64,000 nucleotides of DNA, from IMG/VR virus record IMGVR_UViG_3300036845_000456, positions 1 through 64,000 of that record; one strand, 5' to 3'. The translations under genes and the position numbers were made by a program. This document shows positions 1 to 64,000 of this stretch, one piece after another (within the stretch, counting starts at the first letter, position 1; every line of letters begins with the position of its first letter). The stretch is from a virus. The notes under the pieces were generated by a model that saw only the letters and a program-made list of their open reading frames with translations, was not told where the DNA came from and made no database searches.

Positions 1-1
1 G

Positions 2-505
2 ATGCTGCTGCTGTTGCACGCGCTCGGCATTGAGCCCCCGGCGATGGCGTGCGCCCCGTATCTGCGCGCGCAGCCGCGCACCGGCATCAAGAACGGGAAG
101 CGCACGGTCGGCATTGCATGGTCGGTCGGCGTGCCGAATGCCCAAGATTATCCCCGGCAAATCCCGCTGCCGATGCTGGTCGAGCATTTCGGCGCCGACG
201 TCGAATTAGTTTCGGTGCAGCAACAAGACGCCGAAACGGCACATGCGTTCGGTATCCGCACGTTGCCGTTTGCGGATTTCGCCGAGTGTGCCGATGTGAT
301 GCTGGCGCTCGATACGATTGTCAGCATCGATACGGCGGCGCTGCATCTCGCGGGCGCCATCGATCATCCGCATGTGATCGGGCTGTTGTCATACTGGCAC
401 AGTTGGCGCTGGCAGGCGCCGATATATGCGAACATGCGACTGTGCCGCCAGCGCGCGCCGGATGACTGGGCGAGCGCGTTACAGCAGGTTGTCGGAATAG
501 TCTAA
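2..505 (+). CDS. Glycosyltransferase family 9-like C-terminal domain (probably 5'-truncated by the window edge)
   Basis: IVSIDTAALHLAGA matches the GT9 D-(T/S)-x-x-x-H-L-A motif; GIAWS and WRW segments typical of GT9/TPR-GT proteins. Confidence 0.7.
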   Translation: MLLLLHALGIEPPAMACAPYLRAQPRTGIKNGKRTVGIAWSVGVPNAQDYPRQIPLPMLVEHFGADVELVSVQQQDAETAHAFGIRTLPFADFAECADVMLALDTIVSIDTAALHLAGAIDHPHVIGLLSYWHSWRWQAPIYANMRLCRQRAPDDWASALQQVVGIV

Positions 506-512
506 ACACCTG

Positions 513-560
513 CGTCGCCGTCATCGTCATCGGCCTCGCCCTCGTCTTCGTCAACGCCCA
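513..560 (+). repeat. Intergenic mini-array of 8 CGYC-NN hexamers
   Basis: cgtcgc cgtcat cgtcat cggcct cgccct cgtctt cgtcaa cgccca, between the stop at 505 and the ATG at 560. Confidence 0.75.
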
Positions 561-769
561 TGGCCGACTTCCGCGATCGTATCAAACGCAGACATCTGGT
601 GGCGGCGCTGCTGATCATCATCGCCGGCTTGGTCGCCCTGTATTATTTCCAGCACAGCAACCCGGTCGAGGAAGCCAGCAAGTGTGCCACGAAAGGGCTA
701 GACATTTTTCAGGTGGGTAACGTCGAGATTTGCCGCGACCACGACACCGGCTTGTTGTACGCTCCATAA
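560..769 (+). CDS. Small membrane-anchored hypothetical protein
   Basis: One hydrophobic helix (LVAALLIIIAGLVALYYF), two Cys; tightly packed with the next ORF. Confidence 0.6.
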   Translation: MADFRDRIKRRHLVAALLIIIAGLVALYYFQHSNPVEEASKCATKGLDIFQVGNVEICRDHDTGLLYAP

Positions 770-772
770 GGC

Positions 773-1027
773 ATGCTGCTGCGCATCCGTGGACCGAATA
801 ATTTCGTCGGCGGCCTCGTGCTGGACGAGGACGATATGGTGCGGGTTTCCGCGCCGGATTTGCGTTGGTCGATCGGCCTCTCGGTGCATTCGCTGCGTGC
901 AGAACTGCAACGGCGCGGCTACACGGCAACCATCTGTCGCACGCTGACGCGGCCGGAACTGACCGGCAAGCCGAAGCGGCTCATTCGACCCGAGCGGGAC
1001 GACGACGATGACGGCAGCGAAACCTAA
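773..1027 (+). CDS. Hypothetical protein
   Basis: 84 aa ORF packed in operon. Confidence 0.55.
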   Translation: MLLRIRGPNNFVGGLVLDEDDMVRVSAPDLRWSIGLSVHSLRAELQRRGYTATICRTLTRPELTGKPKRLIRPERDDDDDGSET

Positions 1028-1244
1028 CGGCGGCGGGCTCGGCTGGAGCTACTTTTCCGAGCTACAAAGCATGAACGATTTCTTGTGCGAGCAGGCTTTC
1101 TACACGCCGATGGAAGCCAACACGTGGTTATTCGCAAAGCATAAACTGTTCGATGGCCTGACAGCGGCGCAAATGATCGCGCGCGGTCGTGCGGCCGAAG
1201 TCAGGCAAGTTATTGCGCAACTTAGGGACGGCGCATTCACGTAG
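1008..1244 (+). CDS. Xre/MbcA/ParS antitoxin toxin-binding-domain-like protein
   Basis: EANTWLFAKHKLFDGLTAAQMIARGRAAEVRQVIAQLRDGAF follows the A..W.....L.G.....i..G....V......l..G.F pattern of that domain. Confidence 0.55.
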   Translation: MTAAKPNGGGLGWSYFSELQSMNDFLCEQAFYTPMEANTWLFAKHKLFDGLTAAQMIARGRAAEVRQVIAQLRDGAFT

Positions 1245-1332
1245 ACGTCACGGGCCCCCAATAAGAAACTGGGAATTGAGGCAACTACCCGAAGCTTGGA
1301 AAGTCAAACAAACCGAAGAAGGGAATCTCAAG

Positions 1333-2046
1333 ATGCAGCCGTTTTTAGCTTTGATTACGCCACTTGGTGGTGGCGGTGGCGGTGGCGGCGGTCCCGTTGA
1401 TCCAGGATTCGGCGTGCCGGGCTGGCCGTCGCATCCGATCGCCCCCGGCGGTCCGCCTCCGGGCATCTGGCCCGGTCCTGGTTATCCGTCGCATCCGATC
1501 GCGCCCGGTGGGCCTCCACCGTGGGTATCGCATCCGATCCCGCCCGGTGTTTGGCCACAGCCTCCAGGGCAGGGCCCGGTTGATCCAGGGTACGGCGTGC
1601 CGGGCTGGCCCTCGCACCCGATCGCCCCGGGTGGTCAGCCTCCCGGCATTTGGCCGTCGCCAGGGCACCCGTCGCATCCGATCGCACCCGGCGGTCAGCC
1701 GCCCGGCATTTGGCCGAGCCCCGGTCATCCGTCGCATCCGATCGCGCCCGGTGGTCAGCCTCCCGGCATCTGGGGCGGTCCCGGTTCGTTGCCGCCGTGG
1801 ATGATGCCACCGATCTACATTCCGCTTCCTCCCGGCGAGCAACCACCAGAACCCGGTGACGGTTTGTCGCCGACGCACCCGATCGTCATCCCGCCGCCTC
1901 CTGGCGCCCCGGACACAGGCGATAAGGCATTGGTGCATGTCTTTGTCGTTGGCGTTGGTGGTGTTTGGTTTCTGATCCAGCCGCCCCCGCCCACGCCGAC
2001 GCATCCGATCCATGAACCGCCGTCGGGGACACCCAAGCCTGCGTAG
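1333..2046 (+). CDS. Proline/glycine-rich repeat protein (PSHPIAPGG repeats)
   Basis: ATG at 1333 after purine-rich gaagaaggga; tandem PSHPIAPGG(Q)PPGIW units; hydrophobic stretch near the C-terminus. Confidence 0.7.
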   Translation: MQPFLALITPLGGGGGGGGGPVDPGFGVPGWPSHPIAPGGPPPGIWPGPGYPSHPIAPGGPPPWVSHPIPPGVWPQPPGQGPVDPGYGVPGWPSHPIAPGGQPPGIWPSPGHPSHPIAPGGQPPGIWPSPGHPSHPIAPGGQPPGIWGGPGSLPPWMMPPIYIPLPPGEQPPEPGDGLSPTHPIVIPPPPGAPDTGDKALVHVFVVGVGGVWFLIQPPPPTPTHPIHEPPSGTPKPA

Positions 2047-2272
2047 CTGATTCATTCAGCAAACAAACAGCGGGGCCGCATACGTGCGGCCTCGCGCCCT
2101 GTCCCGAAGGATTGCGCCGTGTCTCTCCATCGGGATCACAGATTTTGGTTTTGGTTGATTGTCCTGATCCTTGCCGCGCTGGCAATTTTCGTCGTCGCCC
2201 TCGCGGGCATGACCTTTCATCAACAATACGAGCGCACGGCCTTTGTGCCGGCCTTCATATCCGTGATGAGCA

Positions 2273-4645
2273 ATGGCGTTTGCTGCGTGGGATTGCGCGC
2301 ATGGTGATGCGCCATCAGTTCCGTTGCCAGTCGGCAACACGGTCGCCATTGCCCCGTCCGATGACAGCGTTGACTCGAACCGAGTCAGCGTCAGCGGCAA
2401 CGGCTACATCTACTCGCTCGGGCCCGGCCCGGTCGATGACGACGGCAATCCCTGGTTCTGCACGAAGCTAGTTGTTTTTACGCCGACGTCGCCGACGCAG
2501 CCGATCGTGCTGGTGCAGAGCGCGACGCTACAGATGCTCGGCGGCGTCAGCCGCACCATCAGCGTGCCGTGCATCTGCAAGTTTCACTGGGGCGGCGTCG
2601 CCTGGACTGAAGAACAGTACACCGATCTAACAAACGCCAGTGGCGGCGGTGGTGGTGGCGGAACAGCCGGACCGCCTGGACCGGTTGGGCCGCCCGGGCC
2701 CGCTGGTCCCGCCGGCCCGCAAGGCGCAACCGGACCCGCTGGGCCACAAGGGCCGAAGGGCGACACCGGCAACACAGGCGCCACGGGCTCGCAGGGACCG
2801 GCCGGCAGCACAGGCGCAGCGGGCCCTGCCGGCCCCGGCTATCAGGCGACCAGCGGGTCATCGGTACAGGTCACCAATGGCTCGAAGACGTTTGTTACAC
2901 AAGCCGGGCTCGCCTACACGGTCGGCGCTCGCGCGCGAGCCGCGTCGGGCGGCGCACCAACAAATTGGGTAGAGGGACAAGTCACCGCGTATAGCGGGAC
3001 ATCGCTGGTCATCAACGTCGATCTAACAAACGGCTCGGGCACGTTTGCTGATTGGCAGATTAACCTCGCCGGCCAACAGGGCGCGCAAGGAACGCAAGGG
3101 CCAGCCGGCAGCACCGGGGCAACAGGTCAAGGCGTGCCCACGGGCGGCACCACCGGCCAAGTCCTGACCAAGAACTCGGCCACCAATTATGATTCGAGTT
3201 GGCAAGCTCCAACAGGAGGCACTGGTACCACCACGCCAGCCGATGCGTTTACCGCAACACTAAGTGCGGATCAGACTGGCATTGCTGCATCTACTTGGAC
3301 GAAAATTAATTTCAACACGGTGGGACTAAACCAGAATGGCAAATGGGATGCGACACATCTGCGCTGGGTGCCTTCGGCTGGGCAGATTCAAATAGAAGCG
3401 CAGCTTTCTTATTCTAATATCGCTACTACTGGTCAGAATGTTTATGCTGCGATTTACAAAAATGGAGTAATGTTGAGGACTGGGGTTATTTATGACCTTC
3501 CTTCTAATAGTGGCTTTCCGGTTGTTGTTGTTGTTGATAACGCTAATGGCACTGATTACTACGAATGCTATGGGTACTGCACTGCCGTTAGCACGATAAG
3601 TTCGGTTGCTACTCTTACTTTCTTCCAAGGCTTTGCCATTGCTCCAGCCGGTCCGGCGTCTACTGTTCCTGGTCCTGCTGGTCCCGGTTATCTGGGAACC
3701 AGCACAACGAATGTGCCGATTGCGACTGGTCCCGTTACAGTCACCACGCAAGCCGGACTTGCCTATCAGGTTGGAGCAAGGACACGGTTATCCGCAGATG
3801 CATCGAACTGGATGGAAGGAGTCATCACCGCATATAGCGGGACAAGTCTAACCGTTAATGTGGACTACACGAGCGCGATGGCGGCGAGTTCGCCAAACCC
3901 GGTCATTCCTGGCTCTCTCTTTGGATTGACACTGGCGAATGATGCAACGACGCCAGCTACGGTTCTCGACATTGCTCCAGGAGGTGCCACGTCAGACGAC
4001 AATCTGACAGCGATGGTTTTGTCAGCAACTGGATTTAAGAAGAACTGCAATGCCGCATGGGTCGTCGGGTCTGGCAATGGCGCGCTCGATAGCGGTTCAG
4101 CACTCGCGAACAATACTTGGTATCATGTATTTCAAATTGAACGCGTTGATACTTACGTTGTTGATGTACTGATCTCGCAAAGTTTGACCGCACCGATACT
4201 TCCAACGAACTACACGAAGAAGCGGCGCATCGGTTCATTTCAAACAGGTGGCAGCGCAGCGATCATTCCATTTCTTCAATCTGGTGATCAGTTCCTTTTT
4301 ACGACGACACCAACAGCTTATGACACAGCACTGAATTATTCAGCCAATGTCTCTACTTTAGTCGCAGTTAACACACCACCGGGAGTGCGAACAGTCGCTT
4401 TGATACATGCAACGAACCAGACTACTGCTGGACAAAATGTATCAGTGCGAACTCCAGATATTGCTAGCCCCAGTGCTGTCTACTTCAACGTTCCTCCGGT
4501 ATCTACGACAGGAGCTTCTTACAACTACGTTGATTTGCAGGTCCTAACAAATCTTAGCTCTCAAGTCGCCGTTTATTGTGGTAGCGCCGTCACCGGAGGC
4601 TTCAAGATGGTGGCGTACGGATGGATTGACTCTCGGGGCAAGTAA
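2273..4645 (+). CDS. Modular fibre/appendage protein 1 (collagen Gly-X-Y, repeated beta modules, C1q-like module)
   Basis: Gly-X-Y run; TQAGLAY.VGAR...[11 protein letters not shown] module twice; modules shared with ORFs at 4645, 5715 and 38833. Confidence 0.75.
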
Positions 4646-5712
4646 TGCCGAGTTCTTGGAACATTGATATTGCTGGCCAACTTGGCCAGCCTGGAGGACC
4701 ACCGGGCGCTCCAGGGTCTGTTGGTCCTACCGGCCCTGTAGGTCCAGGCTATCAAGCAACCAGCACGACCAATCTACCGCTGGCGCTTGGGCCGATCACC
4801 ATCGCGACGCAAGCGGGTTTGGCCTACACGGTCGGTGCACGGGTGCGGCTGGCATCAAACAGTGCACCGGGTCAATGGATGGAGGGACCGGTCACCGCCT
4901 ACAGCGGCACATCGCTGTCGCTGAATATCGATCTGCTCAGCACCGGTATCATGGTTGCTCAGTACGTGACACTGCCGAATTATCTCGGTGGCCTCACGTT
5001 ATCGAACGACGCGACCAGTCCGAACACGGTGCTTGATATTGCGACCGGTTGTGCCACGTCTGACGACAACACGACCACGATGCCGCTGGTGGCGGCGAAC
5101 TTCACCAAGAACTGCAACGCGGCATGGGCAGTCGGATCAGGCAACGGCGCTCTTGATACCGGAAGCGCGCTAGTAGCAAACGCGTGGTATCACGTGTTTC
5201 TGATAACTCGCACGGATACCGGCGTTGTTGATGTGCTGATCTCGACCAGCGTGTCAGCACCGACCCTGCCGACAAACTACACAAAGCGGAGGCGCATCGG
5301 CACAATTGCAACTAATGCTTCTGCACAAATTATTGCATTCACTCAATTTGGTGATCAGTTCCTTTGGACGACGGTTATCAATAATTATTCCAATGTCGGC
5401 GTTTCCCAGACACAGTCGCAACTGACGTTGTCAGTGCCACCCGGGATCAAGGTGATCGCAATATTTGGTGCGTGGTTTTATCCAAATGTAAATTCCACCG
5501 TGCTGTTTCAATCTCCCGATGTAACCAGTGGGCTGGCAGTCGGTAGTAATACCAACATCTCTATATGGGGAACAGCAGCCGGGCCGTTGGTTGGCTTTGA
5601 GTGTCAGGTTCGCACCAACACGTCACAGCAGATCAACATGGTTGCTCTCTCTACCACTACGAACGGGTTATACATAAACACTAGAGGCTGGATCGATCAT
5701 CGTGGAAAGTAG
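4645..5712 (+). CDS. Modular fibre/appendage protein 2
   Basis: Paralogous to the C-terminal half of 2273-4645 ([33 protein letters not shown] end); TAATG coupling. Confidence 0.75.
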   Translation: MPSSWNIDIAGQLGQPGGPPGAPGSVGPTGPVGPGYQATSTTNLPLALGPITIATQAGLAYTVGARVRLASNSAPGQWMEGPVTAYSGTSLSLNIDLLSTGIMVAQYVTLPNYLGGLTLSNDATSPNTVLDIATGCATSDDNTTTMPLVAANFTKNCNAAWAVGSGNGALDTGSALVANAWYHVFLITRTDTGVVDVLISTSVSAPTLPTNYTKRRRIGTIATNASAQIIAFTQFGDQFLWTTVINNYSNVGVSQTQSQLTLSVPPGIKVIAIFGAWFYPNVNSTVLFQSPDVTSGLAVGSNTNISIWGTAAGPLVGFECQVRTNTSQQINMVALSTTTNGLYINTRGWIDHRGK

Positions 5713-5714
5713 TC

Positions 5715-7037
5715 GTGCCAAGTGATTGGAACGTCAATCTAGCCGGTGTGCCGGGTTCAGGTCCTGCTGGTCCACCAGGGCCGCCAGGAACGCCAGGGCC
5801 ACCAGCGGATGTATTCGTTGCCACGCTCAGTGCGGATCAGACGGGCGTTGTCGCAGCCACTTGGACGAAAGTTAATTTTAATACTGCGGTCTACAATCAG
5901 AATGGCAAGTTCAACGCCAGCACTTCACGGTGGACACCGAGTGCTGGACCGGTTCAGGTAGAGGCGCAAATCGTTTTTACTGTTGCCACTACAGTTTATG
6001 CTGCCATTTATAAAAATGGTGTTGCTTTAAGACAGATGCCCATTGGTAGCCAATCACGCATCACGGTTACGGACAATGCGAACGGCACAGATTATTATGA
6101 AGCTTGGATATATACCACCGTTGCTGGTGCGGTATCTTCAAATACCGTTAACAGTTTCTTCCAAGGCTTTGCCATCGCCCCGGCGGGTCCGCAAGGTCCG
6201 GTCGGGCCCGTCGCAGAAGCGCCGACTGATGGTCAGCAATACGCGCGGCAGAACGCAGCTTGGAGTGTCGTCGGCGCGGCGGCGGCTGTTCCCAGTTCGG
6301 GGAAACTCACCTACGTCAATGCCACGACGCTGAAGTTTGCGCCGTACAACGGCGACTTGATCAAGATCAACGGCGTCATCTATCAAATCCCGGCAGCGGG
6401 AATCGCCGGACTGAGCACGGCGGGTGTGTTCCTCAACGGCGTGGCCGGGCAGAATCTTGCTGGCGCCACGCTGTACTACGTCTATTGCTTCAACAACGGC
6501 GGCACGCTGACGGCCGACTTCTCGACCACGGGTCACGCGACCAGCACGACAACCGGGAATGTCGGGATCGAAATCAAAAGCGGCGACAACACACGCTCGC
6601 TAATTGGTTTGATCTATGTATCTGGTAGTCCTGTCAATTTTTATGATCAAAATACAGCGCGTTGGGTGCGCTCTTGGTTTAATCCGACGACGGCTGCATT
6701 GAGTATCGCCTCGGCAGGATCACTCAATGCGACTTCAGGTTGGGTTGCGTCTACAGGAGTAGTTCAATGGGTTCAATTTGCCGGGGAACTTACTTTTCTG
6801 CGATTTACCGGAGCCGTATATTTTCCAAGTGCGACTAATATGTATCAGACAATGTATGTTGATGGGGTTGGTGCTGGTGGAACAGGTACTTGTTATTCAA
6901 ATGCGACTTGGGCCTCATTTGCAATGGAAGTGCAAGGCTCATATGCCGAGGGATTTCATTCTTCTCAGGCAATGTATCAAGCGACTGTTGCGACAAGTAA
7001 CATGGCTGGCAGTTTGAACGGGTCTGTGAGTCGCTAG
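5715..7037 (+). CDS. Modular fibre/appendage protein 3 with fibritin foldon-like motif
   Basis: EAPTDGQQYARQNAAW resembles the T4 fibritin foldon; shares ATLSADQTG...[10 protein letters not shown] with fibre 1 and IKING.IYQIP...[12 protein letters not shown] with 38833-40167. Confidence 0.75.
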   Translation: MPSDWNVNLAGVPGSGPAGPPGPPGTPGPPADVFVATLSADQTGVVAATWTKVNFNTAVYNQNGKFNASTSRWTPSAGPVQVEAQIVFTVATTVYAAIYKNGVALRQMPIGSQSRITVTDNANGTDYYEAWIYTTVAGAVSSNTVNSFFQGFAIAPAGPQGPVGPVAEAPTDGQQYARQNAAWSVVGAAAAVPSSGKLTYVNATTLKFAPYNGDLIKINGVIYQIPAAGIAGLSTAGVFLNGVAGQNLAGATLYYVYCFNNGGTLTADFSTTGHATSTTTGNVGIEIKSGDNTRSLIGLIYVSGSPVNFYDQNTARWVRSWFNPTTAALSIASAGSLNATSGWVASTGVVQWVQFAGELTFLRFTGAVYFPSATNMYQTMYVDGVGAGGTGTCYSNATWASFAMEVQGSYAEGFHSSQAMYQATVATSNMAGSLNGSVSR

Positions 7038-7117
7038 GGGCAAGAGCCTAAGATAAAATTCGGCAGGCACGTCCATCTCGCGACGGTCCTATGCCTGCCG
7101 TTTGGACGTCGGGTGTC

Positions 7118-7606
7118 CTAGTCCCCGGCGTCGATCGCGGCGAGCGCTTCCTTGCCTAGCAGCGGCATGCGGCGGCGCTCGCCGCTCACATTCGCCTTGC
7201 GGCGCTCGGCGCTGGCCCGCTTCTTGGCCGCCTTGCGCTCGGCTTGGTCTGCGGTGATCTCGACTCTCGCCGCCTCGTCTGCCGCATTGGGGACGCGACG
7301 CAGGAAGTCGGGAATGCCGGCGTCGTCATCGGTTAACGTCGTGGTGGCCGATGGCAAAGGTGGCGGCGCTGCCGCACCGCGATCAGCTATCGGTGGCGTC
7401 GCCACGCTCAGCTTCGATGCAGGAAGTGGAGCATTCGCCAGCGCTTCGTCGTAACGCCGCAACTGGCGCTCCAACTTCGGGATCAGGACCATCGCTTTGG
7501 CAATCGTCTTGTTGGCCTGATCCAGTTTCTTGTGCCAGCGCGTGAGCGTGGCAACCATCTTGGCGTGACGCCGCTCGCGCGGAGTCAGTTTGGTCTTCGG
7601 TTTCAT
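7118..7606 (-). CDS. Hypothetical protein with FtsZ C-terminal-peptide-like motif
   Basis: Lone minus-strand gene in the late region; RBS-like gaaagag upstream; contains DDAGIPDFLRR. Confidence 0.65.
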   Translation of the reverse strand: MKPKTKLTPRERRHAKMVATLTRWHKKLDQANKTIAKAMVLIPKLERQLRRYDEALANAPLPASKLSVATPPIADRGAAAPPPLPSATTTLTDDDAGIPDFLRRVPNAADEAARVEITADQAERKAAKKRASAERRKANVSGERRRMPLLGKEALAAIDAGD

Positions 7607-7782
7607 GTTTGCTCTTTCAAATAGCCCGCCCGATCACCATGACCGAACGTGCTGACACTATAGCACATTGCAAATTTGCATTTGTTGTTGATCGACAAAC
7701 ATCAACGACTTAGCGGCGGGTCCGCACTGAACAACAACAACAATTGCTGCGCGGTTTTGTCGCAAATCGAGGATTGATGTAA

Positions 7783-10146
7783 ATGAGCGACCGCCGCGCC
7801 AAGTGGCTCGAACTGAAGGCGCGCGCGCTGGCGGCCATCAATAAGTTCGACCCGGACGAGCCGCGCGATCCGAGCGGCAAGTGGACGGACGGCGGCGGTG
7901 ATGATGGCGATGGGGCGGCGGAAGATGCCGCTGCTGTTCCCGGATTGCCGGACACGATCAAGATTCACGATCCTGGGCTCAACGCAGCAATCGAGCGCGG
8001 CGTATGGGATATCACCGCCAAGCCGCGCGCTTACAGCAACGACAAGCCGGGTGATGCATACGATCTAACAGTTCGCGCAAAGCAAACAGCCGACACGCGG
8101 ACCTACAAGCGGCGTGCCGATGATAAAGTTGAGCGTCTCTACAATCCCAAGCTTGCGGACTTGGTTGTTGAGGACAAGGGCCAACCGTATGAATGGACGC
8201 GTGCGAAACTGAAGCCGGAATTTGAAAAAGATATTGTTCCGCTTGCGGATAAGGATGTGATCTATCGCGGAATGTCCGGTGAGGAATACGAGGCAATCCA
8301 AAAAACCGGAAAGGTCACGTCGCTCGGCAACTACAATCTGGAAGGTCAGGAGGGTCTAACATACTGGACTACTGATACATCGACGGCGGAAGCTTATGCC
8401 AATGGTTTTGCGCCGTGGTCATTCAAACCAACATTTGAGAAACCCGCGTACATAGTTGCCGCGAAACGGCCGGAGTCGAAGGACGTCAGCAATATTCAAG
8501 GCACGGGCGAAAATGAAGTAGGTGTCTCACGTCCGATCAAAAAATCAGAGATTGTCGCCGTCTGGCGCGGCGACGCTTACGACAACACGCCGGGCCAAGT
8601 TGATCTTGTTCGCATGGGTTATAGCGGGGACGACTATCGAACCGGATCAGCCAGCCACACGAGCACATCAGTTGCATGGTCAAAAGTGCCAGAGACGGAG
8701 CGCAAGGGTTTCGACCCGGACGAGCCGCGCGACGACGCTGGCAAGTGGACCGCTGGCGGCGGCGATGGTGGCGGCGGCGACGACAGCAAACCGGCACAAG
8801 GCGAGTTGTTCCCCGAACTGCCGCCGCTGCCGCCGGGCAAGGGCAAGAACAAGCTTGACGACTTCGCCAAGGATCAAGTGACGCTGGCGAGCGATGTGCG
8901 CAATGACAAGGAGAAGGCCGACAAGTTTCTGGAGCACTGGAACGAAAACGTTCGCGAAGCGCCCGCCGAATTCAAAAAAGAATTCCTCGGCGGAATGCCC
9001 GCGACCATGACGATCAAAAGCAACGACAATGGCGATGTATGGACGCTGACCGGCAAGTTGCAGGATGCCGATGGCGCCTCGATCGGCGAATACACGCGCA
9101 CGATTGATTTCGCTGAAAACCGAGCAGAGAGCGACTACTTCAAGCTCAACAAAACCGGTGGCGGCCTCGGCAAACAGATGCTCGCAGCCAACGTCGCCAT
9201 GTATCAAAAGCTCGGCCTCAGTGAAGTGGAAGTGCATGCCAACATCGACGTCGGCGGCTACGCCTGGGCTAAATACGGCTACGTGCCGACCGACGAGAGT
9301 TGGCGCAATCTCAGCGGCAGCATCAACGACAAGATCGATGAACTCGCGGGCGGCGGCGGCGGTTACGAGCCGAGTAGCTGGGAGGAAATGAGCGAGGATC
9401 AGCAAGACAGTGTTTTCAACGCCTGGGCGCGCGCCAGCGAAGACGAGTTTTACGAGAGCGAAGTCGAGAATTGGCGCGAGAGTGGTGGTGATCTCGCGCA
9501 AGCCAAGCAAAACTTGGCGGATACGTTTCTAGCATCGAGCACGTGGGCGCGTAATGCGCTGGAAGGGCACACGATCACGGTCGGTGAGGGCGATAATGAA
9601 AAAGCCGTCAAGGTCGCGTCACTGATCTCGGTCGATACGTTGTTGGAGAATACGACGGTTGATTTCAAAGACCGACGCGGCGACGGCAACGAAGACCCGG
9701 ACATTACGATTGACGATCAGACAACGTCGGAATTGACCGACGATCAGCGCGAGCAAGTTGAAAGCATCTTAGTCGAAGGCTTCAATAAGCAAGCGGAAAG
9801 CGATGCCTCCGACGTTGAGCCGCCGCCACACTTTCACGACAACATTCGCGATTCACAAAGCGAATACTGGTCGAGCATGCGCGACCGCGACAAGTTTCGC
9901 TGGGCCAGCGACAATGGCGAGCTACCTGAAGAAACAAGCGGCAGCGGCGAGATCGATGAAGACGCCGCGCAAGAGCTACGCGAATTAGCCGACGATTCCG
10001 ATCCCAAGGCGCTATGGGCAATTGCCGACAGCGAGCACGGCAAGGATGTGTTGTTGAATAGTGATTGGGTCGGTGTTCTCGATTTACATGATTCAGAAAC
10101 GATGGCGCGGTTCAATGCCTACGTCAACAAAAAGCCCAAAGCATAA
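7783..10146 (+). CDS. Multidomain (polyvalent-type) protein: FDPDEPRD..GKWT motif x2, ADP-ribosyltransferase-like and GNAT-like domains
   Basis: IYRGMS..E / YWTTD / ENEV spacing suggests an ART fold; GGGLGKQML...VHANIDVGGYAWAKYGY resembles GNAT motifs; located just before the head genes. Confidence 0.55.
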   Translation: MSDRRAKWLELKARALAAINKFDPDEPRDPSGKWTDGGGDDGDGAAEDAAAVPGLPDTIKIHDPGLNAAIERGVWDITAKPRAYSNDKPGDAYDLTVRAKQTADTRTYKRRADDKVERLYNPKLADLVVEDKGQPYEWTRAKLKPEFEKDIVPLADKDVIYRGMSGEEYEAIQKTGKVTSLGNYNLEGQEGLTYWTTDTSTAEAYANGFAPWSFKPTFEKPAYIVAAKRPESKDVSNIQGTGENEVGVSRPIKKSEIVAVWRGDAYDNTPGQVDLVRMGYSGDDYRTGSASHTSTSVAWSKVPETERKGFDPDEPRDDAGKWTAGGGDGGGGDDSKPAQGELFPELPPLPPGKGKNKLDDFAKDQVTLASDVRNDKEKADKFLEHWNENVREAPAEFKKEFLGGMPATMTIKSNDNGDVWTLTGKLQDADGASIGEYTRTIDFAENRAESDYFKLNKTGGGLGKQMLAANVAMYQKLGLSEVEVHANIDVGGYAWAKYGYVPTDESWRNLSGSINDKIDELAGGGGGYEPSSWEEMSEDQQDSVFNAWARASEDEFYESEVENWRESGGDLAQAKQNLADTFLASSTWARNALEGHTITVGEGDNEKAVKVASLISVDTLLENTTVDFKDRRGDGNEDPDITIDDQTTSELTDDQREQVESILVEGFNKQAESDASDVEPPPHFHDNIRDSQSEYWSSMRDRDKFRWASDNGELPEETSGSGEIDEDAAQELRELADDSDPKALWAIADSEHGKDVLLNSDWVGVLDLHDSETMARFNAYVNKKPKA

Positions 10147-10417
10147 AGTCGGCAAAGAATTCTTCGTGCTGAAAAATAATCGGCGCGAAGATGCAGATTT
10201 GCATAACGCCATTCTGGCGGACGGCGACGACGCGGCAGCTAAGGAAGTTAGCGATGCCGTAGCGCGGCGTCTGAAAGTAAAACGCGAAGCCAAACGCAAG
10301 CTGGCCAAGTCGCTGTCAGATTGGACCCCGGTCGAGAACGCGCTGCGGCAAGGCGAATGGAAAGACACCAAAGCCCGAGCGCTGCGCGCGCGGCGGCGGA
10401 AATCTTAGGAGGCAGAC

Positions 10418-13087
10418 ATGCCTATCAAGCCGGGTAAAGACGAATCGCAAACTGATTGGATGGCGCGATGCGTGCCAGACATGAAGGGCGACAACGGCGG
10501 CACTAAGAGGCCGCAGGAACAAGCAGTCGCTGCTTGCCTGACCATGTGGCGCGACGCCAAGGGCGGCAAGGAACCGGCCGATAAGGATATCGCGGCGCTG
10601 ATTCCGGGCTGGATCAGCAATCTGGTGCGGGCCGGTGTGCTCAAGGCCGCCGACGTCGAGTACGCCGATCCCGGCTATCGCGCTGATGGCGGGAAGCGTT
10701 ACCGGCTCGACAGCGAAGATCGTATCCGCGCGGCTTGGCATGCGATCAACAAGTCGGCTGATGCCTATACGCCGGAACAGGCGCGGCGCATCAAGGCGCG
10801 CGTCGTCGCTGCATGGAAAGACAAGATCGATAAAGCCGGGCCGCCGAGCGCGGACGACAAGGCGTCGATGGACACGTTGCGCGGCGAAGTCGTGCTGGCG
10901 CTCAAGTTCGATTGTCCTGATCCTGATGATGACGAAGCGCACGATGATTTCATCGATCGCTGCACAGACGAAGTCATGGGCGACGATCCCGATCGAGACG
11001 AAGACGAAGCCACGCAAGCCTGCCAGCTTCGCTGGGATGAGCAATCCGATCGCGGCGTCGGCGACATCGTGCATAAGACGCATGCGACACCGGCCACCGG
11101 CATGGAATTCATCTTGTCGGACGCGAGCGCGGACCGGTTCGGCGACATCATCGACGTCGCCGGCTGGGATATCAGTAATTTCGTCAAGAACCCGGTCGCG
11201 CTTTTCAACCACGACAAGGGCTTCGTCATCGGCAAATGGGAAAACTTGCGCATCGGCGACGATTTGCGCGGCCACTTGGTGCTGGCGCCGAAGGGCACCA
11301 GCCCGCGTATTGATGAAATCAGGCGACTAGTTGAGGCCGACATTCTGCGCGCCACCAGCGTCGGTTTCCGGCCGGTCGAGCACACGCCGATCAACGCCAA
11401 AGACCCATGGAGCGGCACCCACTATCTCAAACATGAGTTGGTCGAATGCTCCGTGGTCGCCGTGCCCGCCAACGTCAACGCGTTGGCCGTGGCCAAATCC
11501 CTGAACGTAAGCCCTGCAACTGTCCGTCTCGTGTTTGGCGAGCATGCCGACAACAACACGAAGCGACGCAGTTTCAACCGTCCGCCCGGTGGCGAGCATG
11601 CCGAGAAAAAGCCGGACAGCGTGACGCCTAAGCCCACTGGCGAGCATGCCGAAATCCATGAGAGCAAAACCAGGGGGAGTCCCATGTTGCTTTCGAAACG
11701 CATTACGGACGGCGAGAAGCGAGTCCTCGTGTTGCAGGATCAACTCGACGCGCATCTGGCGTCCATGGACGACGACAATCCGACTGACGAGCAAATGCTG
11801 GTGACCGAGGACCTGACCGCCAAGATCGAAATGGCGCAACGGCATCTCAACAGCATGAAGGCGATCGAGGCGAAGAACGGCTCGGGCGCCGAAGATGTTG
11901 GCGAGATCAGCCGCCGGGGCAACGGCACCGGCAACGGCAGCACCGCCGTCACCAAGGCACCGCAAGGAATCGTGCTGCGGCAGAAAAAGCCGGAACCGCT
12001 CGATTACTTCTGGCGTGCGGCATTGGTGAAGTGCAAGGCGCGTGCGGACGGTCAGTCGATTGACGACACCCGCCGTAAGATTTACGGCGACGACGAAGCC
12101 ACACGCGCGGTGTGCGATATCGTGTTGAAGGCGGCGAGTGCTCCAGCGCTCACGACAGTGAGCGGGTGGGCGGCGGAACTTGTTCAGCAAATTTACGCTG
12201 ACTTCATGCAAGTGCTACTCCCGCTTTCGGTCTACCCCAAGCTGGCGGCGGCCGGAATGTCGCTGACGTTCGGAAATGCTGGGCGCATCATCATTCCAAC
12301 TCGTAATCTGACTCCGTCACTTGCGGGTTCGTTTGTTGGTGAGGGAATGCCTATTCCTGTTCGCCAGGGCGCCTTCGCGTCTCAAGTTGTTGTTCCTAAA
12401 AAAGTTGCCGTGATCACGACCTGGACCAAGGAACTCGATGAGCATTCCATTCCCGCGATCGAAGGTCTGTTGCGGCAAGCTGTGCTTGAAGATACGGCGA
12501 TCGCGATCGATGCGGTGTTGTTGGACAACAATCCGGCAACAGCAATTCGGCCGAATGGTCTGCGTGTCTATCAGGCCGGGCTGACAGCGACAGTGGGCGG
12601 CGGCTTCAATGCTCTGGTCGGTGATCTCAAGTTGTTGCAGGGCTCGCTGCTGACGCTGACCCAAGGCAATGTGCGCAAGCCGGTAATCATGCTCAATCCG
12701 CAACAGGTGCTGAGCATCAGCTTGATCCAGCCACCGGCTGCGGCGACCGAACTGTTCCCGTTCCGCGCCGAAGTGGAAGCGGGCCGGCTCGGCCGCGCGA
12801 CCCTGATCGAGTCGTCAACCGTGCCGCTCGGCATGGCCATCGCGGTGGACGCAGCCGACTTCGTGTCGGTTGGTTCAGAAGGTCCGCGCCTCGAAATTTC
12901 GGACCAAGCCACCTTGCACATGGAAGACACGACGCCGCAAGACATCGTGGGCGGATCGCCGGGAGTGGCGGCCACGCCGGTCAAATCGATGTGGCAAACA
13001 GATTCGCTCGCCCTTCGGTTGATCATGCTCACCAACTGGATCATGCGGCGTCCAGTTGTTGCTTGGATGACCGGCGTCACGTGGTAG
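10418..13087 (+). CDS. HK97-family prohead protease fused to major capsid protein
   Basis: LFNHD, ATSVGF and LVECSVVAVPAN protease motifs; coiled-coil delta-like region; FVGEG..IP, PKKVAVI capsid motifs; RBS aggagg. Confidence 0.9.
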   Translation: MPIKPGKDESQTDWMARCVPDMKGDNGGTKRPQEQAVAACLTMWRDAKGGKEPADKDIAALIPGWISNLVRAGVLKAADVEYADPGYRADGGKRYRLDSEDRIRAAWHAINKSADAYTPEQARRIKARVVAAWKDKIDKAGPPSADDKASMDTLRGEVVLALKFDCPDPDDDEAHDDFIDRCTDEVMGDDPDRDEDEATQACQLRWDEQSDRGVGDIVHKTHATPATGMEFILSDASADRFGDIIDVAGWDISNFVKNPVALFNHDKGFVIGKWENLRIGDDLRGHLVLAPKGTSPRIDEIRRLVEADILRATSVGFRPVEHTPINAKDPWSGTHYLKHELVECSVVAVPANVNALAVAKSLNVSPATVRLVFGEHADNNTKRRSFNRPPGGEHAEKKPDSVTPKPTGEHAEIHESKTRGSPMLLSKRITDGEKRVLVLQDQLDAHLASMDDDNPTDEQMLVTEDLTAKIEMAQRHLNSMKAIEAKNGSGAEDVGEISRRGNGTGNGSTAVTKAPQGIVLRQKKPEPLDYFWRAALVKCKARADGQSIDDTRRKIYGDDEATRAVCDIVLKAASAPALTTVSGWAAELVQQIYADFMQVLLPLSVYPKLAAAGMSLTFGNAGRIIIPTRNLTPSLAGSFVGEGMPIPVRQGAFASQVVVPKKVAVITTWTKELDEHSIPAIEGLLRQAVLEDTAIAIDAVLLDNNPATAIRPNGLRVYQAGLTATVGGGFNALVGDLKLLQGSLLTLTQGNVRKPVIMLNPQQVLSISLIQPPAAATELFPFRAEVEAGRLGRATLIESSTVPLGMAIAVDAADFVSVGSEGPRLEISDQATLHMEDTTPQDIVGGSPGVAATPVKSMWQTDSLALRLIMLTNWIMRRPVVAWMTGVTW

Positions 13088-13193
13088 GTCAAACGCGGCT
13101 GACGGAGGTTCGAAACTAATCGGCCGAGCCCCCGTTAGTAAGACACTGATCGGTAAATATTGATCAGTTAATCAAACCAGAGGAGTCATCCAA

Positions 13194-13676
13194 ATGGCTG
13201 ACGAACGACAATCGCATAATCCGAATCCGTCGCAGCATCAGGGCGCTGCGCAGCCGCCACGCCCGAACCAGCCGGGTCAACAGCCCAACCCGCAGCCGCA
13301 CCAGCAGCCGGGCCAGCAACCGCACAACCCGCAGGAGACTCACGAGCAGCGCGAACAACGGGAGCAGCGCGAGCGGGAGCAGCGCGAGCAGCGCGAGCGG
13401 CGCGCAGATTCGGCCAAGAAGCAGAGCGACGAGGATCGCGAGAAGCGCCTCAAGCAATACGAGGACCGGCTTAAGGGCCGCCCGACGCCGACGCAGGAAG
13501 AACTCGACCAGATCGCCCTCGGCCATGCTCCCGAACAACTGTCGGAGGATGGTTCGGGTCCTGATCCGGCCGAAGAACTCAGCACCGTGCATCATATCGG
13601 CGGTGAACATCACTACGAACACCGGCAGATGCGAGCGAAAAGCGATCGAGGAATTAGCCGCGAATCGAGAAGCTAA
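13194..13676 (+). CDS. Hypothetical Q/P/E/R-rich head-region protein
   Basis: RBS gaggag; QQP and EQR repeats; PTPTQEE motif. Confidence 0.65.
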   Translation: MADERQSHNPNPSQHQGAAQPPRPNQPGQQPNPQPHQQPGQQPHNPQETHEQREQREQREREQREQRERRADSAKKQSDEDREKRLKQYEDRLKGRPTPTQEELDQIALGHAPEQLSEDGSGPDPAEELSTVHHIGGEHHYEHRQMRAKSDRGISRESRS

Positions 13677-13682
13677 TCGCTG

Positions 13683-15128
13683 ATGCGTCTACCTGCGACC
13701 ATCCGTAATCTGGCGTCGGCCGTCCTCCGGGCGGCCGAAGGCCAGTATCGTCCCGGCCCGTGGTATTTGCCGGTCACGCACGGATGGCTGCCGGCTGACG
13801 TCGGCAATTCGATTAACTGGTGGCAGAACGGGCACACGCCACAGCTACTTGGCGCCAACCTCGCCATCATCGAGGCGTGCGTGTCGGCGTATGCACAAAC
13901 AGTGGCGATGTGTCCAGGGAACCATTGGCACGGCAACAACAAAGGCGGGCGCGACCGCGTCACCAACTCGGCGCTGTGCCGTATTCTGCGGCGGCCGAAC
14001 GACTATCAGACGATCAGCGATTTGTTGATGAATGTAACGCGCCAGCTTTACATGGAAGGCAACGCGTATTTGTTGTGCATGCGCAATGCCCGCTACGAGA
14101 TCAGCGAATTGCACATGATGGATAATCGCTATTGCCGCGCGTTGATCGACGGCGACGGCGAAGTACATTACACGCTTGGCGGCAATTGGATCGTGCAGAA
14201 CAGATACGGGCCGCTGACGACCGTGCCCGCGCGCGATGTGCTGCATATCAAGCTACACGTTGACCAGCTTCGCAATCCGCTGCGCGGCGAAAGCCCGCTC
14301 GCGTCCGCTTTTCTCGACGCCATGACCGCGCAATCAATCCTGGCGCAGCAATATCAGTTCTATCAAAACCAAGCCAAGCCCGGCTTCGTGCTTTCGACCG
14401 ATCTATTGTTGGACAAAGATCAAGTCAGCGCTTTGCGGGATCGCTGGATGGAGCAGACCAGCGGGCAAAACGTCGGTGGCACGCCGATCCTGACCGGCGG
14501 GTTGAAGCCGCAAGGCTTGCCGATGGCCACGTTCCGCGACGCGCAATTGGCGGAAGTGCTGAAGATGAACAACGAAGGCATCGCCATGGCTTTCCGCGTG
14601 CCGCCGCAAATTATCGGCATTGTCGAAAAGGGTTCATTCCGCTCGACCGAAGCACTGATGCAGGGGTGGGTGGCGAGCGGCCTGGGGTTCTGTTTGAACC
14701 ACATCGAGGAAGCGTTCGGCATGGCGTTCGGCTTGGATGGACAGCCAGATGATTATTTGGAGTTTGACACCAAGGCGCTGTTGCGCTCGGCGTTCAAGGA
14801 TCGCATCGACGGTTTGGTCAAAGCGGTGCAGGGCGGTGTCATGTCGCCCAACGAAGCCAGAAATGAGGAAGATTTAGACTCGGTCAAATTCGGGGACGAG
14901 CCGAGAGTCCAGCAGCAAGTCGTTCCCTTGTCCGCAGCGGCAGCCATCCCGAGCACGGGACCATCAACAAAAATTCCAGCATCGCCGCCTAGTCCCTCGC
15001 AACCCTCGCAGTCGCCTTCTTCTCCGGCGGCGCCAAAAATAGATGAGGCAGGACGCGATGCATTCCGACGACGAGTACACAACAAGTCACTCCAAATCGA
15101 ACGGGAGCGACAGCGGCAATTACAATGA
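13683..15128 (+). CDS. HK97-family portal protein
   Basis: [39 protein letters not shown] motifs. Confidence 0.9.
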
Positions 15129-16602
15129 TGTGTTGGCGGATGAACTGGGCGACATCGTTGCTCAGTATCGGATGCAATGGGCGCGCGAGAAAGCAGTAAT
15201 CGAGGCGCAAAGCCGCGAGGCCGTTGCCACGCTGCGCGCTGAATTGCTGCAACTGCGCTATTCCTGGGAAGCCGCCTTCCATCAACGCCTCGCCCAACTC
15301 AAGGACGGCGAGCGCGGCGCCCCCGGAATCGATGGCACGCAAGGTCCGCAAGGGCTCCGGGGTGAGCCCGGCGAGCCCGGCGCCCCCGGAGAGCGGGGCG
15401 AGCCCGGTGAGCCCGGACGCAACGGACTCGATGGCCTAGCCGGCGCGATCGGCCTCGCCGGACCGAGCGGCGAGCGGGGCGAGCCCGGGGCCGTCGGCGA
15501 GCGCGGCTTGCAAGGGCCGCAAGGGCTGCCCGGTATCACAGGCGCCCCCGGCATCGCAGGCGAGCGGGGCGCCCCCGGTTTGCAAGGCGAGCGCGGGGAA
15601 CCGGGCGAGCCAGGGCGCAATGGCGCGGACGGCGCCATCGGGCCAGCCGGACTCATGGGGGTTCAAGGTTTGCCGGGCGAGCGAGGTTTGCCCGGGGAGC
15701 GCGGGGAAGCAGGCGAGCCCGGGCGCAATGGCGCCGACGGTATCGCCGGACCGCCCGGGCCGATGGGCCCGCCGGGGCCCACAGGGGCCGCTGGGGAGGC
15801 TATTCGGGGCGAGGTAGGCGAGCCGGGCAGGAACGGCGCGGAAGGCCGCCCGGGGCCGCCTGGGCCACGCGGCGAGCCCGGTTTGGCCGGACCGAAGGGC
15901 GAAACGGTCAAGGGCGACCAGGGCGAGCCCGGAAGAAACGGGCTCGATGGCGCCCAAGGGCCGATCGGGCTGCAAGGACCGCCGGGGCCGATCGGGGAGC
16001 GAGGCGCCCCCGGTCAGAACGGCCGTGACGGCTTGGCCGGGCAAGTCGGCCCGGTCGGCATGCAGGGCCCGCAAGGCGAGCGCGGGGAGCAAGGTCCGCG
16101 CGGCAGCGTCGGGAAAGTCCTGCCGTGGTCGGATCGGATTTTCTACGCCGGGGAACTGGTTACGCACGGCGGCGCGTGCTGGCAGGCGATCAACGACACC
16201 GCGAAAGAACCGACCGCCGTCGGCAAAGACTGGCAAGTCATTGCTGCATCTGGCGCCCCCGGCGCGTCGTTCACGGTGAGAGGCACCTATGACCCGCAGC
16301 AAGCGTACAAAACGCTCGATGTTGTGGTGGTCGATCACGGATGGTTCGTGGCTCGACGCGACAATCCCGGTGCCTGTCCTGGCGGCGGTTGGCAGTCAGG
16401 GCCCGTCGGTAAGCGCGGCGAAAAAGGCATCCCGGGCGAACGCGGCGCCAAAGGCGAGCCGGGCAAAACGGCGGCGCACTGGGTCGGCGTCAAGCTCGAC
16501 GGGTTCGACGTCGTCACGGTGATGTCGGACGGCACCTTCGGCCCGCGCTTTTCACTTGCACCGATGTTCGAGAAGTTCGAGGCCGAGCTACGGAGTCGGT
16601 GA
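15043..16602 (+). CDS. Collagen-like head-associated protein
   Basis: Long Gly-X-Y tract (GERGEPG, GRNG.DG) between a coiled-coil N-terminus and a globular C-terminus. Confidence 0.8.
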
Positions 16603-17252
16603 TGCAACAACTTCTGAACGTGCTGACCCCGGCGGCGTCGCAGGACCTGATCAGTCTTGCCGACATGAAGATGAAGCTCGGCATTCCTAGCACCGACACG
16701 TCGAAGGATTTTCTGCTGCAAGAGTTGATCAGCAACACGTCGGAACTGATCGCCACGTTGTGCAATCGCGTGTTTGCTTACGAGGAAGTCAACGAGACGT
16801 TCTACCAACTCGATGACGGCTACAGCCGGCGGCTCTATCTTTCGCGGTGGCCGGTCAAGACCGCCGACATCACGGTGTTCACACAAGTCGATAGCGACAC
16901 TGACCTGTTGCCGACGCTCAATAGTGGTTGGTTCCTCGAAGAAAAAACCGGCACGCTCTACGGCCAGCCCGATCTTGGCTACTGGTATGGGACCGTCAGT
17001 GTCACTTATTCGGGCGGTTACAATCTGCCGACCGAAACACCGAACTCATTGTTGTTCGCATTCGAAGCACTGGTGCGTGAACAGTACATGAGTTGGATAC
17101 GCGCGCCGTCGTCGTTCGGGGTGAGGCAGATACGACATAAGGAATCAGCCATCGGTTACTACGGGCCAAACCTTTTCCCCACGACCGGCCTGCCCGCGAC
17201 GTGGACAGCCGTGCAAACCGTGCTCAACAAGTTCATGCGCCACTGGGTCTGA
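16599..17252 (+). CDS. Head-tail connector (adaptor) protein
   Basis: [31 protein letters not shown] motifs; position after portal. Confidence 0.7.
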
Positions 17253-17254
17253 TC

Positions 17255-18343
17255 ATGAAACATCAACAAGTCACCGCCGAGAGTGCCATTACGCTTAAGC
17301 GTCCAGCCGAATTCGTCTGGCGTGCGGCGGCGGCCACGCTGCGCGGCTTCGTCGGCGGCATGTCGCCGACAGTGATGGCGCGCAACATGTACGGCGACGA
17401 TCCGGTGACGCCGCTGGTGCTGCGCGGCGCCACCACGCAAGCCGTCACCAGCGTTCCGGCTTGGGCTGGGGCAGTGGCTTTCCAAAGCGTGTCGCGGGCC
17501 ATCGAGGAAGTCGTCGCCTTGTCGGCGATCGGCGCGGTGCTGCGCGCGGGCGCGCTCAATGTCGATCTTGGCCGCAACGCCTCAGTGCGCGTGCCCGGCC
17601 GCGCCACGTCGCCGGCTGACGCCGGGCAGTGGGTCCAAGAAGGCCATCCGATTCCGGCGCGCGCCCTCCACCTGCTGGGCGGTCCGGTGCTGTCGCCGAC
17701 CAAGCTGGCGGTGTTGGTCACCATGACGCGCGAGATGACAGAGGCGAGCAATATCGAGGATGTGGTGCGCATGTTGTTGACGGAGGCGGCCAGCATCGCC
17801 CTCGATGCCGCGCTGTTCTCGACCAATGCGGCGACGGCGGCCATGCCTGCGGGGATTCTGCTCGGCATCACGGCGTTGCCGGCGACCACCGGCACCGGGC
17901 TCGGCTTCGATGCCTGCGGCCAGGACCTTGGTAATCTCGTGCAAGACATCGCCTCGCGCGGCGGCGGCGCGCATGCGTACTTCATCGCCGCGCCGCATCA
18001 GTCAACCGCCATCCGGTTCTGGGCCGGTGGCCAATTCGGCCGCACCGTGGACGGCGACGTTCTGCCGGTCGCCGCGTCCGCCGGTCTGGCGGAAGGCACC
18101 GTGCTGGCGATCGAGCCCGCCAGCCTCGCGCTCACCTTGAACGATCCGCAGTTTTCGGTCGCCAACGTGGCGACCGTGCATCAGGAAGACACCACGCCGC
18201 TCGACATCGTCAGCGGTGGCACCGTGGCGACGCCGGTCAAATCGATGTTCCAGACCGACGCGCTGGCGCTGCGCATGACCTTGACAGCGAATTGGGGCAT
18301 GCGCGCGCCGCACGTGTCCTACATCACCGGAGTCGGCTGGTGA
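17255..18343 (+). CDS. Second major-capsid-like protein (paralogue, no protease)
   Basis: Aligns by eye to the capsid part of 10418-13087: ATVHQEDTTPLDIV...PVKSMFQTDALALRM vs ATLHMEDTTPQDIV...PVKSMWQTDSLALRL. Confidence 0.8.
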   Translation: MKHQQVTAESAITLKRPAEFVWRAAAATLRGFVGGMSPTVMARNMYGDDPVTPLVLRGATTQAVTSVPAWAGAVAFQSVSRAIEEVVALSAIGAVLRAGALNVDLGRNASVRVPGRATSPADAGQWVQEGHPIPARALHLLGGPVLSPTKLAVLVTMTREMTEASNIEDVVRMLLTEAASIALDAALFSTNAATAAMPAGILLGITALPATTGTGLGFDACGQDLGNLVQDIASRGGGAHAYFIAAPHQSTAIRFWAGGQFGRTVDGDVLPVAASAGLAEGTVLAIEPASLALTLNDPQFSVANVATVHQEDTTPLDIVSGGTVATPVKSMFQTDALALRMTLTANWGMRAPHVSYITGVGW

Positions 18344-18741
18344 TCGACGTCAGCATCGATGTTGATGCGCTCACGGAAAAGCTCGCCGCCGAACTGGAAG
18401 CGCTCAAGGCGTTCGTTCCAGAGATGGCCGAAGAACTGACCGACTGGCAGCGGCAAGACATGCACCGCCAGTACCCCAACACGCAAGAAGATCAGGACTC
18501 GGCGTCTACGGATATCTGGCCGCGCTCGCGGCTCAGCGAGGAAGCCGTTCAGAAAGAGCGCGCCAACCGACGCGCCTACTTCATGCGCCGCCAGCGCAGT
18601 ATCAGAAATGTCGGGCCGCGCCGCCAGCCGGGCGGTGGGCAACGCTACCGAAGCCAGCGCCAGATTCTGCGCGATGTGTTGTTTGATCAACTCGAAGATC
18701 GCATGGACGCGCTGATGATCGAGAAACTCGGATGGCCGTAA
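18340..18741 (+). CDS. Putative neck/tail completion protein
   Basis: GTGA coupling with the upstream stop; position in the head-tail region. Confidence 0.5.
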   Translation: MIDVSIDVDALTEKLAAELEALKAFVPEMAEELTDWQRQDMHRQYPNTQEDQDSASTDIWPRSRLSEEAVQKERANRRAYFMRRQRSIRNVGPRRQPGGGQRYRSQRQILRDVLFDQLEDRMDALMIEKLGWP

Positions 18742-19088
18742 ATTTCGAAACCAGTCTCTATTCTCCCGAGCAGGATCAGTTCGGGCGGCCGATCACGGTC
18801 ACTCCAATCGCTTCGCAGCCCAACGTCGGGGCCTACGAGAACCGGGGCATTTACGATTCCGGGCCGATCAACATCCTGCTCGATGACGGATCGATCTTTT
18901 CCGACCAGCGCACAATCGTTGACATCTGCGCCGCTGAATACGCCGTGCCGCCGAAGCAACTAGATCAGATTTCGATTCCGTATGATCCGGCCAGCGGGCT
19001 CCCGCCGCTCGGCGACTTCGAGATCACCAACGTGATCGACAACGGCGGCGGCGAATTGACGTTGGAACTGAAAAAGATCGTGTCCTAA
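18732..19088 (+). CDS. Putative head-closure/head-tail joining protein
   Basis: 118 aa beta-rich, RGIYD...P...D.I...DNGGGELTLEL pattern; synteny. Confidence 0.55.
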   Translation: MAVNFETSLYSPEQDQFGRPITVTPIASQPNVGAYENRGIYDSGPINILLDDGSIFSDQRTIVDICAAEYAVPPKQLDQISIPYDPASGLPPLGDFEITNVIDNGGGELTLELKKIVS

Positions 19089-19127
19089 GCCAGCACCCTA
19101 CTACTAAATACATATAAAGGGCCGAGC

Positions 19128-19505
19128 ATGACTGTCAGTTATGCCGCATCGTTGAGATCAGCGCGGATGCAAGCTGTCATCGCTGCGATCGATGCCAATG
19201 GTGCGGCCAGCTTGGAAATCGGCAGCAGCGGGATGGCAACGCTGTTGGTGACAATCGCCTTGCCGGCGCCGCCGTCGTTCACCGAAGCGAACGGCATCAT
19301 CACCATGGCCGGCGTGCCGCTGACCGGCGTGGCGGCGGCGATGGGCCACGCGCTCAGCGCGCAAATCAAAGACGGCGCCGGCAATGTCGTCGTGTCGGGA
19401 CTTATCGTCGGCGAATTCAGTGGCGACGTCATTCTCAGCGACGCGGATATCGTGCAGGGCGAGACCGTCACAATATCGAGCGCGATGATCACACACTCAC
19501 CATGA
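19128..19505 (+). CDS. Hypothetical structural protein
   Basis: Beta-rich ORF in the virion operon. Confidence 0.55.
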   Translation: MTVSYAASLRSARMQAVIAAIDANGAASLEIGSSGMATLLVTIALPAPPSFTEANGIITMAGVPLTGVAAAMGHALSAQIKDGAGNVVVSGLIVGEFSGDVILSDADIVQGETVTISSAMITHSP

Positions 19506-20374
19506 GTATCGATTGCAGAATCAGAGCCGCCGAAGCGCCCGACACTTGCGCGGTAACGATCCTGCCCGGCGCGGTCGGCAGGATCGAAGCCAGCGAGGCG
19601 CCCGATATTTGCAACATCGCGGGCGAAGCCGGTGTCGTCGGTCTGTTGCCGCAGAGCGACGCCTACAACATCTGGCAGGCGTTCTTTGATCGCGTGTCGG
19701 TCGATAGTTTCTTTTCCGGTTACACCATCCGCCCGACCGTCATGTTGCCGGTGCAGGCGAACTTGCTTCCGTACCTTGGCATTTACATGGGTGACGAGGA
19801 TATGCGCCCCGATGGCGATGCCAATGCGGGCATGATCCGCTTCAACCATTCCGGCAAGATCGGCTTCTCGATCATCATCGCCAACAACAATCGCAAGCAA
19901 CTATTACAGCAAGTCGATGCCGCGTTCTGGCGCATCATGGGGCTGCTGTGGACCGATCAGGACTTGATGAACGTTCTGGTCAACAGCAATCCCGAAGGCG
20001 TCGGCATCGAAAGCATCCCGCGCGGGCAACGCAAATTCGTGTGGGGCTCGACCGGCGCCAACAACGAAACACCCTTCTGCGAGTGCCGCTACGACGTCAC
20101 CGCGTTCTGGCGCTCGGAATGGTGGCCGCCGATCACCGACACGCTGGACGAGATCAACATCAAGACCGGCGTGAAGATCGGCGAGACGCCGGCACAGATG
20201 GCACAGCGTCATCAAGTTGAAGTCGATATCGTTCTGCAAAGCGACGGCACAACGAAAGGATCAGGCAATGGTCAACGTCAGGTTTCAAGCCCATACTCAA
20301 CAAAGACGCCCGCGAGTCCCTATCGGCCGGACGCGTTACCAAAAGCCCGGCATCCGCGTCGAGCCCCGCGATAG
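19502..20374 (+). CDS. Putative tail terminator/completion protein
   Basis: Position upstream of the sheath; ATGA coupling. Confidence 0.5.
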   Translation: MSIDCRIRAAEAPDTCAVTILPGAVGRIEASEAPDICNIAGEAGVVGLLPQSDAYNIWQAFFDRVSVDSFFSGYTIRPTVMLPVQANLLPYLGIYMGDEDMRPDGDANAGMIRFNHSGKIGFSIIIANNNRKQLLQQVDAAFWRIMGLLWTDQDLMNVLVNSNPEGVGIESIPRGQRKFVWGSTGANNETPFCECRYDVTAFWRSEWWPPITDTLDEINIKTGVKIGETPAQMAQRHQVEVDIVLQSDGTTKGSGNGQRQVSSPYSTKTPASPYRPDALPKARHPRRAPR

Positions 20375-20648
20375 CGACATGCGCCGCTTGTTGATGCATC
20401 CACAAGCCGGCAAGTTCCGCTCGCAAGGCTCGATCGAATGGCCCGACGATCAGTACACGCGCCGCCGCTTGGCCGATGGCTCGATCAAGCTCGCGCAGCC
20501 GCCGCAGCCGGCGCCAGCCGCAGAGCCGGCCGCACCAGCCGCAGAACCGGAGAAGCCAGCGCCGCCGCAACGGGCGCAGCCGCAGCAGTATAGAGCGCGT
20601 GAAACGCCAAAGCGCGAGACAAAGCCCGATCAAGAAACAAACGAATAG
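20268..20648 (+). CDS. Small pre-sheath protein (DUF2635/Mu gp38-like)
   Basis: RBS gaaagga; HP...EWPDDQYTRRRLADGSI motif; sits immediately before the sheath gene. Confidence 0.6.
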   Translation: MVNVRFQAHTQQRRPRVPIGRTRYQKPGIRVEPRDSDMRRLLMHPQAGKFRSQGSIEWPDDQYTRRRLADGSIKLAQPPQPAPAAEPAAPAAEPEKPAPPQRAQPQQYRARETPKRETKPDQETNE

Positions 20649-20802
20649 CGTCTTCCGCCCCCAAGCCCCCCAACGAAGACGCTAAGCCGGTGTGGATACT
20701 CCCGTGTTCACACCGGCACTGATCTAACAAAACTAACAAACCAAACAAACCCGCCTGATCGCTCGGTGCGGAGCGTGATCGCTCGATGCATGGAGAACCC
20801 CA

Positions 20803-22677
20803 ATGCCGATCAGTTTCGCCCAAATCCCGCAAAATCTGAAAGTCCCACTTTACTGGGTGGAGGTGGACCCCTCCATGGCTGGTCTGCCGTCGATCAACCT
20901 GCGTGCGTTGATTGTTGGTACGGCGACCGGCGGCACGGCTGAGATGAACATCACGATTCCGATCGGGTCGCAGGCGATGTCGTCGCAGTTCTTTGGCGCC
21001 GGGTCGGAGATCGACCGGATGTTCAAAGCGTACTACGCGAATAATTTCGCAAACGAGGTTTGGGGATTGCCTGTTCCGGCATCAGTCAACTCGGAAAAAG
21101 CCACAGGTGAAATCAAGATCACGTCGCCCTGTACGGCGGCGGGCACGATCGCACTCTACATCAGCGGCGAGCATGTGCCGACCAACATTGCCACCACCGA
21201 CACCACGGACGACATCGCCAATGCGATTGTTGATTCGATCAACAATTGGTTTGGGATCGGGACGATTGGCAATGCGACGTCGTTGCCGGTGACGGCGACG
21301 ATGACGCCAGCGGTGGCGAGCGCGTCGCAGGCCATCAACGCGGCGACGTGGAGCAACACGCCGACTGGGCAGGCGACCTACACCACTACGGCGCCGCACA
21401 ACTTCACGGTCGGCGAGCAGGTGCAAATCACCGGCATTACGCCAGCCTCCTACAATGGGACGTTCGTTGCCCAAACCGGCACGACCGGATCAACCATTGT
21501 CGTGCCGATGCTGAACAACCCGGGAACTTACGGCTCGGGTGGAAGTGCCGCCGGACCGCCGACGGCGCCGTCGCAAGTCAATCTGCTGTGCAACTGGGCG
21601 GGCATCAGCGGCAACGACATTCCGATGATGTTGAACTACTACGGCTCGCGCGGCGGCGACGTGACGCCGGTCGGGCTCGGCATCACGGTTGATCCGTTCC
21701 TGACGGGCGGCACCGGCACGCCGGACTTCACGACCGCGCTCAATTCGCTCGGGAATGAACCTTACGAATATGTTTGTATGCCTTACACGGACTCCGACAG
21801 TTTGTTTGTTTGGGAACAAGAATACGGGTTCTCAGACACGGGCCGTTGGGGTTGGGAGCGTCAACTATTTGGTCACATTTTCTCGGCGCGGCGTGGGGTC
21901 AGCACCGGCTCCGCCGACAACGGTTATCCCGATCTTGTGCTGTGGGGCGAGACAAACAATTCGGGCGTGGTGTCGGTGATGGCGTTCGAGAACGCCACGC
22001 AGTCGCCGATGTTCGAGGCTGCGGCGGCCTACACCGCCAAGGCGCAGCGGGCATTGGTCAATGATCCGGCGCGGCCGTTGCAGAGTCTGTCCCTCAATCA
22101 AATCAAGCTGGCGCCGATCCACCAGCGATTTGATTTCCCTGAACTGAATTCGCTCGCCAGCAATGGGCTCGCGATCCAGATGCCGGGCACCGACGGACAG
22201 CCGATGATCGCCCGCGAACAGACCACCTACCAGTGGAACCTGTACGGCGCCACCGACGACGCCTACGAGTTGGTCACGACGCTGGCGACCTTGGCCAAGC
22301 TGATGCGCAATCAGAAGGCCATGGTGACCAGTTCGTTCCCGCGCCACAAGCTTGCCAATGACGGCACCAAGTTTGGTCCAGGGCAAGCGATCGTTACGCC
22401 GGGAATCATCAAAGGCGCACTGGTCGCGCAATATCGCAATGATGAATTCAACGGCCTCGTGGAAAATGTGGAGCTATTCAAGCAGTTCCTGATGGTCGAG
22501 CGAGACAGCGTGGACCCCAACCGCGCTAATGTCTTGTATCCGCCTGACCTTATCAATCAGTTGCGTATCTTCGCAGTGCTGAATCAGTTCCGCTTGCAGT
22601 ACGGCCGTGGAGTTGATGAGGCAATCATCGGTCCGGCGCCGGGGCCGTTCCTGGCCTCGTCGCAGGCCAACGGCTAG
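20803..22677 (+). CDS. Contractile tail sheath protein (Mu gpL-like)
   Basis: ISFAQIPQNLKVPLYWVE start; DPARPLQSL; TPGIIKG; PPDLINQLRIFA end. Confidence 0.92.
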   Translation: MPISFAQIPQNLKVPLYWVEVDPSMAGLPSINLRALIVGTATGGTAEMNITIPIGSQAMSSQFFGAGSEIDRMFKAYYANNFANEVWGLPVPASVNSEKATGEIKITSPCTAAGTIALYISGEHVPTNIATTDTTDDIANAIVDSINNWFGIGTIGNATSLPVTATMTPAVASASQAINAATWSNTPTGQATYTTTAPHNFTVGEQVQITGITPASYNGTFVAQTGTTGSTIVVPMLNNPGTYGSGGSAAGPPTAPSQVNLLCNWAGISGNDIPMMLNYYGSRGGDVTPVGLGITVDPFLTGGTGTPDFTTALNSLGNEPYEYVCMPYTDSDSLFVWEQEYGFSDTGRWGWERQLFGHIFSARRGVSTGSADNGYPDLVLWGETNNSGVVSVMAFENATQSPMFEAAAAYTAKAQRALVNDPARPLQSLSLNQIKLAPIHQRFDFPELNSLASNGLAIQMPGTDGQPMIAREQTTYQWNLYGATDDAYELVTTLATLAKLMRNQKAMVTSSFPRHKLANDGTKFGPGQAIVTPGIIKGALVAQYRNDEFNGLVENVELFKQFLMVERDSVDPNRANVLYPPDLINQLRIFAVLNQFRLQYGRGVDEAIIGPAPGPFLASSQANG

Positions 22678-22769
22678 ACCAACAACAATCAAAAAACCAA
22701 ACAGTCAACCCAAGCTGACCAAGCTCGGTGCGGAGCGACGTCGCATAACCGCAGCGAGGATATAACCCC

Positions 22770-23135
22770 ATGGCACAGCGCTTTGCTGGAATCGCCTTCC
22801 TAAACGTGGACGGCGCGCAACTGGCTTTGCGTGGAAATTTCACTGTGTCGCCATCTCCGGTCGAGCGAACCATGATCGCCGGCCAGGATGGCGTTCACGG
22901 CTATCAGGAACTTCCACGCGTGCCCTACATCGAGGGCGACATCTCGACCGTTCCCGGCTTCTCGTTGGAAGGGTTGCTAACAGAAACTGACAGTACTGTT
23001 GTTGCTCAATTGGCAAACGGGATGCAGTACACACTTTCTGGAGCAACTTGCAAAGGCGGCTTCGAAGCCAACACCCGCGATGGTCAAGTGCGGGTTAGGT
23101 GGGAAGGACTGATCTGCGACGAGTTGCCGATCTAA
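22770..23135 (+). CDS. Tail tube protein (Mu gpM-like)
   Basis: AGIAFLNVDG, GQDGVHGYQE.PRVPYIEG, LANG motifs; follows the sheath. Confidence 0.88.
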   Translation: MAQRFAGIAFLNVDGAQLALRGNFTVSPSPVERTMIAGQDGVHGYQELPRVPYIEGDISTVPGFSLEGLLTETDSTVVAQLANGMQYTLSGATCKGGFEANTRDGQVRVRWEGLICDELPI

Positions 23136-23169
23136 CAAACAACTAATCCAAACAACAAGAAGGTGATGC

Positions 23170-23679
23170 ATGAACGAACACGTCGGTGCAATCAATCAGC
23201 TTACCGAGCAGCAGCGCCGTGCGGGCCAGCCGCGCGGGCGAGAGGGCTTTGTTCAAGGGCAGGTGCCAACCGCCGAGCCGACGCCGAAGACGATCGAGCC
23301 GCCCCGGCCACCGGCTCCGCATCCGGGGCCCGAGATCGAGGCGTCGCCAGCGGAGCTTGATGCGGCGGCGCCATCGACCGAAGAACTTTGGCCGATCGTG
23401 GTGAAGCTGTCGTTCAAGTCGATCCGCAACAACAAGGGCGAGACGGTCAACGAACTGTCGTTCCGCGAGCCCAAGGGCGGCGACATCAATCGCTATGGCA
23501 ATCCGGTGCGGATGAACAGCCAGGGCGATTGGGTGATCGAAGAACGCAAGATGCACTATGTCATGGCGGCACTCTCCGATATCCTGCCGCCGTTCCTCGA
23601 TCAGATGGACCCGCGCGACTGGAATTTCTGTGCCTATGAGTTGATGCGTTTTTTTCTTCCCAGTCGTCGGGTCTTGTAG
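23170..23679 (+). CDS. Tail assembly chaperone
   Basis: ELSFREPKGGDI...LDQMDPRDW...FF; lies between tube and tape measure. Confidence 0.8.
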   Translation: MNEHVGAINQLTEQQRRAGQPRGREGFVQGQVPTAEPTPKTIEPPRPPAPHPGPEIEASPAELDAAAPSTEELWPIVVKLSFKSIRNNKGETVNELSFREPKGGDINRYGNPVRMNSQGDWVIEERKMHYVMAALSDILPPFLDQMDPRDWNFCAYELMRFFLPSRRVL

Positions 23680-23840
23680 GCAACGAGGAAGACATCGTCC
23701 TCGATTGCTATCGGCTCGCCCACTACTATCACCAACCCCCCGACTTGTTTCTGGCCATGTCATTGGCCGACGTGCGTCTGCATTTGCGGCGCACATCGCA
23801 ACTCGCGCGCCTAATGCGACGGGACTCTGATGGCGACTGA
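23649..23840 (+). other. Predicted -1 programmed frameshift (T TTT TTT) and extended chaperone reading frame
   Basis: Seven-T run at 23649-23655; the -1 frame stays open to TGA at 23838-23840 (..DIVLDCYRLAHYYHQPPDLFLAMSLADVRLHL..). Confidence 0.75.
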
Positions 23841-26800
23841 GCAACAAGTTCTCACCCTCACCACGGAATTCAATGATCAGGCTTCGGCGGCCATCGCCGG
23901 GGTGCGGCAGGCTATTGACCAGTTGAGCGGGCCCGCTGTGCGCGAGGCGCAGCGGCGCGTGAATCAGGAGATGGGCGAATGGGAGAAGGCCGTTCGCAAT
24001 CTCGGCCGCGAGGCATTGGGGGTCGGGCGCGCGTTCGGTGATCTGGTCAAAGTCATCGGGCCGTTCCCGGTCGCGGCGGGGTTGGCTGGTTATGAGATCA
24101 CGCGGATCATTCGTTCGTCGGCGGAATGGTCGCGCGGTGTTGTTGAGATGAGCAACGCCGCCAAGATGGCGGGTCTGAGCTTCGGCGAATTCAAAGGCAT
24201 TTCTGAGCAGATGCAGCGCATGGGCCTGACGGCTCGGGAAGCTTCGGCTGGGATAGCCGGCTTCAATCGCGCCTATGCCGAAGTGCTGACGAGCGGCGGC
24301 AAGCGCGCCGAGATCATGAGCCTCGCGGGCATGGGCTATGCGCAGAACATGGCGCAAGTGTTGCTCAATCTGCGCGGTATTACGGACGAGACGGATCGGC
24401 TCAATGCGGTTCGGCAAGCTGGCGAGAATGTTTATCAGAATGCGGTGAATGACACGCACGACACGGTCATCGCCCGCTATCGCGAGCGGCAGTTCCTGGC
24501 AAAATTCAACGCCGAGTTTCTGATCAACATTCACCGCGATCTGAACAAGGAAGACGTCAAGCGCATGCAAGCGCGCGATGAGCTTAGCACGAAGGCGCGC
24601 GAGCTTAACGAGGCGATGACGGAGGAAGCGCAAACACGGGAAGAAATTAACGAAAAATGGAATGAATTTCTGGCTGGTCCAGAATTGAAGATGATCCAAT
24701 TGTTGATCGATATTGAAAAGAACATTCTGGCGCGGATGGAGCAAACGGCACCAGCATTTGGCGTCGGACCAGCAGCGCCAGCGCGGCCGGGTCAAACAAA
24801 CACGCCGGGTCCGAGCGAATGGTCATGGGGCTCAGCCTTCGGCATGGGCAAGCCTGCGTCGGCGCCATCGGCTGCGCCGCTTCCGCCGCCCCAAGGTCTT
24901 GCTGACCAGCTTGGACTTGGGACGCTCGGCGGCCCGGCGGCCGGGCCTGCGACCGGCGCGGCGAAGTTTTATGGATTCACTGATGCGGGAAACGGCGGCG
25001 GATCGATCGCCGACAACTGGCGCCAATCGGAGAACGTCGAGGACGATCGCAGCGGCCAGTTCGATCAGAACACCAACGAAGTTCGCCGGCTCAATGACAA
25101 CCTGCAACGGATTCTTACCCTGACCAAGCCCGGCGGCGGTCTGGCTGGGCAACTCGGCTTGGGTAACATCAGCAGCCTGGGTGGGGGCGGCGGCGGGGGT
25201 GGTGGTTATCGTGGCACTACGGGCACAACAGGCACGGATGGCACGAGTCCGACAACACCGCCCCCGCCTCCGGTAACCGGTCCGACAGGCACGCCGCTCG
25301 CGGCAGTGACGGGCGGCCAGCCGTTCGGCATCAACGTCAGCCCGGAACGGTTCAGCCAGATAACCGGCTTGCCGCCGAGCTTCATGAACGTCACGGCGGG
25401 GCAACGCGCCTACGCTCGCGGCATCAGCACGGGGATGGGGCCGGGCGGCGTAGGGGTTCGAGATGCTAAATTTGTAGGTGGGAAACCAGCGGCGGATTGG
25501 CCGACGACGGCGGCGCCCGGCAGCGGCGGCGGTTTTGGTGCGACCGGAACTGTAACGGGAACTGGTGCGAGTATCTCTGGGAGAACATCTATCGCTGAGC
25601 TTGAGAAAAATTCTCAGGCTCAAGCGGCGATTGCTAGGTTTGCCGCAGCGAATCCGAACGTCACGGATGCCAAGACTCAGCTTTACAGTCTAGTGGCAGG
25701 CGAAAGCGGCTTTGGCAGGGACATGAGTCCTGGCAGGAAGTACAGCGGCTACTTCCAAATGGGGCAGGAAGAAACTTTTGCCGCCACCGGCCAACGCATC
25801 TCCGGTGCACAATTGGCCGCTATGCCTTTTGACCAACAGCTAGATATCTATACCAAGTGGGTACATCACGCTTCCCCAAACGCAACCAACCTTGGTTTAT
25901 TTAACGCTGCCAGCAATCCGGCATTTCAGACCGCGTCAGATGACACCGTTGTCTATCATGCCGGTACTAGGGCGGCTCAGCAAAATGCAAAAACATGGGG
26001 TGCGAACAGTCCTGGTGGTCCAGGGGGCGACATTACTGTTGGTGGCATCAAAAAATACTATTCTCGCGGTGACACTGAAACAAATAGACAGATTGCAGCG
26101 GCAGGCACCCCGGCCGCGACTACCGCCGTAACATTCGCCGGCACGGGCGGCCCACAAGTTACTGAAACACTCCCGAGCGGCGCGCAAGTCATACGCGGCG
26201 CGGCGACTACGGCGGCGGTGACAGGCGTCAATCCGTTGTTAACAGGAATAAACCCGACCACTGGCGGTTCAATCGATAAAACGGTTCTGCAACAAGCCGC
26301 GCTAATAGCTGGATCAACCGGCAGCCATCAGGCAGTCTACAATTTCATCAAGAGCCAGGGCCTGACATATACCTCAGGTGAAAACTGCGCCGAGTTTGTC
26401 ACTGCGGTGCTGTCAAAGGGGGAGGGCCTCGCGCCCGGCCAGTTGCCGGCGGGCGTGAAGTCGGATTACCCGGCGGCTGCATCCTATACGCACTACGGCG
26501 ATGCGGTGGATGCGTTGCATGCTCAGCCCGGTGACGTCCTCGCTAGGCACGACGCGGGAGGCAGTCACGCGATGATCGTCGGGCCTGATGGCTACGACCC
26601 CAAGACCGGGACGCTGAATATCTTATCGGCCAACAACGATGCGAACCTTCATATTAAGGTCGGCCCAAATGGAAAGCTCCCGGGGTACTACGGCAACTTC
26701 CGCATCGGCCACCTGAACATTGGACCACCTAAGACTGCTACGACCGCGCAAGCTGCGGTTAGCTCGACCGGTCTTCCGACTGATCCCTTCGCGTGGCCTA

Positions 26801-27165
26801 GCGGTGCATCAGAAACTGCTGCTGATTCGATCAGGCGAATGAATGCGACTGCTTACGGGGGCGACAAGGGAATGACGCTCCCGAGCACAGATATCCTTCC
26901 CAAGAAGGATGACGTTCTGACGGGCAGTCGCTGGGATACCGGCGATGTCGAAGCCGATCGCGCGACTATTGATCAAACCGCGCAGGCTGCGCGGATCAAG
27001 CAACAAGCGCGCATTCATCTCAAGATCGCGCACAAGAACGCCCCGGCCGATGTGTCTGCCAAGGCTGACGGCGACGCCTTCAAGGGCCACACGATGGAGC
27101 GCACCAACGCGCCGCCGCCGGAAGCGCCGACCAAGTTTAAGGCCGGCGGGTTGGAGTTTGCCTGA
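23830..27165 (+). CDS. Tape-measure-like protein 1 with lysozyme-like and CHAP/NlpC-P60-like domains
   Basis: Helical N-terminus; AGESGF...GYFQM; NCAEFV...QPGDVL...SHAMIV. Confidence 0.75.
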   Translation: MATEQQVLTLTTEFNDQASAAIAGVRQAIDQLSGPAVREAQRRVNQEMGEWEKAVRNLGREALGVGRAFGDLVKVIGPFPVAAGLAGYEITRIIRSSAEWSRGVVEMSNAAKMAGLSFGEFKGISEQMQRMGLTAREASAGIAGFNRAYAEVLTSGGKRAEIMSLAGMGYAQNMAQVLLNLRGITDETDRLNAVRQAGENVYQNAVNDTHDTVIARYRERQFLAKFNAEFLINIHRDLNKEDVKRMQARDELSTKARELNEAMTEEAQTREEINEKWNEFLAGPELKMIQLLIDIEKNILARMEQTAPAFGVGPAAPARPGQTNTPGPSEWSWGSAFGMGKPASAPSAAPLPPPQGLADQLGLGTLGGPAAGPATGAAKFYGFTDAGNGGGSIADNWRQSENVEDDRSGQFDQNTNEVRRLNDNLQRILTLTKPGGGLAGQLGLGNISSLGGGGGGGGGYRGTTGTTGTDGTSPTTPPPPPVTGPTGTPLAAVTGGQPFGINVSPERFSQITGLPPSFMNVTAGQRAYARGISTGMGPGGVGVRDAKFVGGKPAADWPTTAAPGSGGGFGATGTVTGTGASISGRTSIAELEKNSQAQAAIARFAAANPNVTDAKTQLYSLVAGESGFGRDMSPGRKYSGYFQMGQEETFAATGQRISGAQLAAMPFDQQLDIYTKWVHHASPNATNLGLFNAASNPAFQTASDDTVVYHAGTRAAQQNAKTWGANSPGGPGGDITVGGIKKYYSRGDTETNRQIAAAGTPAATTAVTFAGTGGPQVTETLPSGAQVIRGAATTAAVTGVNPLLTGINPTTGGSIDKTVLQQAALIAGSTGSHQAVYNFIKSQGLTYTSGENCAEFVTAVLSKGEGLAPGQLPAGVKSDYPAAASYTHYGDAVDALHAQPGDVLARHDAGGSHAMIVGPDGYDPKTGTLNILSANNDANLHIKVGPNGKLPGYYGNFRIGHLNIGPPKTATTAQAAVSSTGLPTDPFAWPSGASETAADSIRRMNATAYGGDKGMTLPSTDILPKKDDVLTGSRWDTGDVEADRATIDQTAQAARIKQQARIHLKIAHKNAPADVSAKADGDAFKGHTMERTNAPPPEAPTKFKAGGLEFA

Positions 27166-29984
27166 TGCCCTCGCGCACCGAAGAAGTCGTGTTGCGGGTC
27201 AGCCTGATTGCTGATGACGAGGCAACGAAAAAGGTTCAGGCGCTCAATCAGCAACTCAGCCAACTTGGCCAGCCGGCACAGCACGCGGCGCAGGCGGCGA
27301 CGAAGCAAGTTGGCGAATTCGAAAAAGCGCTCGGCAATCTGGCGCGCAGTGCGCTCGGCGTCACCAGTTCTTTAGTCGATCTGGCCAAGGTTATCGGGCC
27401 GGTCGGGGCCGGGGTGGCGCTGCTCGGCGTCGAGCTTTTCCGCAGCATCGGGCAGGCCAAGGAATGGGCCCGCGCCGTCGTGGACATGGGCAACGCGGCG
27501 CGCATGTCGGGGATGCAGCCGGGCCAGTTTCGCGATCTCGTTCAGCAGTTCCAGCGGGCCGGTGTCAGCGCGCAAAACGCGATGCAGACGATCGCGCAAT
27601 TCAATCGCGCGACCGCCGAGCTAACCATGGCCGGCAGCGCGCGGCGTGATTCACTGTTGCGGATGTCGGGCGCCTATCGCGACCAAATGGCCGATGCCAT
27701 CATTCGGGTTTCGACATATCGAACGACCTATGAAAAGTTCAACGAGGTTCGGCATCTCGGAGAGAATGCCTACAACAACGAACTAGAGAGATCGGGTGAC
27801 AAAACGCTGGCCCGTGAAAAGCAATTGATGTTGTTGGAGCAGTTTGGCGCATCGTGGCTGATCAACGTCAACAAAGACTTTACGCAGGCAGACGAGAGGC
27901 GTCTTCAGAATGCCGAAAAGGCATCCGAAAAGGCCAGCGAATTGAATGATGCGTTGACGGAGGAAGCGCAGACCCGCGAGGAAATTTTCAACAAAACATT
28001 AGGCTGGACGACTGATCTTGAAATCCGCATTGTCAAATTGGGAACCTTGCTTGAATCAAACATTTTAGATCGACTGAACCAAGTAACGGACCCGTGGGGT
28101 ACGCACCAAGGGGCCGGGGCACCCGCGCGACCAGCGCCGCCAGCGCAATCACTGGGTCAACGTTGGCGAAATGCGTGGGGCATTGGTGGCGGGCATCCGG
28201 CCGCGCAATTCCTCGGCGGCGACGCGGCAGATGTGCTGGGCCTTGCTCCGGGCTCGCTCGGCCATGGTGACATCACGAAAGGCTGGCGGCACTCGGAGAA
28301 CGTCGAGGATTCGCGCGATGCGCTCCAACAACATGTCGATGACGTCGCAAGGCATGGCACGGCGGTTGATACCAGCACCAAGGAATTCCACCAACTCAAT
28401 CAGAACGTCGAACGGCTCATAGACAACGGCGTATTTGGTCCGCCGGTCGCAATGGCTAAGGGCGGCGTTGTTAGAGGGGCCACGCATGCGCTTGTCGGCG
28501 AAGGGGGGCCAGAAGCGGTTATTGGCAGCAAGGGCGGAATGGCCGTCGTTAACAAACCGACACATATGGTTCTCGGTGCGGATCAAACACATGCGGTTGT
28601 GCCGCTTAAAACGGGCTACGGGACTGCTGCGGTTACGGAAGGCCAAGTGGCGTCTGCCGCAGGCGCGGCGCCACCACGGCCCCCTGGTGGTCCGGGTGGC
28701 GTAATATCGCCCGCAATCCTTCATGAAGCAGCGGCAATCGCCAAGACGGGTAATGAGGGAGCAGTCAAAGCATATATCCAATCCAAAGGTGTGCATGTTG
28801 ACGACGCTTGGTGCGGCGACTTCGTTGGCTCGATGATTAAAGCATCCGGCGGCGGTCTGCCCGAGGGATATGCGACCGGTTCAAGTTATTTGGCAAGGGG
28901 CTATCACGTTGATCCCGAGAACGTTCGACCAGGAGATTATGCAGCCTTCGAGATCGGCACGCACGGCAAATACAAAGGACTACCTGTACCGCCCGGAGAA
29001 GCCGGCGGTCATATCGGTGTTGTTGGTGAGGGCGGCTACAACCCGGAAACCAAACAATTTGAGATGGTTCAAGCCAATGTCTCGCGGGACTATTGGCGCT
29101 CGCCCCAAGGCATTGAATTTCGTCGCCCCTATGATGTTGGATCGGCTGATGCCGCCGCGATCGCCTATGGTCATGCGCTGTCTAGTACGCCTATGATGAT
29201 GGCCGAAGGTGGCACCGTTGTTCCGCAAGGTCACATCCCGCCGCGCTCACTGTTCTCAAAACAACAATTCCAAGATTATTTGGAACGCACGCAAGCCTTG
29301 TCGAACCCGGTCAGCGATATCGGTGCGGCGATGCAACGCGGCGCTGCCGGCGCGGCTCCGTGGCTCGGCCCGGTTTCCGATTATCGCGGCGCGGCGACAC
29401 CAGCCGAGGCGCTGAGTCATGCGACGTCGTCACGTTTATGGAGTGCATTCAGGGCCGTTGGTGGCGCAGCGGTGTCGCCGATTACGGGTGCTGTCGAAAC
29501 GACTGTCGGGCGCGCCTACGCGGCACTGACCGGGATGTCGCGCGAACAGGCAAACGAGGCCGCCGGCACGGCGGTTTCAGCGGCGCGTGGAATACCCGCG
29601 ATTAGTGATGTTACGCCGATGACTGGTGCCGCAAGAATGATCATGCAGGGGCTGAAACAAGGCGGGTCATTGGCGCCGCCGCAATCGCTCAGCGAGCTTG
29701 CCGGTGCTGGCGCGCTGCCCGCTGCCACCGGTCCTGCGACGGGCGCGGCAACGTTCACCGGGCGCGAGGACGATCGACGCGCGCTCGATCGTTCATTTGG
29801 TGGCGGTTTTGGCGGCGGCATGACCGAAGGCACGATCACGATCGAGCATCAGGAAACCGGGCGCAGTGGCCCGCGCAAGGCACCGCTGTTCCGCAAGCCA
29901 CAGATTGCTCGGCAAACGCAGATGCAGCCCGCCGAGCACGGTCCCGACAATCATTGGTCGAACAGTGAAGATGTGGTGCACTGA
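27165..29984 (+). CDS. Tape-measure-like protein 2 (paralogue) with CHAP/NlpC-P60-like domain
   Basis: N-terminal ~300 aa homologous to 23830-27165; AWCGDFV...RPGD...GHIGVV. Confidence 0.75.
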   Translation: MPSRTEEVVLRVSLIADDEATKKVQALNQQLSQLGQPAQHAAQAATKQVGEFEKALGNLARSALGVTSSLVDLAKVIGPVGAGVALLGVELFRSIGQAKEWARAVVDMGNAARMSGMQPGQFRDLVQQFQRAGVSAQNAMQTIAQFNRATAELTMAGSARRDSLLRMSGAYRDQMADAIIRVSTYRTTYEKFNEVRHLGENAYNNELERSGDKTLAREKQLMLLEQFGASWLINVNKDFTQADERRLQNAEKASEKASELNDALTEEAQTREEIFNKTLGWTTDLEIRIVKLGTLLESNILDRLNQVTDPWGTHQGAGAPARPAPPAQSLGQRWRNAWGIGGGHPAAQFLGGDAADVLGLAPGSLGHGDITKGWRHSENVEDSRDALQQHVDDVARHGTAVDTSTKEFHQLNQNVERLIDNGVFGPPVAMAKGGVVRGATHALVGEGGPEAVIGSKGGMAVVNKPTHMVLGADQTHAVVPLKTGYGTAAVTEGQVASAAGAAPPRPPGGPGGVISPAILHEAAAIAKTGNEGAVKAYIQSKGVHVDDAWCGDFVGSMIKASGGGLPEGYATGSSYLARGYHVDPENVRPGDYAAFEIGTHGKYKGLPVPPGEAGGHIGVVGEGGYNPETKQFEMVQANVSRDYWRSPQGIEFRRPYDVGSADAAAIAYGHALSSTPMMMAEGGTVVPQGHIPPRSLFSKQQFQDYLERTQALSNPVSDIGAAMQRGAAGAAPWLGPVSDYRGAATPAEALSHATSSRLWSAFRAVGGAAVSPITGAVETTVGRAYAALTGMSREQANEAAGTAVSAARGIPAISDVTPMTGAARMIMQGLKQGGSLAPPQSLSELAGAGALPAATGPATGAATFTGREDDRRALDRSFGGGFGGGMTEGTITIEHQETGRSGPRKAPLFRKPQIARQTQMQPAEHGPDNHWSNSEDVVH

Positions 29985-29987
29985 GCC

Positions 29988-30572
29988 ATGGCCTCGATCT
30001 TCGCCGTCAGCACCAAATATCATAAGCAATTCATCGGCAATCCATGGCGCGATGATCTCGTGCCAGCGTCGTTTCGCGGCGCCGAGTTTCATTGCGAAGC
30101 AAACAGTTTGGAGAGTGGCCGCCGCTTAGTGCAGCACGAATTTCCCAAGCGTGATATCAACTATTGCGAGGACATGGGACACAAAGCCATTAGCTGGACG
30201 GTGCGTGGCTATTTGATTGTCTATCCGGTGGACGTGACCGGGTCCGATCTTTATCAGCGCGACTACCGCACCCCGCGCGATGCGCTCTATCGGGTGCTGG
30301 CGGACGGCCAAGCTGGCGTTTTGCAGACGCCGACATATCCGCCGATCAGCGTATGGTGTCAGCGTTTTCGCTTTACTGAGGAAGAAAAGCTTGGCGGCTA
30401 CTGCACGGTCGATATGACGTTCTTCGAGGCGGGCACCGAAACCTACGCGCTGCAAGACACGCGCACCGCGCTGATCAACACATCGACTGACTTACGCGAC
30501 CGCGTAGTGACGCAGTTGATCGGCGTTCAGACGGGTGTCGCCACGCCGATAGCGCTAGTGCCGGGATCATAA
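29988..30572 (+). CDS. DNA circularisation protein N-terminal domain (Mu gpN-like)
   Basis: PASFRGAEF, GRRLVQHEFPKRD...EDMG motifs. Confidence 0.85.
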   Translation: MASIFAVSTKYHKQFIGNPWRDDLVPASFRGAEFHCEANSLESGRRLVQHEFPKRDINYCEDMGHKAISWTVRGYLIVYPVDVTGSDLYQRDYRTPRDALYRVLADGQAGVLQTPTYPPISVWCQRFRFTEEEKLGGYCTVDMTFFEAGTETYALQDTRTALINTSTDLRDRVVTQLIGVQTGVATPIALVPGS

Positions 30573-30576
30573 ACAA

Positions 30577-31245
30577 ATGGACAAGGTTGACGCGCAAGAG
30601 GCCAGCGGCATCGTGATCCGCATGATGACGCAGCTTGCGGCGACCGTGCCGGCGAGCGGTGTCAGCGGCGCCAGCGCCAGGGCGGCGATCGGCGACGTCA
30701 CCGCCAACGCCTATATCTGGCTGCGCAACGATACGCTCGGGCCGCCGCTCAACAACGTGTTCCTGCTCGCGGTGCAGAACGGCTGTACCTATCAGCAAAT
30801 GGAGATCGTGCGCGCCTCGATCGTCGCCGAAGCACCGCAGACGCTGGGCGCCGTGCTGGTGCAGAATTGCGGCATCGAGCTATGCCTCGCCAGCGAAGGT
30901 GAGATCATCGCCAATACGGCGTTCGTCAGTCGGCAAGACGTGCAGATGATGAAGGAATCGATTCAGCAGCCGTTTCAGGATTCGATCGAGATTGCTGCCG
31001 ATGACATGGATCAAGAGACGTTCGCCGATATAAGCGCGCTCTACGCGGCGGTGACCAACCATCTTGTGGTGACCGCGCGGCCGTTGCCGCAGTTGCTGAA
31101 TTATCGGTTCAATCAAGTGCTGCCGACGCTGGTGATTGCGCAGCGGCTGTATGCCGATGCCAGCCGTGCCGACGAGATCAGGGCGGAAAATAAAATCGTC
31201 CATCCTTTGTTCGCGCCTGTCGAAGGCGTGGCGTTATCCGCGTGA
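30577..31245 (+). CDS. Mu gpN C-terminal-like protein (encoded as a separate ORF)
   Basis: PTLVIAQRLYADASRADEI..EN.IVHPLF C-terminal motif. Confidence 0.7.
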   Translation: MDKVDAQEASGIVIRMMTQLAATVPASGVSGASARAAIGDVTANAYIWLRNDTLGPPLNNVFLLAVQNGCTYQQMEIVRASIVAEAPQTLGAVLVQNCGIELCLASEGEIIANTAFVSRQDVQMMKESIQQPFQDSIEIAADDMDQETFADISALYAAVTNHLVVTARPLPQLLNYRFNQVLPTLVIAQRLYADASRADEIRAENKIVHPLFAPVEGVALSA

Positions 31246-31251
31246 ACTCAC

Positions 31252-32526
31252 ATGCCGCCAACTCAGTTCAAGCCGTCGGAAATCGCCACGCTTAATGTCA
31301 ACGGCATTAACTATCGAGAATGGGAAACGGTGTGGGCGCAAGAGCGCTGGAACGAATCGTTTTCGTTTTTTCGTTTCACCACGGCCGAGCGCAAGCCGAT
31401 CCCGCTCAGCGCGGCGATTACCTTGGCCGACATACAGGCAGGCATATTCGGGACGCAGCCGATTCCAGATATCCCGGTCTATGTCTGTGACAAGCTCGTA
31501 CTGACGCTAGGCGGTTCGCCTGCGATCGCTGGCTACGTCACGCAGCGCCAAGTCGCCTACGACAAAGAGCGCCATCAGGTATTGCTGATCGGCAAGTCGG
31601 CAACGTTCTGGCCGTTCAAGTCGCACATCAAGACCGAACAGGCCAAAATGGACGGCTTCGACATCATGAAGGTCGCCAATACGCTGATCGGCCCGCTCGG
31701 GGTGACAGTGCGGGCCGTTGGCGCTCCTGACTCGCGACCATTCGATAAATTGCAGGCGCCGCCGGGCGGAAACATTTGGGAGTTTTTGGAAAAGCTGGCG
31801 CGTCAACGCTCGGCGATTCTCGGCTCCAATGCGGCGGGCGAAGCGTTGCTGATCTTCGATCATACTTGGGGCTCGGCGGTCGATACCTTGGCCGAAGGCG
31901 TCAACATCAAAAAGATGCAGGCGGTCATTTCGATCGAGGACCAGTGGGGCGATATCGAAGTGCTCGGTCAGACGTCCGGCGACGACCAGAAAAATGGTCC
32001 CGACGCCAATGAAATGGTGGCCCATGCCAGCGGTCAAAGCTGTATCGCGGCCAATTGCGTCATCCCGGTCGAGGAACCGGTTCGCGGCCAGGATGAACTT
32101 CAGACGCGCGCCGACTTCGAAGCCAAGTGGACGGATGGCACGAAGAAAACAGCGTTGATCACGGTGTATGGATGGTTCAGCGCATACGGGCTTTGGCATG
32201 CTGGCCAGAATGTTGCTGTGTATTCGCCGAGCGTTCCGTTGAATGAAGTGATGAAAATCAAAACCTGCACCTGGACGCAGGACAGCGAGAACGGCACCGA
32301 AACCGTGCTCGAATGCGTGAACCCGGCCGCACTCAACGACGACACGCAAATCAACGTCGGCAATCCGCTTTCGACGGCCGATCCCGCGCCAGCGAATATC
32401 AAGAACGTTAAGTACAACATAACCGATATTCGCGCGGCGATAATCGGCGCGAGCGGCAGCGACATTTTCCTGAAGCAAGCGCTGGCGCCGAAAGACTTAC
32501 CAGAAACACCGATCCCAATGCCGTGA
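31252..32526 (+). CDS. Baseplate hub (Mu gpP-like)
   Basis: LNVNG..Y..W; WEFLEKLARQR; LAEGVNIK; synteny. Confidence 0.8.
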   Translation: MPPTQFKPSEIATLNVNGINYREWETVWAQERWNESFSFFRFTTAERKPIPLSAAITLADIQAGIFGTQPIPDIPVYVCDKLVLTLGGSPAIAGYVTQRQVAYDKERHQVLLIGKSATFWPFKSHIKTEQAKMDGFDIMKVANTLIGPLGVTVRAVGAPDSRPFDKLQAPPGGNIWEFLEKLARQRSAILGSNAAGEALLIFDHTWGSAVDTLAEGVNIKKMQAVISIEDQWGDIEVLGQTSGDDQKNGPDANEMVAHASGQSCIAANCVIPVEEPVRGQDELQTRADFEAKWTDGTKKTALITVYGWFSAYGLWHAGQNVAVYSPSVPLNEVMKIKTCTWTQDSENGTETVLECVNPAALNDDTQINVGNPLSTADPAPANIKNVKYNITDIRAAIIGASGSDIFLKQALAPKDLPETPIPMP

Positions 32527-32535
32527 GGTAGAACC

Positions 32536-33447
32536 ATGGTGCATCGCGCAACAGGCCAAGCCACATCATTTCGCGGCTACATCGGCGGGGGCGCCCGCTC
32601 AAGCGTCGATACAATCAACGACACCACGCTCATGCAGAGCATGGCGGGCAACTTCATGAATGGCGAGTCGCGCGAGGGGATCGAGGCACCGCAGAACTAC
32701 GGCTCAAGCTCGATTTGTCTACCGGCAGTCAAGGATATCTTGGGCAAAATCCAGCAATGCGCGGAAGTCGTGCAGAACTTCATCGGTGGTAGCCGCTCGT
32801 ATCCAATCGCCGGTAACATGGATGATCGTCGCCACCGTCTCATGGGGCTTGACCCTGGCGACAACTCGATGTTCTCGACACAGGGCCGGAAGCAACAAAT
32901 CCAGATGGCTGTGGAAGGAATATTCCACAGCCTGCCGATGGATAAGACCATGCGTATGGCGCTGCTCGATGAGCAGACCGAGCAGGATATGAGCAGCAAG
33001 AGCTATCAGAATCAGCAGACGGCGCAGCAAGCTGGCGGGCGCGCGCATGAAGCGGCGCGGGAGGCGTTGCGTTTCGGCATTATCAAGGACCTGATGCAGC
33101 CGCTGGTCAAGCCGAGGCGCGGAGTGCCGACTCTGTATGACCCCGGCGGCACCGGCAGCGCCACGGAGGGGACCAACGCCTTCGGCAGCTACGGCGGCGG
33201 CAACCGCATGGGGCAGAAATCGCTGAAGGACAAAAATCAGCAGTCCAAGCGCTTCATGCATCTGACTCAGGATGAAGCGGCTTCGAGCGGCACCAACGTT
33301 CGGCACTATTTGGATGACGGCAACGGCTACTATGAAGTCAACACGGACAAGAATGTTTATGTGGGTGCGTTGAAGGGCAAGGGCAGCTTCGCAAAAATCG
33401 TCACGCTCAAGGGCCCGATGAAAAACGGCTTGGGCAAGATTGGCTGA
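32536..33447 (+). CDS. Baseplate spike/assembly protein (Mu gp45-like)
   Basis: E.PQNYG.SS, GGSRS, DDRRHR..GL.PGD motifs. Confidence 0.75.
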   Translation: MVHRATGQATSFRGYIGGGARSSVDTINDTTLMQSMAGNFMNGESREGIEAPQNYGSSSICLPAVKDILGKIQQCAEVVQNFIGGSRSYPIAGNMDDRRHRLMGLDPGDNSMFSTQGRKQQIQMAVEGIFHSLPMDKTMRMALLDEQTEQDMSSKSYQNQQTAQQAGGRAHEAAREALRFGIIKDLMQPLVKPRRGVPTLYDPGGTGSATEGTNAFGSYGGGNRMGQKSLKDKNQQSKRFMHLTQDEAASSGTNVRHYLDDGNGYYEVNTDKNVYVGALKGKGSFAKIVTLKGPMKNGLGKIG

Positions 33448-33453
33448 TCGCCC

Positions 33454-34014
33454 ATGCCGCCAGTTCCCGCAAGACGCTGGGATGTGCCGGCGCCGAGCCC
33501 GTGCCCGGACATCCGGCTTGTCCAGAATCTCTACTTTCCGAAATACTCGGTCACGCTGGATTGGCGGTTGCTGGATGACGGTCGGCTTGACGATACGCAA
33601 GCGCTCGCCACCGCACTGTGCGTCGCGCTCGGCACCGACGGGCTCGCTTCGACCGACGATCAGCTTCCTGATCCTGACTCCAGCGACCGCGAGGGTTGGT
33701 GGGGCGACTTCGATGCTGGTCCGATCTGGAACGGCTGGCCGATCGGCTCGAAGCTGTGGTTGATGCGGCGCGCGGCGATCGAAAGCCCGAACGCCTTGCG
33801 CGGGGCGACCGTCGCGCGGATCAAGCATTACATCTTCGCCTGCGTGCAGCCGTTCGTGGATAACCGTATCGCCACGACCTACACGGTGAACGTCGTGCGC
33901 GCCGATGTGCAACGAATCGATGCTTTGATTGTCGTCTATCGCGGCAACACGCCAGCCGTCGAGTTGCGCTACGCGATTCTGTGGGACGAATTCGTCAGCA
34001 CCGCCTCCCGGTAA
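33454..34014 (+). CDS. Baseplate protein (Mu gp46-like)
   Basis: L.TA....L.TD, GWWGD, GSKLWL.RR motifs. Confidence 0.85.
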   Translation: MPPVPARRWDVPAPSPCPDIRLVQNLYFPKYSVTLDWRLLDDGRLDDTQALATALCVALGTDGLASTDDQLPDPDSSDREGWWGDFDAGPIWNGWPIGSKLWLMRRAAIESPNALRGATVARIKHYIFACVQPFVDNRIATTYTVNVVRADVQRIDALIVVYRGNTPAVELRYAILWDEFVSTASR

Positions 34015-34022
34015 ACAATCCC

Positions 34023-35099
34023 ATGCCCTGGTCAACGCCGACTTTGCGCCAAGTGCGCAGCCTTGTGCGCGACAACGTCAACGCCATTCTCCCAGGCGCG
34101 GACGCGGCCGTGCCGAACAGCGTTTTGCGCGTCGTGTCTGATGTGACCGGCGCGACCTGTCATCTCACGCTGCAATATGTTGATTGGTTAGCTTTGCAGT
34201 TGCTGCCAGACACCGCCGAATCAATTTGGTTGGACCGGCACGCCAACATATGGCTGGTGAATGACGACGGCTCGATCGGCCGTAAGGTGGCGACGCTGGC
34301 CAGTGGCATCGTCAACATGAGCGGCAATATTTGGGCCGTCATTCCAGCCGGAACATCGCTGAACGTCGGTTCAGTTTACTACGAGACAACGCAGCAAGTG
34401 ACGGTGACATCAGGCTCGGCGCCTGTGCCTGTCCCGACGCGCGCGATTGATCCTGGCGCCGCTGGCAATCTCGATCCCGGCGCGACAATGGGCGTGAATG
34501 CGGCGGTTGGCATTGATCCGACCGCGACCGTCGTGACGATGCAGGGAGGCACCGACACCGAGACGGACGAGGAATTACGTTCGCGGGTGTTACTGCGGAT
34601 TCGCGAGCCACCAATGGGTGGCGATGCGACCGACTACGTTGAATGGGCGCTCGCGGTCCCTGGCGTAACGCGCGCATGGCCGTTCCCGCAAGAGATGGGC
34701 ATCGGCACGATGACCTTGCGCTTCATGATGGACGACTTGCGCGCGGGCAATGGCGGGTTTCCATTGCCGGACGATGTCGATGCGGTCGCCGCCTACATCA
34801 ACAAGGTACGGCCGGTCACCGTCAAAGACATGTTTGTCGTCTGCCCAATCCCCTATCCGGTCAACGCGCGCATCGCGTATCTGGATGCCGATAATCATGC
34901 GGTGCATGACGCCATCGTCACCAGCTTGTTGAACCAATTCCTGGTGCGCTCGAAGCCTGGGCAGACGTGGTATCGCGCGTGGCTCGATGAAGCCATCATG
35001 AGCGCGCCCGGCGTCAACGCGTATGATCTGATCGCCAGCGATGTTGCGATGCCAAGCAGCGGCTACATGCCCGTGCTGGGCGACGTGACTTATGGATAA
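34023..35099 (+). CDS. Baseplate J-like wedge protein (Mu gp47-like)
   Basis: QLLPDTAE..WLDRHA; GGTDTETDEELRSR; PPMGG...DYVEWALAVPGVTRAW. Confidence 0.9.
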   Translation: MPWSTPTLRQVRSLVRDNVNAILPGADAAVPNSVLRVVSDVTGATCHLTLQYVDWLALQLLPDTAESIWLDRHANIWLVNDDGSIGRKVATLASGIVNMSGNIWAVIPAGTSLNVGSVYYETTQQVTVTSGSAPVPVPTRAIDPGAAGNLDPGATMGVNAAVGIDPTATVVTMQGGTDTETDEELRSRVLLRIREPPMGGDATDYVEWALAVPGVTRAWPFPQEMGIGTMTLRFMMDDLRAGNGGFPLPDDVDAVAAYINKVRPVTVKDMFVVCPIPYPVNARIAYLDADNHAVHDAIVTSLLNQFLVRSKPGQTWYRAWLDEAIMSAPGVNAYDLIASDVAMPSSGYMPVLGDVTYG

Positions 35100-35102
35100 A
35101 TC

Positions 35103-35825
35103 ATGGCCGACCAACATGTGCGGCGCAGTGGCGACGATTACGCTCAAGGCATGCTTGAGCTACTGCCGCATGGTCAGGCATGGCCGCGCTCGCCCGATAG
35201 CACGCTCGTCAACGTCGTTGAAGGACTCGCTCAATATTGGGGATTTGTCGATGGCCGGGCCGCCGACTTGTTGGAGACTGAATCCGATCCGCGCAAAACG
35301 ATCGAGCTATTGCCGGATTGGGAGCGTGCCTGGGGCCTGCCTGATCCGTGCCTGATTAATCCGCCGCGCGACCTGACCAGCCGCCACAAGGCGCTGGTCG
35401 CCAAGATAACGTTGCTGGGCTCGCAATCGCGGGCGTTCTACATCGGCGTTGCGGCGGCGCTCGGCTATCTGATCACGATCACCGAATATTCGCCGTACAT
35501 GTGCGGCGTGTCGCGCTGCGGCAATCGCAGCAAGATTTTCAATCCCGACGATCCGACGCGGATGTTCTGGCAATTGGGCAAGCCGGAAATCCGCTATTAC
35601 TGGACCGTGCATGTCGCGGCGGTGAAGCTGGTCAAGTTCCGCGTGGCGTCGAGTCAGACTGGCATCAATCGATTGCTGGAAATCTACGGGCCCTATGATC
35701 TGGAATGCATCTTGAACAGATGGAAGCCGGCGCACACCGAAATCGTGTGGGACTTCTCGCCGTTGTGGGCGCTGGACTATACGAATCCATTCAATACGCA
35801 GTATCTGCCGATGGGGATACCCTAA
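35103..35825 (+). CDS. Baseplate wedge protein (Mu gp48/DUF2313-like)
   Basis: LLP.GQAW; ELLPDWERAWGLPD; LEC.LNRWKPAHT. Confidence 0.85.
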   Translation: MADQHVRRSGDDYAQGMLELLPHGQAWPRSPDSTLVNVVEGLAQYWGFVDGRAADLLETESDPRKTIELLPDWERAWGLPDPCLINPPRDLTSRHKALVAKITLLGSQSRAFYIGVAAALGYLITITEYSPYMCGVSRCGNRSKIFNPDDPTRMFWQLGKPEIRYYWTVHVAAVKLVKFRVASSQTGINRLLEIYGPYDLECILNRWKPAHTEIVWDFSPLWALDYTNPFNTQYLPMGIP

Positions 35826-36515
35826 ATGGCCGACAACAAACAAATCAAGGACGGGCTGGGCAATCTGTTCTATCTGCGCAGCCGCGACGTGTCAGCCGGC
35901 CAGGATGGCACCTTGCAGCGGTCGCTGTTCTTGGCCACGCCGTATGCGCTCGACTACAAGCCGGGCGGCATCTTTCAGCGCTGCGATACGAGCGGGGCGT
36001 TCCTGTCCGGCCTGGGCAGCTTGAGCCCGGTCTATTCGTTCCAGTGGACGGCCACGACCTTGGTCGCCGCGATCACGCGCCTGCGCTTCCAGGTTTGGTC
36101 GGGGGGCACGGCCTTCGCATCAACGGCGATCGGCACTTTCAATATGATCACAGCGCGAGGGTTTACGAGTCCTGATTCCGGCGGCACGGAAGATTACTTT
36201 GGCGACGGCAGCAATCGGCTGCGGGCGGATATGACGAATGCCGTGGCGGCGATCATGATCGCCAACAATTCTGCGCTCACGCCCGGCACGCGCACCTTGG
36301 ATTCGGCGCCGCTCGACCAACGCAGCTTCATGATCCCGACCACGGCCAACACGATGTTCAGCCCGGCGCCGATAACTCTGTTTGAGAAGTTGAACGGGGA
36401 GCATCCGTTGATCCTTCAGGCCAACGAGGGGTTCGTCGTCAGAGCGCAAGTTCCTGGCAGCGGGTCATGGAGCTTCGCCATTACGCTCGAATGGGCGGGC
36501 ATCCCGAATTACTGA
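35826..36515 (+). CDS. Hypothetical tail-region protein
   Basis: 229 aa ORF abutting its neighbours. Confidence 0.6.
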   Translation: MADNKQIKDGLGNLFYLRSRDVSAGQDGTLQRSLFLATPYALDYKPGGIFQRCDTSGAFLSGLGSLSPVYSFQWTATTLVAAITRLRFQVWSGGTAFASTAIGTFNMITARGFTSPDSGGTEDYFGDGSNRLRADMTNAVAAIMIANNSALTPGTRTLDSAPLDQRSFMIPTTANTMFSPAPITLFEKLNGEHPLILQANEGFVVRAQVPGSGSWSFAITLEWAGIPNY

Positions 36516-36528
36516 GGGGAGATAACCA

Positions 36529-37836
36529 GTGCTCTACAATCAACCTTTTGATCAGCCTGCCAATCCCAATGCGCCATACGTCGATGGCGATCCCGACGCC
36601 GGGATCGAAGGCTCGATCGTGCCCGCAGGCGGTGTTGAGTTTGATCAACGCGAAGTGGTTGAAGTCATCAACGCGGCTTACACGCGCCATTACAGCGACT
36701 TCAGCAACACGGCGTGTGCGGCGCCGAGCAACGGCGACCTGACACAGCTACGCAAAGCGATCGAAGGCTTCATCCGTACTACGCCGATTCCGCAATGGTA
36801 CATCGACAACGTGGTGAACTATCAGGTGCACGGCACGGGCGCCAAGTATTTTGACTTGAACGTCGCGTTCGAGGACTTATCCAAGTTTATCATCACGCAC
36901 AACGGGTTCGTAACGTTGGCATGCGCGGCCGGCAAGTGGACCTATGGTGCGGTCGGAGTGTCGCTCGACCATCCGAACGGCAATCGCATCACTGTCGCGG
37001 GCGCCGCCATGTTGTCGCTGCCAGTGTCCACCGACTTCACTGTGACCGGCTATGACGCCACGTCGCGAGCGAATGATCGCAACAATAACCTCACCAGATT
37101 GCGGACGCGCTTCGCCACCGAATTCGATTTTAGTTCGGGGCAGGGTGTTTACGCCTCGTGCGTCGGCATGGCGTTCAAAAACATCTTGATCGTTGGGGAC
37201 CGCTCCGCGAAGGGCGGGTTTGGTGTGCTGCAAGGGCAACTGAACGTGGCCAATGTGTCGGTGTGGGGAGGCTATGTTGGCGTCGGCGGCGGTTTGTTGT
37301 CGCTCACGGATGGCAGCTTTTTCTCCGGGACTGGCAGCACTGGCCACGGCATCGGCCTCGCCAGCGGCGGCAACATGTGGCACGGCGTAAATACTCAGGT
37401 TTGGACCACGTCCAACGACAACAACGGAGTCGGGGCTGGCTTTGACTGCGGCGCCAATGGTTACGCGCAGTTCTTCGCCGAAGGCAATGCTTGGTCCGGG
37501 TTGATGTGCAGCATCATCGGTCAGTATCAGGTGGGGTCAAACTCGAAGTTCAGCTATAATGCGCAGCAAGGCGTGTTTTTAGATCAGGGCAGCTTCTACG
37601 CCGACAATTCTACGGGGGCCGCACAGTTCGTGAACAACGGTGGCCCGGCTGGCCTGTACGTGACAGTTCAATCGTCAGCCCAATGCCCCGGTGCGCAGTT
37701 CTCAGGCAATGGCGGTCCCAGTGTAACAGCGGGTTATGGCAGCATCATTAATGCGCCGGGGGCAGCGGGTGTCATTGGTACTTGCTCACCAGCGGCGAAT
37801 GTGCTGAGCGCCGACGGGTCATACATCTTGGTATGA
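36529..37836 (+). CDS. Tail fibre/spike protein with beta-helix-like C-terminus
   Basis: YVDGDP..G..GS, QREVVEVI, DLTQL.KAI baseplate-anchor motif; Gly/Asn-rich repeats. Confidence 0.75.
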   Translation: MLYNQPFDQPANPNAPYVDGDPDAGIEGSIVPAGGVEFDQREVVEVINAAYTRHYSDFSNTACAAPSNGDLTQLRKAIEGFIRTTPIPQWYIDNVVNYQVHGTGAKYFDLNVAFEDLSKFIITHNGFVTLACAAGKWTYGAVGVSLDHPNGNRITVAGAAMLSLPVSTDFTVTGYDATSRANDRNNNLTRLRTRFATEFDFSSGQGVYASCVGMAFKNILIVGDRSAKGGFGVLQGQLNVANVSVWGGYVGVGGGLLSLTDGSFFSGTGSTGHGIGLASGGNMWHGVNTQVWTTSNDNNGVGAGFDCGANGYAQFFAEGNAWSGLMCSIIGQYQVGSNSKFSYNAQQGVFLDQGSFYADNSTGAAQFVNNGGPAGLYVTVQSSAQCPGAQFSGNGGPSVTAGYGSIINAPGAAGVIGTCSPAANVLSADGSYILV

Positions 37837-37846
37837 GGATCAACAA

Positions 37847-38440
37847 ATGCTTTTGCTTTATTGCAACATAGCGAATGCGGCGATCGTCGCCATCCACGAC
37901 GATGCGCAAGCCCCCGTTCCGATGTCGGCCTACGGCGCCGCAGGCACCATCCGCATTGTTCCTTGGGCCGGGTTACGCGGCGATTTGCAAAAGTTAGGAA
38001 CGCCGCCGCCTGTTTCCAGTGATCCAACCGCGCAAATACCCGACACGCGCCCTTATGCGCAGCCGACCGAAACGCCGGCCATCCTGAAAGCCTATGCGGC
38101 GCAAGTCCGTTATAATTTGTCCGTGCAAGGCGTTTCGTTCACGCCGTCGGGCGGCGGCCAAATTACGGTCAATAGCGACCGAGAGAGTCAATCGTTGCTC
38201 AACAATCTGGCCTCACACGCGGCCACCCTGGCGCCCACCGCTTCGGTGGATTTCACACAAAACAACATGGCCTACACCATCACGGCGCAAGACGCGATCA
38301 ACATGTTCAACGCGGTCATGGCGCAAGTGCAGACCGTGCGCAACATCGAGGCCACCTGCATTGCGGATCAGAATGCGACGACGCCGAGCATGCGCGTGTA
38401 TGCCGACATCGACAACGCCTTCGCTGGCGCAAAGCGATAA
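37847..38440 (+). CDS. Tail fibre assembly-like protein (DUF4376-like)
   Basis: LKAYAAQVRY...G......DRESQSL motif, following the fibre gene. Confidence 0.6.
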   Translation: MLLLYCNIANAAIVAIHDDAQAPVPMSAYGAAGTIRIVPWAGLRGDLQKLGTPPPVSSDPTAQIPDTRPYAQPTETPAILKAYAAQVRYNLSVQGVSFTPSGGGQITVNSDRESQSLLNNLASHAATLAPTASVDFTQNNMAYTITAQDAINMFNAVMAQVQTVRNIEATCIADQNATTPSMRVYADIDNAFAGAKR

Positions 38441-38452
38441 TGAGAGGCCGCC

Positions 38453-38836
38453 ATGGCCGGTCCGACCTATTACGAAGCCACCGTCAACATCGCGATGAAC
38501 GAGGACTGGGTGGTCCCGTTCGTCTACGGCACGTTTGCGCCGGACGGCATAACCGTGGTGCCGTTTGATCTGACGGGCAGCACATTGAAGATGGAAATTC
38601 GGGTGCAGGAAGCCGACAACGAAGCAATCGTCTCGGTGAACTCGCCCGACAACGGCATCGAATTCTACAACAACGATCCGACGACCGGCGAATTCTTCAT
38701 CGCCATCACGCGCGACAAGCTCTGGCGCCTCTACCCGGGCAATTTCTTTATCGATTGCGTGCGCTTGACGCCGAGCGGCTATCAGGAACGGCTCTGGGAA
38801 GGCACGGCGACTGTGGTGCAGGGGACGACACGATGA
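38453..38836 (+). CDS. Hypothetical baseplate/fibre adaptor
   Basis: [14 protein letters not shown]...V.QGTTR pattern. Confidence 0.55.
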
Positions 38837-40167
38837 CCGAACGATTTGGCCTCGGCAGTTCCGCAGCCTCGCGCATCAGCCTGTCGGCCAACGTGCAGCC
38901 GTTCCCGGGTGGGCCGAGCTTGATCGTGCCGCCGATCGGACCGCCGGGAAACACCGGGCCGGTTGGCCCTCCCGGCCCTCCTGGCGGTCCTGGCCCACAA
39001 GGCCCGCAAGGCGCCATTGGTCCTGTCGGCAGCATCGGGCCACAGGGTCCGGTCGGTCCGCAAGGTCCCGGCGGCTCGCTTGGCTACGGCGGCACATCAA
39101 CAACATCGCTGACGATCGCGACCGGGCCGCAGACGCTGACGACAACCACCAATCTCGCGTATCTGCCGGGGATGCGCGTTCGCATTGTCAGCAACGGCAC
39201 GCCGACAGCGTGGATGGAGGGCCAGTGCACGAGCTACAGCCCGAGCGGGACGGCGTTAGCGTTCAATTGCGACTTGACCAGTGGCAGTGGCGCCTATGCG
39301 GACTGGAATGTCGGACTCGGCGGGCAGCAAGGTCAAGTTGGCCCTACGGGGGCACAAGGCGCGCAGGGGCCATCGGGCGATATTCACGCGCCTCTAGGCG
39401 GGCGCCTGATGTTTGTCAGCGGGACGCAGTTGAGCTATTTGCCGTTCAATGGCGATTGCATCAAAATCAACGGGATAATCTATCAAATTCCGACGACCGG
39501 CATCGTCGGACTAAGCAACACGAATTGCATCATCGATGGCGCCCCCGGTAAGAATCTGACTGCCGCCCTCAACTATTACGTCTATGTGTTCAATAACAAT
39601 GGAACGTTGACGGCGGATTTCAGCACGACCGGCTACATCATTAGCCAAAACGCAGGCAACGTCGGCGTGGCGATCAAGAATGGTGATAATACCCGTAGTT
39701 TGATTGGGCTGATCTATGCTGCCACTGGCGGTGTCTTCTATGACAGTTCTCAGTATCGCTACGTGCGAAGCTGGTTCAATCGACGGCGCATCCATGTTGC
39801 TAGTGGTGCAGGGAACTGGGGTCCAGCCGGGTCTACAAATTGGGCGCAGACTGGGCAAGCGGTATGGGTTGTCATGTTTCCAGAAGACGTTTTGAATCTG
39901 ACCTATGGCAATATAATTTACACGAACAATCCTCTGTCAACCGTATTACTCGCGCTTGGCATCGACACACAGGGAATGTTTGGATTCGGCAACACGTATG
40001 CAGGCGTGACTTGCGAGGAAGCAGGTAGTTACTATTCAGCAACTTGTTCTTTGTCCGTATCTGGTCTTAGTGCTGGGGTGCATGGGATAATCGGTTATTA
40101 TCAAGTAACAAGCGCCGGTGCTTCGGCGGCCGGTTCACAGAATAGCATCACAGGGACGCTGACCTGA
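38833..40167 (+). CDS. Collagen-containing tail fibre, paralogous to the 2.3-7.0 kb fibre cluster
   Basis: Gly-X-Y run; WMEG module; IKING.IYQIP and [12 protein letters not shown] shared with 5715-7037. Confidence 0.75.
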
Positions 40168-40535
40168 TGTTTGATCTCGAACCAGAGTACGTCGAGGGCC
40201 TGAACATCATCGCGTGGTGGCACGGCGTGACCGTGGGCGACGTCATCCTACGCATCGCCACGCATCAGCCGCGCGGCATGCGCCCCGAGCTAATCGAGAA
40301 GGCGAAAGGCCATCCCGTGTTGGCCGAGCTTGGCGTTGAGCGGCATATTCAGAAATGTCAGCAAGAGCCGGTCGATCTCAGCATCGCGATCCGCTGGTTC
40401 GTGCACGATTTCTTCGTCAAGAAAACATGGCTGCGCGAGAAGCACGCACAGCAGGGTGCTTATAACCGCGCCGCTCGCCATGCCGCCGCGCCGCCGAAGA
40501 TGCACGTCGTGCGGCGGCCGGCCATCATGCGATGA
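40167..40535 (+). CDS. Ribbon-helix-helix-like protein
   Basis: LEPEY..GL..IA and LSIAIRWFV resemble the alphaproteobacterial RHH pattern LE..FW.AL..IA / NLSSAIR.FV. Confidence 0.45.
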   Translation: MFDLEPEYVEGLNIIAWWHGVTVGDVILRIATHQPRGMRPELIEKAKGHPVLAELGVERHIQKCQQEPVDLSIAIRWFVHDFFVKKTWLREKHAQQGAYNRAARHAAAPPKMHVVRRPAIMR

Positions 40536-40553
40536 ACGCGATGGAATGCGGCG

Positions 40554-40778
40554 ATGAATATCGTGACGTTGATCGCCGTTCAGTTGATCACGCTCACCGG
40601 GCCGGACGGTCAGGTGATCGAGCTTAATCCGCTGACCGTGTCCACCGTTCGCACCGTGCGCGGAAGCGACCACTTCGTTACAGGAACGCACTGCATTATA
40701 TTCACGACGGACGGCAAGAACGTCAACGTCAATGAGACGTGCCAAAAGGTTCACGAACTGTTGGAGCAGGCAAAATGA
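40554..40778 (+). CDS. Hypothetical protein
   Basis: 74 aa ORF coupled to the lysin gene. Confidence 0.55.
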   Translation: MNIVTLIAVQLITLTGPDGQVIELNPLTVSTVRTVRGSDHFVTGTHCIIFTTDGKNVNVNETCQKVHELLEQAK

Positions 40779-42061
40779 CCAGGATCGTCGTATCAAGCGG
40801 CCATGGCACAAAAATCCGGGGCGCCGCAGGTTCCCCTCGGCCGCCGCAACATGATGAAGTCGATCAAGCAATCAAAATGATGAACGCCGTTGCGGCTAAG
40901 CTGAAGGCCGCAGGTGTCGAAGTCGTCACCTATACCGACACGGTATCAACAAGTCAGAGCGAAAATCTGGATCGTATTGTTGATTTCCACAATGCGCAGA
41001 CCCGCGATTTGGATGTGTCGATCCATCTTAACGCCTTCGATCATTCTGCCCATGGTGTAGAAGTTCTCTACGTGACCCAGTCGAGCCTTGCGTCGAAAGT
41101 TTCGGCCGCAATTGCTGAAGCTGGCGGCTTCACAAATCGAGGCGCCAAGAAACGAACCGATCTCGCATTCCTGAATGGCACGGAGGAACCGGCGATCCTG
41201 CTTGAGTGCTGGTTCTGCGACCATACTGGCGATTGCCAATCGGCCGATGCCAAGCACGACGCCATTGCGGAGGCCATCGCCGAAAGCATGAGCGGCTATG
41301 ACGTGCCAGACGAAGAACAGCCGTCCGAGCCGCCAACAGATTTGCCGCCGCAACCGCTGCCCGAACCGCCGACGGAAGCGAACCGCGTTGACATCGTCGG
41401 CTGGACTGAGGGCGACGTCGCGGTGGTGATCAACGGCACGCTGATCAACGGCAACGCGCGCTGTCGCAACATCGTCCGCATCCGCGCCACGATGACCGGC
41501 GACGTTGTTGTCAGTCTCAACGGCGAGGAATTCCACAACAAGCCGCCAGCGCCGGGTGAACCGGACGGGCCGACCGAGCCCGAGCCCGGCGAGGGCATTC
41601 CCGAGAATCAGAAGAACATCACCGCGACGGTTTTCGGTGGCGAGGCGGACAACGAATACTCGGCCTATGGGCCCTACGATTCTCAGGGGCGCGGGCCGTA
41701 TCTCAACGACACTGATCTTTATGTCAGCTTGCCGGTCAACGTGACCGACGCGGCCATGCGTGAGCGCGGCGTGCGCGTGTTCAGTGCCGACAATGAATTG
41801 AGCGCAGTCGGGCCGATCATGGACAAGGGACCGTGGGTGGTGAATGACGACGACTATGTGTTTGGTGATCAACGACCGATTGCCGAGACTTGCTATAAGA
41901 ACAAACAGCCGTTGCCATCAGGGAGCGGGAACAACGCAGGCAAGGTGCCCACGAATGACGCCGGCATCGATCTGTCGCCCGCCATGGCCGACATGCTCAA
42001 CATCGAGGGCAAGGGCAAGGTGTCGTGGATGTTCGTCAGTGAGGACGAAGACGTCGCATGA
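40775..42061 (+). CDS. Endolysin: N-acetylmuramoyl-L-alanine amidase (Amidase_3) plus C-terminal RlpA/DPBB-like domain
   Basis: SSGHG, DE, SIHLNA, PAILLE zinc-amidase motifs; DKGPW...GIDLSPA at the C-terminus. Confidence 0.85.
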   Translation: MTRIVVSSGHGTKIRGAAGSPRPPQHDEVDQAIKMMNAVAAKLKAAGVEVVTYTDTVSTSQSENLDRIVDFHNAQTRDLDVSIHLNAFDHSAHGVEVLYVTQSSLASKVSAAIAEAGGFTNRGAKKRTDLAFLNGTEEPAILLECWFCDHTGDCQSADAKHDAIAEAIAESMSGYDVPDEEQPSEPPTDLPPQPLPEPPTEANRVDIVGWTEGDVAVVINGTLINGNARCRNIVRIRATMTGDVVVSLNGEEFHNKPPAPGEPDGPTEPEPGEGIPENQKNITATVFGGEADNEYSAYGPYDSQGRGPYLNDTDLYVSLPVNVTDAAMRERGVRVFSADNELSAVGPIMDKGPWVVNDDDYVFGDQRPIAETCYKNKQPLPSGSGNNAGKVPTNDAGIDLSPAMADMLNIEGKGKVSWMFVSEDEDVA

Positions 42062-42239
42062 CCCGCGTCGGCAAGAAAGTCGCGGTCAGTGTCGTGTTCG
42101 ACATCGTCAAGATCGAAGTAATCTGCGGCGATGACTATGAGGCGCAAGTTCTCTACGACGATATCTGCGACAGAATGAAAGCCGGCGAAGGCATCACACT
42201 GGCGCTATCACAGAATAGGAGCGTTTCGGAGGGCAAACC

Positions 42240-42461
42240 ATGAGTATCGCTGGAATTCTGATCGGTGTTCTCAACTGCGTGCTGGTCGCGGCCATCTTGG
42301 TGTTGGTCGGTGCAATCGTCGTGTGGGTGGCATCGTTGTTTCAGTGGCCGATCCCCTGGAACATTCAGCGCATCTATTTGCTGATCGTGTTGCTGGTGTT
42401 CATTATCTGCGTGATCTCGTTACTCGTGGGGGCACCTATGGTGCATATCTTTCACTACTAG
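42240..42461 (+). CDS. Putative holin (two transmembrane helices)
   Basis: Almost entirely hydrophobic 73 aa protein close downstream of the endolysin; RBS ggaggg. Confidence 0.5.
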   Translation: MSIAGILIGVLNCVLVAAILVLVGAIVVWVASLFQWPIPWNIQRIYLLIVLLVFIICVISLLVGAPMVHIFHY

Positions 42462-42551
42462 CGATCAGCCTGATTTCTATCCCGACTTGCCGCTACCGGC
42501 CGACGTGCCGCCGATCTGCACGCACTGCTAACCCGTTTCCTCCCGGACTTG

Positions 42552-42589
42552 CCCTGCCCTGGCCGCACCGCTGGGGTGGGGTTTTTTTT
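42552..42589 (+). terminator. Probable intrinsic terminator ending the late operon
   Basis: GC-rich imperfect stem followed by a T8 run. Confidence 0.55.
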
Positions 42590-42849
42590 GATCAAACGGG
42601 CGGTTTGTTTTTCAGACGCTCGCGGAATTCTGCGTCCGTCTCTCGCCGATAGCCGTCTGGAATCGGTGTCGAGAATAACAATACCGGCGGCGGCGCCTCG
42701 CCGGGCTGCAACTTGATCAGCCGGCGAATTTCCATGGGCTCAGCCATCCAATCAAAAATATCGCGTGGCATTGTCTTGTTCCTTTCGTATGCTCTGCACT
42801 GAGGCACAGCGGGTTCTGACGCCCTTGTGTCTCCGGTTGTTCGGAAACT

Positions 42850-42895
42850 AAAAAAGGCCGCTCGATGGATCAAACCATCAGCGGCCTATTTTTTT
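42850..42895. terminator. Bidirectional intrinsic terminator
   Basis: A-run, ggccgct.gatgg/ccatc.agcggcc stem, T-run. Confidence 0.75.
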
Positions 42896-43124
42896 ACTTG
42901 AGCGGGCGCAGTGCAGCGGCGTCTTCCAATGTGATTTTCTTCCGCACCATCGTGCGCAACAGCAGCGCCACGAGTTTCGGCACGGCATGGCCGCCGCTGG
43001 CGTAGTAGCGCACGGTGCGCGGATCGATCCCGAGAAAGTGCCCGCACCCGACTTGGCTCAAGCCAAGTTTATCAAGTGCGAGATTGAATTCATCGGGGGA
43101 CATGGGCAGCAGTTCGTTAGGCAT
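42894..43124 (-). CDS. Small HTH DNA-binding protein
   Basis: EFNLALDKLGLSQ...FLGIDPRTVRYY..G...VPK.VALLL; RBS gaaagga. Confidence 0.7.
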   Translation of the reverse strand: MPNELLPMSPDEFNLALDKLGLSQVGCGHFLGIDPRTVRYYASGGHAVPKLVALLLRTMVRKKITLEDAAALRPLK

Positions 43125-43240
43125 GGTGAAGTCCTTTCGTTTATAAGTCGGCTTGGCGATACGTGAGACGCCGCTGTTTCTTCGGGTCAGCGCGTTCTGA
43201 TCGCCACGGCCCCGGGCGCTCCAACGTCCGGGGCCACTCG

Positions 43241-43459
43241 CTATCGGAACCCTTCGATGAATGCCGCGACGCCGTTGCGGTCGCCATTGGCGGCGTACAT
43301 GACGCCGATCATTGCCAGTTCCGGCCGACATGGCGGAAGCCCTGGATAATTTTGGTTCATGTCAGAGATCATCGAGGCGACTGCATTGACGAGATCGCCG
43401 CGCTGCAAATATTCGCGGGCCCTGGCCTTACACCATTCCAACCGTTCGGCCTCTGTCAT
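43241..43459 (-). CDS. Hypothetical protein
   Basis: RBS gaaagg; LEWCKARAREYL..GD...AVASM.SD. Confidence 0.6.
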   Translation of the reverse strand: MTEAERLEWCKARAREYLQRGDLVNAVASMISDMNQNYPGLPPCRPELAMIGVMYAANGDRNGVAAFIEGFR

Positions 43460-43638
43460 GACAGGTGCCTTTCGTCTTCGCCGACGACAATCCGATGCGT
43501 CGCTTCATCGATGGTGACCGCAAGCTCAACCAGAGCTTCCACGATCAGCCGCGCCTCGAACGCGACTCGCCCCGACGTCGCCGTCTCGATCAGGGCCAGC
43601 CGGGCTTCGTGCCTTTCTTCCTTGGTTCGCATGGGGGT

Positions 43639-44046
43639 TCATCTCCGGTTGTTGGGGTGGGCTCGCAGCCACGTGCCGAGCTTGCCGCAAAACTGCTCGT
43701 CTGGGTGGCCGTCGCAGAACGCCTCGATCGAAGCCTCGATGTCCGCTTGCTGGGCCGCCTCCTGCCGCGAGGGAGGCCGTGGGCTGCGTGGCGGCGGCGG
43801 GGCTTGTGAGAGTGGCGGCGGGTCGGGCAACGCCTCTGTGCGCCGCTGCGGCGGCGCGGTATAGACTTCCGGCCCCGGACCGGGCGGGAGGAAGGCCACA
43901 GGAGGCCGTACAGGCACGGGCACGGGTGGCCAATAGGGTGACGACCGGCAACCCCACGGATCGCACAGGAGGACGCCAGCGCCCGGCGCCGGGCCTGCCG
44001 AGAGGGCGCCGAGCACGATGCCGGCAATGAGGGGGGCGAGGTTCAT
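43639..44046 (-). CDS. Secreted proline-rich hypothetical protein
   Basis: Signal-like N-terminus, Pro-rich linker, paired Cys. Confidence 0.5.
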   Translation of the reverse strand: MNLAPLIAGIVLGALSAGPAPGAGVLLCDPWGCRSSPYWPPVPVPVRPPVAFLPPGPGPEVYTAPPQRRTEALPDPPPLSQAPPPPRSPRPPSRQEAAQQADIEASIEAFCDGHPDEQFCGKLGTWLRAHPNNRR

Positions 44047-44270
44047 GGCACCGTCTCCCCGGGGGCAAAGGCGATGCTGAGCAGGCGCACGCCGTTACCG
44101 TTGCCGTCGTCGGTGTAGACCGTCATTTCCCGGCGCTGCGTGTGCGGGTCGATCTCGACCACGACGCGGGCGCGGATGTCGGCTTCCATGAGGGTCAGGT
44201 AGCGGTCGATCAGGACGTCGCGGTTGATCATGATCTCGTAGCGTCCAAGATTGGTAGGCTCGGTGCTCAT
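44043..44270 (-). CDS. Hypothetical protein
   Basis: ATGA-coupled; RBS gaaagga. Confidence 0.55.
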   Translation of the reverse strand: MSTEPTNLGRYEIMINRDVLIDRYLTLMEADIRARVVVEIDPHTQRREMTVYTDDGNGNGVRLLSIAFAPGETVP

Positions 44271-44683
44271 GTTGTTTCCTTTCGTTTGACTCGATGTCTC
44301 CAGTGATGCGTTGACCAGCCCGCGCGCGCAGCGGAGTAGCCCATGGCTTCAGCGCAATCGCCGTTGCAGAAGAACTCGTCCACGTAGGACTCGCCGTCCC
44401 AAGTCGTGTAGCTGTAGACGGTGCGGCGTCCACTTACGTGCCGCGTCCAGCGATTGTCGTAGATGTCTTCGGACGCGCGCTCGTGTTCCTCCTTCTCATA
44501 GTGGTACTTGACCGAGACGATTTGCTGATTGGTGCGCTTCTGTAGGTCCTCGCGCGTCACAAGTTCAGCGTCGAAGTCGAAGCGTCCCCTACCCATTGGG
44601 TGCTCAACGTAGTGCTGCGTTGTGTGCTTGCGGATCGGCTTGCCGCACATCCGGCAATATGGCTGAGTGTTTGATTTGAACAT
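44267..44683 (-). CDS. Zn-binding hypothetical protein
   Basis: CRMCGK and FC...CA motifs. Confidence 0.6.
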   Translation of the reverse strand: MFKSNTQPYCRMCGKPIRKHTTQHYVEHPMGRGRFDFDAELVTREDLQKRTNQQIVSVKYHYEKEEHERASEDIYDNRWTRHVSGRRTVYSYTTWDGESYVDEFFCNGDCAEAMGYSAARAGWSTHHWRHRVKRKETT

Positions 44684-44685
44684 CG

Positions 44686-44928
44686 TCAGTGCGTCTCCGC
44701 TTTGAGAGCCTTGCGGCCGTGGTCGGTGATGGTCACCCACAGGATCGGCCATCCGTAGGGAGGCCGGATGCGACGTTCATGGGGATGGATCAGGCCGCGC
44801 TCGATCAGGCAAAAGAGCGTGGCCGGCTTGACGTCGTGGCGGGTGACCAAGTTGAACTCGGTCGCCCCGGTCGGGCAGCCGTTGAGAATGTTGAGCACGA
44901 TGTGCTCAGACTCTGTCAGGGTTTTCAT
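44686..44928 (-). CDS. Small winged-helix-like hypothetical protein
   Basis: L...GL.......V.ITDHGRKAL ending. Confidence 0.5.
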   Translation of the reverse strand: MKTLTESEHIVLNILNGCPTGATEFNLVTRHDVKPATLFCLIERGLIHPHERRIRPPYGWPILWVTITDHGRKALKAETH

Positions 44929-44935
44929 TTGATGA

Positions 44936-45304
44936 TCATCCCTGACACGTCGTGTACGGCAGGAATGCCCAACCCGTACCGATCGGCGATTGCACAAACC
45001 CCCAGTTGCCTGAGACGTCGAGCAACGCGAGCGCTGTACCGGGCGGCAGCGCGCCGACGATCGGACCATTGGGAACGACGCGCAGATTCAGCCACACCCA
45101 CGGCGGCCCGATGACGATGCATACGGGCGGCGGGGGAGGCGGTGGCGCGACGATGACCGGCGGTGGTGCCACGACTACAGGCGGCGGCGTTACGACGATC
45201 GGTGGTGGCGTCACCACAAAGGGCGGCGGTTGAATGACCACTTGCGCGGTGGTCGCGCCCGTCAACGCCAGCAGCGCGGCGAGCGCAGTCAGAGTGCGTT
45301 TCAT
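44936..45304 (-). CDS. Secreted SH3b-domain protein with (V/I)V(T/A)PPP repeats
   Basis: Signal peptide MKRTLTALAALL; LNLR..PNG..VG.L..GT...NW..V...GW SH3b pattern; RBS ggagga. Confidence 0.7.
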   Translation of the reverse strand: MKRTLTALAALLALTGATTAQVVIQPPPFVVTPPPIVVTPPPVVVAPPPVIVAPPPPPPPVCIVIGPPWVWLNLRVVPNGPIVGALPPGTALALLDVSGNWGFVQSPIGTGWAFLPYTTCQG

Positions 45305-45750
45305 TTGATATGTTCCTCCGGGTTCGCCCGGCGCTCCAACGCCGGGGATGCAGCAGCGCATCATGGGGCCCCGCTCCAAATGGGGCCCGGTGCTACGCTC
45401 ACCATCTTTTTTTGAATGAAGATTTACGCTTGATCGCTCGCGTGTTGCAGAGTCGAATTCCGGTTTTCCTATCGAGAAAATAGACGCGGACTTTCCCGGG
45501 TTGGAACTTTTCCACATGAAATTGGAAACGAGTTGCTGCTTTGGTCATTGCTTGCTCCTGGGTTTTAGCTGTTCGAGCCGGGCGAATAGTCTCTGAATGC
45601 ATTCGACAGCGGCTCGCTCGCCCTTGAGGCCGAATTGCTTGAGCACGCGCCGGAAGTCATAGGCCGGCGCGTGGTGCTGCCCGCACACCGCGCAGAGATT
45701 GACGCGGAAGTGGCGCCTGCGGGGCGCGGGCAGCGCGATCGGTTCGAAGG

Positions 45751-46326
45751 TCATCGCAACCGGTCGCCGCGCGGTGCACTGGTGGTGCCAAGCACGTTGC
45801 CGCGCGCGTCGTAGTCCTTGGTGGTGTTGCCGGTTGTTGTTGACGTGCCACGGCTGTTGCCACGGGCGTCATAGAACCGGTTCGAGCCGTCGCCTTGCGG
45901 CACGACCGTGCCGATGCTGCGGCCGTCCGGCGCGTAGACCCGGCTTTGCTCGGCCGCCCCCGCGTTCGTGACTATGGCCAGCAAGAGCAATCCCGCCAGC
46001 ATGACTCCGACCAACGATAGCCAGAACCACATCGCGGTTCTGCTCATGGGCTCGATGTAGGCAGGCTCCATGCTGACCGGTCGCGGCTTGACGATCTCGC
46101 CGGTTGACCAATCGACGGCCTTCCAATTCACGCCACGTTGCGGCTGCGGCTGCCACTGACGATCGGGATTGGTCCCGAGCAACAGCAGCAACAACCACGC
46201 CAACAGCGGCGAGATCAGGACAGCTAGGACGAACCAACCGAAACCGGAGCGTTGATAGTGACGTGTGGCCGCAATGCTGACGGCGATTGCGAACACGATC
46301 CAGATGATGAAGCAGACGAATGACAT
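45751..46326 (-). CDS. Membrane protein with YDARGN repeats
   Basis: Three hydrophobic segments (RSGFGWF...SPL); RBS gaagga. Confidence 0.6.
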   Translation of the reverse strand: MSFVCFIIWIVFAIAVSIAATRHYQRSGFGWFVLAVLISPLLAWLLLLLLGTNPDRQWQPQPQRGVNWKAVDWSTGEIVKPRPVSMEPAYIEPMSRTAMWFWLSLVGVMLAGLLLLAIVTNAGAAEQSRVYAPDGRSIGTVVPQGDGSNRFYDARGNSRGTSTTTGNTTKDYDARGNVLGTTSAPRGDRLR

Positions 46327-46734
46327 TGTCGTTTTCCTTCGGGGTTTGATTGACCGGCGACTCCAATCGCCGGGATGCGAGCGCATCATGGAGTCCGTCG
46401 CACACGGACTCGGTGCTGCACTTTTAGGTTTGTCTGATTTAGCCGAACAACTGCCCGATGAAGGTGATCAAATCCACAATCGAGAGCAGGGTGGCCCACT
46501 TGAACGGGCCTTTGATCCGCTTCGGATCGGCGCGGTAGTCCTCGCTGAGTTGTTGTAGTGGCGACTTACGCTTTTCCATGTTCAGGTTCCTTCGCGGTTT
46601 GAGCCCACGTCTTCGGCAGAAAGCCTTCCTTGCACAGCCAGCTATCGAGCGCGCCGAATAGCTCGGCCATCTCGACGGCCATGTCGGTGCAATCGTCGTC
46701 CGCGTCATAGGCGGCGTTGATCTCTCCGATTAGC

Positions 46735-47274
46735 TCACGCAATCGGGTTAGTGTTGCTTCCGGGTCCATGTTCGACTCCTTCGGGTGGATTGGGATAGAG
46801 CGGTCCGTCGCTCTCGTAGATGTAGCGGCGTTCACCGGTAGCCTGAAAGTGTTGCTCATTCTTCGCCAAGCGAGCCGCACGCGTGTCGCTGCGATCGGCA
46901 ATGTAGGCGTCGATCTTAGCAACGACGCGCTTCAGTTCCTCGTGGGCGTGGTTCGAGCCCGTAAGGATGTCGCGCGCCAACTGGGCAAGCACAGATGCGT
47001 ACTTGTGTTCAGTCCAATGCTTGCGATTCTTTGCAGTGCGCTCGCAGATGCTTTCGTACACTTCCTGCTCGCTGGGATAGTTGAGCCGCGCGGCCTTGTG
47101 CTTTGCCTCATTGATGTTTTTGGCAAAGCCAAGCCGCTCGTTGTAGTACACGCTATCGATGCGCCAGCCGGTGTTGCCGTTGCGGTCGATCATCGCTACG
47201 GCCATGCCGTTCTGGCGAACGCCGTAACGGGCATTGATGCCGACACCATCGATGTGGTGAAGTGTGATGCTCAT
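46735..47274 (-). CDS. Hypothetical protein
   Basis: RBS ggaggg, downstream of a CTCCAA-loop hairpin. Confidence 0.6.
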   Translation of the reverse strand: MSITLHHIDGVGINARYGVRQNGMAVAMIDRNGNTGWRIDSVYYNERLGFAKNINEAKHKAARLNYPSEQEVYESICERTAKNRKHWTEHKYASVLAQLARDILTGSNHAHEELKRVVAKIDAYIADRSDTRAARLAKNEQHFQATGERRYIYESDGPLYPNPPEGVEHGPGSNTNPIA

Positions 47275-47324
47275 TCAGAAACCCTCCGGTTTGAACCGCA
47301 CTCCAATGCGGCGCTCCTGTTTGT

Positions 47325-47807
47325 TCAAAGCGGCCGTTGTTTGAGGCCGGGCGCCTTGAAGTTGTGATCATAGTTCACGTCACGGCTGTCGAAGCCGAGC
47401 GGGAAACGCCATGTCGGATCGCGATAGCCCCACAGATGAAACTTGTTGGACGTATCGACCTTGCGGCTTTCCGCCGGGTATAGTTCGACGGCTTCGCACT
47501 CGGCGCCGAGCAATTGGTTCTTGATCTCTTGCAAGTGCCGCCAGTCGCGAATGATCGCACCGTCGCGGCGGCGGATGTTCAGATGCAGCAAGCCCGCATT
47601 GTCATGATGGCGCACTTGCACCTGATAGAGATCATTGAGCCAATATTCGCAGCCCGCCTCGTATTCATCGAGCCGAGCCTTCGCTTCCGTTTCGCTCACG
47701 TTCCATAGCTTGGCGGCATAGGCCAGACTTTCGCCCGGCTCGATGCTCGGCCGCGACGCTGGTCTGAGCGGAGTCCAGTGTCGCGGCTTTTTGCTTCCGT
47801 TGGACAT
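47325..47807 (-). CDS. Conserved-looking phage hypothetical protein
   Basis: HLNIRRRD...DWRHLQEIKN.L.G.E.EAVELYPAESR.VD..N.FHLW. Confidence 0.7.
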   Translation of the reverse strand: MSNGSKKPRHWTPLRPASRPSIEPGESLAYAAKLWNVSETEAKARLDEYEAGCEYWLNDLYQVQVRHHDNAGLLHLNIRRRDGAIIRDWRHLQEIKNQLLGAECEAVELYPAESRKVDTSNKFHLWGYRDPTWRFPLGFDSRDVNYDHNFKAPGLKQRPL

Positions 47808-47809
47808 GT

Positions 47810-48706
47810 CTAAGACATGAACCTGGAGACATCAGCCAAGATTTCCTCGGCTGACTTCTGCACGACGGCGCGAACGTCATCGTTGTTGCGGAGAACCGGC
47901 GCTTCCTCCGCGCAAAGTTCGTGCTTGATCCGCTCGGTGATCGCGGTCAGCGCCGGATCATCTTGCAGATTGAAGGCTGGCAACAAGTCGGCAAGCTCGC
48001 GTACGTTGGCGACCAGCGAGTCGGTGAAGAACTTGCGGCCTTCGCCTTCGCCGTTGGTCTTGTACTCGCCGAGCTTCTTGGCCATGTGCCCGACCACCTT
48101 GGTGATCTGGTCAACGGTGTCGCGCGTCGAGCGAACCTCCGCTTGCTCGGACGCCGCCGTGATCTCGGCGCGGATGTCGGCAACCGTGTCGGCATCCAGC
48201 ACGTCGGACCGGAAGTCGTCCGCCTCGGGCAGCGGCATGAAGGTCAAGTCGAGCTTGAACTTCGTGCGGATTTCATCGGCGCTCGGGTAGTCTTCGGCCT
48301 TCCACAAGCCGTTGAGTCTCTGCTTGGCTTCCTCCACGAATATCGGATAGTCGCGGCAGAAGTCGTCGGCAGCCGTATGAAAGTCCCGTTTGATCTCGCG
48401 GAACTGGCCGGTGAACTTCGCGTACAGCACATTCGGCAGAATGCGCGGGCCTTCATCGGCCCACGGCTTGGTCATGCGATAGTGCAAGTCGCGCGCCCGG
48501 CTGACCAACTCGGTCAGGCGCTTCAGCCGCTCGGCGTTGAGCAGCAACTTGTTGTAACGCCCGGCGTCGGCGCTCGCATTGTGCGCCTGATTGACTTCGT
48601 CGGTCACCTTCTTATCGAGGCGACGCGCCGTCCACATCGAGATGTTGACGGCGACAAGCACCGCCTTCCGCGACAGCGGCGAGGCGATTTTGGTGTTGGC
48701 TAACAT
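47810..48706 (-). CDS. Helical partner protein of the AAA/VWA module (DUF3150-like)
   Basis: W.ARRLDK, T.PW...G.RILP, DYP..DEIR.KF, LPAFNL..DP.L. Confidence 0.6.
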   Translation of the reverse strand: MLANTKIASPLSRKAVLVAVNISMWTARRLDKKVTDEVNQAHNASADAGRYNKLLLNAERLKRLTELVSRARDLHYRMTKPWADEGPRILPNVLYAKFTGQFREIKRDFHTAADDFCRDYPIFVEEAKQRLNGLWKAEDYPSADEIRTKFKLDLTFMPLPEADDFRSDVLDADTVADIRAEITAASEQAEVRSTRDTVDQITKVVGHMAKKLGEYKTNGEGEGRKFFTDSLVANVRELADLLPAFNLQDDPALTAITERIKHELCAEEAPVLRNNDDVRAVVQKSAEEILADVSRFMS

Positions 48707-48761
48707 GGTAGGCTCTCCGTTTTGTTTGGTAGGCTGAAGGTTGAAGGGGAAACGGGACGGA

Positions 48762-50333
48762 CTAGGCGTCCGTCCCGACGTCGATCACGTCGCCCCAAGG
48801 CAACGTGCTTTTCAGGTAGGTCACGATGCGAGGGTCGCCATACGCCGCCCAAAGGACGGGCGCCTGCGGTTCCGGGCCAGGGTCGCCAATCTCAAGATCG
48901 GTCAGCGCCACGATCAGCGAGCAGTCTGGATCGTTTTCATCAATCCACTGGAACGCTGGTCGCAAGTCCGTGCCGCCACGGCCGACCGCCTTGAACTCGA
49001 CTTGGTCGCCGTCGAGATAGCGATCGACCGCATTGACCCGCGTGTCGTTGTAGACGACCACGGCTTCCGAGATGATGCCCGCGTCCATCGCCGCCTGAAC
49101 CTCGTTGCCGACTTTGTTCAGGACGTCGTCAGACATGGACAGCGACGTATCAACAAGAAACGCGACTTTGTTGATGCCGTCGCGCTGCGTGCCGGGCAGC
49201 ACGAACCCGGTGTGTGCGAACCGGCGATTCGGTCGGTTCCACGTTTCTGAGCGGCTGGCGCCCGCGTCGAAAAACTGGCGCATTTCTTCGCGCCAATCCT
49301 CGGTCGGCGTCTTGCGCCGCTCAAGTTCCGACTCCCAATGGCCGGGCAAGCAGCCGGCCTTCTTGGCGAGCGCAGCGGCTTGATGCGCGATGACGTCCCA
49401 ATGCGCGTCGAGATCGGGGGCCTGTTCAGCGGGCGCGTCGAGCACGCCACCGCAATCCCAAGCCTGTTGCTCATAGCCGGGGCGCGGCGTAGCATTGCCC
49501 TCCCCGTCAGCGTCTGCGTCCTCGCCCACGTCCTCGCCGACGTCAGCGCCGTCGCCTTCGCCTTCGTTAGTGCCGCCGTCCTCGTCACCGTCGTTGCCCT
49601 CGTCGCCGTCTTCGTTTTCGTCAACGTCGCCGTCACCGCCAGCGCCATCGGCACCGTCGTCGGCATCGCCGTCGTCAACGTCGCCGCCGTCGGCATCGTC
49701 CGCGTCACTGTCTGCGTCACCGTCAGCGTTTGCGTCAGCGGCTTCGTCTTCGTCACCGGCATCGCCGTCGTCACCGTCAGCGTCATCGGCAACGTCGTCG
49801 TCAGCGTCTCCGTCTTCGTTGCTGCCAGCGTCATCGCCATCGTCTGCGTCCACGGCATCGTCTTCGTCACCGCCAGCGTCATCGGCAGCGTCTTCTTGTT
49901 GCTGCTGTTGCTGTTCCTCGATTTCCAAGACGCGGTAGATGTCTTCGGTCGCCATGCCGGCAAACTCGGGACGGTTCAGCACCCAATCGGGGAGCTTGAA
50001 CCCTTCCGCGAGAATGTCAGGGTTGATCGAATAATCGCACGCCTTGTTCCAACGCAGCGGATCGCGCCCACGGCGCCGCGTCGAATGGTGGCGGGCATCG
50101 TGTTCGCTTTCGTGAACTTGGATGCCTTCCAGGAACTCTTGCGACAACTCGCAAACGAATTGCGGGTTGTAGTAGTGTTTGATCGAGTCGGTGGCCATGC
50201 GTGGAATTGACCAGCATGGCACCGGCTCGACGTTCGCGACCAGCACGCCATAAAACTTGCGTGCTTGAATGATGGCCGCGCGCGCCTTCATCACCTTGTC
50301 TTTGGCGACGCGCTCCATTTCGAGGCGGTTCAT
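48762..50333 (-). CDS. Putative metallopeptidase (HExxH) plus VWA-like domain protein with an acidic linker
   Basis: MATD, HESEH, WN.ACDY.IN; VDTSLSM MIDAS-like motif; GRGGTDLRP; TDL. Confidence 0.85.
   Translation of the reverse strand: MNRLEMERVAKDKVMKARAAIIQARKFYGVLVANVEPVPCWSIPRMATDSIKHYYNPQFVCELSQEFLEGIQVHESEHDARHHSTRRRGRDPLRWNKACDYSINPDILAEGFKLPDWVLNRPEFAGMATEDIYRVLEIEEQQQQQQEDAADDAGGDEDDAVDADDGDDAGSNEDGDADDDVADDADGDDGDAGDEDEAADANADGDADSDADDADGGDVDDGDADDGADGAGGDGDVDENEDGDEGNDGDEDGGTNEGEGDGADVGEDVGEDADADGEGNATPRPGYEQQAWDCGGVLDAPAEQAPDLDAHWDVIAHQAAALAKKAGCLPGHWESELERRKTPTEDWREEMRQFFDAGASRSETWNRPNRRFAHTGFVLPGTQRDGINKVAFLVDTSLSMSDDVLNKVGNEVQAAMDAGIISEAVVVYNDTRVNAVDRYLDGDQVEFKAVGRGGTDLRPAFQWIDENDPDCSLIVALTDLEIGDPGPEPQAPVLWAAYGDPRIVTYLKSTLPWGDVIDVGTDA
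49505..49894 (+). repeat. Array of 65 in-register CGYC-NN hexamers (antisense to the VWA gene linker)
   Basis: Parsed by hand: 390 nt with no register slip, e.g. cgtcag cgtctg cgtcct cgccca ... cggcag cgtctt. Confidence 0.85.
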
Positions 50334-50352
50334 TTCTGACTCCGGGTTTGTT

Positions 50353-51384
50353 TTACTGGACAGTCACGTCCGAATTTTCGACCGCCCATTTGCTGTAGGC
50401 GGCGACGTTGGCCAGCTTGTCATCGCGCGACACCGCGTCGGTCACCGTGAGAACTTCGAATTCACGCGGCAGCCGCTTGGCGTAGGCGATCACGTTCGGG
50501 AATGTCTTCCGGTCAGCAAGTCTGGCGATTGCCGTGCACACGGCGTAACGCTCGCTCGGCTCGCTCGGCACTTTGGCCGTTGCCGGGCTGGCCAAGATAT
50601 CGTCAATGTTTGTCAGCGACTGATACATCGCCACAAACGCTTCCATCTCGGACGCCACGGTCTTACCGACCATTGCGGTGAACGCGCGCAAGCGGCGCGC
50701 GGGTGGCTGTTTGATGTAGGGCCCGCAGCGATAGATCGTGCGCGGGTTGGCCGACGCGTTCTGATCGCCGTCGGCGTCGCGGTACAAGCAATCCGGCCGA
50801 AACCGGATGAACGCGACAAGCTCGGGCGCCAAGTTGGTCGCCTTGGCGTGGGCAATCCACGACGGCACGTCCACAATCATCGTGTAGTGGGCGAAGCGGC
50901 GCCGCAGCGGGACCGGCATCTGAATGACGGCGCGCGAGTCCTTGCTGCGGTTGCCCGCCGCCAGGATCACGCAATTGTCGGGCAGCGTGTAGTCGCCGAC
51001 GCGGCGATCGAGCACGAGTTGCATCATGACGGACATCATTTGCATCGTGCCGGTGTTGATCTCGTCAATGAACAACAGCGTCGGGCCGTCGCTGCCGTCA
51101 GACTTCGGCAGTTCCTTCGGCGCCAGCCACACCGTCGTGCCGCTGGCGAGATCGGGCACGGGCAAGCCGCGCACGTCCACGCTTTCGCGGATGTTGGTGT
51201 GGAAGGGGATCAACTTACTGGCCATCTTTTGCGCAATCTGATGCGCAAGTTCGGACTTGCCGATGCCGCTCGCGCCCCACAACATGACGGGCTGGCCTTC
51301 GAGCAGGTGCATGATGATTTGATCGACCGCGTCGAGCGCGGTGATCGCGTTCTCGACTTCGAGGTTAATGTCGTTGGTAGGCAT
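50353..51384 (-). CDS. MoxR-like AAA+ ATPase
   Basis: Walker A GASGIGKS, Walker B LLFIDE, AAGN sensor, PLRRRF arginine finger. Confidence 0.9.
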   Translation of the reverse strand: MPTNDINLEVENAITALDAVDQIIMHLLEGQPVMLWGASGIGKSELAHQIAQKMASKLIPFHTNIRESVDVRGLPVPDLASGTTVWLAPKELPKSDGSDGPTLLFIDEINTGTMQMMSVMMQLVLDRRVGDYTLPDNCVILAAGNRSKDSRAVIQMPVPLRRRFAHYTMIVDVPSWIAHAKATNLAPELVAFIRFRPDCLYRDADGDQNASANPRTIYRCGPYIKQPPARRLRAFTAMVGKTVASEMEAFVAMYQSLTNIDDILASPATAKVPSEPSERYAVCTAIARLADRKTFPNVIAYAKRLPREFEVLTVTDAVSRDDKLANVAAYSKWAVENSDVTVQ

Positions 51385-51442
51385 GTTTCGTTTTCCTTCG
51401 GGGTTTGGCCCGGCGCTCCAACGCCGGGCACTGAGATCGATT

Positions 51443-51916
51443 TTATTTCTTGCGGCTGATCAGGTCCGACAGCGCGACCGCTGTAGGCGCATCTTTCGGG
51501 CGCCGCAGTTCCCAACCATCCGCGTTGTCATAGCCGGACAGTCGGCGAATGGCGGCGCCGCGAATAGCGTCGATGATCCGATACGCCAGCGAGGCTTCAT
51601 AATCATCGGTTTCGCACGCCTGATAGTCGAAGCAGTCGCAGGCTTTCAGAACCGTGAGCGCTTGCTTGCCCTGCGGCATCATCAGGAAAGGCTCGAACCG
51701 GCGAAACTGATAGCTCGGGAGATCGTCGTCATCGCCGTAGCGATGGCGAACAGAGCGTTCGTTCTCGGTCAGCAAGATAGCGCCGATCTCGCTCGCATTG
51801 GTGCGATCGAAATAGACGCGCTCGTGTGCTCCCGGAACGTAGTAGCTGAGCTTGTGTTCGACAGCGAAAGTCAGCAGGCCATCGATATGATCGTGGCCGA
51901 CGATAAAAGCAGACAT
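51443..51916 (-). CDS. Hypothetical protein, first gene of the leftward operon
   Basis: RBS gaaagga; ENERSV..RY, LKAC.C.DYQACE. Confidence 0.65.
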   Translation of the reverse strand: MSAFIVGHDHIDGLLTFAVEHKLSYYVPGAHERVYFDRTNASEIGAILLTENERSVRHRYGDDDDLPSYQFRRFEPFLMMPQGKQALTVLKACDCFDYQACETDDYEASLAYRIIDAIRGAAIRRLSGYDNADGWELRRPKDAPTAVALSDLISRKK

Positions 51917-52369
51917 GGTGTTTCCTTTCTCGGGTTTGCATCTCGAAGCGGCGCGTGTGCCAAAAACGGAGCACGCTTACAGTCATTCGCGACCGTCCCA
52001 AAAGCGATGACGTTCACCGCCGCTTGGAGATGCAGCGCGCTCGTAAGCGCGCTGTATTGATTATTTGCTCAAGTAAATGTTTTGGAGGTTCGTTGCGTTG
52101 GCGGCGATTTTGATCGTGTCACGTTGGACATGGTCGATCAGGCTATTGCGGTCGCGTTGGACATTCGCCAGCACGCACGCCAGACCCGGTGCACTCCGTT
52201 TCTTCTCGACGCCTCGGCGCCTTTACTAACCATCACCGGCCTACCGTGATCACCGCGATCCTCGCGCCTTGCGGCGCTACTGCGGGAACGGCCCTAGCCA
52301 GTTCTGGCGCCCGGACTTAAGCCTGCTAAGGTGTCCGGGGAACCCGACCCCCTCCCGGGGGCAACACTG

Positions 52370-52400
52370 TATATATAGGAACGATATTCCTAGGGTCAAG
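52370..52400 (-). promoter_or_regulatory. Leftward sigma70-type promoter with an inverted repeat in the spacer
   Basis: Minus strand CTTGAC-N16-CTATAT; TAGGAA-cgata-TTCCTA at 52376-52392. Confidence 0.6.
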
Positions 52401-52528
52401 GGCCCTATAGGGTAATTCGTTACCACTGCGGGCTGGCGGTATATTCTGCCGAATAACGGGGGCAACCGTCAACATTTCGTTGACACGGGTTGCGCCGTAT
52501 TGCAACGGTTGCGGGCGAGATGATTCCC

Positions 52529-53125
52529 ATGACAGAAAATCACCGGACCTGTGGCACGTGTACCCAATGCTGCAAGCTTCTCCCGATGCAGAAGGGTAGC
52601 GATGCGCGCCATCCTGAGATCATGGCCATGGTTGCCGTGCCCGGGATGATTCGAGATTTCGATAAGCCGGCCGGCAAGCGTTGCAAGCACCAGCGCCACG
52701 GCAAAGGCTGCGCGGTTTACGATTATCGCCCGATGGGCTGCCGCATCTGGTCCTGCCGCTGGTTGGTCGGCGACGACACCGCAGACCTACGGCGGCCCGA
52801 TCGGTCGCACTACGTCATCGACATCATGCCGGATTTTATCGGCGTCGATGATAACCGGATGCAGGTGATTCAAATCTGGATCGATCCCGATTATCCAGAC
52901 GCGCATCGCGATCCGGCCTTGCGCGAGTATATCGAGCGGCGCGGCCGTGACGGCATCGTCGCATTGGTCCGCTTCAGCCCGCGCATCGGAATGTTGTTGG
53001 TGCCTCCGAACATGGCGAGCGATGGGCAATGGCATGAAGTTGTTCTGCCGGAAGCAACGGCGCCGCAATGGGGGCTCTGGCCCGACGAGTTTCGCAAGGA
53101 ATTGGCAAGCAATGATCAGGGATGA
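52529..53125 (+). CDS. Cysteine-cluster (CxxCxxCC, YkgJ-like) protein
   Basis: CGTCTQCC...C.H...C.VY..RP..C..W.C.W. Confidence 0.7.
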   Translation: MTENHRTCGTCTQCCKLLPMQKGSDARHPEIMAMVAVPGMIRDFDKPAGKRCKHQRHGKGCAVYDYRPMGCRIWSCRWLVGDDTADLRRPDRSHYVIDIMPDFIGVDDNRMQVIQIWIDPDYPDAHRDPALREYIERRGRDGIVALVRFSPRIGMLLVPPNMASDGQWHEVVLPEATAPQWGLWPDEFRKELASNDQG

Positions 53126-53411
53126 CGATCCGCTGTTGATCCAGCCCAAGAACACCATGCCGCGCATCGATGCGATATGGGCGTTTCTGTCGGTTGATGA
53201 AAAGGATGGCAACGAAGGCGTGACGGCTGCGACGATGAGCGGTCAACTCGTGCCGCTGATCGCCGCCGACGAAAAGCGGTTGGCCTCGCTGCGGCCGATC
53301 GCGCAGAACATGGTCGAACGGTTTGGTATGAAAATCAGGCTGGTCAAGTTTCACGTCCGCGAAGTGATCGAGGAATATAGCCCAACCTCAAACCCGAAGG
53401 AGTCAGCGTGA
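53112..53411 (+). CDS. Hypothetical protein
   Basis: Coupled ORF; RBS caagga. Confidence 0.6.
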   Translation: MIRDDDPLLIQPKNTMPRIDAIWAFLSVDEKDGNEGVTAATMSGQLVPLIAADEKRLASLRPIAQNMVERFGMKIRLVKFHVREVIEEYSPTSNPKESA

Positions 53412-53776
53412 CCGAGAAGCTTCTGCATGTAAGCCTGTTGGTAAAAGAAAATCATGTGTGGGATTTGCTCCGCACATTTGACGAGCACAAAGTCGGCAAT
53501 GTTGAAGTGACGGCCGTGGTGCCGCCGCCACTGGCATTGCCGGCGCCAGAGCGGCAGCGTGCAAAGTCAGCGGGTCGAGTGCCGGCCGGGCAAAACAAGG
53601 AAGCCGTGCTCGCTGCCACCAAGCCCGGCGAAACGTTCAGCGCGCGCGACGTCAGCGCCAAGACCGGGATCACCACCAAGCAAGCGTCAAGCGCACTCTA
53701 CAATCTGATGCTCAACGGCATGGTGCGCCGTGCCGGTTTCGGCAAATTTCGACTCACCGCAGCGGGGACCAAATGA
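53408..53776 (+). CDS. Protein with C-terminal winged-helix domain
   Basis: SARDVSAKTGITTKQASSALYNL...G.V.R...G.F.L; RBS gaaggag. Confidence 0.6.
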   Translation: MTEKLLHVSLLVKENHVWDLLRTFDEHKVGNVEVTAVVPPPLALPAPERQRAKSAGRVPAGQNKEAVLAATKPGETFSARDVSAKTGITTKQASSALYNLMLNGMVRRAGFGKFRLTAAGTK

Positions 53777-54096
53777 CATTCAAAGCCTATAAAAGTTACC
53801 AGTTTGTTGACAAGGACCCGGTGATCGACGTGGTCCGCACGGCGGTGCAGGACTCCAAGCTGAGCTATACCGACATCCACGATCTCAGCGACGTGTCGGT
53901 CAGCACCATGTATAATTGGTTTCACGGCCAGACTCGCCGGCCGACGCATGCGGCGGTGGCGGCGGTGCTCGGGGCGCTCGGCTATGAACTGACGCTGGCG
54001 CGGAAACGCGCGGCTAAGGTGATCCAACTCGATGCCGAACGGGCACAGCGGGCGCGAGCCAGGGCGGCCAAGCAGAAACGGCAAGCGGCATCGTAA
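53773..54096 (+). CDS. HTH transcriptional regulator
   Basis: LSYTDIHDLSDVSVSTMYNWFHG.TRRP. Confidence 0.7.
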   Translation: MTFKAYKSYQFVDKDPVIDVVRTAVQDSKLSYTDIHDLSDVSVSTMYNWFHGQTRRPTHAAVAAVLGALGYELTLARKRAAKVIQLDAERAQRARARAAKQKRQAAS

Positions 54097-54112
54097 ACGA
54101 AATAGGACGGGC

Positions 54113-54535
54113 ATGGGGATGGATACCGGTTATCTGATTGATCCGAGCTTGCAGCGGGTCAGCTTGATCGAGCTTGAAACGCCAGTGGTGGCCACCATCG
54201 AGCGGTTGATCGGCGACAGCTACGGCATCGATCATGCGACGATCAGCGATGTCGGCGACATGATCTGGGTCGCGGGCGGGAGCTTGCTGGCGCAGAAGCC
54301 GGTCTATGCGTTTCGGTTGCCGGTGCAGCGCGATCCGTTTGCGGGCAAAGCGATCATCATCGGCGGCGATGACCAGCACAAACCGATCATTCCGATCGAC
54401 GTGGTGAAACAGGACATCGAATGGCTCGGGCTGATCGTGCCGACCGTCACCGTCATCAACGAAGAAACTGAATTGTTCGGCCGGAAAGCAATCCGGCATC
54501 GCGCCGTCGTCACTTACGAAAGGCCCAAGAAATGA
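54113..54535 (+). CDS. Hypothetical protein
   Basis: YLIDP...FAGKAIIIG; coupled to the next ORF. Confidence 0.6.
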   Translation: MGMDTGYLIDPSLQRVSLIELETPVVATIERLIGDSYGIDHATISDVGDMIWVAGGSLLAQKPVYAFRLPVQRDPFAGKAIIIGGDDQHKPIIPIDVVKQDIEWLGLIVPTVTVINEETELFGRKAIRHRAVVTYERPKK

Positions 54536-54762
54536 GCACTACTGAGATTGAGCGCCCGCACGTGCAGACTATCGATGATGCCGATCTGGTCTTGCTCGGC
54601 ATGCTGGTCGATGCCCACGGCTTGCCGGAAGTGCTATGGGGACTGGCGCGTGTTTGCTCGGATCGCGCGGAAGCCATCGCCAAGGACGACGCACACCGGG
54701 CCAATGAGTGGATGTCGCATTCGGTGCAATTAGATGATCTCGCTGCCGAGATCGGAGAATGA
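54532..54762 (+). CDS. Hypothetical protein
   Basis: LVDAHGL..VL..LA.VC...AE. Confidence 0.6.
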   Translation: MSTTEIERPHVQTIDDADLVLLGMLVDAHGLPEVLWGLARVCSDRAEAIAKDDAHRANEWMSHSVQLDDLAAEIGE

Positions 54763-55186
54763 ATTGCGCGACGTGTTGATCATCGCGCCGCTGGCGTTCG
54801 GCGTCGGATTCTTTATCGGGGATTCCTGGCAAGACTCTGCGCCGGTCGCGGTGTCCAGTGGCGGCCTCACGATCGTGCAGCGGTTGGCGCCAACGCCATC
54901 GTCAACGCCACCGCCATCGCCGACGCCCACGTCAACGTCTACGCCTTCGATCTCGGCCTCGCCCACGCCGTCGCCAGCGTCAACGTCTCTGTCTGCGGCC
55001 ACGGCTACGTCATCGCCTCCGTCAACGTCCACGTCAACGCCTTCGCCTTCGCCATCGCCAGCGTCCTCGCCTTCGTCTGCGGCAGCGTCCTCGCCTTCGT
55101 CAACGCGCAATATCTGCTCGCCCGGGTGGCGCGAGAATTTCTATCGCCACGGAGTTCTGCACTGGCGGTGTCGCTATGGCCGATGA
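54734..55186 (+). CDS. Membrane-anchored protein whose S/T/P linker is encoded by a hexamer array
   Basis: Hydrophobic N-terminus, S/T/P tract, C-terminal IC.PGW...HWRCR; start may be TTG at 54764. Confidence 0.5.
   Translation: MISLPRSENELRDVLIIAPLAFGVGFFIGDSWQDSAPVAVSSGGLTIVQRLAPTPSSTPPPSPTPTSTSTPSISASPTPSPASTSLSAATATSSPPSTSTSTPSPSPSPASSPSSAAASSPSSTRNICSPGWRENFYRHGVLHWRCRYGR
54888..55103 (+). repeat. Array of 36 CGYC-NN hexamers
   Basis: cgccaa cgccat cgtcaa cgccac ... cgtcct cgcctt cgtcaa, 216 nt in register. Confidence 0.9.
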
Positions 55187-55370
55187 TCAATGGACCGCGC
55201 AAGACAAGTTGGCCTGCATCGAGCGCGAATTGCGCTACCGGCTGCGCGTCTATCCGCGCCGGGTGGCCGAAGGCAAAATGACAGAACAGCAAATGCGGCG
55301 CGAGATTTCCATCATGGAAGCAATCGTCGCCGATCTGCGGGCCAATGCTGAGAGGGACCGGTTGATATGA
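55176..55370 (+). CDS. Small phage hypothetical protein
   Basis: KLACIEREL.YR.RVYPRRVAEGKM...REI..MEAI. Confidence 0.7.
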   Translation: MADDQWTAQDKLACIERELRYRLRVYPRRVAEGKMTEQQMRREISIMEAIVADLRANAERDRLI

Positions 55371-55502
55371 CGGATCAGGAAACGGAAACGGGATACGGGC
55401 TGACGGTCGGCTTTGATCCGCTGTTGCGCAGCTTGCGCCGCCATTTTCTCAAACCACGCTACGACATTCCTGATAAGACAACCGCGCGCGCCATCAAAAC
55501 TT

Positions 55503-55808
55503 CGCCGACGTCCTCGTCAGCGTCTACGCCGACGGCCTCGTCATCGTCATCGCCCACGTCAACGCTCTCGCCACCGCCCCTGCCTTCGCCAACGTCGTCG
55601 CCATCGTCACCGCCCTCGCCAGCGCCAACGTCTTCGCCCTCGGTGCGTCCGTGATCCAGCATCTACGGCATCGACTATGTCCTCGTTACCGTCATCGTCT
55701 CCGTCAATGCCCGCGCTAGAGCCGACGCCACCGCCTACGCCGACGCCAACGCCCTCGTCATCGCCGACGCACCGTCAACGCCTTCGCCGACGTCTTCGCC
55801 AACGTTCT
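55503..55808 (+). repeat. Array of about 48 CGYC-NN hexamers directly upstream of the RAMP gene (candidate ncRNA)
   Basis: 23 units at 55503-55640, a short break, 18 units at 55660-55767, one 5-nt unit, 6 units at 55773-55808; ends 21 nt before the ATG. Confidence 0.9.
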
Positions 55809-55829
55809 AACCACGGGAGTAACTAAGCC

Positions 55830-56486
55830 ATGCAGCGCGCCTACCAAATCGCATTCATCAAAGGCTACATCGCGCATCCGTACTGGCCGCAGCGCGAGCG
55901 GCTGATCAACATCCAGAAGGAGTCCGGGACCAAGCGCGTGCGCTCGGAGGAAAAGCGCGTCAAGGTCTTGCGCGACTATCTGGCCACCAAAAACATGAGC
56001 ATGGCCGATTACGAAGCGCTTGAGGAAGAAGCCGATCGCCAGTTCTATACGGCGGCCGATCTCGACAATGCCGACGGCCACGACACGACCGAGATTGTGA
56101 TCCCGGCGCATCAGATATACGGCATGGCGGCGCAAGCTTGCGGTCTGGCCTCAAGTTCGATCCGCATTGCCCGCGCCGAAAATCTGCGCACGGTCCTGAC
56201 CGTGTCCGACATATTCACCGGCAAGCACAAAGCAGACGGCGTATGGGAGCGTTTCGTCGTCGTCACCGCTGGCGCCGGCAACAAGCTGAGCAATCAAAGA
56301 GCGCTGCGCAGCAACGAGTATGTTGGTCCGTTTCAGGCGACATTTGAAGTGAAGTTCAGCGAGGAAGTCATCGATCCGAAAAAGGTTGACGATTTTCTCG
56401 GCTTCTGTGGCCGCGAGATCGGCGTTGGCGCCAGCCGCAAGCTCGGTTGGGGCCGCTTCGAGATCGGCAAGGCCAAAGCCAAATGA
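55830..56486 (+). CDS. Solitary RAMP-superfamily (Cas7/Csm3-like) protein
   Basis: IVIPAHQIYG corresponds to the RAMP IPGSS.KG motif; C-terminal Gly-rich loop IGVGASRKLGWGRFEI (G.G..R..G.GRF); 218 aa; RBS gggag. Confidence 0.75.
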   Translation: MQRAYQIAFIKGYIAHPYWPQRERLINIQKESGTKRVRSEEKRVKVLRDYLATKNMSMADYEALEEEADRQFYTAADLDNADGHDTTEIVIPAHQIYGMAAQACGLASSSIRIARAENLRTVLTVSDIFTGKHKADGVWERFVVVTAGAGNKLSNQRALRSNEYVGPFQATFEVKFSEEVIDPKKVDDFLGFCGREIGVGASRKLGWGRFEIGKAKAK

Positions 56487-56671
56487 TACACAAACAAGAA
56501 GCTGAGTTGCTGGTAGCAACTATCGCCAAGCTTTCTAACGTAATTGTGCCTGTGGAAGCGGCGTTGGAAGCGATGTACGCCGTCGAACTCGCACGGTATG
56601 ACCGGACAAAGAATCGGGGTGTGCATTATAAACCGCAAAGGTCATCTGCAACCTTAGAAGCCGCAGAATGA
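56483..56671 (+). CDS. Hypothetical protein coupled to the RAMP gene
   Basis: ATGA overlap with the RAMP stop. Confidence 0.5.
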   Translation: MIHKQEAELLVATIAKLSNVIVPVEAALEAMYAVELARYDRTKNRGVHYKPQRSSATLEAAE

Positions 56672-56674
56672 ACC

Positions 56675-56947
56675 ATGCCCATGAACTTTGAAGTCCAGCG
56701 GCGCCAGTGCAAAACCTGCATCTTCCGAGCAAAGCACTGGCCGCCCGGTTTCCTTGAAGCCAAGCTCGATGACATCAGGGACCCGGCCATGGCTGGGTTT
56801 TTTCTGGGCTACAGAATATGCCACCACAGCAAGGCCGCATGCTGCGCCGGATTTTGGGCCCGGCACAAAGACGACTTCACGTTCGGGCAGATAGCGCAGC
56901 GCCTTGGCTTGGTGGAATACGTGGACGACGATCAGCTTGACGGTTGA
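56675..56947 (+). CDS. Small Cys/His-rich protein
   Basis: CKTCIF, ICHH, CCAGF motifs. Confidence 0.6.
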   Translation: MPMNFEVQRRQCKTCIFRAKHWPPGFLEAKLDDIRDPAMAGFFLGYRICHHSKAACCAGFWARHKDDFTFGQIAQRLGLVEYVDDDQLDG

Positions 56948-56991
56948 AACGCTGCGTCGCTAAGATCAACCGTCGAGTTTGGTAGGCTCGC

Positions 56992-57040
56992 AAAAGCTGG
57001 CGGCGTCCGTCGTGGTGTTCGGACGTTCGCCAGCTTTTTT
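56992..57040 (+). terminator. Intrinsic terminator of the RAMP operon (possibly bidirectional)
   Basis: aaaagctggcg.cgtccg ... cggacg.tcgccagctttttt. Confidence 0.8.
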
Positions 57041-57425
57041 AATGCCCCGATCGCACTGGACCGAATCAGCATCGAATCAGGAACGAATCGGTCGCTGGCC
57101 TAAAGTCTGGCAAGTTATGGATTAGCTTTCGGGGAAGTGCCGCCGTCGGCAATGGAAGTCCGGGCTTCGCGCCTACATTGGCCGGCGGCGGCGATCTCGG
57201 CACCTTGCCGTTGGGCGTCAAGCGCCTACTGGCCGAGATCATGGCGTTCGGGTAAAGGACCGCCGCCATCGCTGTTTTGAGGCGACGGTCCTTCCCCTCT
57301 GGCGCCCCTGGCGCGGGCTCATCGAAAGTGCGCCGGGGCTAACCTGTCAACGGAAAGTAGACACCTTTGCGGGAGACTGTCAACCGGACGGAGACAGCTT
57401 CCGAGAATTGGTGCCTCGGTGGTCA

Positions 57426-58100
57426 TCATGCGGCGGGCAGCAATTGCAGCGCCCGCTGGTACTGAGAGTCTAGCTCTTTGTTGGCCGCCGCGTCGGCGAG
57501 GACCATCTTGCGCAGCAGCGGCATTCCGCTATCGATCGACTCCAACACTTCGGCCCGCGTCGCCGGCCGCCCTTCTCGATAGTAATCGATCCGCTTGGGC
57601 TCACCGAGCCGGATCAGAAAGCCTGCCTTGCCTTGGCCGACCGGGAACGCGGAATAAGTCAGCGTGATGTAGATCGCGCAGGCGCCGGGATTGCGGTCGA
57701 GATGTTCGCCGGGCGGGGCGATGACCTCGCCGCTTTCCAGCATCTCGGCGATGCCCTTGGCGTTGCGGCGCATGCGCGGCTGGCTCAGAAACGGGCACGC
57801 CTTGACGCCATATTCTGCGCATTCCAGATGCGATGGCGGTTCCGACGTGACGCGGTTAACCACGCACATCGGCCCGATCACGAAAGCCAAATGCCGTCCG
57901 AGCGTTTGCCCGCACAGCCAGCATAGTTTCTGATGCACCGCGCGCTTGTACTTGCGCATATCAGCGGCGCGAAAATCATAGCTGCCGTCGTCGCCGCGCG
58001 TCACAAACCACGGCACGACATAGCCGTTCTCGGCGATCGGCAGATGCCGCATGCGGCGCGGGATCGGGATGGCAAGGCTGCGTTCATTCAGTTGGTTCAT
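57426..58100 (-). CDS. Phage hypothetical protein with Zn-finger-like motifs
   Basis: GYVVPWFV, LCWLCG, FVIGPMC, EPPSH.ECAEY...ACPFL. Confidence 0.7.
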   Translation of the reverse strand: MNQLNERSLAIPIPRRMRHLPIAENGYVVPWFVTRGDDGSYDFRAADMRKYKRAVHQKLCWLCGQTLGRHLAFVIGPMCVVNRVTSEPPSHLECAEYGVKACPFLSQPRMRRNAKGIAEMLESGEVIAPPGEHLDRNPGACAIYITLTYSAFPVGQGKAGFLIRLGEPKRIDYYREGRPATRAEVLESIDSGMPLLRKMVLADAAANKELDSQYQRALQLLPAA

Positions 58101-58197
58101 CGGGTTGCCCTTTAGTTTTGGAAGTTTGATTGTTCCCATATCGAGTTTTTTCATCAGTTCGACCGCCATCTCAGCTTCTACAAGCGGAATGCGTCGA

Positions 58198-58572
58198 TCA
58201 CTGATGCGCAGTTCCCAAAGATGCCGTTCCCTTTTCATCATCAGGCTCTGCACTCTCTAATCGCCGCAACGTCTCAGCGATGATCTCATGCCCGATCTTC
58301 GCGTCATCCCAAGTGGCAAAGTTCCAGCGACAGCCCCCGTATTCGCCGCCAAAAACTTCGGTTTCGAATAGCAGCGGCGGTCCGTCGCTCGGCACAAGAT
58401 CGAGCCCGGTGAAAATCGTGCTGACGCTGATGCCGTCAGCGATCCGCGTCAGCCCAACCCGGCGATTGCCGATGTCCTGATACCACGCGAACCATTTGTC
58501 ATCATTCACGCACGGCACCGGCCGATGCTCGGCATCGAGCCAGTAGGTGAACTGATCCATCACGCCATTCAT
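58198..58572 (-). CDS. Phage hypothetical protein
   Basis: VSTIFTGLD...PLLFET.VFGG...TW.DA..GH. Confidence 0.65.
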   Translation of the reverse strand: MNGVMDQFTYWLDAEHRPVPCVNDDKWFAWYQDIGNRRVGLTRIADGISVSTIFTGLDLVPSDGPPLLFETEVFGGEYGGCRWNFATWDDAKIGHEIIAETLRRLESAEPDDEKGTASLGTAHQ

Positions 58573-58955
58573 GCTAATTTCCTCAATCTTGCTCCGTGTT
58601 TGGCGAGAACGGCCTGGATGCGCGCGATGACTTGGTCGCCGACGCCGGGCGCGGCGCGCAATTCGGCTTCGCTGAGCATCAGCAAGTCGCGAATGAACGT
58701 CAACGGCCGTGGCTCTGCTTGGTGCTTCTCAAACTTATTCCAACTGTTGAACGCGTTCATCAGCCGCTTCTGATAATCGAGCCCCCAATCGACGGCTTCC
58801 AGCGGGACTTCAAGGAACGCTAAATCCAATTCGACCGTCTTGCCATCGGACGCGTCGGTTGGCGTGAGTCGCAATGCGGTTTGCAGCAATTGCAGCGCTT
58901 CAGATATTTTCTGCGTCGCTTCCAGAACCATCATGATCGGCGAATTCTCAGTCAT
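58569..58955 (-). CDS. Protein with RNA polymerase alpha-CTD-like domain
   Basis: RLMNAF...FIRDLLMLSEAELRAAPGVGDQVIARIQAVLAKHG resembles RpoA R..NCL...I.DL....E.ELL..PN.G.KSL.EI...L...G. Confidence 0.6.
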   Translation of the reverse strand: MTENSPIMMVLEATQKISEALQLLQTALRLTPTDASDGKTVELDLAFLEVPLEAVDWGLDYQKRLMNAFNSWNKFEKHQAEPRPLTFIRDLLMLSEAELRAAPGVGDQVIARIQAVLAKHGARLRKLA

Positions 58956-59237
58956 CCGAGAACCCCTAATCGTCGGCTACGCGGCGGTGGATTGCCGAAT
59001 CTGGTCAGCAGTCGCTGCATGAGCGCGAGATAGGTCCCGGCCAGTTGCTCGGCTGCGGCGTCCATCGTCGGTTCTTCGGACAGAATAGCATATAGTTGGT
59101 CCGTTAGTTCCTGGAGTCGTTCTTCTTTCGATTGCATTTGAGTCCCCCGTTTGTGAGCACCGCCGCCGGACCAGGGTAGCGTGGAAGTCCGGCGGCGGCG
59201 AGCCTCGCGATCTTAAGGCCCCTTAAGGCCGCGCGGC

Positions 59238-59582
59238 TTAGGCTTCGCCGCTCTCGGCGGCGCGCAGTTCGTCGGCGGCGCGCTGAATCGCCGACGCGAT
59301 TTCTGAGCCGCTGATCTTTTCGCTGCCGGTGATGTTCTTCGCCACCGTGGCACCGAGCTTTTCGGCGTCGTCCCACACCAAACGTTTCAGGCTATCAGCA
59401 ATCATTTTTAGATCGCTGCTGCCTTTGTTTGTCAGGAACGAGCTACGCATGTGCGGCGGCTTGAATTGTTCCGGCGGCGATGGCGCTGGCGCCGACTCGG
59501 CGCGCATGTCGTCGGAAAGTTTCTGTAGATTGACCGGCGCTGGGCGCGGCGGTTCGCGGTGCTGTGCAGATTGGTCAGTCAT
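59238..59582 (-). CDS. Hypothetical protein
   Basis: RBS ggagga; part of the leftward operon. Confidence 0.55.
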   Translation of the reverse strand: MTDQSAQHREPPRPAPVNLQKLSDDMRAESAPAPSPPEQFKPPHMRSSFLTNKGSSDLKMIADSLKRLVWDDAEKLGATVAKNITGSEKISGSEIASAIQRAADELRAAESGEA

Positions 59583-59585
59583 CGT

Positions 59586-59894
59586 CTACTTCCTCCGTGG
59601 TGTTGAACTCTGGGTGGACTTGGCGACTTCGGATTGGTGAGCTTTCAGATGCTTCATCACGCGATGCGCGTGTTGCAGTTTGCGAATGCGCGGATCGGCG
59701 GCGGCCTCGCGCTTTTCGTCTTCGGTCAACGCGCGCGGCGTTAGTGTTTCATCAAATGCCAGCATCTCGCCGCAGTCGATGCACATCGTCCAATCGCCCA
59801 CGCGGGGGCTTGCGTCGCCGACCGCGTTGGTGGTGGCAGTGAACGCTAAACCGCACGCGGGACAGTTGGATTCCAGCATTCTGCGAGTTGCCAT
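59586..59894 (-). CDS. Zn-ribbon protein
   Basis: CPACG...P..GD...CIDCG. Confidence 0.6.
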   Translation of the reverse strand: MATRRMLESNCPACGLAFTATTNAVGDASPRVGDWTMCIDCGEMLAFDETLTPRALTEDEKREAAADPRIRKLQHAHRVMKHLKAHQSEVAKSTQSSTPRRK

Positions 59895-60182
59895 TTCAGT
59901 CCTCGCGTTTTTTTAATTTGTCCGCGCAAAGGGGCATCATCGTCTGTCACCGTTCCTGTTGGTCAGGTACGAGCACTAGTTGCTCGCCGTTGAAGATATG
60001 AATCAGTCCATCGTCATTCTCGACGGCGTACCGAGGACTGCCGCTGCGCTTGGAAAAGGCGGCCAGCACCACACCAGCAAACGAATAATCCCCGCCGCGC
60101 TTGGCTACCCGGTCCCCCTCGTGGAAGAAAAACGGGATCGCGTTAGCGGCCCTATATTTTGGATCTCTGGTTACGTCACGCA

Positions 60183-60491
60183 TTACGTAGTCTTGCCTAA
60201 TCTGACTAGCGTTTCGATGGCACACTGCTCTGGTGATTTGCCTTCGATCACAGCGTGTAGTCGGCGTAGCGCGCGCTGAAGATAGTCTTCGGTAATCGTC
60301 ACAGGAACAAACCACAAGCCGTCGTCATTGGCTTGGTCATCAACCACAGCTTTGATCGCAGCCTCGTCCATCTGTCCGCGCAGGGCAGCTTCAGCTAGGC
60401 GAATGGCTTCCGGGAGCGCTGGCCAGCCAGCATTCGGATAAATATCTCTGTACTCTTTGACCAGAGCCCTTGCAGCGCGCTCTATATCCAC
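60183..60491 (-). CDS. Hypothetical protein
   Basis: RBS gaaagga; VDDQANDDGLWF...TE.YLQ.ALRRLH.VIE. Confidence 0.55.
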   Translation of the reverse strand: MDIERAARALVKEYRDIYPNAGWPALPEAIRLAEAALRGQMDEAAIKAVVDDQANDDGLWFVPVTITEDYLQRALRRLHAVIEGKSPEQCAIETLVRLGKTT

Positions 60492-62042
60492 GGGACTATT
60501 CCTTTCTCGGAACTTAGAGGCGACCTAACCGGGCGGTTCATTCTCTCGTACTAGTTTGGCTATCAGAGAGCCTTGCCGACCAAACCCCGACCCTGCTTGC
60601 ATGGGTGGCAGATGCCGATAGATCGCTTCTAAGTTCCTACTGGCGTTTCTCACTCTGTTGGCTTTGGAGAATATTCACTGACAGCCCTTACAATAAAATC
60701 TCGTTCCTCGACCGTGATGTAGTTCGGTAACTCAACGATCCTCAATCCGCCGCCCATGTCTCGCACTTGCGGTTCGAAGAATTTGGCAATGATCGCGTGA
60801 CGTAGTTTCTCAGGTTGTTCCACGGGCTTCTTTCACAGTGTTGGTGGGGCGGGCCGCCGAGCCGGGCTCGGACTCCGAAGGCTATCGACCGCCCCTGCTA
60901 AGTGCCCCATATCCAGGGGCGGGAATTTCGTCGGGACTATTCCTTTCCCGCAAGGACTGATTGAGCGTACTCGATTGCGTTGCGCTTGGCAGTCCATTGC
61001 AGACATCCAGGCTTCAGCGACCAGTTTGCCTCATTCGCAAAATCTTGGATCACACGCCGATATCGCTCTTTTTCTCCTACAAGCTGATCATAGACTTGAC
61101 GAAGGCGCTCATTCTCGCGCTCAAGCCTATCGATGCCCCATTCGTCCAGCCTGGAAACCGTCACCGCTGTCTCCTGTCCTACGCGAAAAGTTGGCTTTGG
61201 AGGTCGATATACTCGCTTTCGGTGGCCCACACCTGCCAGACTTTACCGGCGCTATTAGCACGGACACGGAATCCGCTACGCTCAGCAACCCCAGCAAGTC
61301 TCTTTGGGACGGTGCGCCATTCCAGGGCGTCCTCTCGGCGAACTGCAAAGGGCGATTTGTTCATAACCGGTGTCCGATATGTCCTATCCTAGCCCTTCGA
61401 GTCGGTTATGGTTGTCGGAGCGGCGCCGCACCCGACAGGCGTTCCAGAAATTTCGTTCTCCGTGGACACCGCGTGCAAATCCTTCGATGAAGGCGACCCT
61501 TTGAGCTTTCGCGACAGCGGTATCGTCGGGGTATTCGTAACAAGCTATTTCAGAGGCCATGAGGCGAATCCAGCCATCATCTTCGTCTAGATTGACAGGG
61601 CGAAATTCGCCAGTGAGTACGTTCATGTATCCGATCAAACGTTTCATAGGTGTCTCACGCCCTGTCATTTCTTAGTTTTGCGGTGCTTTAGCGTTGCGGT
61701 CGATATCCGCAAGCACCCGCAAGGCATTTGCCGCATTACATGCCGCCTGCGCGAAGTTCACAGCCTCAGGGGCTGCCGCCGCGCTTGCAGCTTTTTCCAA
61801 CAACGTCTCAACCACTTTCGAGTCCATCGGGTTCTAGCTCCGACTTCATGGGGGCCGACGACTTAAGTCCGGTGCATCGGCGAAACCGGTGTCCGATATG
61901 TCCTAACTGCGACATCTGTATGGGTGAGCCGCCAGACAAACCAGGGTTACCCAAGGCTCCCGCCCAACCGTGCACGCGCAGCACCCACGCCCCGGGCGCG
62001 TTGGCTGGCGAGCGATAGATCGCCCACACGGTGGCAACAAGT

Positions 62043-62300
62043 TCAGTCACGATATTTTTCCACTTCCTTTCGTTGCTCGTCGGTCAGGCCGCCAAACTCG
62101 ATTTTTTTGCCTGCGGCCTGGGCGGCGCGGATTTCTGTTTCGCAGCATTGCATGCAGAGGATTAAATCGGCTTCCGGCGACGACAGCGCGCGCCACACCG
62201 GCTTGCCGCACTCGCCGCAGCTATCCACGCTGCTGGTCACGGGCGGATCGATATCGGCCACGCGACAGCAAACGAGCACGGTTTGGTCTTCGGCCTTCAT
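62043..62300 (-). CDS. Small Zn-binding protein
   Basis: CGECG...CMQC. Confidence 0.55.
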   Translation of the reverse strand: MKAEDQTVLVCCRVADIDPPVTSSVDSCGECGKPVWRALSSPEADLILCMQCCETEIRAAQAAGKKIEFGGLTDEQRKEVEKYRD

Positions 62301-62563
62301 GCCGTCACCTTCTCGCGGTCCTTGCATGGCAGCTTGATCGAGCGCGGATCATCCTGGCGCCCGGCAACCGTGATCATCGCTTTGAACCCGCATCTGTTAC
62401 ACTCAACAACATAGTAGCCGCAGCGCGGCGCGGGATACGGCACGTTCTCTTTGCAGCCCTTGTTCCCGTGCGTGAGATCAAGATCAATGCCGCGCGGATA
62501 CGCCGGGTCCGGTTGCTGCGTGGGCGATACGCCGCGATCGATGAAGTTGACGCGGAAGCTCAT
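62297..62563 (-). CDS. Small Cys-rich protein
   Basis: PYPAPRCG...VEC..CG...T.AGR.DDPRS...PC; ATGA coupling. Confidence 0.6.
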   Translation of the reverse strand: MSFRVNFIDRGVSPTQQPDPAYPRGIDLDLTHGNKGCKENVPYPAPRCGYYVVECNRCGFKAMITVAGRQDDPRSIKLPCKDREKVTA

Positions 62564-62832
62564 GCCGTGCCCTTCAGTTCCGGTTGCCCCTCGAAGCGCG
62601 CAAGCTGTTCCTTGAGCAAGATGATAATGTCGTCGCGGTTGGCGTTGCTGATGTAGTTGGCGCGGCCGCCGAAGTCTGCGAACGGGAATATCATCAGGCA
62701 AAATCCGGTCTTGCGATCATCGCCCGTGGCGCCGTCGTTCAAAACTGAATCGAGGACACGCGCGAGCCGTTGCATCTGGTCGCGATATTTCTGCTCAATC
62801 GGCTGGTCGCCGAGTGTGTGATCTTCGGGCAT
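62560..62832 (-). CDS. Hypothetical protein
   Basis: GFCLMIFPF...RANYISNA.R.D....LKE..ARFEG. Confidence 0.65.
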   Translation of the reverse strand: MPEDHTLGDQPIEQKYRDQMQRLARVLDSVLNDGATGDDRKTGFCLMIFPFADFGGRANYISNANRDDIIILLKEQLARFEGQPELKGTA

Positions 62833-63100
62833 CTTGTTCCTTCTCGTTGATCGCGATCAGCGGGTGCATGCACTCAAGATGCATTTGCAGCATTGCTTCG
62901 CGGAACTCGGTGGTCGCTTTGGGATTGTCAAGAACTCTAAAGCCGGCGAGCCAAGTCGCCAGCAAGTCGGCGAGCGCGCCGCCAACGATATCTGGCTCGC
63001 GACCAGCAAAGAGCGGGCGAATCTGCTCCACCAGCGCCACGATTTCCAGCACGTCGGGATTTGTCAGGCTTGTCAGCGGCGTGTCAGAGCCAGACTTCAT
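62795..63100 (-). CDS. Hypothetical protein
   Basis: Packed in the leftward operon. Confidence 0.55.
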   Translation of the reverse strand: MKSGSDTPLTSLTNPDVLEIVALVEQIRPLFAGREPDIVGGALADLLATWLAGFRVLDNPKATTEFREAMLQMHLECMHPLIAINEKEQDARRSHTRRPAD

Positions 63101-63314
63101 AAATCACCGGATCATCATCGGGGTGGCGCGTCAGCATCGCCAAGCCGGGCGGCACATGTTTGCGCGCCTGCTCCAACGTTTCGCAGATAAAGCCATTCGC
63201 GTGCGGCCGGACCACGCGGCCGGGCAATGCGTCCTGCCCGCGCAGCACCCATTTGCCCGGGAAATCGCGCGGGTTTTGATAGATCACCCATATGGTCAGC
63301 AAGTCGTCGGTCAT
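63084..63314 (-). CDS. Hypothetical protein
   Basis: WVIYQNPRDFPGKWVLR...LE.AR..VP.GL....R...DDP.I.EVW; RBS gaagga. Confidence 0.65.
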   Translation of the reverse strand: MTDDLLTIWVIYQNPRDFPGKWVLRGQDALPGRVVRPHANGFICETLEQARKHVPPGLAMLTRHPDDDPVIYEVWL

Positions 63315-63322
63315 GGTGTCCT

Positions 63323-63772
63323 TCACTGAATCTCGAACGTATCGACACCAATTTCGTCCTGCATGGCCTCGCGCAGTTTCGGCATCAGAGCCCACGGGCC
63401 GAGATTTTTGCAGGCTGGACAGAACGCGGCCACTGCGCCTTCCGTTGCCTCGCCCGTCTTGGCTGTCGGAGAGATGATGGCGATCCCGCCAAGCCCATCC
63501 CCGCCGTCCTCGATCGTCGTCAGGGCCCGCCCGCATTGGAAGCAAGCCGGGCGCACGTTCTGTTTGGCCGCCTGATCGATATTTCTAGCCCAATTCGCGA
63601 ATATGATGACAGATTTCCGCGCGTCTTCGTCGCCGCCCTCCGCAGCCTCCATCATGGCATCGAGGTGATCGACCGGAATCATCTCGACGGTGCATACTGC
63701 CGCGCCATCGTTTGCAGCAATCGCCTCGCGGAAACAGTCAAACCAATCTTCGCCAAGTGGATTGTTGCTCAT
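63323..63772 (-). CDS. Zn-binding hypothetical protein
   Basis: CFQC...CPAC; RBS aagaggg. Confidence 0.55.
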   Translation of the reverse strand: MSNNPLGEDWFDCFREAIAANDGAAVCTVEMIPVDHLDAMMEAAEGGDEDARKSVIIFANWARNIDQAAKQNVRPACFQCGRALTTIEDGGDGLGGIAIISPTAKTGEATEGAVAAFCPACKNLGPWALMPKLREAMQDEIGVDTFEIQ

Positions 63773-64000
63773 GCCAATGCCCTCTTGCGTTCTTCCTCGA
63801 TCGCCGTACGCAGGATCGTGACCATGCTTTCGTGTAGGCTGGGATGATCGTGCGCCGCCAGCTTGGCCGCCGTCACCAGCAAAGCTGGGATCGCGTCCGT
63901 GGAATCAGTGCCGTTGGTTTGCAGCCAATCCAGCAATTGCTGGGTGACGCGTTCGGCAGACGTGAGACTCGGCATCAAGACTTTCCTTTGCGGTGAACAA

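Follow-up and report, generated by a model that had tools for sequence, protein, structure and literature searches.

Does a stretch of coding DNA that spells a long array of six-base units on its other strand carry a second, array-type code, or is it the ordinary low-complexity spacer of a phage protein? The question is raised by a DUF2201 gene within the first 64 kb (the window, the whole stretch that was analyzed) of a soil phage record that is complete at 80,967 bp and has a G+C content of 60%. The gene, its neighbors and the array are:

48762-50333, minus strand: DUF2201 metallopeptidase-VWA gene, 523 amino acids, with matches to PF13203 (DUF2201_N, E = 7e-32) and PF09967 (DUF2201, VWA-like, E = 2e-19)
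49505-49894, minus strand: acidic D/G/A/E linker, codons 147-276 of the VWA gene, GNN codons alternating with GRC, GCC or AAC
49505-49894, plus strand: CGYC-NN hexamer array, 65 units (49 strict and 16 with a one-base variant of the core), phase unbroken
50353-51384, minus strand: AAA_5/MoxR-like ATPase gene, the partner of the VWA gene, which it precedes; present in 41 of 41 homologous loci
47810-48706, minus strand: DUF3150-like gene (below the Pfam cut-off), third member of the cassette, after the VWA gene; present in 40 loci

The three-gene cassette of ATPase, VWA and DUF3150-like genes recurs in all 40-41 homologous phage loci that were fetched. The linker sits in frame between the PF13203 and PF09967 domains and is rich in D, E and G, as is expected of a DUF2201 linker. 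A megablast search of the 46-58 kb region against GenBank phages gave no match, an Rfam search over the whole genome gave no family and a tRNA scan of the last 17 kb of the genome gave no tRNA.

An earlier note on this DNA had described the plus strand of the linker as 65 consecutive in-register CGYC-NN units. The register does hold over 65 units, but the strict motif is present in only 49 of them and the other 16 are variants that are each off at a single core base (CGGC in 8 units, CGTT in 4, TGCC in 3, and TGTC in 1). Conservation of the core positions is 94% for C1, 100% for G2 (65/65), 88% for Y3, and 94% for C4. The NN positions use 13 of the 16 possible dinucleotides (entropy of 3.36 bits), there are 31 distinct units among the 65 with one adjacent identical pair, and TRF reports higher-order periods of 30 and 48 for the region.

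Within the gene frame, the linker codons fall into a fixed and a variable phase, and the alternation of C-ending and GNN codons that had been noticed was borne out by the counts: the fixed phase consists of GAC (38), GGC (15), GCC (8), and AAC (4), so that 65 out of 65 codons end in C, and 61 out of 65 codons of the variable phase are GNN. Every residue of the fixed phase is written exclusively with its C-ending codon (38/38, 15/15, 8/8, and 4/4, in the same order). In the genome as a whole, with usage taken from rough calls of long genes, GAC accounts for 54% of Asp, GGC for 63% of Gly, GCC for 39% of Ala, and AAC for 60% of Asn codons; arithmetic on this usage gives a joint chance of ∼5e-18 for 65 C-ending codons out of 65. 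The avoidance of GCC among the roughly 15 Ala codons of the variable phase was likewise found as described (GCT 10, GCA 4, GCG 1, GCC 0): the rare codons GCT and GCA are used for 14 out of 15 residues, compared with a combined genome usage of 18% (chance ∼5e-10).

The codon-shuffle test that had been proposed was run with three nulls of 5000 trials each: a codon shuffle, a synonymous shuffle in which the protein is kept, and a redraw of the codons from genome usage. In-register CGYC was observed 48 times (script count), as compared with a mean of 31.2 (maximum 39) for the codon shuffle, 38.4 (maximum 44) for the synonymous shuffle, and 26.8 (maximum 38) for the genome-usage redraw. The gap in C-ending codons between the two phases was 0.80, and the null maxima were 0.34, 0.55, and 0.43, respectively; shuffling fails to reproduce the periodicity. 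The residues display the same asymmetry, with all Glu (13) and Val (6) of the linker located in the variable phase. Glu is barred from the fixed phase, whose codons all have to end in C, and since an acidic spacer should be indifferent to the choice between Asp and Glu, the phase confinement is the amino-acid signal of a nucleotide rule. Taken together, these results support the conclusion that the silent sites and the D/E choice obey a nucleotide rule for which the protein and the codon usage do not account.

All VWA homologues have an acidic linker that is rich in D, E and G and variable in length. Among 27 distant homologues for which the DNA was in hand (up to ∼55% identity), the third-position alternation reached a z of at most 3.1 as compared with 14.8 in the present linker; their antisense CGYC runs are weak and switch phase, with about half of the homologues giving 7-9 of 12 units. 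The 25 more distant homologues listed contain 0-2 Val per linker. These linkers are acidic yet unphased, in agreement with the earlier statement that acidic VWA linkers need no two-codon periodicity. A homologue of the Cas7-like gene encoded further downstream in the window (below) was absent from 10 phage records of distant VWA homologues, of which 6 are at least 96% complete (a positive control was run), and the proposed comparison with phages that lack this RAMP gene found that their VWA homologues are not equally periodic. PF13203 was not found in five phages with the Cas7-like gene, and the comparison set of VWA linkers from phages with the RAMP gene therefore consists of the present clade only.

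That clade includes four close relatives (P0002-P0005) in which the flanks of the linker are 87-98% identical and the linkers themselves differ greatly in sequence and length. E, K, Q and Val are nevertheless held mainly in one phase of these linkers (11:0, 12:3, 18:1, and 11:1), with Val by itself distributed from 6:0 to 7:1; the state of the silent sites in P0002-P0005 is read from the protein phase alone. As judged from the sequences compared, the two-codon pattern is specific to this clade, where it has outlived extensive turnover of the linker. A metagenome scan for further close relatives, based on low-complexity peptide patterns, returned one distant locus, and the sequence runs that contain this stretch are from soil DNA only.

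The core of the linker array recurs on the same strand in six other arrays of the genome and in none on the minus strand. The arrays that bear on the argument, and the gene beside which some of them lie, are:

507-560, plus strand: mini-array of 9 units, lying after a stop codon and ahead of the next ATG
54888-55109, plus strand: CGYC-NN array of 37 units upstream of the Cas7-like gene
55503-55640, plus strand: CGYC-NN array of 23 units
55660-55808, plus strand: CGYC-NN array that is shifted by 1 nt and reaches the RBS of the Cas7-like gene
55830-56486, plus strand: Cas7-like (Vipr-like) RAMP gene, 218 amino acids, of a family flanked by CGYC-NN arrays
69786-70172, plus strand: CGYC-NN array beyond the window

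The genome also contains a canonical GGY-NN pentamer region at 75.6-77.1 kb on the minus strand; the linker array is located 5.9 kb from the Cas7-like gene and ∼26 kb from the pentamer locus. None of the three sense frames of a CGYC-NN array contains a stop codon, and open reading frames through such arrays therefore prove little. On the antisense strand only the GNN-GRC frame is always stop-free; it spells D, G, A, E and V and is the frame that the VWA gene uses. An overlapping plus-strand gene in the (A/V)-X frame (open reading frame 49338-50210) was considered and rejected: its flanks resemble antisense junk, and the (A/V)-X frame is closed just before the 70-kb array.

The product of the Cas7-like gene has 288 homologues. 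Folding with the alignment gave a model with a pLDDT of 91 (38 for a single-sequence fold), and the best structural matches of the model are type VII Cas7, Csm3, Cmr4, and Cas7-11 (E from 2e-6, probability 1.00); the predicted structure of the protein is that of a Cas7 fold. CGYC-NN arrays adjoin the Cas7-like gene, on its strand, in ∼18 of 20 other viral loci (homologues of 37-64% identity), where they reach the RBS of the gene or begin directly after its stop codon. Strand counts of array matches in five whole records were 127:0, 26:0, 25:0, 24:0, and 3:0, and the arrays lie on the strand of the Cas7-like gene in all four records where the position of the gene was worked out. The linker array shares the strand of the Cas7-like gene as well; it neither adjoins that gene nor follows the local direction of transcription. 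Its minor core variants (CGGC, TGCC, and CGTT/CGCT) recur in 639 units from 17 other phages, in which G2 is near-invariant. The earlier linking of this array with the 55-kb arrays and a genuine Cas7-like protein holds in the light of the shared code and strand, the predicted fold and the flanking arrays.

Within the array, Y3 is T in 65% of the units (giving Asp), making CGTC more common than in the other arrays, and N6 is A (giving Val) in 9% as compared with 31-37% in the other arrays, with N6 = T raised. The excess of CGTC, the deficit of N6 = A and the excess of N6 = T are all in the direction expected of a protein that requires Asp and Glu and tolerates Val poorly.

An IMG/VR scan for ten perfect units matched at least 119 stretches. 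Only 2 of the 80 loci returned contain the Cas7-like gene, and nearly all the others consist of simple repeats, for example (CGTCAG)n or (GCC)n. The NN entropy, computed per 12 units, was 2.73 bits for the linker array, similar to the arrays at Cas7-like loci (n = 34, median 2.84, IQR 2.69-2.98) and far from the generic IMG/VR arrays (n = 106, median 1.02). Adjacent identical units make up 2% of the linker array, 5% of the arrays at Cas7-like loci, and 33% of the generic arrays. Four generic hits reached at least 2.6 bits, three of them from contigs that also carry the Cas7-like gene and one a short Pro/Ser tail.

Array turnover was observed in several places. In other phages with the Cas7-like gene, arrays also occur in frame within real genes, as in L043-L045 and L063, where one is contained in the Pro/Thr-rich linker that separates the RecT domain from a C-terminal region. 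L044 and L045 are ∼98-99% identical across RecT, but an 11-unit indel and five substitutions separate their embedded arrays, each substitution falling at unit position 3, 5 or 6. Four soil runs contain relatives, with arrays that differ by indels (array reads map to more than one array), and in all four a CGCCAG unit has been inserted at 55586. Tracts of Gly-X in L062 are dipeptide-periodic repeats of another kind.

Expression signals and targets were searched for around the linker array. A promoter scan found no sigma-70-like promoter on the plus strand, and terminator-like sites around the array are at chance level. No convincing leader or 3′ tail is common to this and the other arrays, the sequence downstream being the antisense of conserved coding sequence; a 9-mer, CTTCCGCGA, is found downstream of three arrays at differing distances. 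The linker array lies antisense to a minus-strand gene cluster, whereas the other arrays are co-oriented with local transcription, including the oppositely oriented array of L052, which leads a minus-strand gene. A +1 junction of the CGCACC|G kind that is found at other array ends is absent from the linker array. NN strings at spacings of 2-6 searched against 2.1 Mb of local DNA gave self-matches only, without excess, and two IMG/VR scans under a 1-nt skip rule, covering one of 56 possible windows, gave a single 10-unit match in a contig of 28% GC that did not extend.

The background against which these arrays can be read is the VIPR system of phages, which consists of a Cas7-like Vipr protein and RNAs made of GGY-NN pentamers, whose NN bases read the DNA with a 1-nt skip; the RNAs (vrRNAs) comprise 9-16 units and a 3′ tail, and the pentanucleotide motif is present in all types I-VII (bioRxiv 10.64898/2026.04.26.720920). 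Orphan VIPR arrays are described in a further report (bioRxiv 10.64898/2026.10.15.759431). By analogy, the CGYC-NN family has the look of VIPR guide arrays built on six-base units. The reading that we favor, tentatively and at somewhat less than even confidence, is that the stretch represents an orphan array, belonging to a six-base VIPR-like system and under constraint of its own, which has been overprinted on a tolerant linker in antisense. On this reading the minus strand encodes the flexible acidic segment that joins the metallopeptidase-like domain to the VWA domain, and the plus strand is a member of the CGYC-NN array family; an orphan array may have recombined into, or been imposed on, a linker that tolerated it through GNN-GRC, the sole antisense frame that is always open. 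If the plus strand is transcribed, protomers of the 55830-56486 protein might bind one six-base unit each, gripping CGYC and presenting NN; plus-strand transcription, protein binding and guide function of the linker array are steps that we infer. The dual use that the earlier note had proposed stands at the level of constraint, and none of its three suggested roles (guide reservoir, platform for the RAMP protein, mRNA partner) was singled out.

How much function the orphan array has is the point on which the most serious alternatives turn. That the same bases serve as guide array and protein linker, the antisense array being expressed and loaded on the Cas7-like protein, is possible but doubtful: every other linker residue would then be set by the NN bases that specify targets, and the presence of Val and of rare codons in an acidic spacer would be accounted for, but the length of 65 units as compared with 9-16, the antisense position and the signals and target that were not found count against a working guide array. 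An explanation that needs no such role, and which we regard as unlikely to about the same degree, is that array DNA spreads as units are duplicated, deleted and recombined, and that it fell into a tolerant linker as a by-product, the pattern lasting through renewal by turnover or because the insertion is young. Whole-unit changes between near-identical phages (the 11-unit indel of L044/L045 and CGCCAG at 55586), the arrays in frame within another real gene (RecT in L043-L045 and L063) and the missing expression signals around the linker copy fit this explanation. It is less easily reconciled with the comparison of unit order, in which the linker array shares no multi-unit string with the other arrays beyond a unit-shuffle null, so that no recent copying is indicated, or with the persistence of the phase rule in relatives whose linkers are almost unalignable, which requires ongoing constraint or renewal.

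The remaining alternatives dispense with an array in the linker or assign its bases to another partner. An ordinary acidic linker could have grown by hexamer slippage of the GAT-GAC type, unrelated to the Cas7-like system and resembling an array only since the antisense of GAC-GNN is NNC-GTC. Acidic linkers in all homologues, the weak antisense CGYC runs in about half of the distant ones, the TRF periods of 30 and 48 and dipeptide-periodic repeats elsewhere (Gly-X in L062) are in its favor, and agreement in strand with the Cas7-like gene is a one-in-two event. We nonetheless consider it improbable. A slippage-born repeat should have few unit types and even decay at its silent sites, and the linker array has neither: slippage repeats in IMG/VR differ from it in both entropy (1.02 vs 2.73 bits) and adjacent identical units (33% vs 2%), neutral decay is incompatible with 65 fixed third bases out of 65 where about half of the other silent positions have changed (∼1e-7, a rough F81-type estimate), and Glu is barred from one phase only in a protein whose distant homologues have unphased linkers. 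Very improbable, in our estimate, is a functional VWA mRNA whose (NN-GRCG)n segment pairs with plus-strand array RNAs, sponging them or coupling VWA expression to their level. Complementarity of the core is inherent, and the predicted duplexes between 55-kb array RNA and the linker (-175 vs -109 ± 23 and -264 vs -162 ± 32 kcal/mol) are ∼3 sd stronger than those with random 390-nt minus-strand windows; such pairing would, however, be register-independent and unspecific, translation would strip the duplexes, and according to one report the fixed motif of VIPR is buried in protein and unable to pair (bioRxiv 10.64898/2026.04.26.720927). Finally, the linker might act as double-stranded DNA, as a binding or decoy site for a six-base ribonucleoprotein, for example to let the VWA cassette regulate itself. 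The report on orphan arrays (bioRxiv 10.64898/2026.10.15.759431) describes decoy sites as well as DNA binding and transcriptional repression by VIPR complexes, but the targets known so far have a 3-base periodicity that NN sets, with no need of the fixed motif, and the NN strings of the 55-kb arrays match the linker at no spacing of 2-6, leaving this explanation scarcely credible.

The VIPR arrays described to date are non-coding, are built of five-base units and adjoin vipr genes; here a six-base array-type code is maintained within a bona fide gene, and the dual constraint can be measured in the frozen silent sites, the choice of rare codons and the phase confinement of Glu and Val. If the linker copy is expressed, open reading frames can conceal guide arrays from array finders and gene callers alike, a nucleic-acid code can shape low-complexity protein linkers, and surveys of VIPR-like systems should cover coding sequence on both strands. 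Were it a mere by-product, as in the explanation by spreading array DNA, it would still be a record of the way in which these arrays spread and of the frames in which they are tolerated.

Compared with known systems, the linker array has partial counterparts of several kinds. With hexanucleotide microsatellites and dipeptide repeats born of slippage it shares the six-base period and whole-unit indels, but it is far more diverse (31 distinct units out of 65, one adjacent identical pair, 2.73 vs 1.02 bits). Variable regions of DGRs are similar in that fixed and variable positions alternate and never make stops; assignment to this class was rejected, the complete 81-kb genome having no reverse transcriptase (no RVT_1 match) and no template repeat of matching length. 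Linkers of DUF2201/CobT-like VWA proteins occupy the same place between the N-terminal and VWA domains and are likewise rich in D, E and G and variable in length, but distant ones are unphased and essentially free of Val, whereas here the hexamer rule sets silent sites and residues. The CGYC-NN family arrays of this genome and of L043-L062 resemble the linker copy in core, tolerated variants, NN diversity and strand; the linker copy differs in being distant from the gene, locally antisense, devoid of +1 phase junctions and skewed at Y3 and N6 toward Asp and Glu codons. VIPR itself differs in its five-base GGY-NN unit (six-base CGYC-NN in the linker), in vrRNAs of 9-16 units with a conserved 3′ tail (65 unbroken units without a shared tail in the linker), and in non-coding arrays that lie beside vipr, whereas the linker array lies inside the DUF2201 gene, antisense and 5.9 kb from the RAMP gene. 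Both, however, are phage-borne tandem arrays of short units that combine a fixed motif with a hypervariable dinucleotide, both occur with a small Cas7-like RAMP protein, and in both the arrays turn over rapidly between close relatives.

Further CGYC-NN arrays, in-register hexamers of a fixed CGYC and two free bases, are located in other parts of this genome, including the part beyond the window (L001, genome coordinates in brackets), and at loci of other phages that carry a homologue of the Cas7-like gene.

Window 507-560: mini-array of nine units between a stop codon (503-505) and the next ATG (560).
L001:5786-6172 (69786-70172): a 13-unit and a 53-unit array with a mutual offset of 3 nt.
L043:7087-7230, L044:7013-7132, L045:2463-2648 and L063:2042-2123: in-frame arrays in RecT-type genes.
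L052:5291-5464: array in the opposite orientation to the Cas7-like gene, immediately upstream of a small minus-strand zinc-ribbon-like gene.

The mini-array is apparently non-coding and occupies the position where a ribosome-binding site would be expected. The 13- and 53-unit arrays are found near the 5' end of a plus-strand open frame of 643 aa (69662-71593) for which no match was obtained in Pfam or PHROG. In each of the four RecT-type genes, the array encodes a Pro/Thr/Ser-rich linker that is followed by a C-terminal region, and the arrays of L044 and L045 are distinguished by an 11-unit indel. Since the L052 array opposes the Cas7-like gene and precedes a minus-strand gene, array orientation may be set by local transcription instead of by genome strand.

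Arrays close to the Cas7-like gene are also spanned by small open frames.

Window 54734-55186 and 55367-55654, plus strand: two small open frames in which the arrays are read as Pro/Thr/Ser-rich tails.

One of the two frames has a hydrophobic helix at its N-terminus. The other begins within an ATGA that it shares with the gene before it (55176-55370, phrog_19667). Both may be candidate genes or may merely be open by default.

Long coding tracts of Gly-X dipeptide repeats (GGC-NNC) lie directly upstream of the Cas7-like gene homologue in another phage (L062:7698-9060). Their antisense resembles a degenerate CGYC array, and dipeptide repeats are therefore able to imitate the CGYC pattern. Repeats observed in the window itself include collagen-like GGN-rich triplet repeats (Gly-X-Y type, periods 9, 18, and 27) within the structural region (15364-15864 and 16414-16478) and a tandem repeat of 2.7 copies of a 60-nt unit with 85% identity (1612-1773).

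A shift of register by one base, in which CGCACC is followed by G, was observed at window 55768-55775 and at array ends in five other phage loci (L043, L044, L045, L047, and L052). By analogy, this shift may represent a unit junction akin to the 1-nt overlaps in published staggered vrRNA arrays. The phage from which the window comes also carries a second type of array.

L001:11586-13086 (75586-77086), minus strand: approximately 1.5 kb of GGY-NN pentamer arrays.

The pentamer arrays are located downstream of two minus-strand genes (77222-77758 and 77765-78631), and the region is a canonical VIPR-type locus within the genome that contains the CGYC-NN arrays. The 288-aa protein of this locus aligns weakly with the 218-aa Cas7-like protein (19% over 180 aa), and within this weak alignment the two proteins share a Gly-rich C-terminal loop.

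Follow-up and report, generated by a model that had tools for sequence, protein, structure and literature searches.

Hexanucleotide arrays beside a stand-alone RAMP gene in phages point to a probable VIPR-like RNA-guided system with a 6-nt repeat

In the virus record IMGVR_UViG_3300036845_000456, from a soil phage, a gene for a stand-alone RAMP protein is preceded by tracts in which four fixed bases (CGYC) alternate with two variable ones (NN), and the question that this locus raises is what the variable dinucleotides are for. The record, 81 kb long and rated 100% complete, contains capsid, portal and tail-sheath genes and has a GC content of 59.7%; the window analyzed here is its first 64,000 nucleotides (Table 1), and positions beyond it carry the prefix C1. 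A preliminary description, made from the letters alone, had proposed that the dinucleotides bear information, that they are AT-rich and never GG, and that they may match AT-rich targets. Its NN strings and counts proved exact on recounting (A+T at 54/72 NN bases with no all-G/C dinucleotide in array 1, and at 31/46 in array 2). Neighboring units do mostly differ, identical neighbors being found at 2/35 positions in array 1 and 1/22 in array 2, and the consensus CGYCNN cannot form a plus-strand stop codon in any frame. Triplet-shuffled versions of the genome (n = 20) yielded no array of five or more units. The absence of GG holds for this genome (0/212 hexamer units in the eight array segments counted), where a GG rate of 2.4%, that of the family, gives a P of about 0.006, a value weakened by the post hoc choice of one dinucleotide among 16. 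Across the family, GG occupies 69 of 2866 units (198 homologous arrays) and is common in locus L107, so it is a bias and not a rule.

Table 1. Arrays, genes and open reading frames of the hexamer locus and of solo arrays, in window coordinates
Feature	Positions	Strand	Description
Short solo CGYC/NN array	507..560	+	8-9 units, between two genes
DUF2201 gene	48762-50333	-	Host of the antisense 65-unit array
Solo array	49505..49894	+	65 CGYC/NN units; antisense in acidic linker of DUF2201 gene
ORF	54734..55186	+	150 aa from first start (true start uncertain); putative
Array 1	54888..55103	+	36 CGYC/NN units in phase (28 of them perfect); putative guide RNA tract
ORF	55176..55370	+	64 aa, phrog_19667, between arrays 1 and 2
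ORF	55367..55654	+	95 aa; second half is array 2 in P/S/T frame
Array 2	55503..55640	+	23 in-phase CGYC/NN units
Array 3	55690..55767	+	13 units; two degenerate units ahead, from 55678
Array 4	55773..55802	+	5 units; ends 27 nt before the RAMP start codon
Stand-alone RAMP gene	55830..56486	+	218 aa; RRM core, thumb, G-loop; putative Vipr-like effector

Array 1 lies within the Pro/Ser/Thr frame of the 150-aa ORF, which comprises a hydrophobic N-terminal segment, the array-derived P/S/T linker and a short Cys/Trp C-terminus; a shorter, linker-less homologue of this ORF was sought, and none was found. The 64-aa ORF also adjoins arrays in L007, L008, L009 and L059 and is not a family-wide partner. 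In array 2, unit 11 reads CGCT after an AA unit and, as far as the letters go, seems to resemble the module handle of the CGRC clade described below. The phase slips by 5 nt at 55768-55772, right after array 3, and array 4 runs into the GGAG ribosome-binding site of the RAMP gene, with no structured 3' tail. The largest solo array in the window is hosted by an operon (47810-51384, minus strand) with a DUF3150-like gene, the DUF2201 metallopeptidase/VWA gene and an AAA ATPase gene; L326, a homologue of the DUF2201 gene, has an ordinary acidic linker without the array phase. Beyond the window, about 61 CGYC/NN units at C1 69786-70154 belong to the N-terminal linker of a 643-aa gene, in frame and read as P/S/T; the homologue L328 of this gene has a short ordinary linker. 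A 60-nt tandem repeat of 2.7 copies is found at 1612-1773.

The known systems closest in anatomy are the VIPR systems, which pair a Vipr protein with a vrRNA. In the accessible part of the survey that describes them, which covers 667 systems, all seven types (I to VII) have pentanucleotide motifs (10.64898/2026.04.26.720920), and the accessible part of the structural account has one Vipr protomer on each 5-nt repeat, with the G-loop and thumb reading GGY (10.64898/2026.04.26.720927). The RAMP of the hexamer locus had no Pfam match and no significant match in a PDB sequence search, and PADLOC gave weak G-loop matches only (E 0.009-0.03). Foldseek comparison of its model (pLDDT 96, from a 116-sequence alignment) with the PDB gave type VII Cas7 and Csm3 as the best matches; against Csm3, VIA gave a Z of 12.1 and an rmsd of 2.8 over 148 residues, and Vipr structures were absent among the fold matches in this PDB library, which runs to April 2026. 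Against viral RAMPs in BFVD, the model reached a TM of 0.53-0.58. Three BFVD proteins were the only matches at E<=0.001, and they were identical for the hexamer RAMP and for the pentamer-linked Vipr of the same genome; phrog_4652 was matched by both proteins as well (E 1e-4 for the hexamer-linked one and E 2e-14 for the pentamer-linked one). Compared directly, the two gave an hhalign probability of 23% with 18% identity, on a branch of about 10 changes per column. The model places the RAMP nearest to viral Vipr-like proteins, with a predicted Cas7/Csm3 fold. No Cas1 was found in the complete phage record and no CRISPR repeat-spacer array near the RAMP gene in a tandem-repeat scan. Homologues numbered 288 by word search and formed 194 clusters at 50% identity by profile, and there was no match in cultured phage (50,697) or plasmid (72,556) records. 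The pentamer-linked protein belongs to a second, canonical-looking VIPR locus at C1 75591-78631 (L231, minus strand, beyond the window), with a 288-aa RAMP (C1 77765-78631, minus strand), a partner of 178 aa (phrog_15946) and GGY/NN arrays that extend over about 1.6 kb. A pentamer and a hexamer locus coexist in this phage genome.

To evaluate the link between gene and arrays, we used 94 loci, of which 87 were left after exclusion of 7 duplicates or partial matches. A CGYC/NN array adjoins the RAMP gene on the same strand in 74 of the 87 and on the opposite strand in none; the 13 other loci mostly have CGRC/NN, and a distant clade has TGRC/NN. A motif-free test, whose 99 loci still include some near-identical ones, found the best period to be 6 in 93 loci and 7 in one, with none in five. 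The 94 loci scanned had no GGY/NN array beside a hexamer-family RAMP, while the pentamer-linked Vipr family had GGY/NN arrays at 63/80 loci and diverse CGNC hexamer arrays at 0/80. A lone Vipr-like RAMP is tied to co-oriented YGNC/NN arrays across about 100 loci. The three scaffold dialects (CGYC/NN, CGRC/NN and TGRC/NN) cluster on the protein tree, where the dialect labels of 49 rows, in 4 groups, change 4 times, compared with a mean of 19.8 after shuffling. When six pentamer Viprs were used for rooting, the root fell among CGRC lineages, but its branch is too long for this placement to be trusted. Residues F72, V145 and the G-loop W207 differ between the CGYC and CGRC clades, although the link of residue to scaffold is not strict because in L105 the array next to a CGRC-clade protein consists of CGCC units. 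That array (L105:285-428) has A-rich NN of low diversity and could represent a scaffold switch or a captured array.

The arrays are often divided into modules. In the CGRC and TGRC clades, an in-phase handle, GAC-NN-(A/C)GCT, splits them into modules of which 37/47 have 8-11 units, and this short handle is all that stands in place of a tail. CGYC lineages show 1-nt slips (L107), AT-rich spacers (L083, L101, L054, L069) or continuous tracts; the CGCT handle is not enriched across this clade, and the 49 upstream CGYC arrays listed share no 3' tail. In L107, where the gene starts at 8001, about 14 short modules are spread from about 360 nt upstream of that start to 1300 nt downstream of it. Most of them end with a CG unit and a single additional base, which shifts the phase by one per module, and the layout is reminiscent of the staggered vrRNA arrays in the VIPR paper. 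Lineage-specific spacers of 20-40 nt repeat between the modules of L083, L101, L054, L069 and L090 and are candidate processing handles. In most homologous upstream arrays, the distance from the array end to a start codon is 8-41 nt. No family-wide neighbor, vap-like or other, was found among 1750 ORFs within about 4 kb (many contigs being short), Rfam gave one chance match (E 0.76), and no promoter-like site beyond chance expectation was found inside the locus. Two further contigs differ in content: L095, a short one, has a RAMP homologue, no hexamer array and, by eye, tRNA-like sequences about 250-150 nt upstream, and L329 (IMGVR_UViG_2936135026_000001) has TGAC/TCAC hexamer modules at 4600-5000 in an element of 39% GC.

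The fixed and variable positions behave very differently. Information per position is 1.0-1.9 bits in the core and 0.05-0.06 bits at NN (2806 units), and the number of distinct NN per 9 units is 6.5 in 128 RAMP-linked arrays, compared with 2.4 in the 117 generic viral CGYCNN runs listed. Such generic runs occur at a minimum of 122 loci in viral contigs (42 of the 122 listed are shorter than 800 nt), and among those listed the highest entropy was found in the two contigs with a RAMP match. L109, L114, L115, L148, L154, L169 and others have low-diversity CGCC/NN runs, mostly of GC, TA and GA; these phages, with Ala-Tyr-Asp-type repeats, show no RAMP in the fetched flanks. We also compared NN strings between pairs whose RAMP genes are 93.5-99.4% identical. 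In L008/L025 (gene 98.4% identical), 5/17 units align against 4.7 after shuffling, and in L099/L100 (99.4% identical) 10/32 against 10.3; the adjacent strings of L008/L009, L009/L025, L083/L101 and L340/L345 also align no better than shuffled ones. The string was partly or wholly kept in L033/L034 (11/15), L084/L338 (11/18 and 9/15) and L075/L080 (13/13). Contigs from four DNA runs gave partial, cross-matching cover and no usable array alleles. The four fixed bases are constrained at the nucleotide level and change with the protein, and NN is hypervariable. The proposal that NN bears information thus gains indirect support from the diversity, the hypervariability and the tie to a Vipr-like RAMP.

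Part of the NN composition seems to be related to RNA folding. Array 1 folds at -51.3 kcal/mol in the sense strand and -88.8 in the antisense strand (uniform NN, -78.6 +- 10.2), and array 2 at -26.2 and -51.0 kcal/mol, respectively (uniform NN, -44.9 +- 10.2). Arrays were less stable than their uniform-NN versions in 107/132 homologous cases, and the palindrome-forming combination CGTC+GA is depleted (16 vs 27.8 +- 3.8). The GGY/NN pentamer guides, with their G-rich core, show the mirror-image bias, being C-poor at the first position with 48% A+T. The suggestion that avoidance of G keeps the C-rich core from pairing therefore stands as a bias and fails as a ban. That the array RNAs are unstructured was confirmed only in part: they fold more weakly than with uniform NN, but 45-52% of bases are paired in the MFE structures of three arrays of the locus, which are not wholly unstructured. 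Selection for an open sense-strand RNA probably explains much of the G-poor, AT-rich bias; G-poverty fits avoidance of self-pairing, and an AT-rich target is also possible.

Taken as a whole, the locus probably encodes a phage-borne VIPR-like RNA-guided system whose repeat measures 6 nt where that of VIPR measures 5 nt. By analogy with VIPR, the arrays would be transcribed together with the operon, and RAMP protomers would polymerize on the sense RNA, one per 6-nt unit, each burying the four fixed bases and presenting NN. Modules of about 8-12 units might then serve as guides for binding to a gapped nucleic-acid target, on the same analogy most likely the dsDNA of competing phages or satellites, which would be silenced without cutting because there is no nuclease partner. 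An RNA with G-poor, A-rich NN would stay open while the filament assembles, arrays could occupy gene linkers because their scaffold has no stop codons, and the target step (skip) and class may differ from the 1-nt skip of VIPR on coding DNA.

Searches for such targets gave no enrichment over shuffles with 225 arrays (skips 0-4, four reading modes, 1.7 Mb), with 170 arrays (skips 0-5, 5.3 Mb; the few perfect matches all came from one low-complexity GC run) or with 53 modules and windows (steps 2-6, 5.6 Mb), and one exact 9-unit pattern from array 2 with a 1-nt skip had 0 matches in viral contigs. The proposed match to AT-rich targets is thus unsupported, with no excess over shuffles at skips 0-5 in an underpowered pool. 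These negatives are weak because the pool is small and the pentamer control was barely positive in it (9 vs 4.6 +- 1.8 at skip 1 and 8 vs 4.6 +- 1.5). Applied to pentamer guides, a codon-phase test gave z values of 5.1 and 2.7 at step 3 and <=1.5 at steps 2 and 4. For 317 CGYC blocks, with arbitrary borders, the values were 1.9 and 1.7, and for the few modules available (47) they were -2.9 and 0.2; neither blocks nor modules showed a signal at steps 2 or 4, where simulations for the blocks gave z 4.4-12.1. As the codon-phase signal is weak or absent, NN does not look like a VIPR-type copy of coding DNA, and the result speaks against coding DNA being read by a plain VIPR code. Two pentamer guides gave single matches. 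The guide at L251:12588-12647, from another phage, matches the genome with the hexamer locus at 19/20 bases with a 1-nt skip, maybe by chance; the matched site, at window positions ~54525-54555 (minus strand), spans the junction of two genes shortly upstream of that locus. The guide at L251:11396-11445 matches L247 at ~10212 (minus strand) over 19/20 bases (18/18 in a stretch of nine units), a site within another phage's vipr gene, like the reported VIPR-versus-VIPR targeting.

A bolder version, which we regard as possible but doubtful, is a separate RAMP-guided branch, in which a protomer with the 6-nt Cas7 step would read two bases, guides would reside in coding linkers and dialects would keep co-resident systems apart, making it a living step between the 5-nt Vipr and 6-nt Cas7 filaments. 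Its target geometry or class would be other than that of VIPR: non-coding DNA, RNA or another skip.

The failure to find targets and a codon phase is also what a scaffold without any target would give. The RAMP would then coat CGYC-periodic RNA (including its own leader and the mRNAs of host genes) for regulation or as a decoy filament, and NN would be free filler that reflects mutation, the shuffling of units and selection against folding. The position of array 4 at the RAMP ribosome-binding site, the similar placement of homologous arrays ahead of start codons, the arrays inside genes, the irrelevance of NN order to folding (74/132) and block duplications within arrays at lags 8-10 all agree with this. 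Filler, however, needs neither complete NN turnover beside 96-99% identical genes nor many different capped modules in each locus, and we consider this explanation unlikely.

Solo copies in unrelated genes of the same genome, and entire blocks gained or lost between the near-identical phages L014/L051 and L075/L080, could instead suggest a DNA-level element, that is, binding or recombination sites spread by gene conversion and linked to the RAMP by DNA binding or co-transfer. Such an origin is improbable, given the strict co-orientation (74 vs 0), a sense strand that folds more weakly than the antisense strand and a RAMP fold that is RNA-binding.

More improbable still is that the arrays are low-complexity coding sequence, in which amino-acid usage would determine NN and the products would be (Ala/Val)-X peptides or P/S/T linkers. 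One plus frame does have a normal-looking GC3 (0.95-0.97), and three of the genome's arrays fall in ORF frames that would encode P/S/T or D/G linkers. In the normal-GC3 frame, however, fourfold codons end in G at 4/1110 compared with 2840/7779 in RAMP genes, and Ala/Val codons at 0/2659 compared with 909/2481; array calling favors perfect units, yet non-synonymous third-base changes reach 4.3%. Amino-acid usage, which the preliminary description had named as the competing explanation of NN composition, failed when tested, the wobble bases being fixed. Of the two results that the description had required together for its refutation, a lack of enrichment was thus obtained, in an underpowered pool, and an account of NN by amino-acid usage was not. 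Moreover, arrays 1-4 have no start codon in that frame, which is broken between neighboring arrays in 32/73 gaps, and upstream ATGs are not enriched (46/105 vs 41% background) and spread over all three frames. The peptide reading is largely refuted. The idea of a translated leader was dropped on the same ATG evidence. Least probable of all is an ordinary slippage microsatellite, since, common as CGYCNN runs are in viral contigs, the generic ones listed are far less diverse, neighbor identity is not raised in the arrays (210 vs 238.9 +- 14.7) and the arrays are linked to one gene family.

The probable VIPR-like system matters in several respects. VIPR is the proposed ancestor of Class 1 CRISPR, and a Vipr protomer spans 5 nt of RNA where Cas7 spans 6; a natural RAMP family with a 6-nt RNA register makes this change of register testable. 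The three dialects tied to protein clades offer a route to mapping how RAMPs read fixed bases, and dialect-clade pairs might yield orthogonal programmable binders of about 210 aa. As the scaffold has no stop codon, hexamer arrays are probably annotated as low-complexity ORFs, and they may be missed by intergenic or 5-mer searches.

Class 1 backbone RAMPs (Csm3/Cas7) advance along RNA by 6 nt per subunit, and the VIPR work, in its accessible part, cites the flip of every sixth base of this backbone. The hexamer RAMP has the fold of these type III and VII proteins (Z 10-12), but the locus differs from Class 1 CRISPR in lacking a repeat-spacer array and cas1, and four of six positions are fixed, so contiguous pairing is impossible. 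With VIPR it shares a phage-borne stand-alone RAMP of about 200 aa, again with neither cas1 nor CRISPR array. In both, fixed bases alternate with hypervariable NN in tandem repeats co-oriented with the gene, a locus contains several modules of guide size, and solo arrays occur away from the gene, as the accessible text on solo vrRNAs also describes (10.64898/2026.10.15.759431). The hexamer locus differs in its 6-nt period with four fixed bases (CGYC, CGRC, TGRC), in having no conserved structured 3' tail (a feature of type II vrRNA) and no vap gene found, in arrays that often lie in gene linkers, in a codon-phase signal that is weak or absent and in a protein only remotely related. CGGC/NN and TGGC/NN can be read directly as GGY/NN plus one pyrimidine per unit. 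The non-canonical VIPR-like arrays (GAC/NN, CAC/NN, WGT/NN and TGH/NN) likewise have altered fixed bases beside Vipr-like folds, and the GAC core is common to both, but those in the accessible part of their description are all 5-mers; the periods named there are 5, 7, 8, 10, 18 and 60-79, without a 6-nt class, and 66 outlying clusters are partly described (10.64898/2026.10.21.760802). A literature search for a hexamer VIPR, with thin coverage of subscription journals, found nothing relevant. Since the anatomy is VIPR-like but the pentamer, tail and vap features are missing, we regard the locus as a variant and not as a member of VIPR. Hexamer VIPR-like arrays may be new, the VIPR systems described in the accessible texts being pentamers only.
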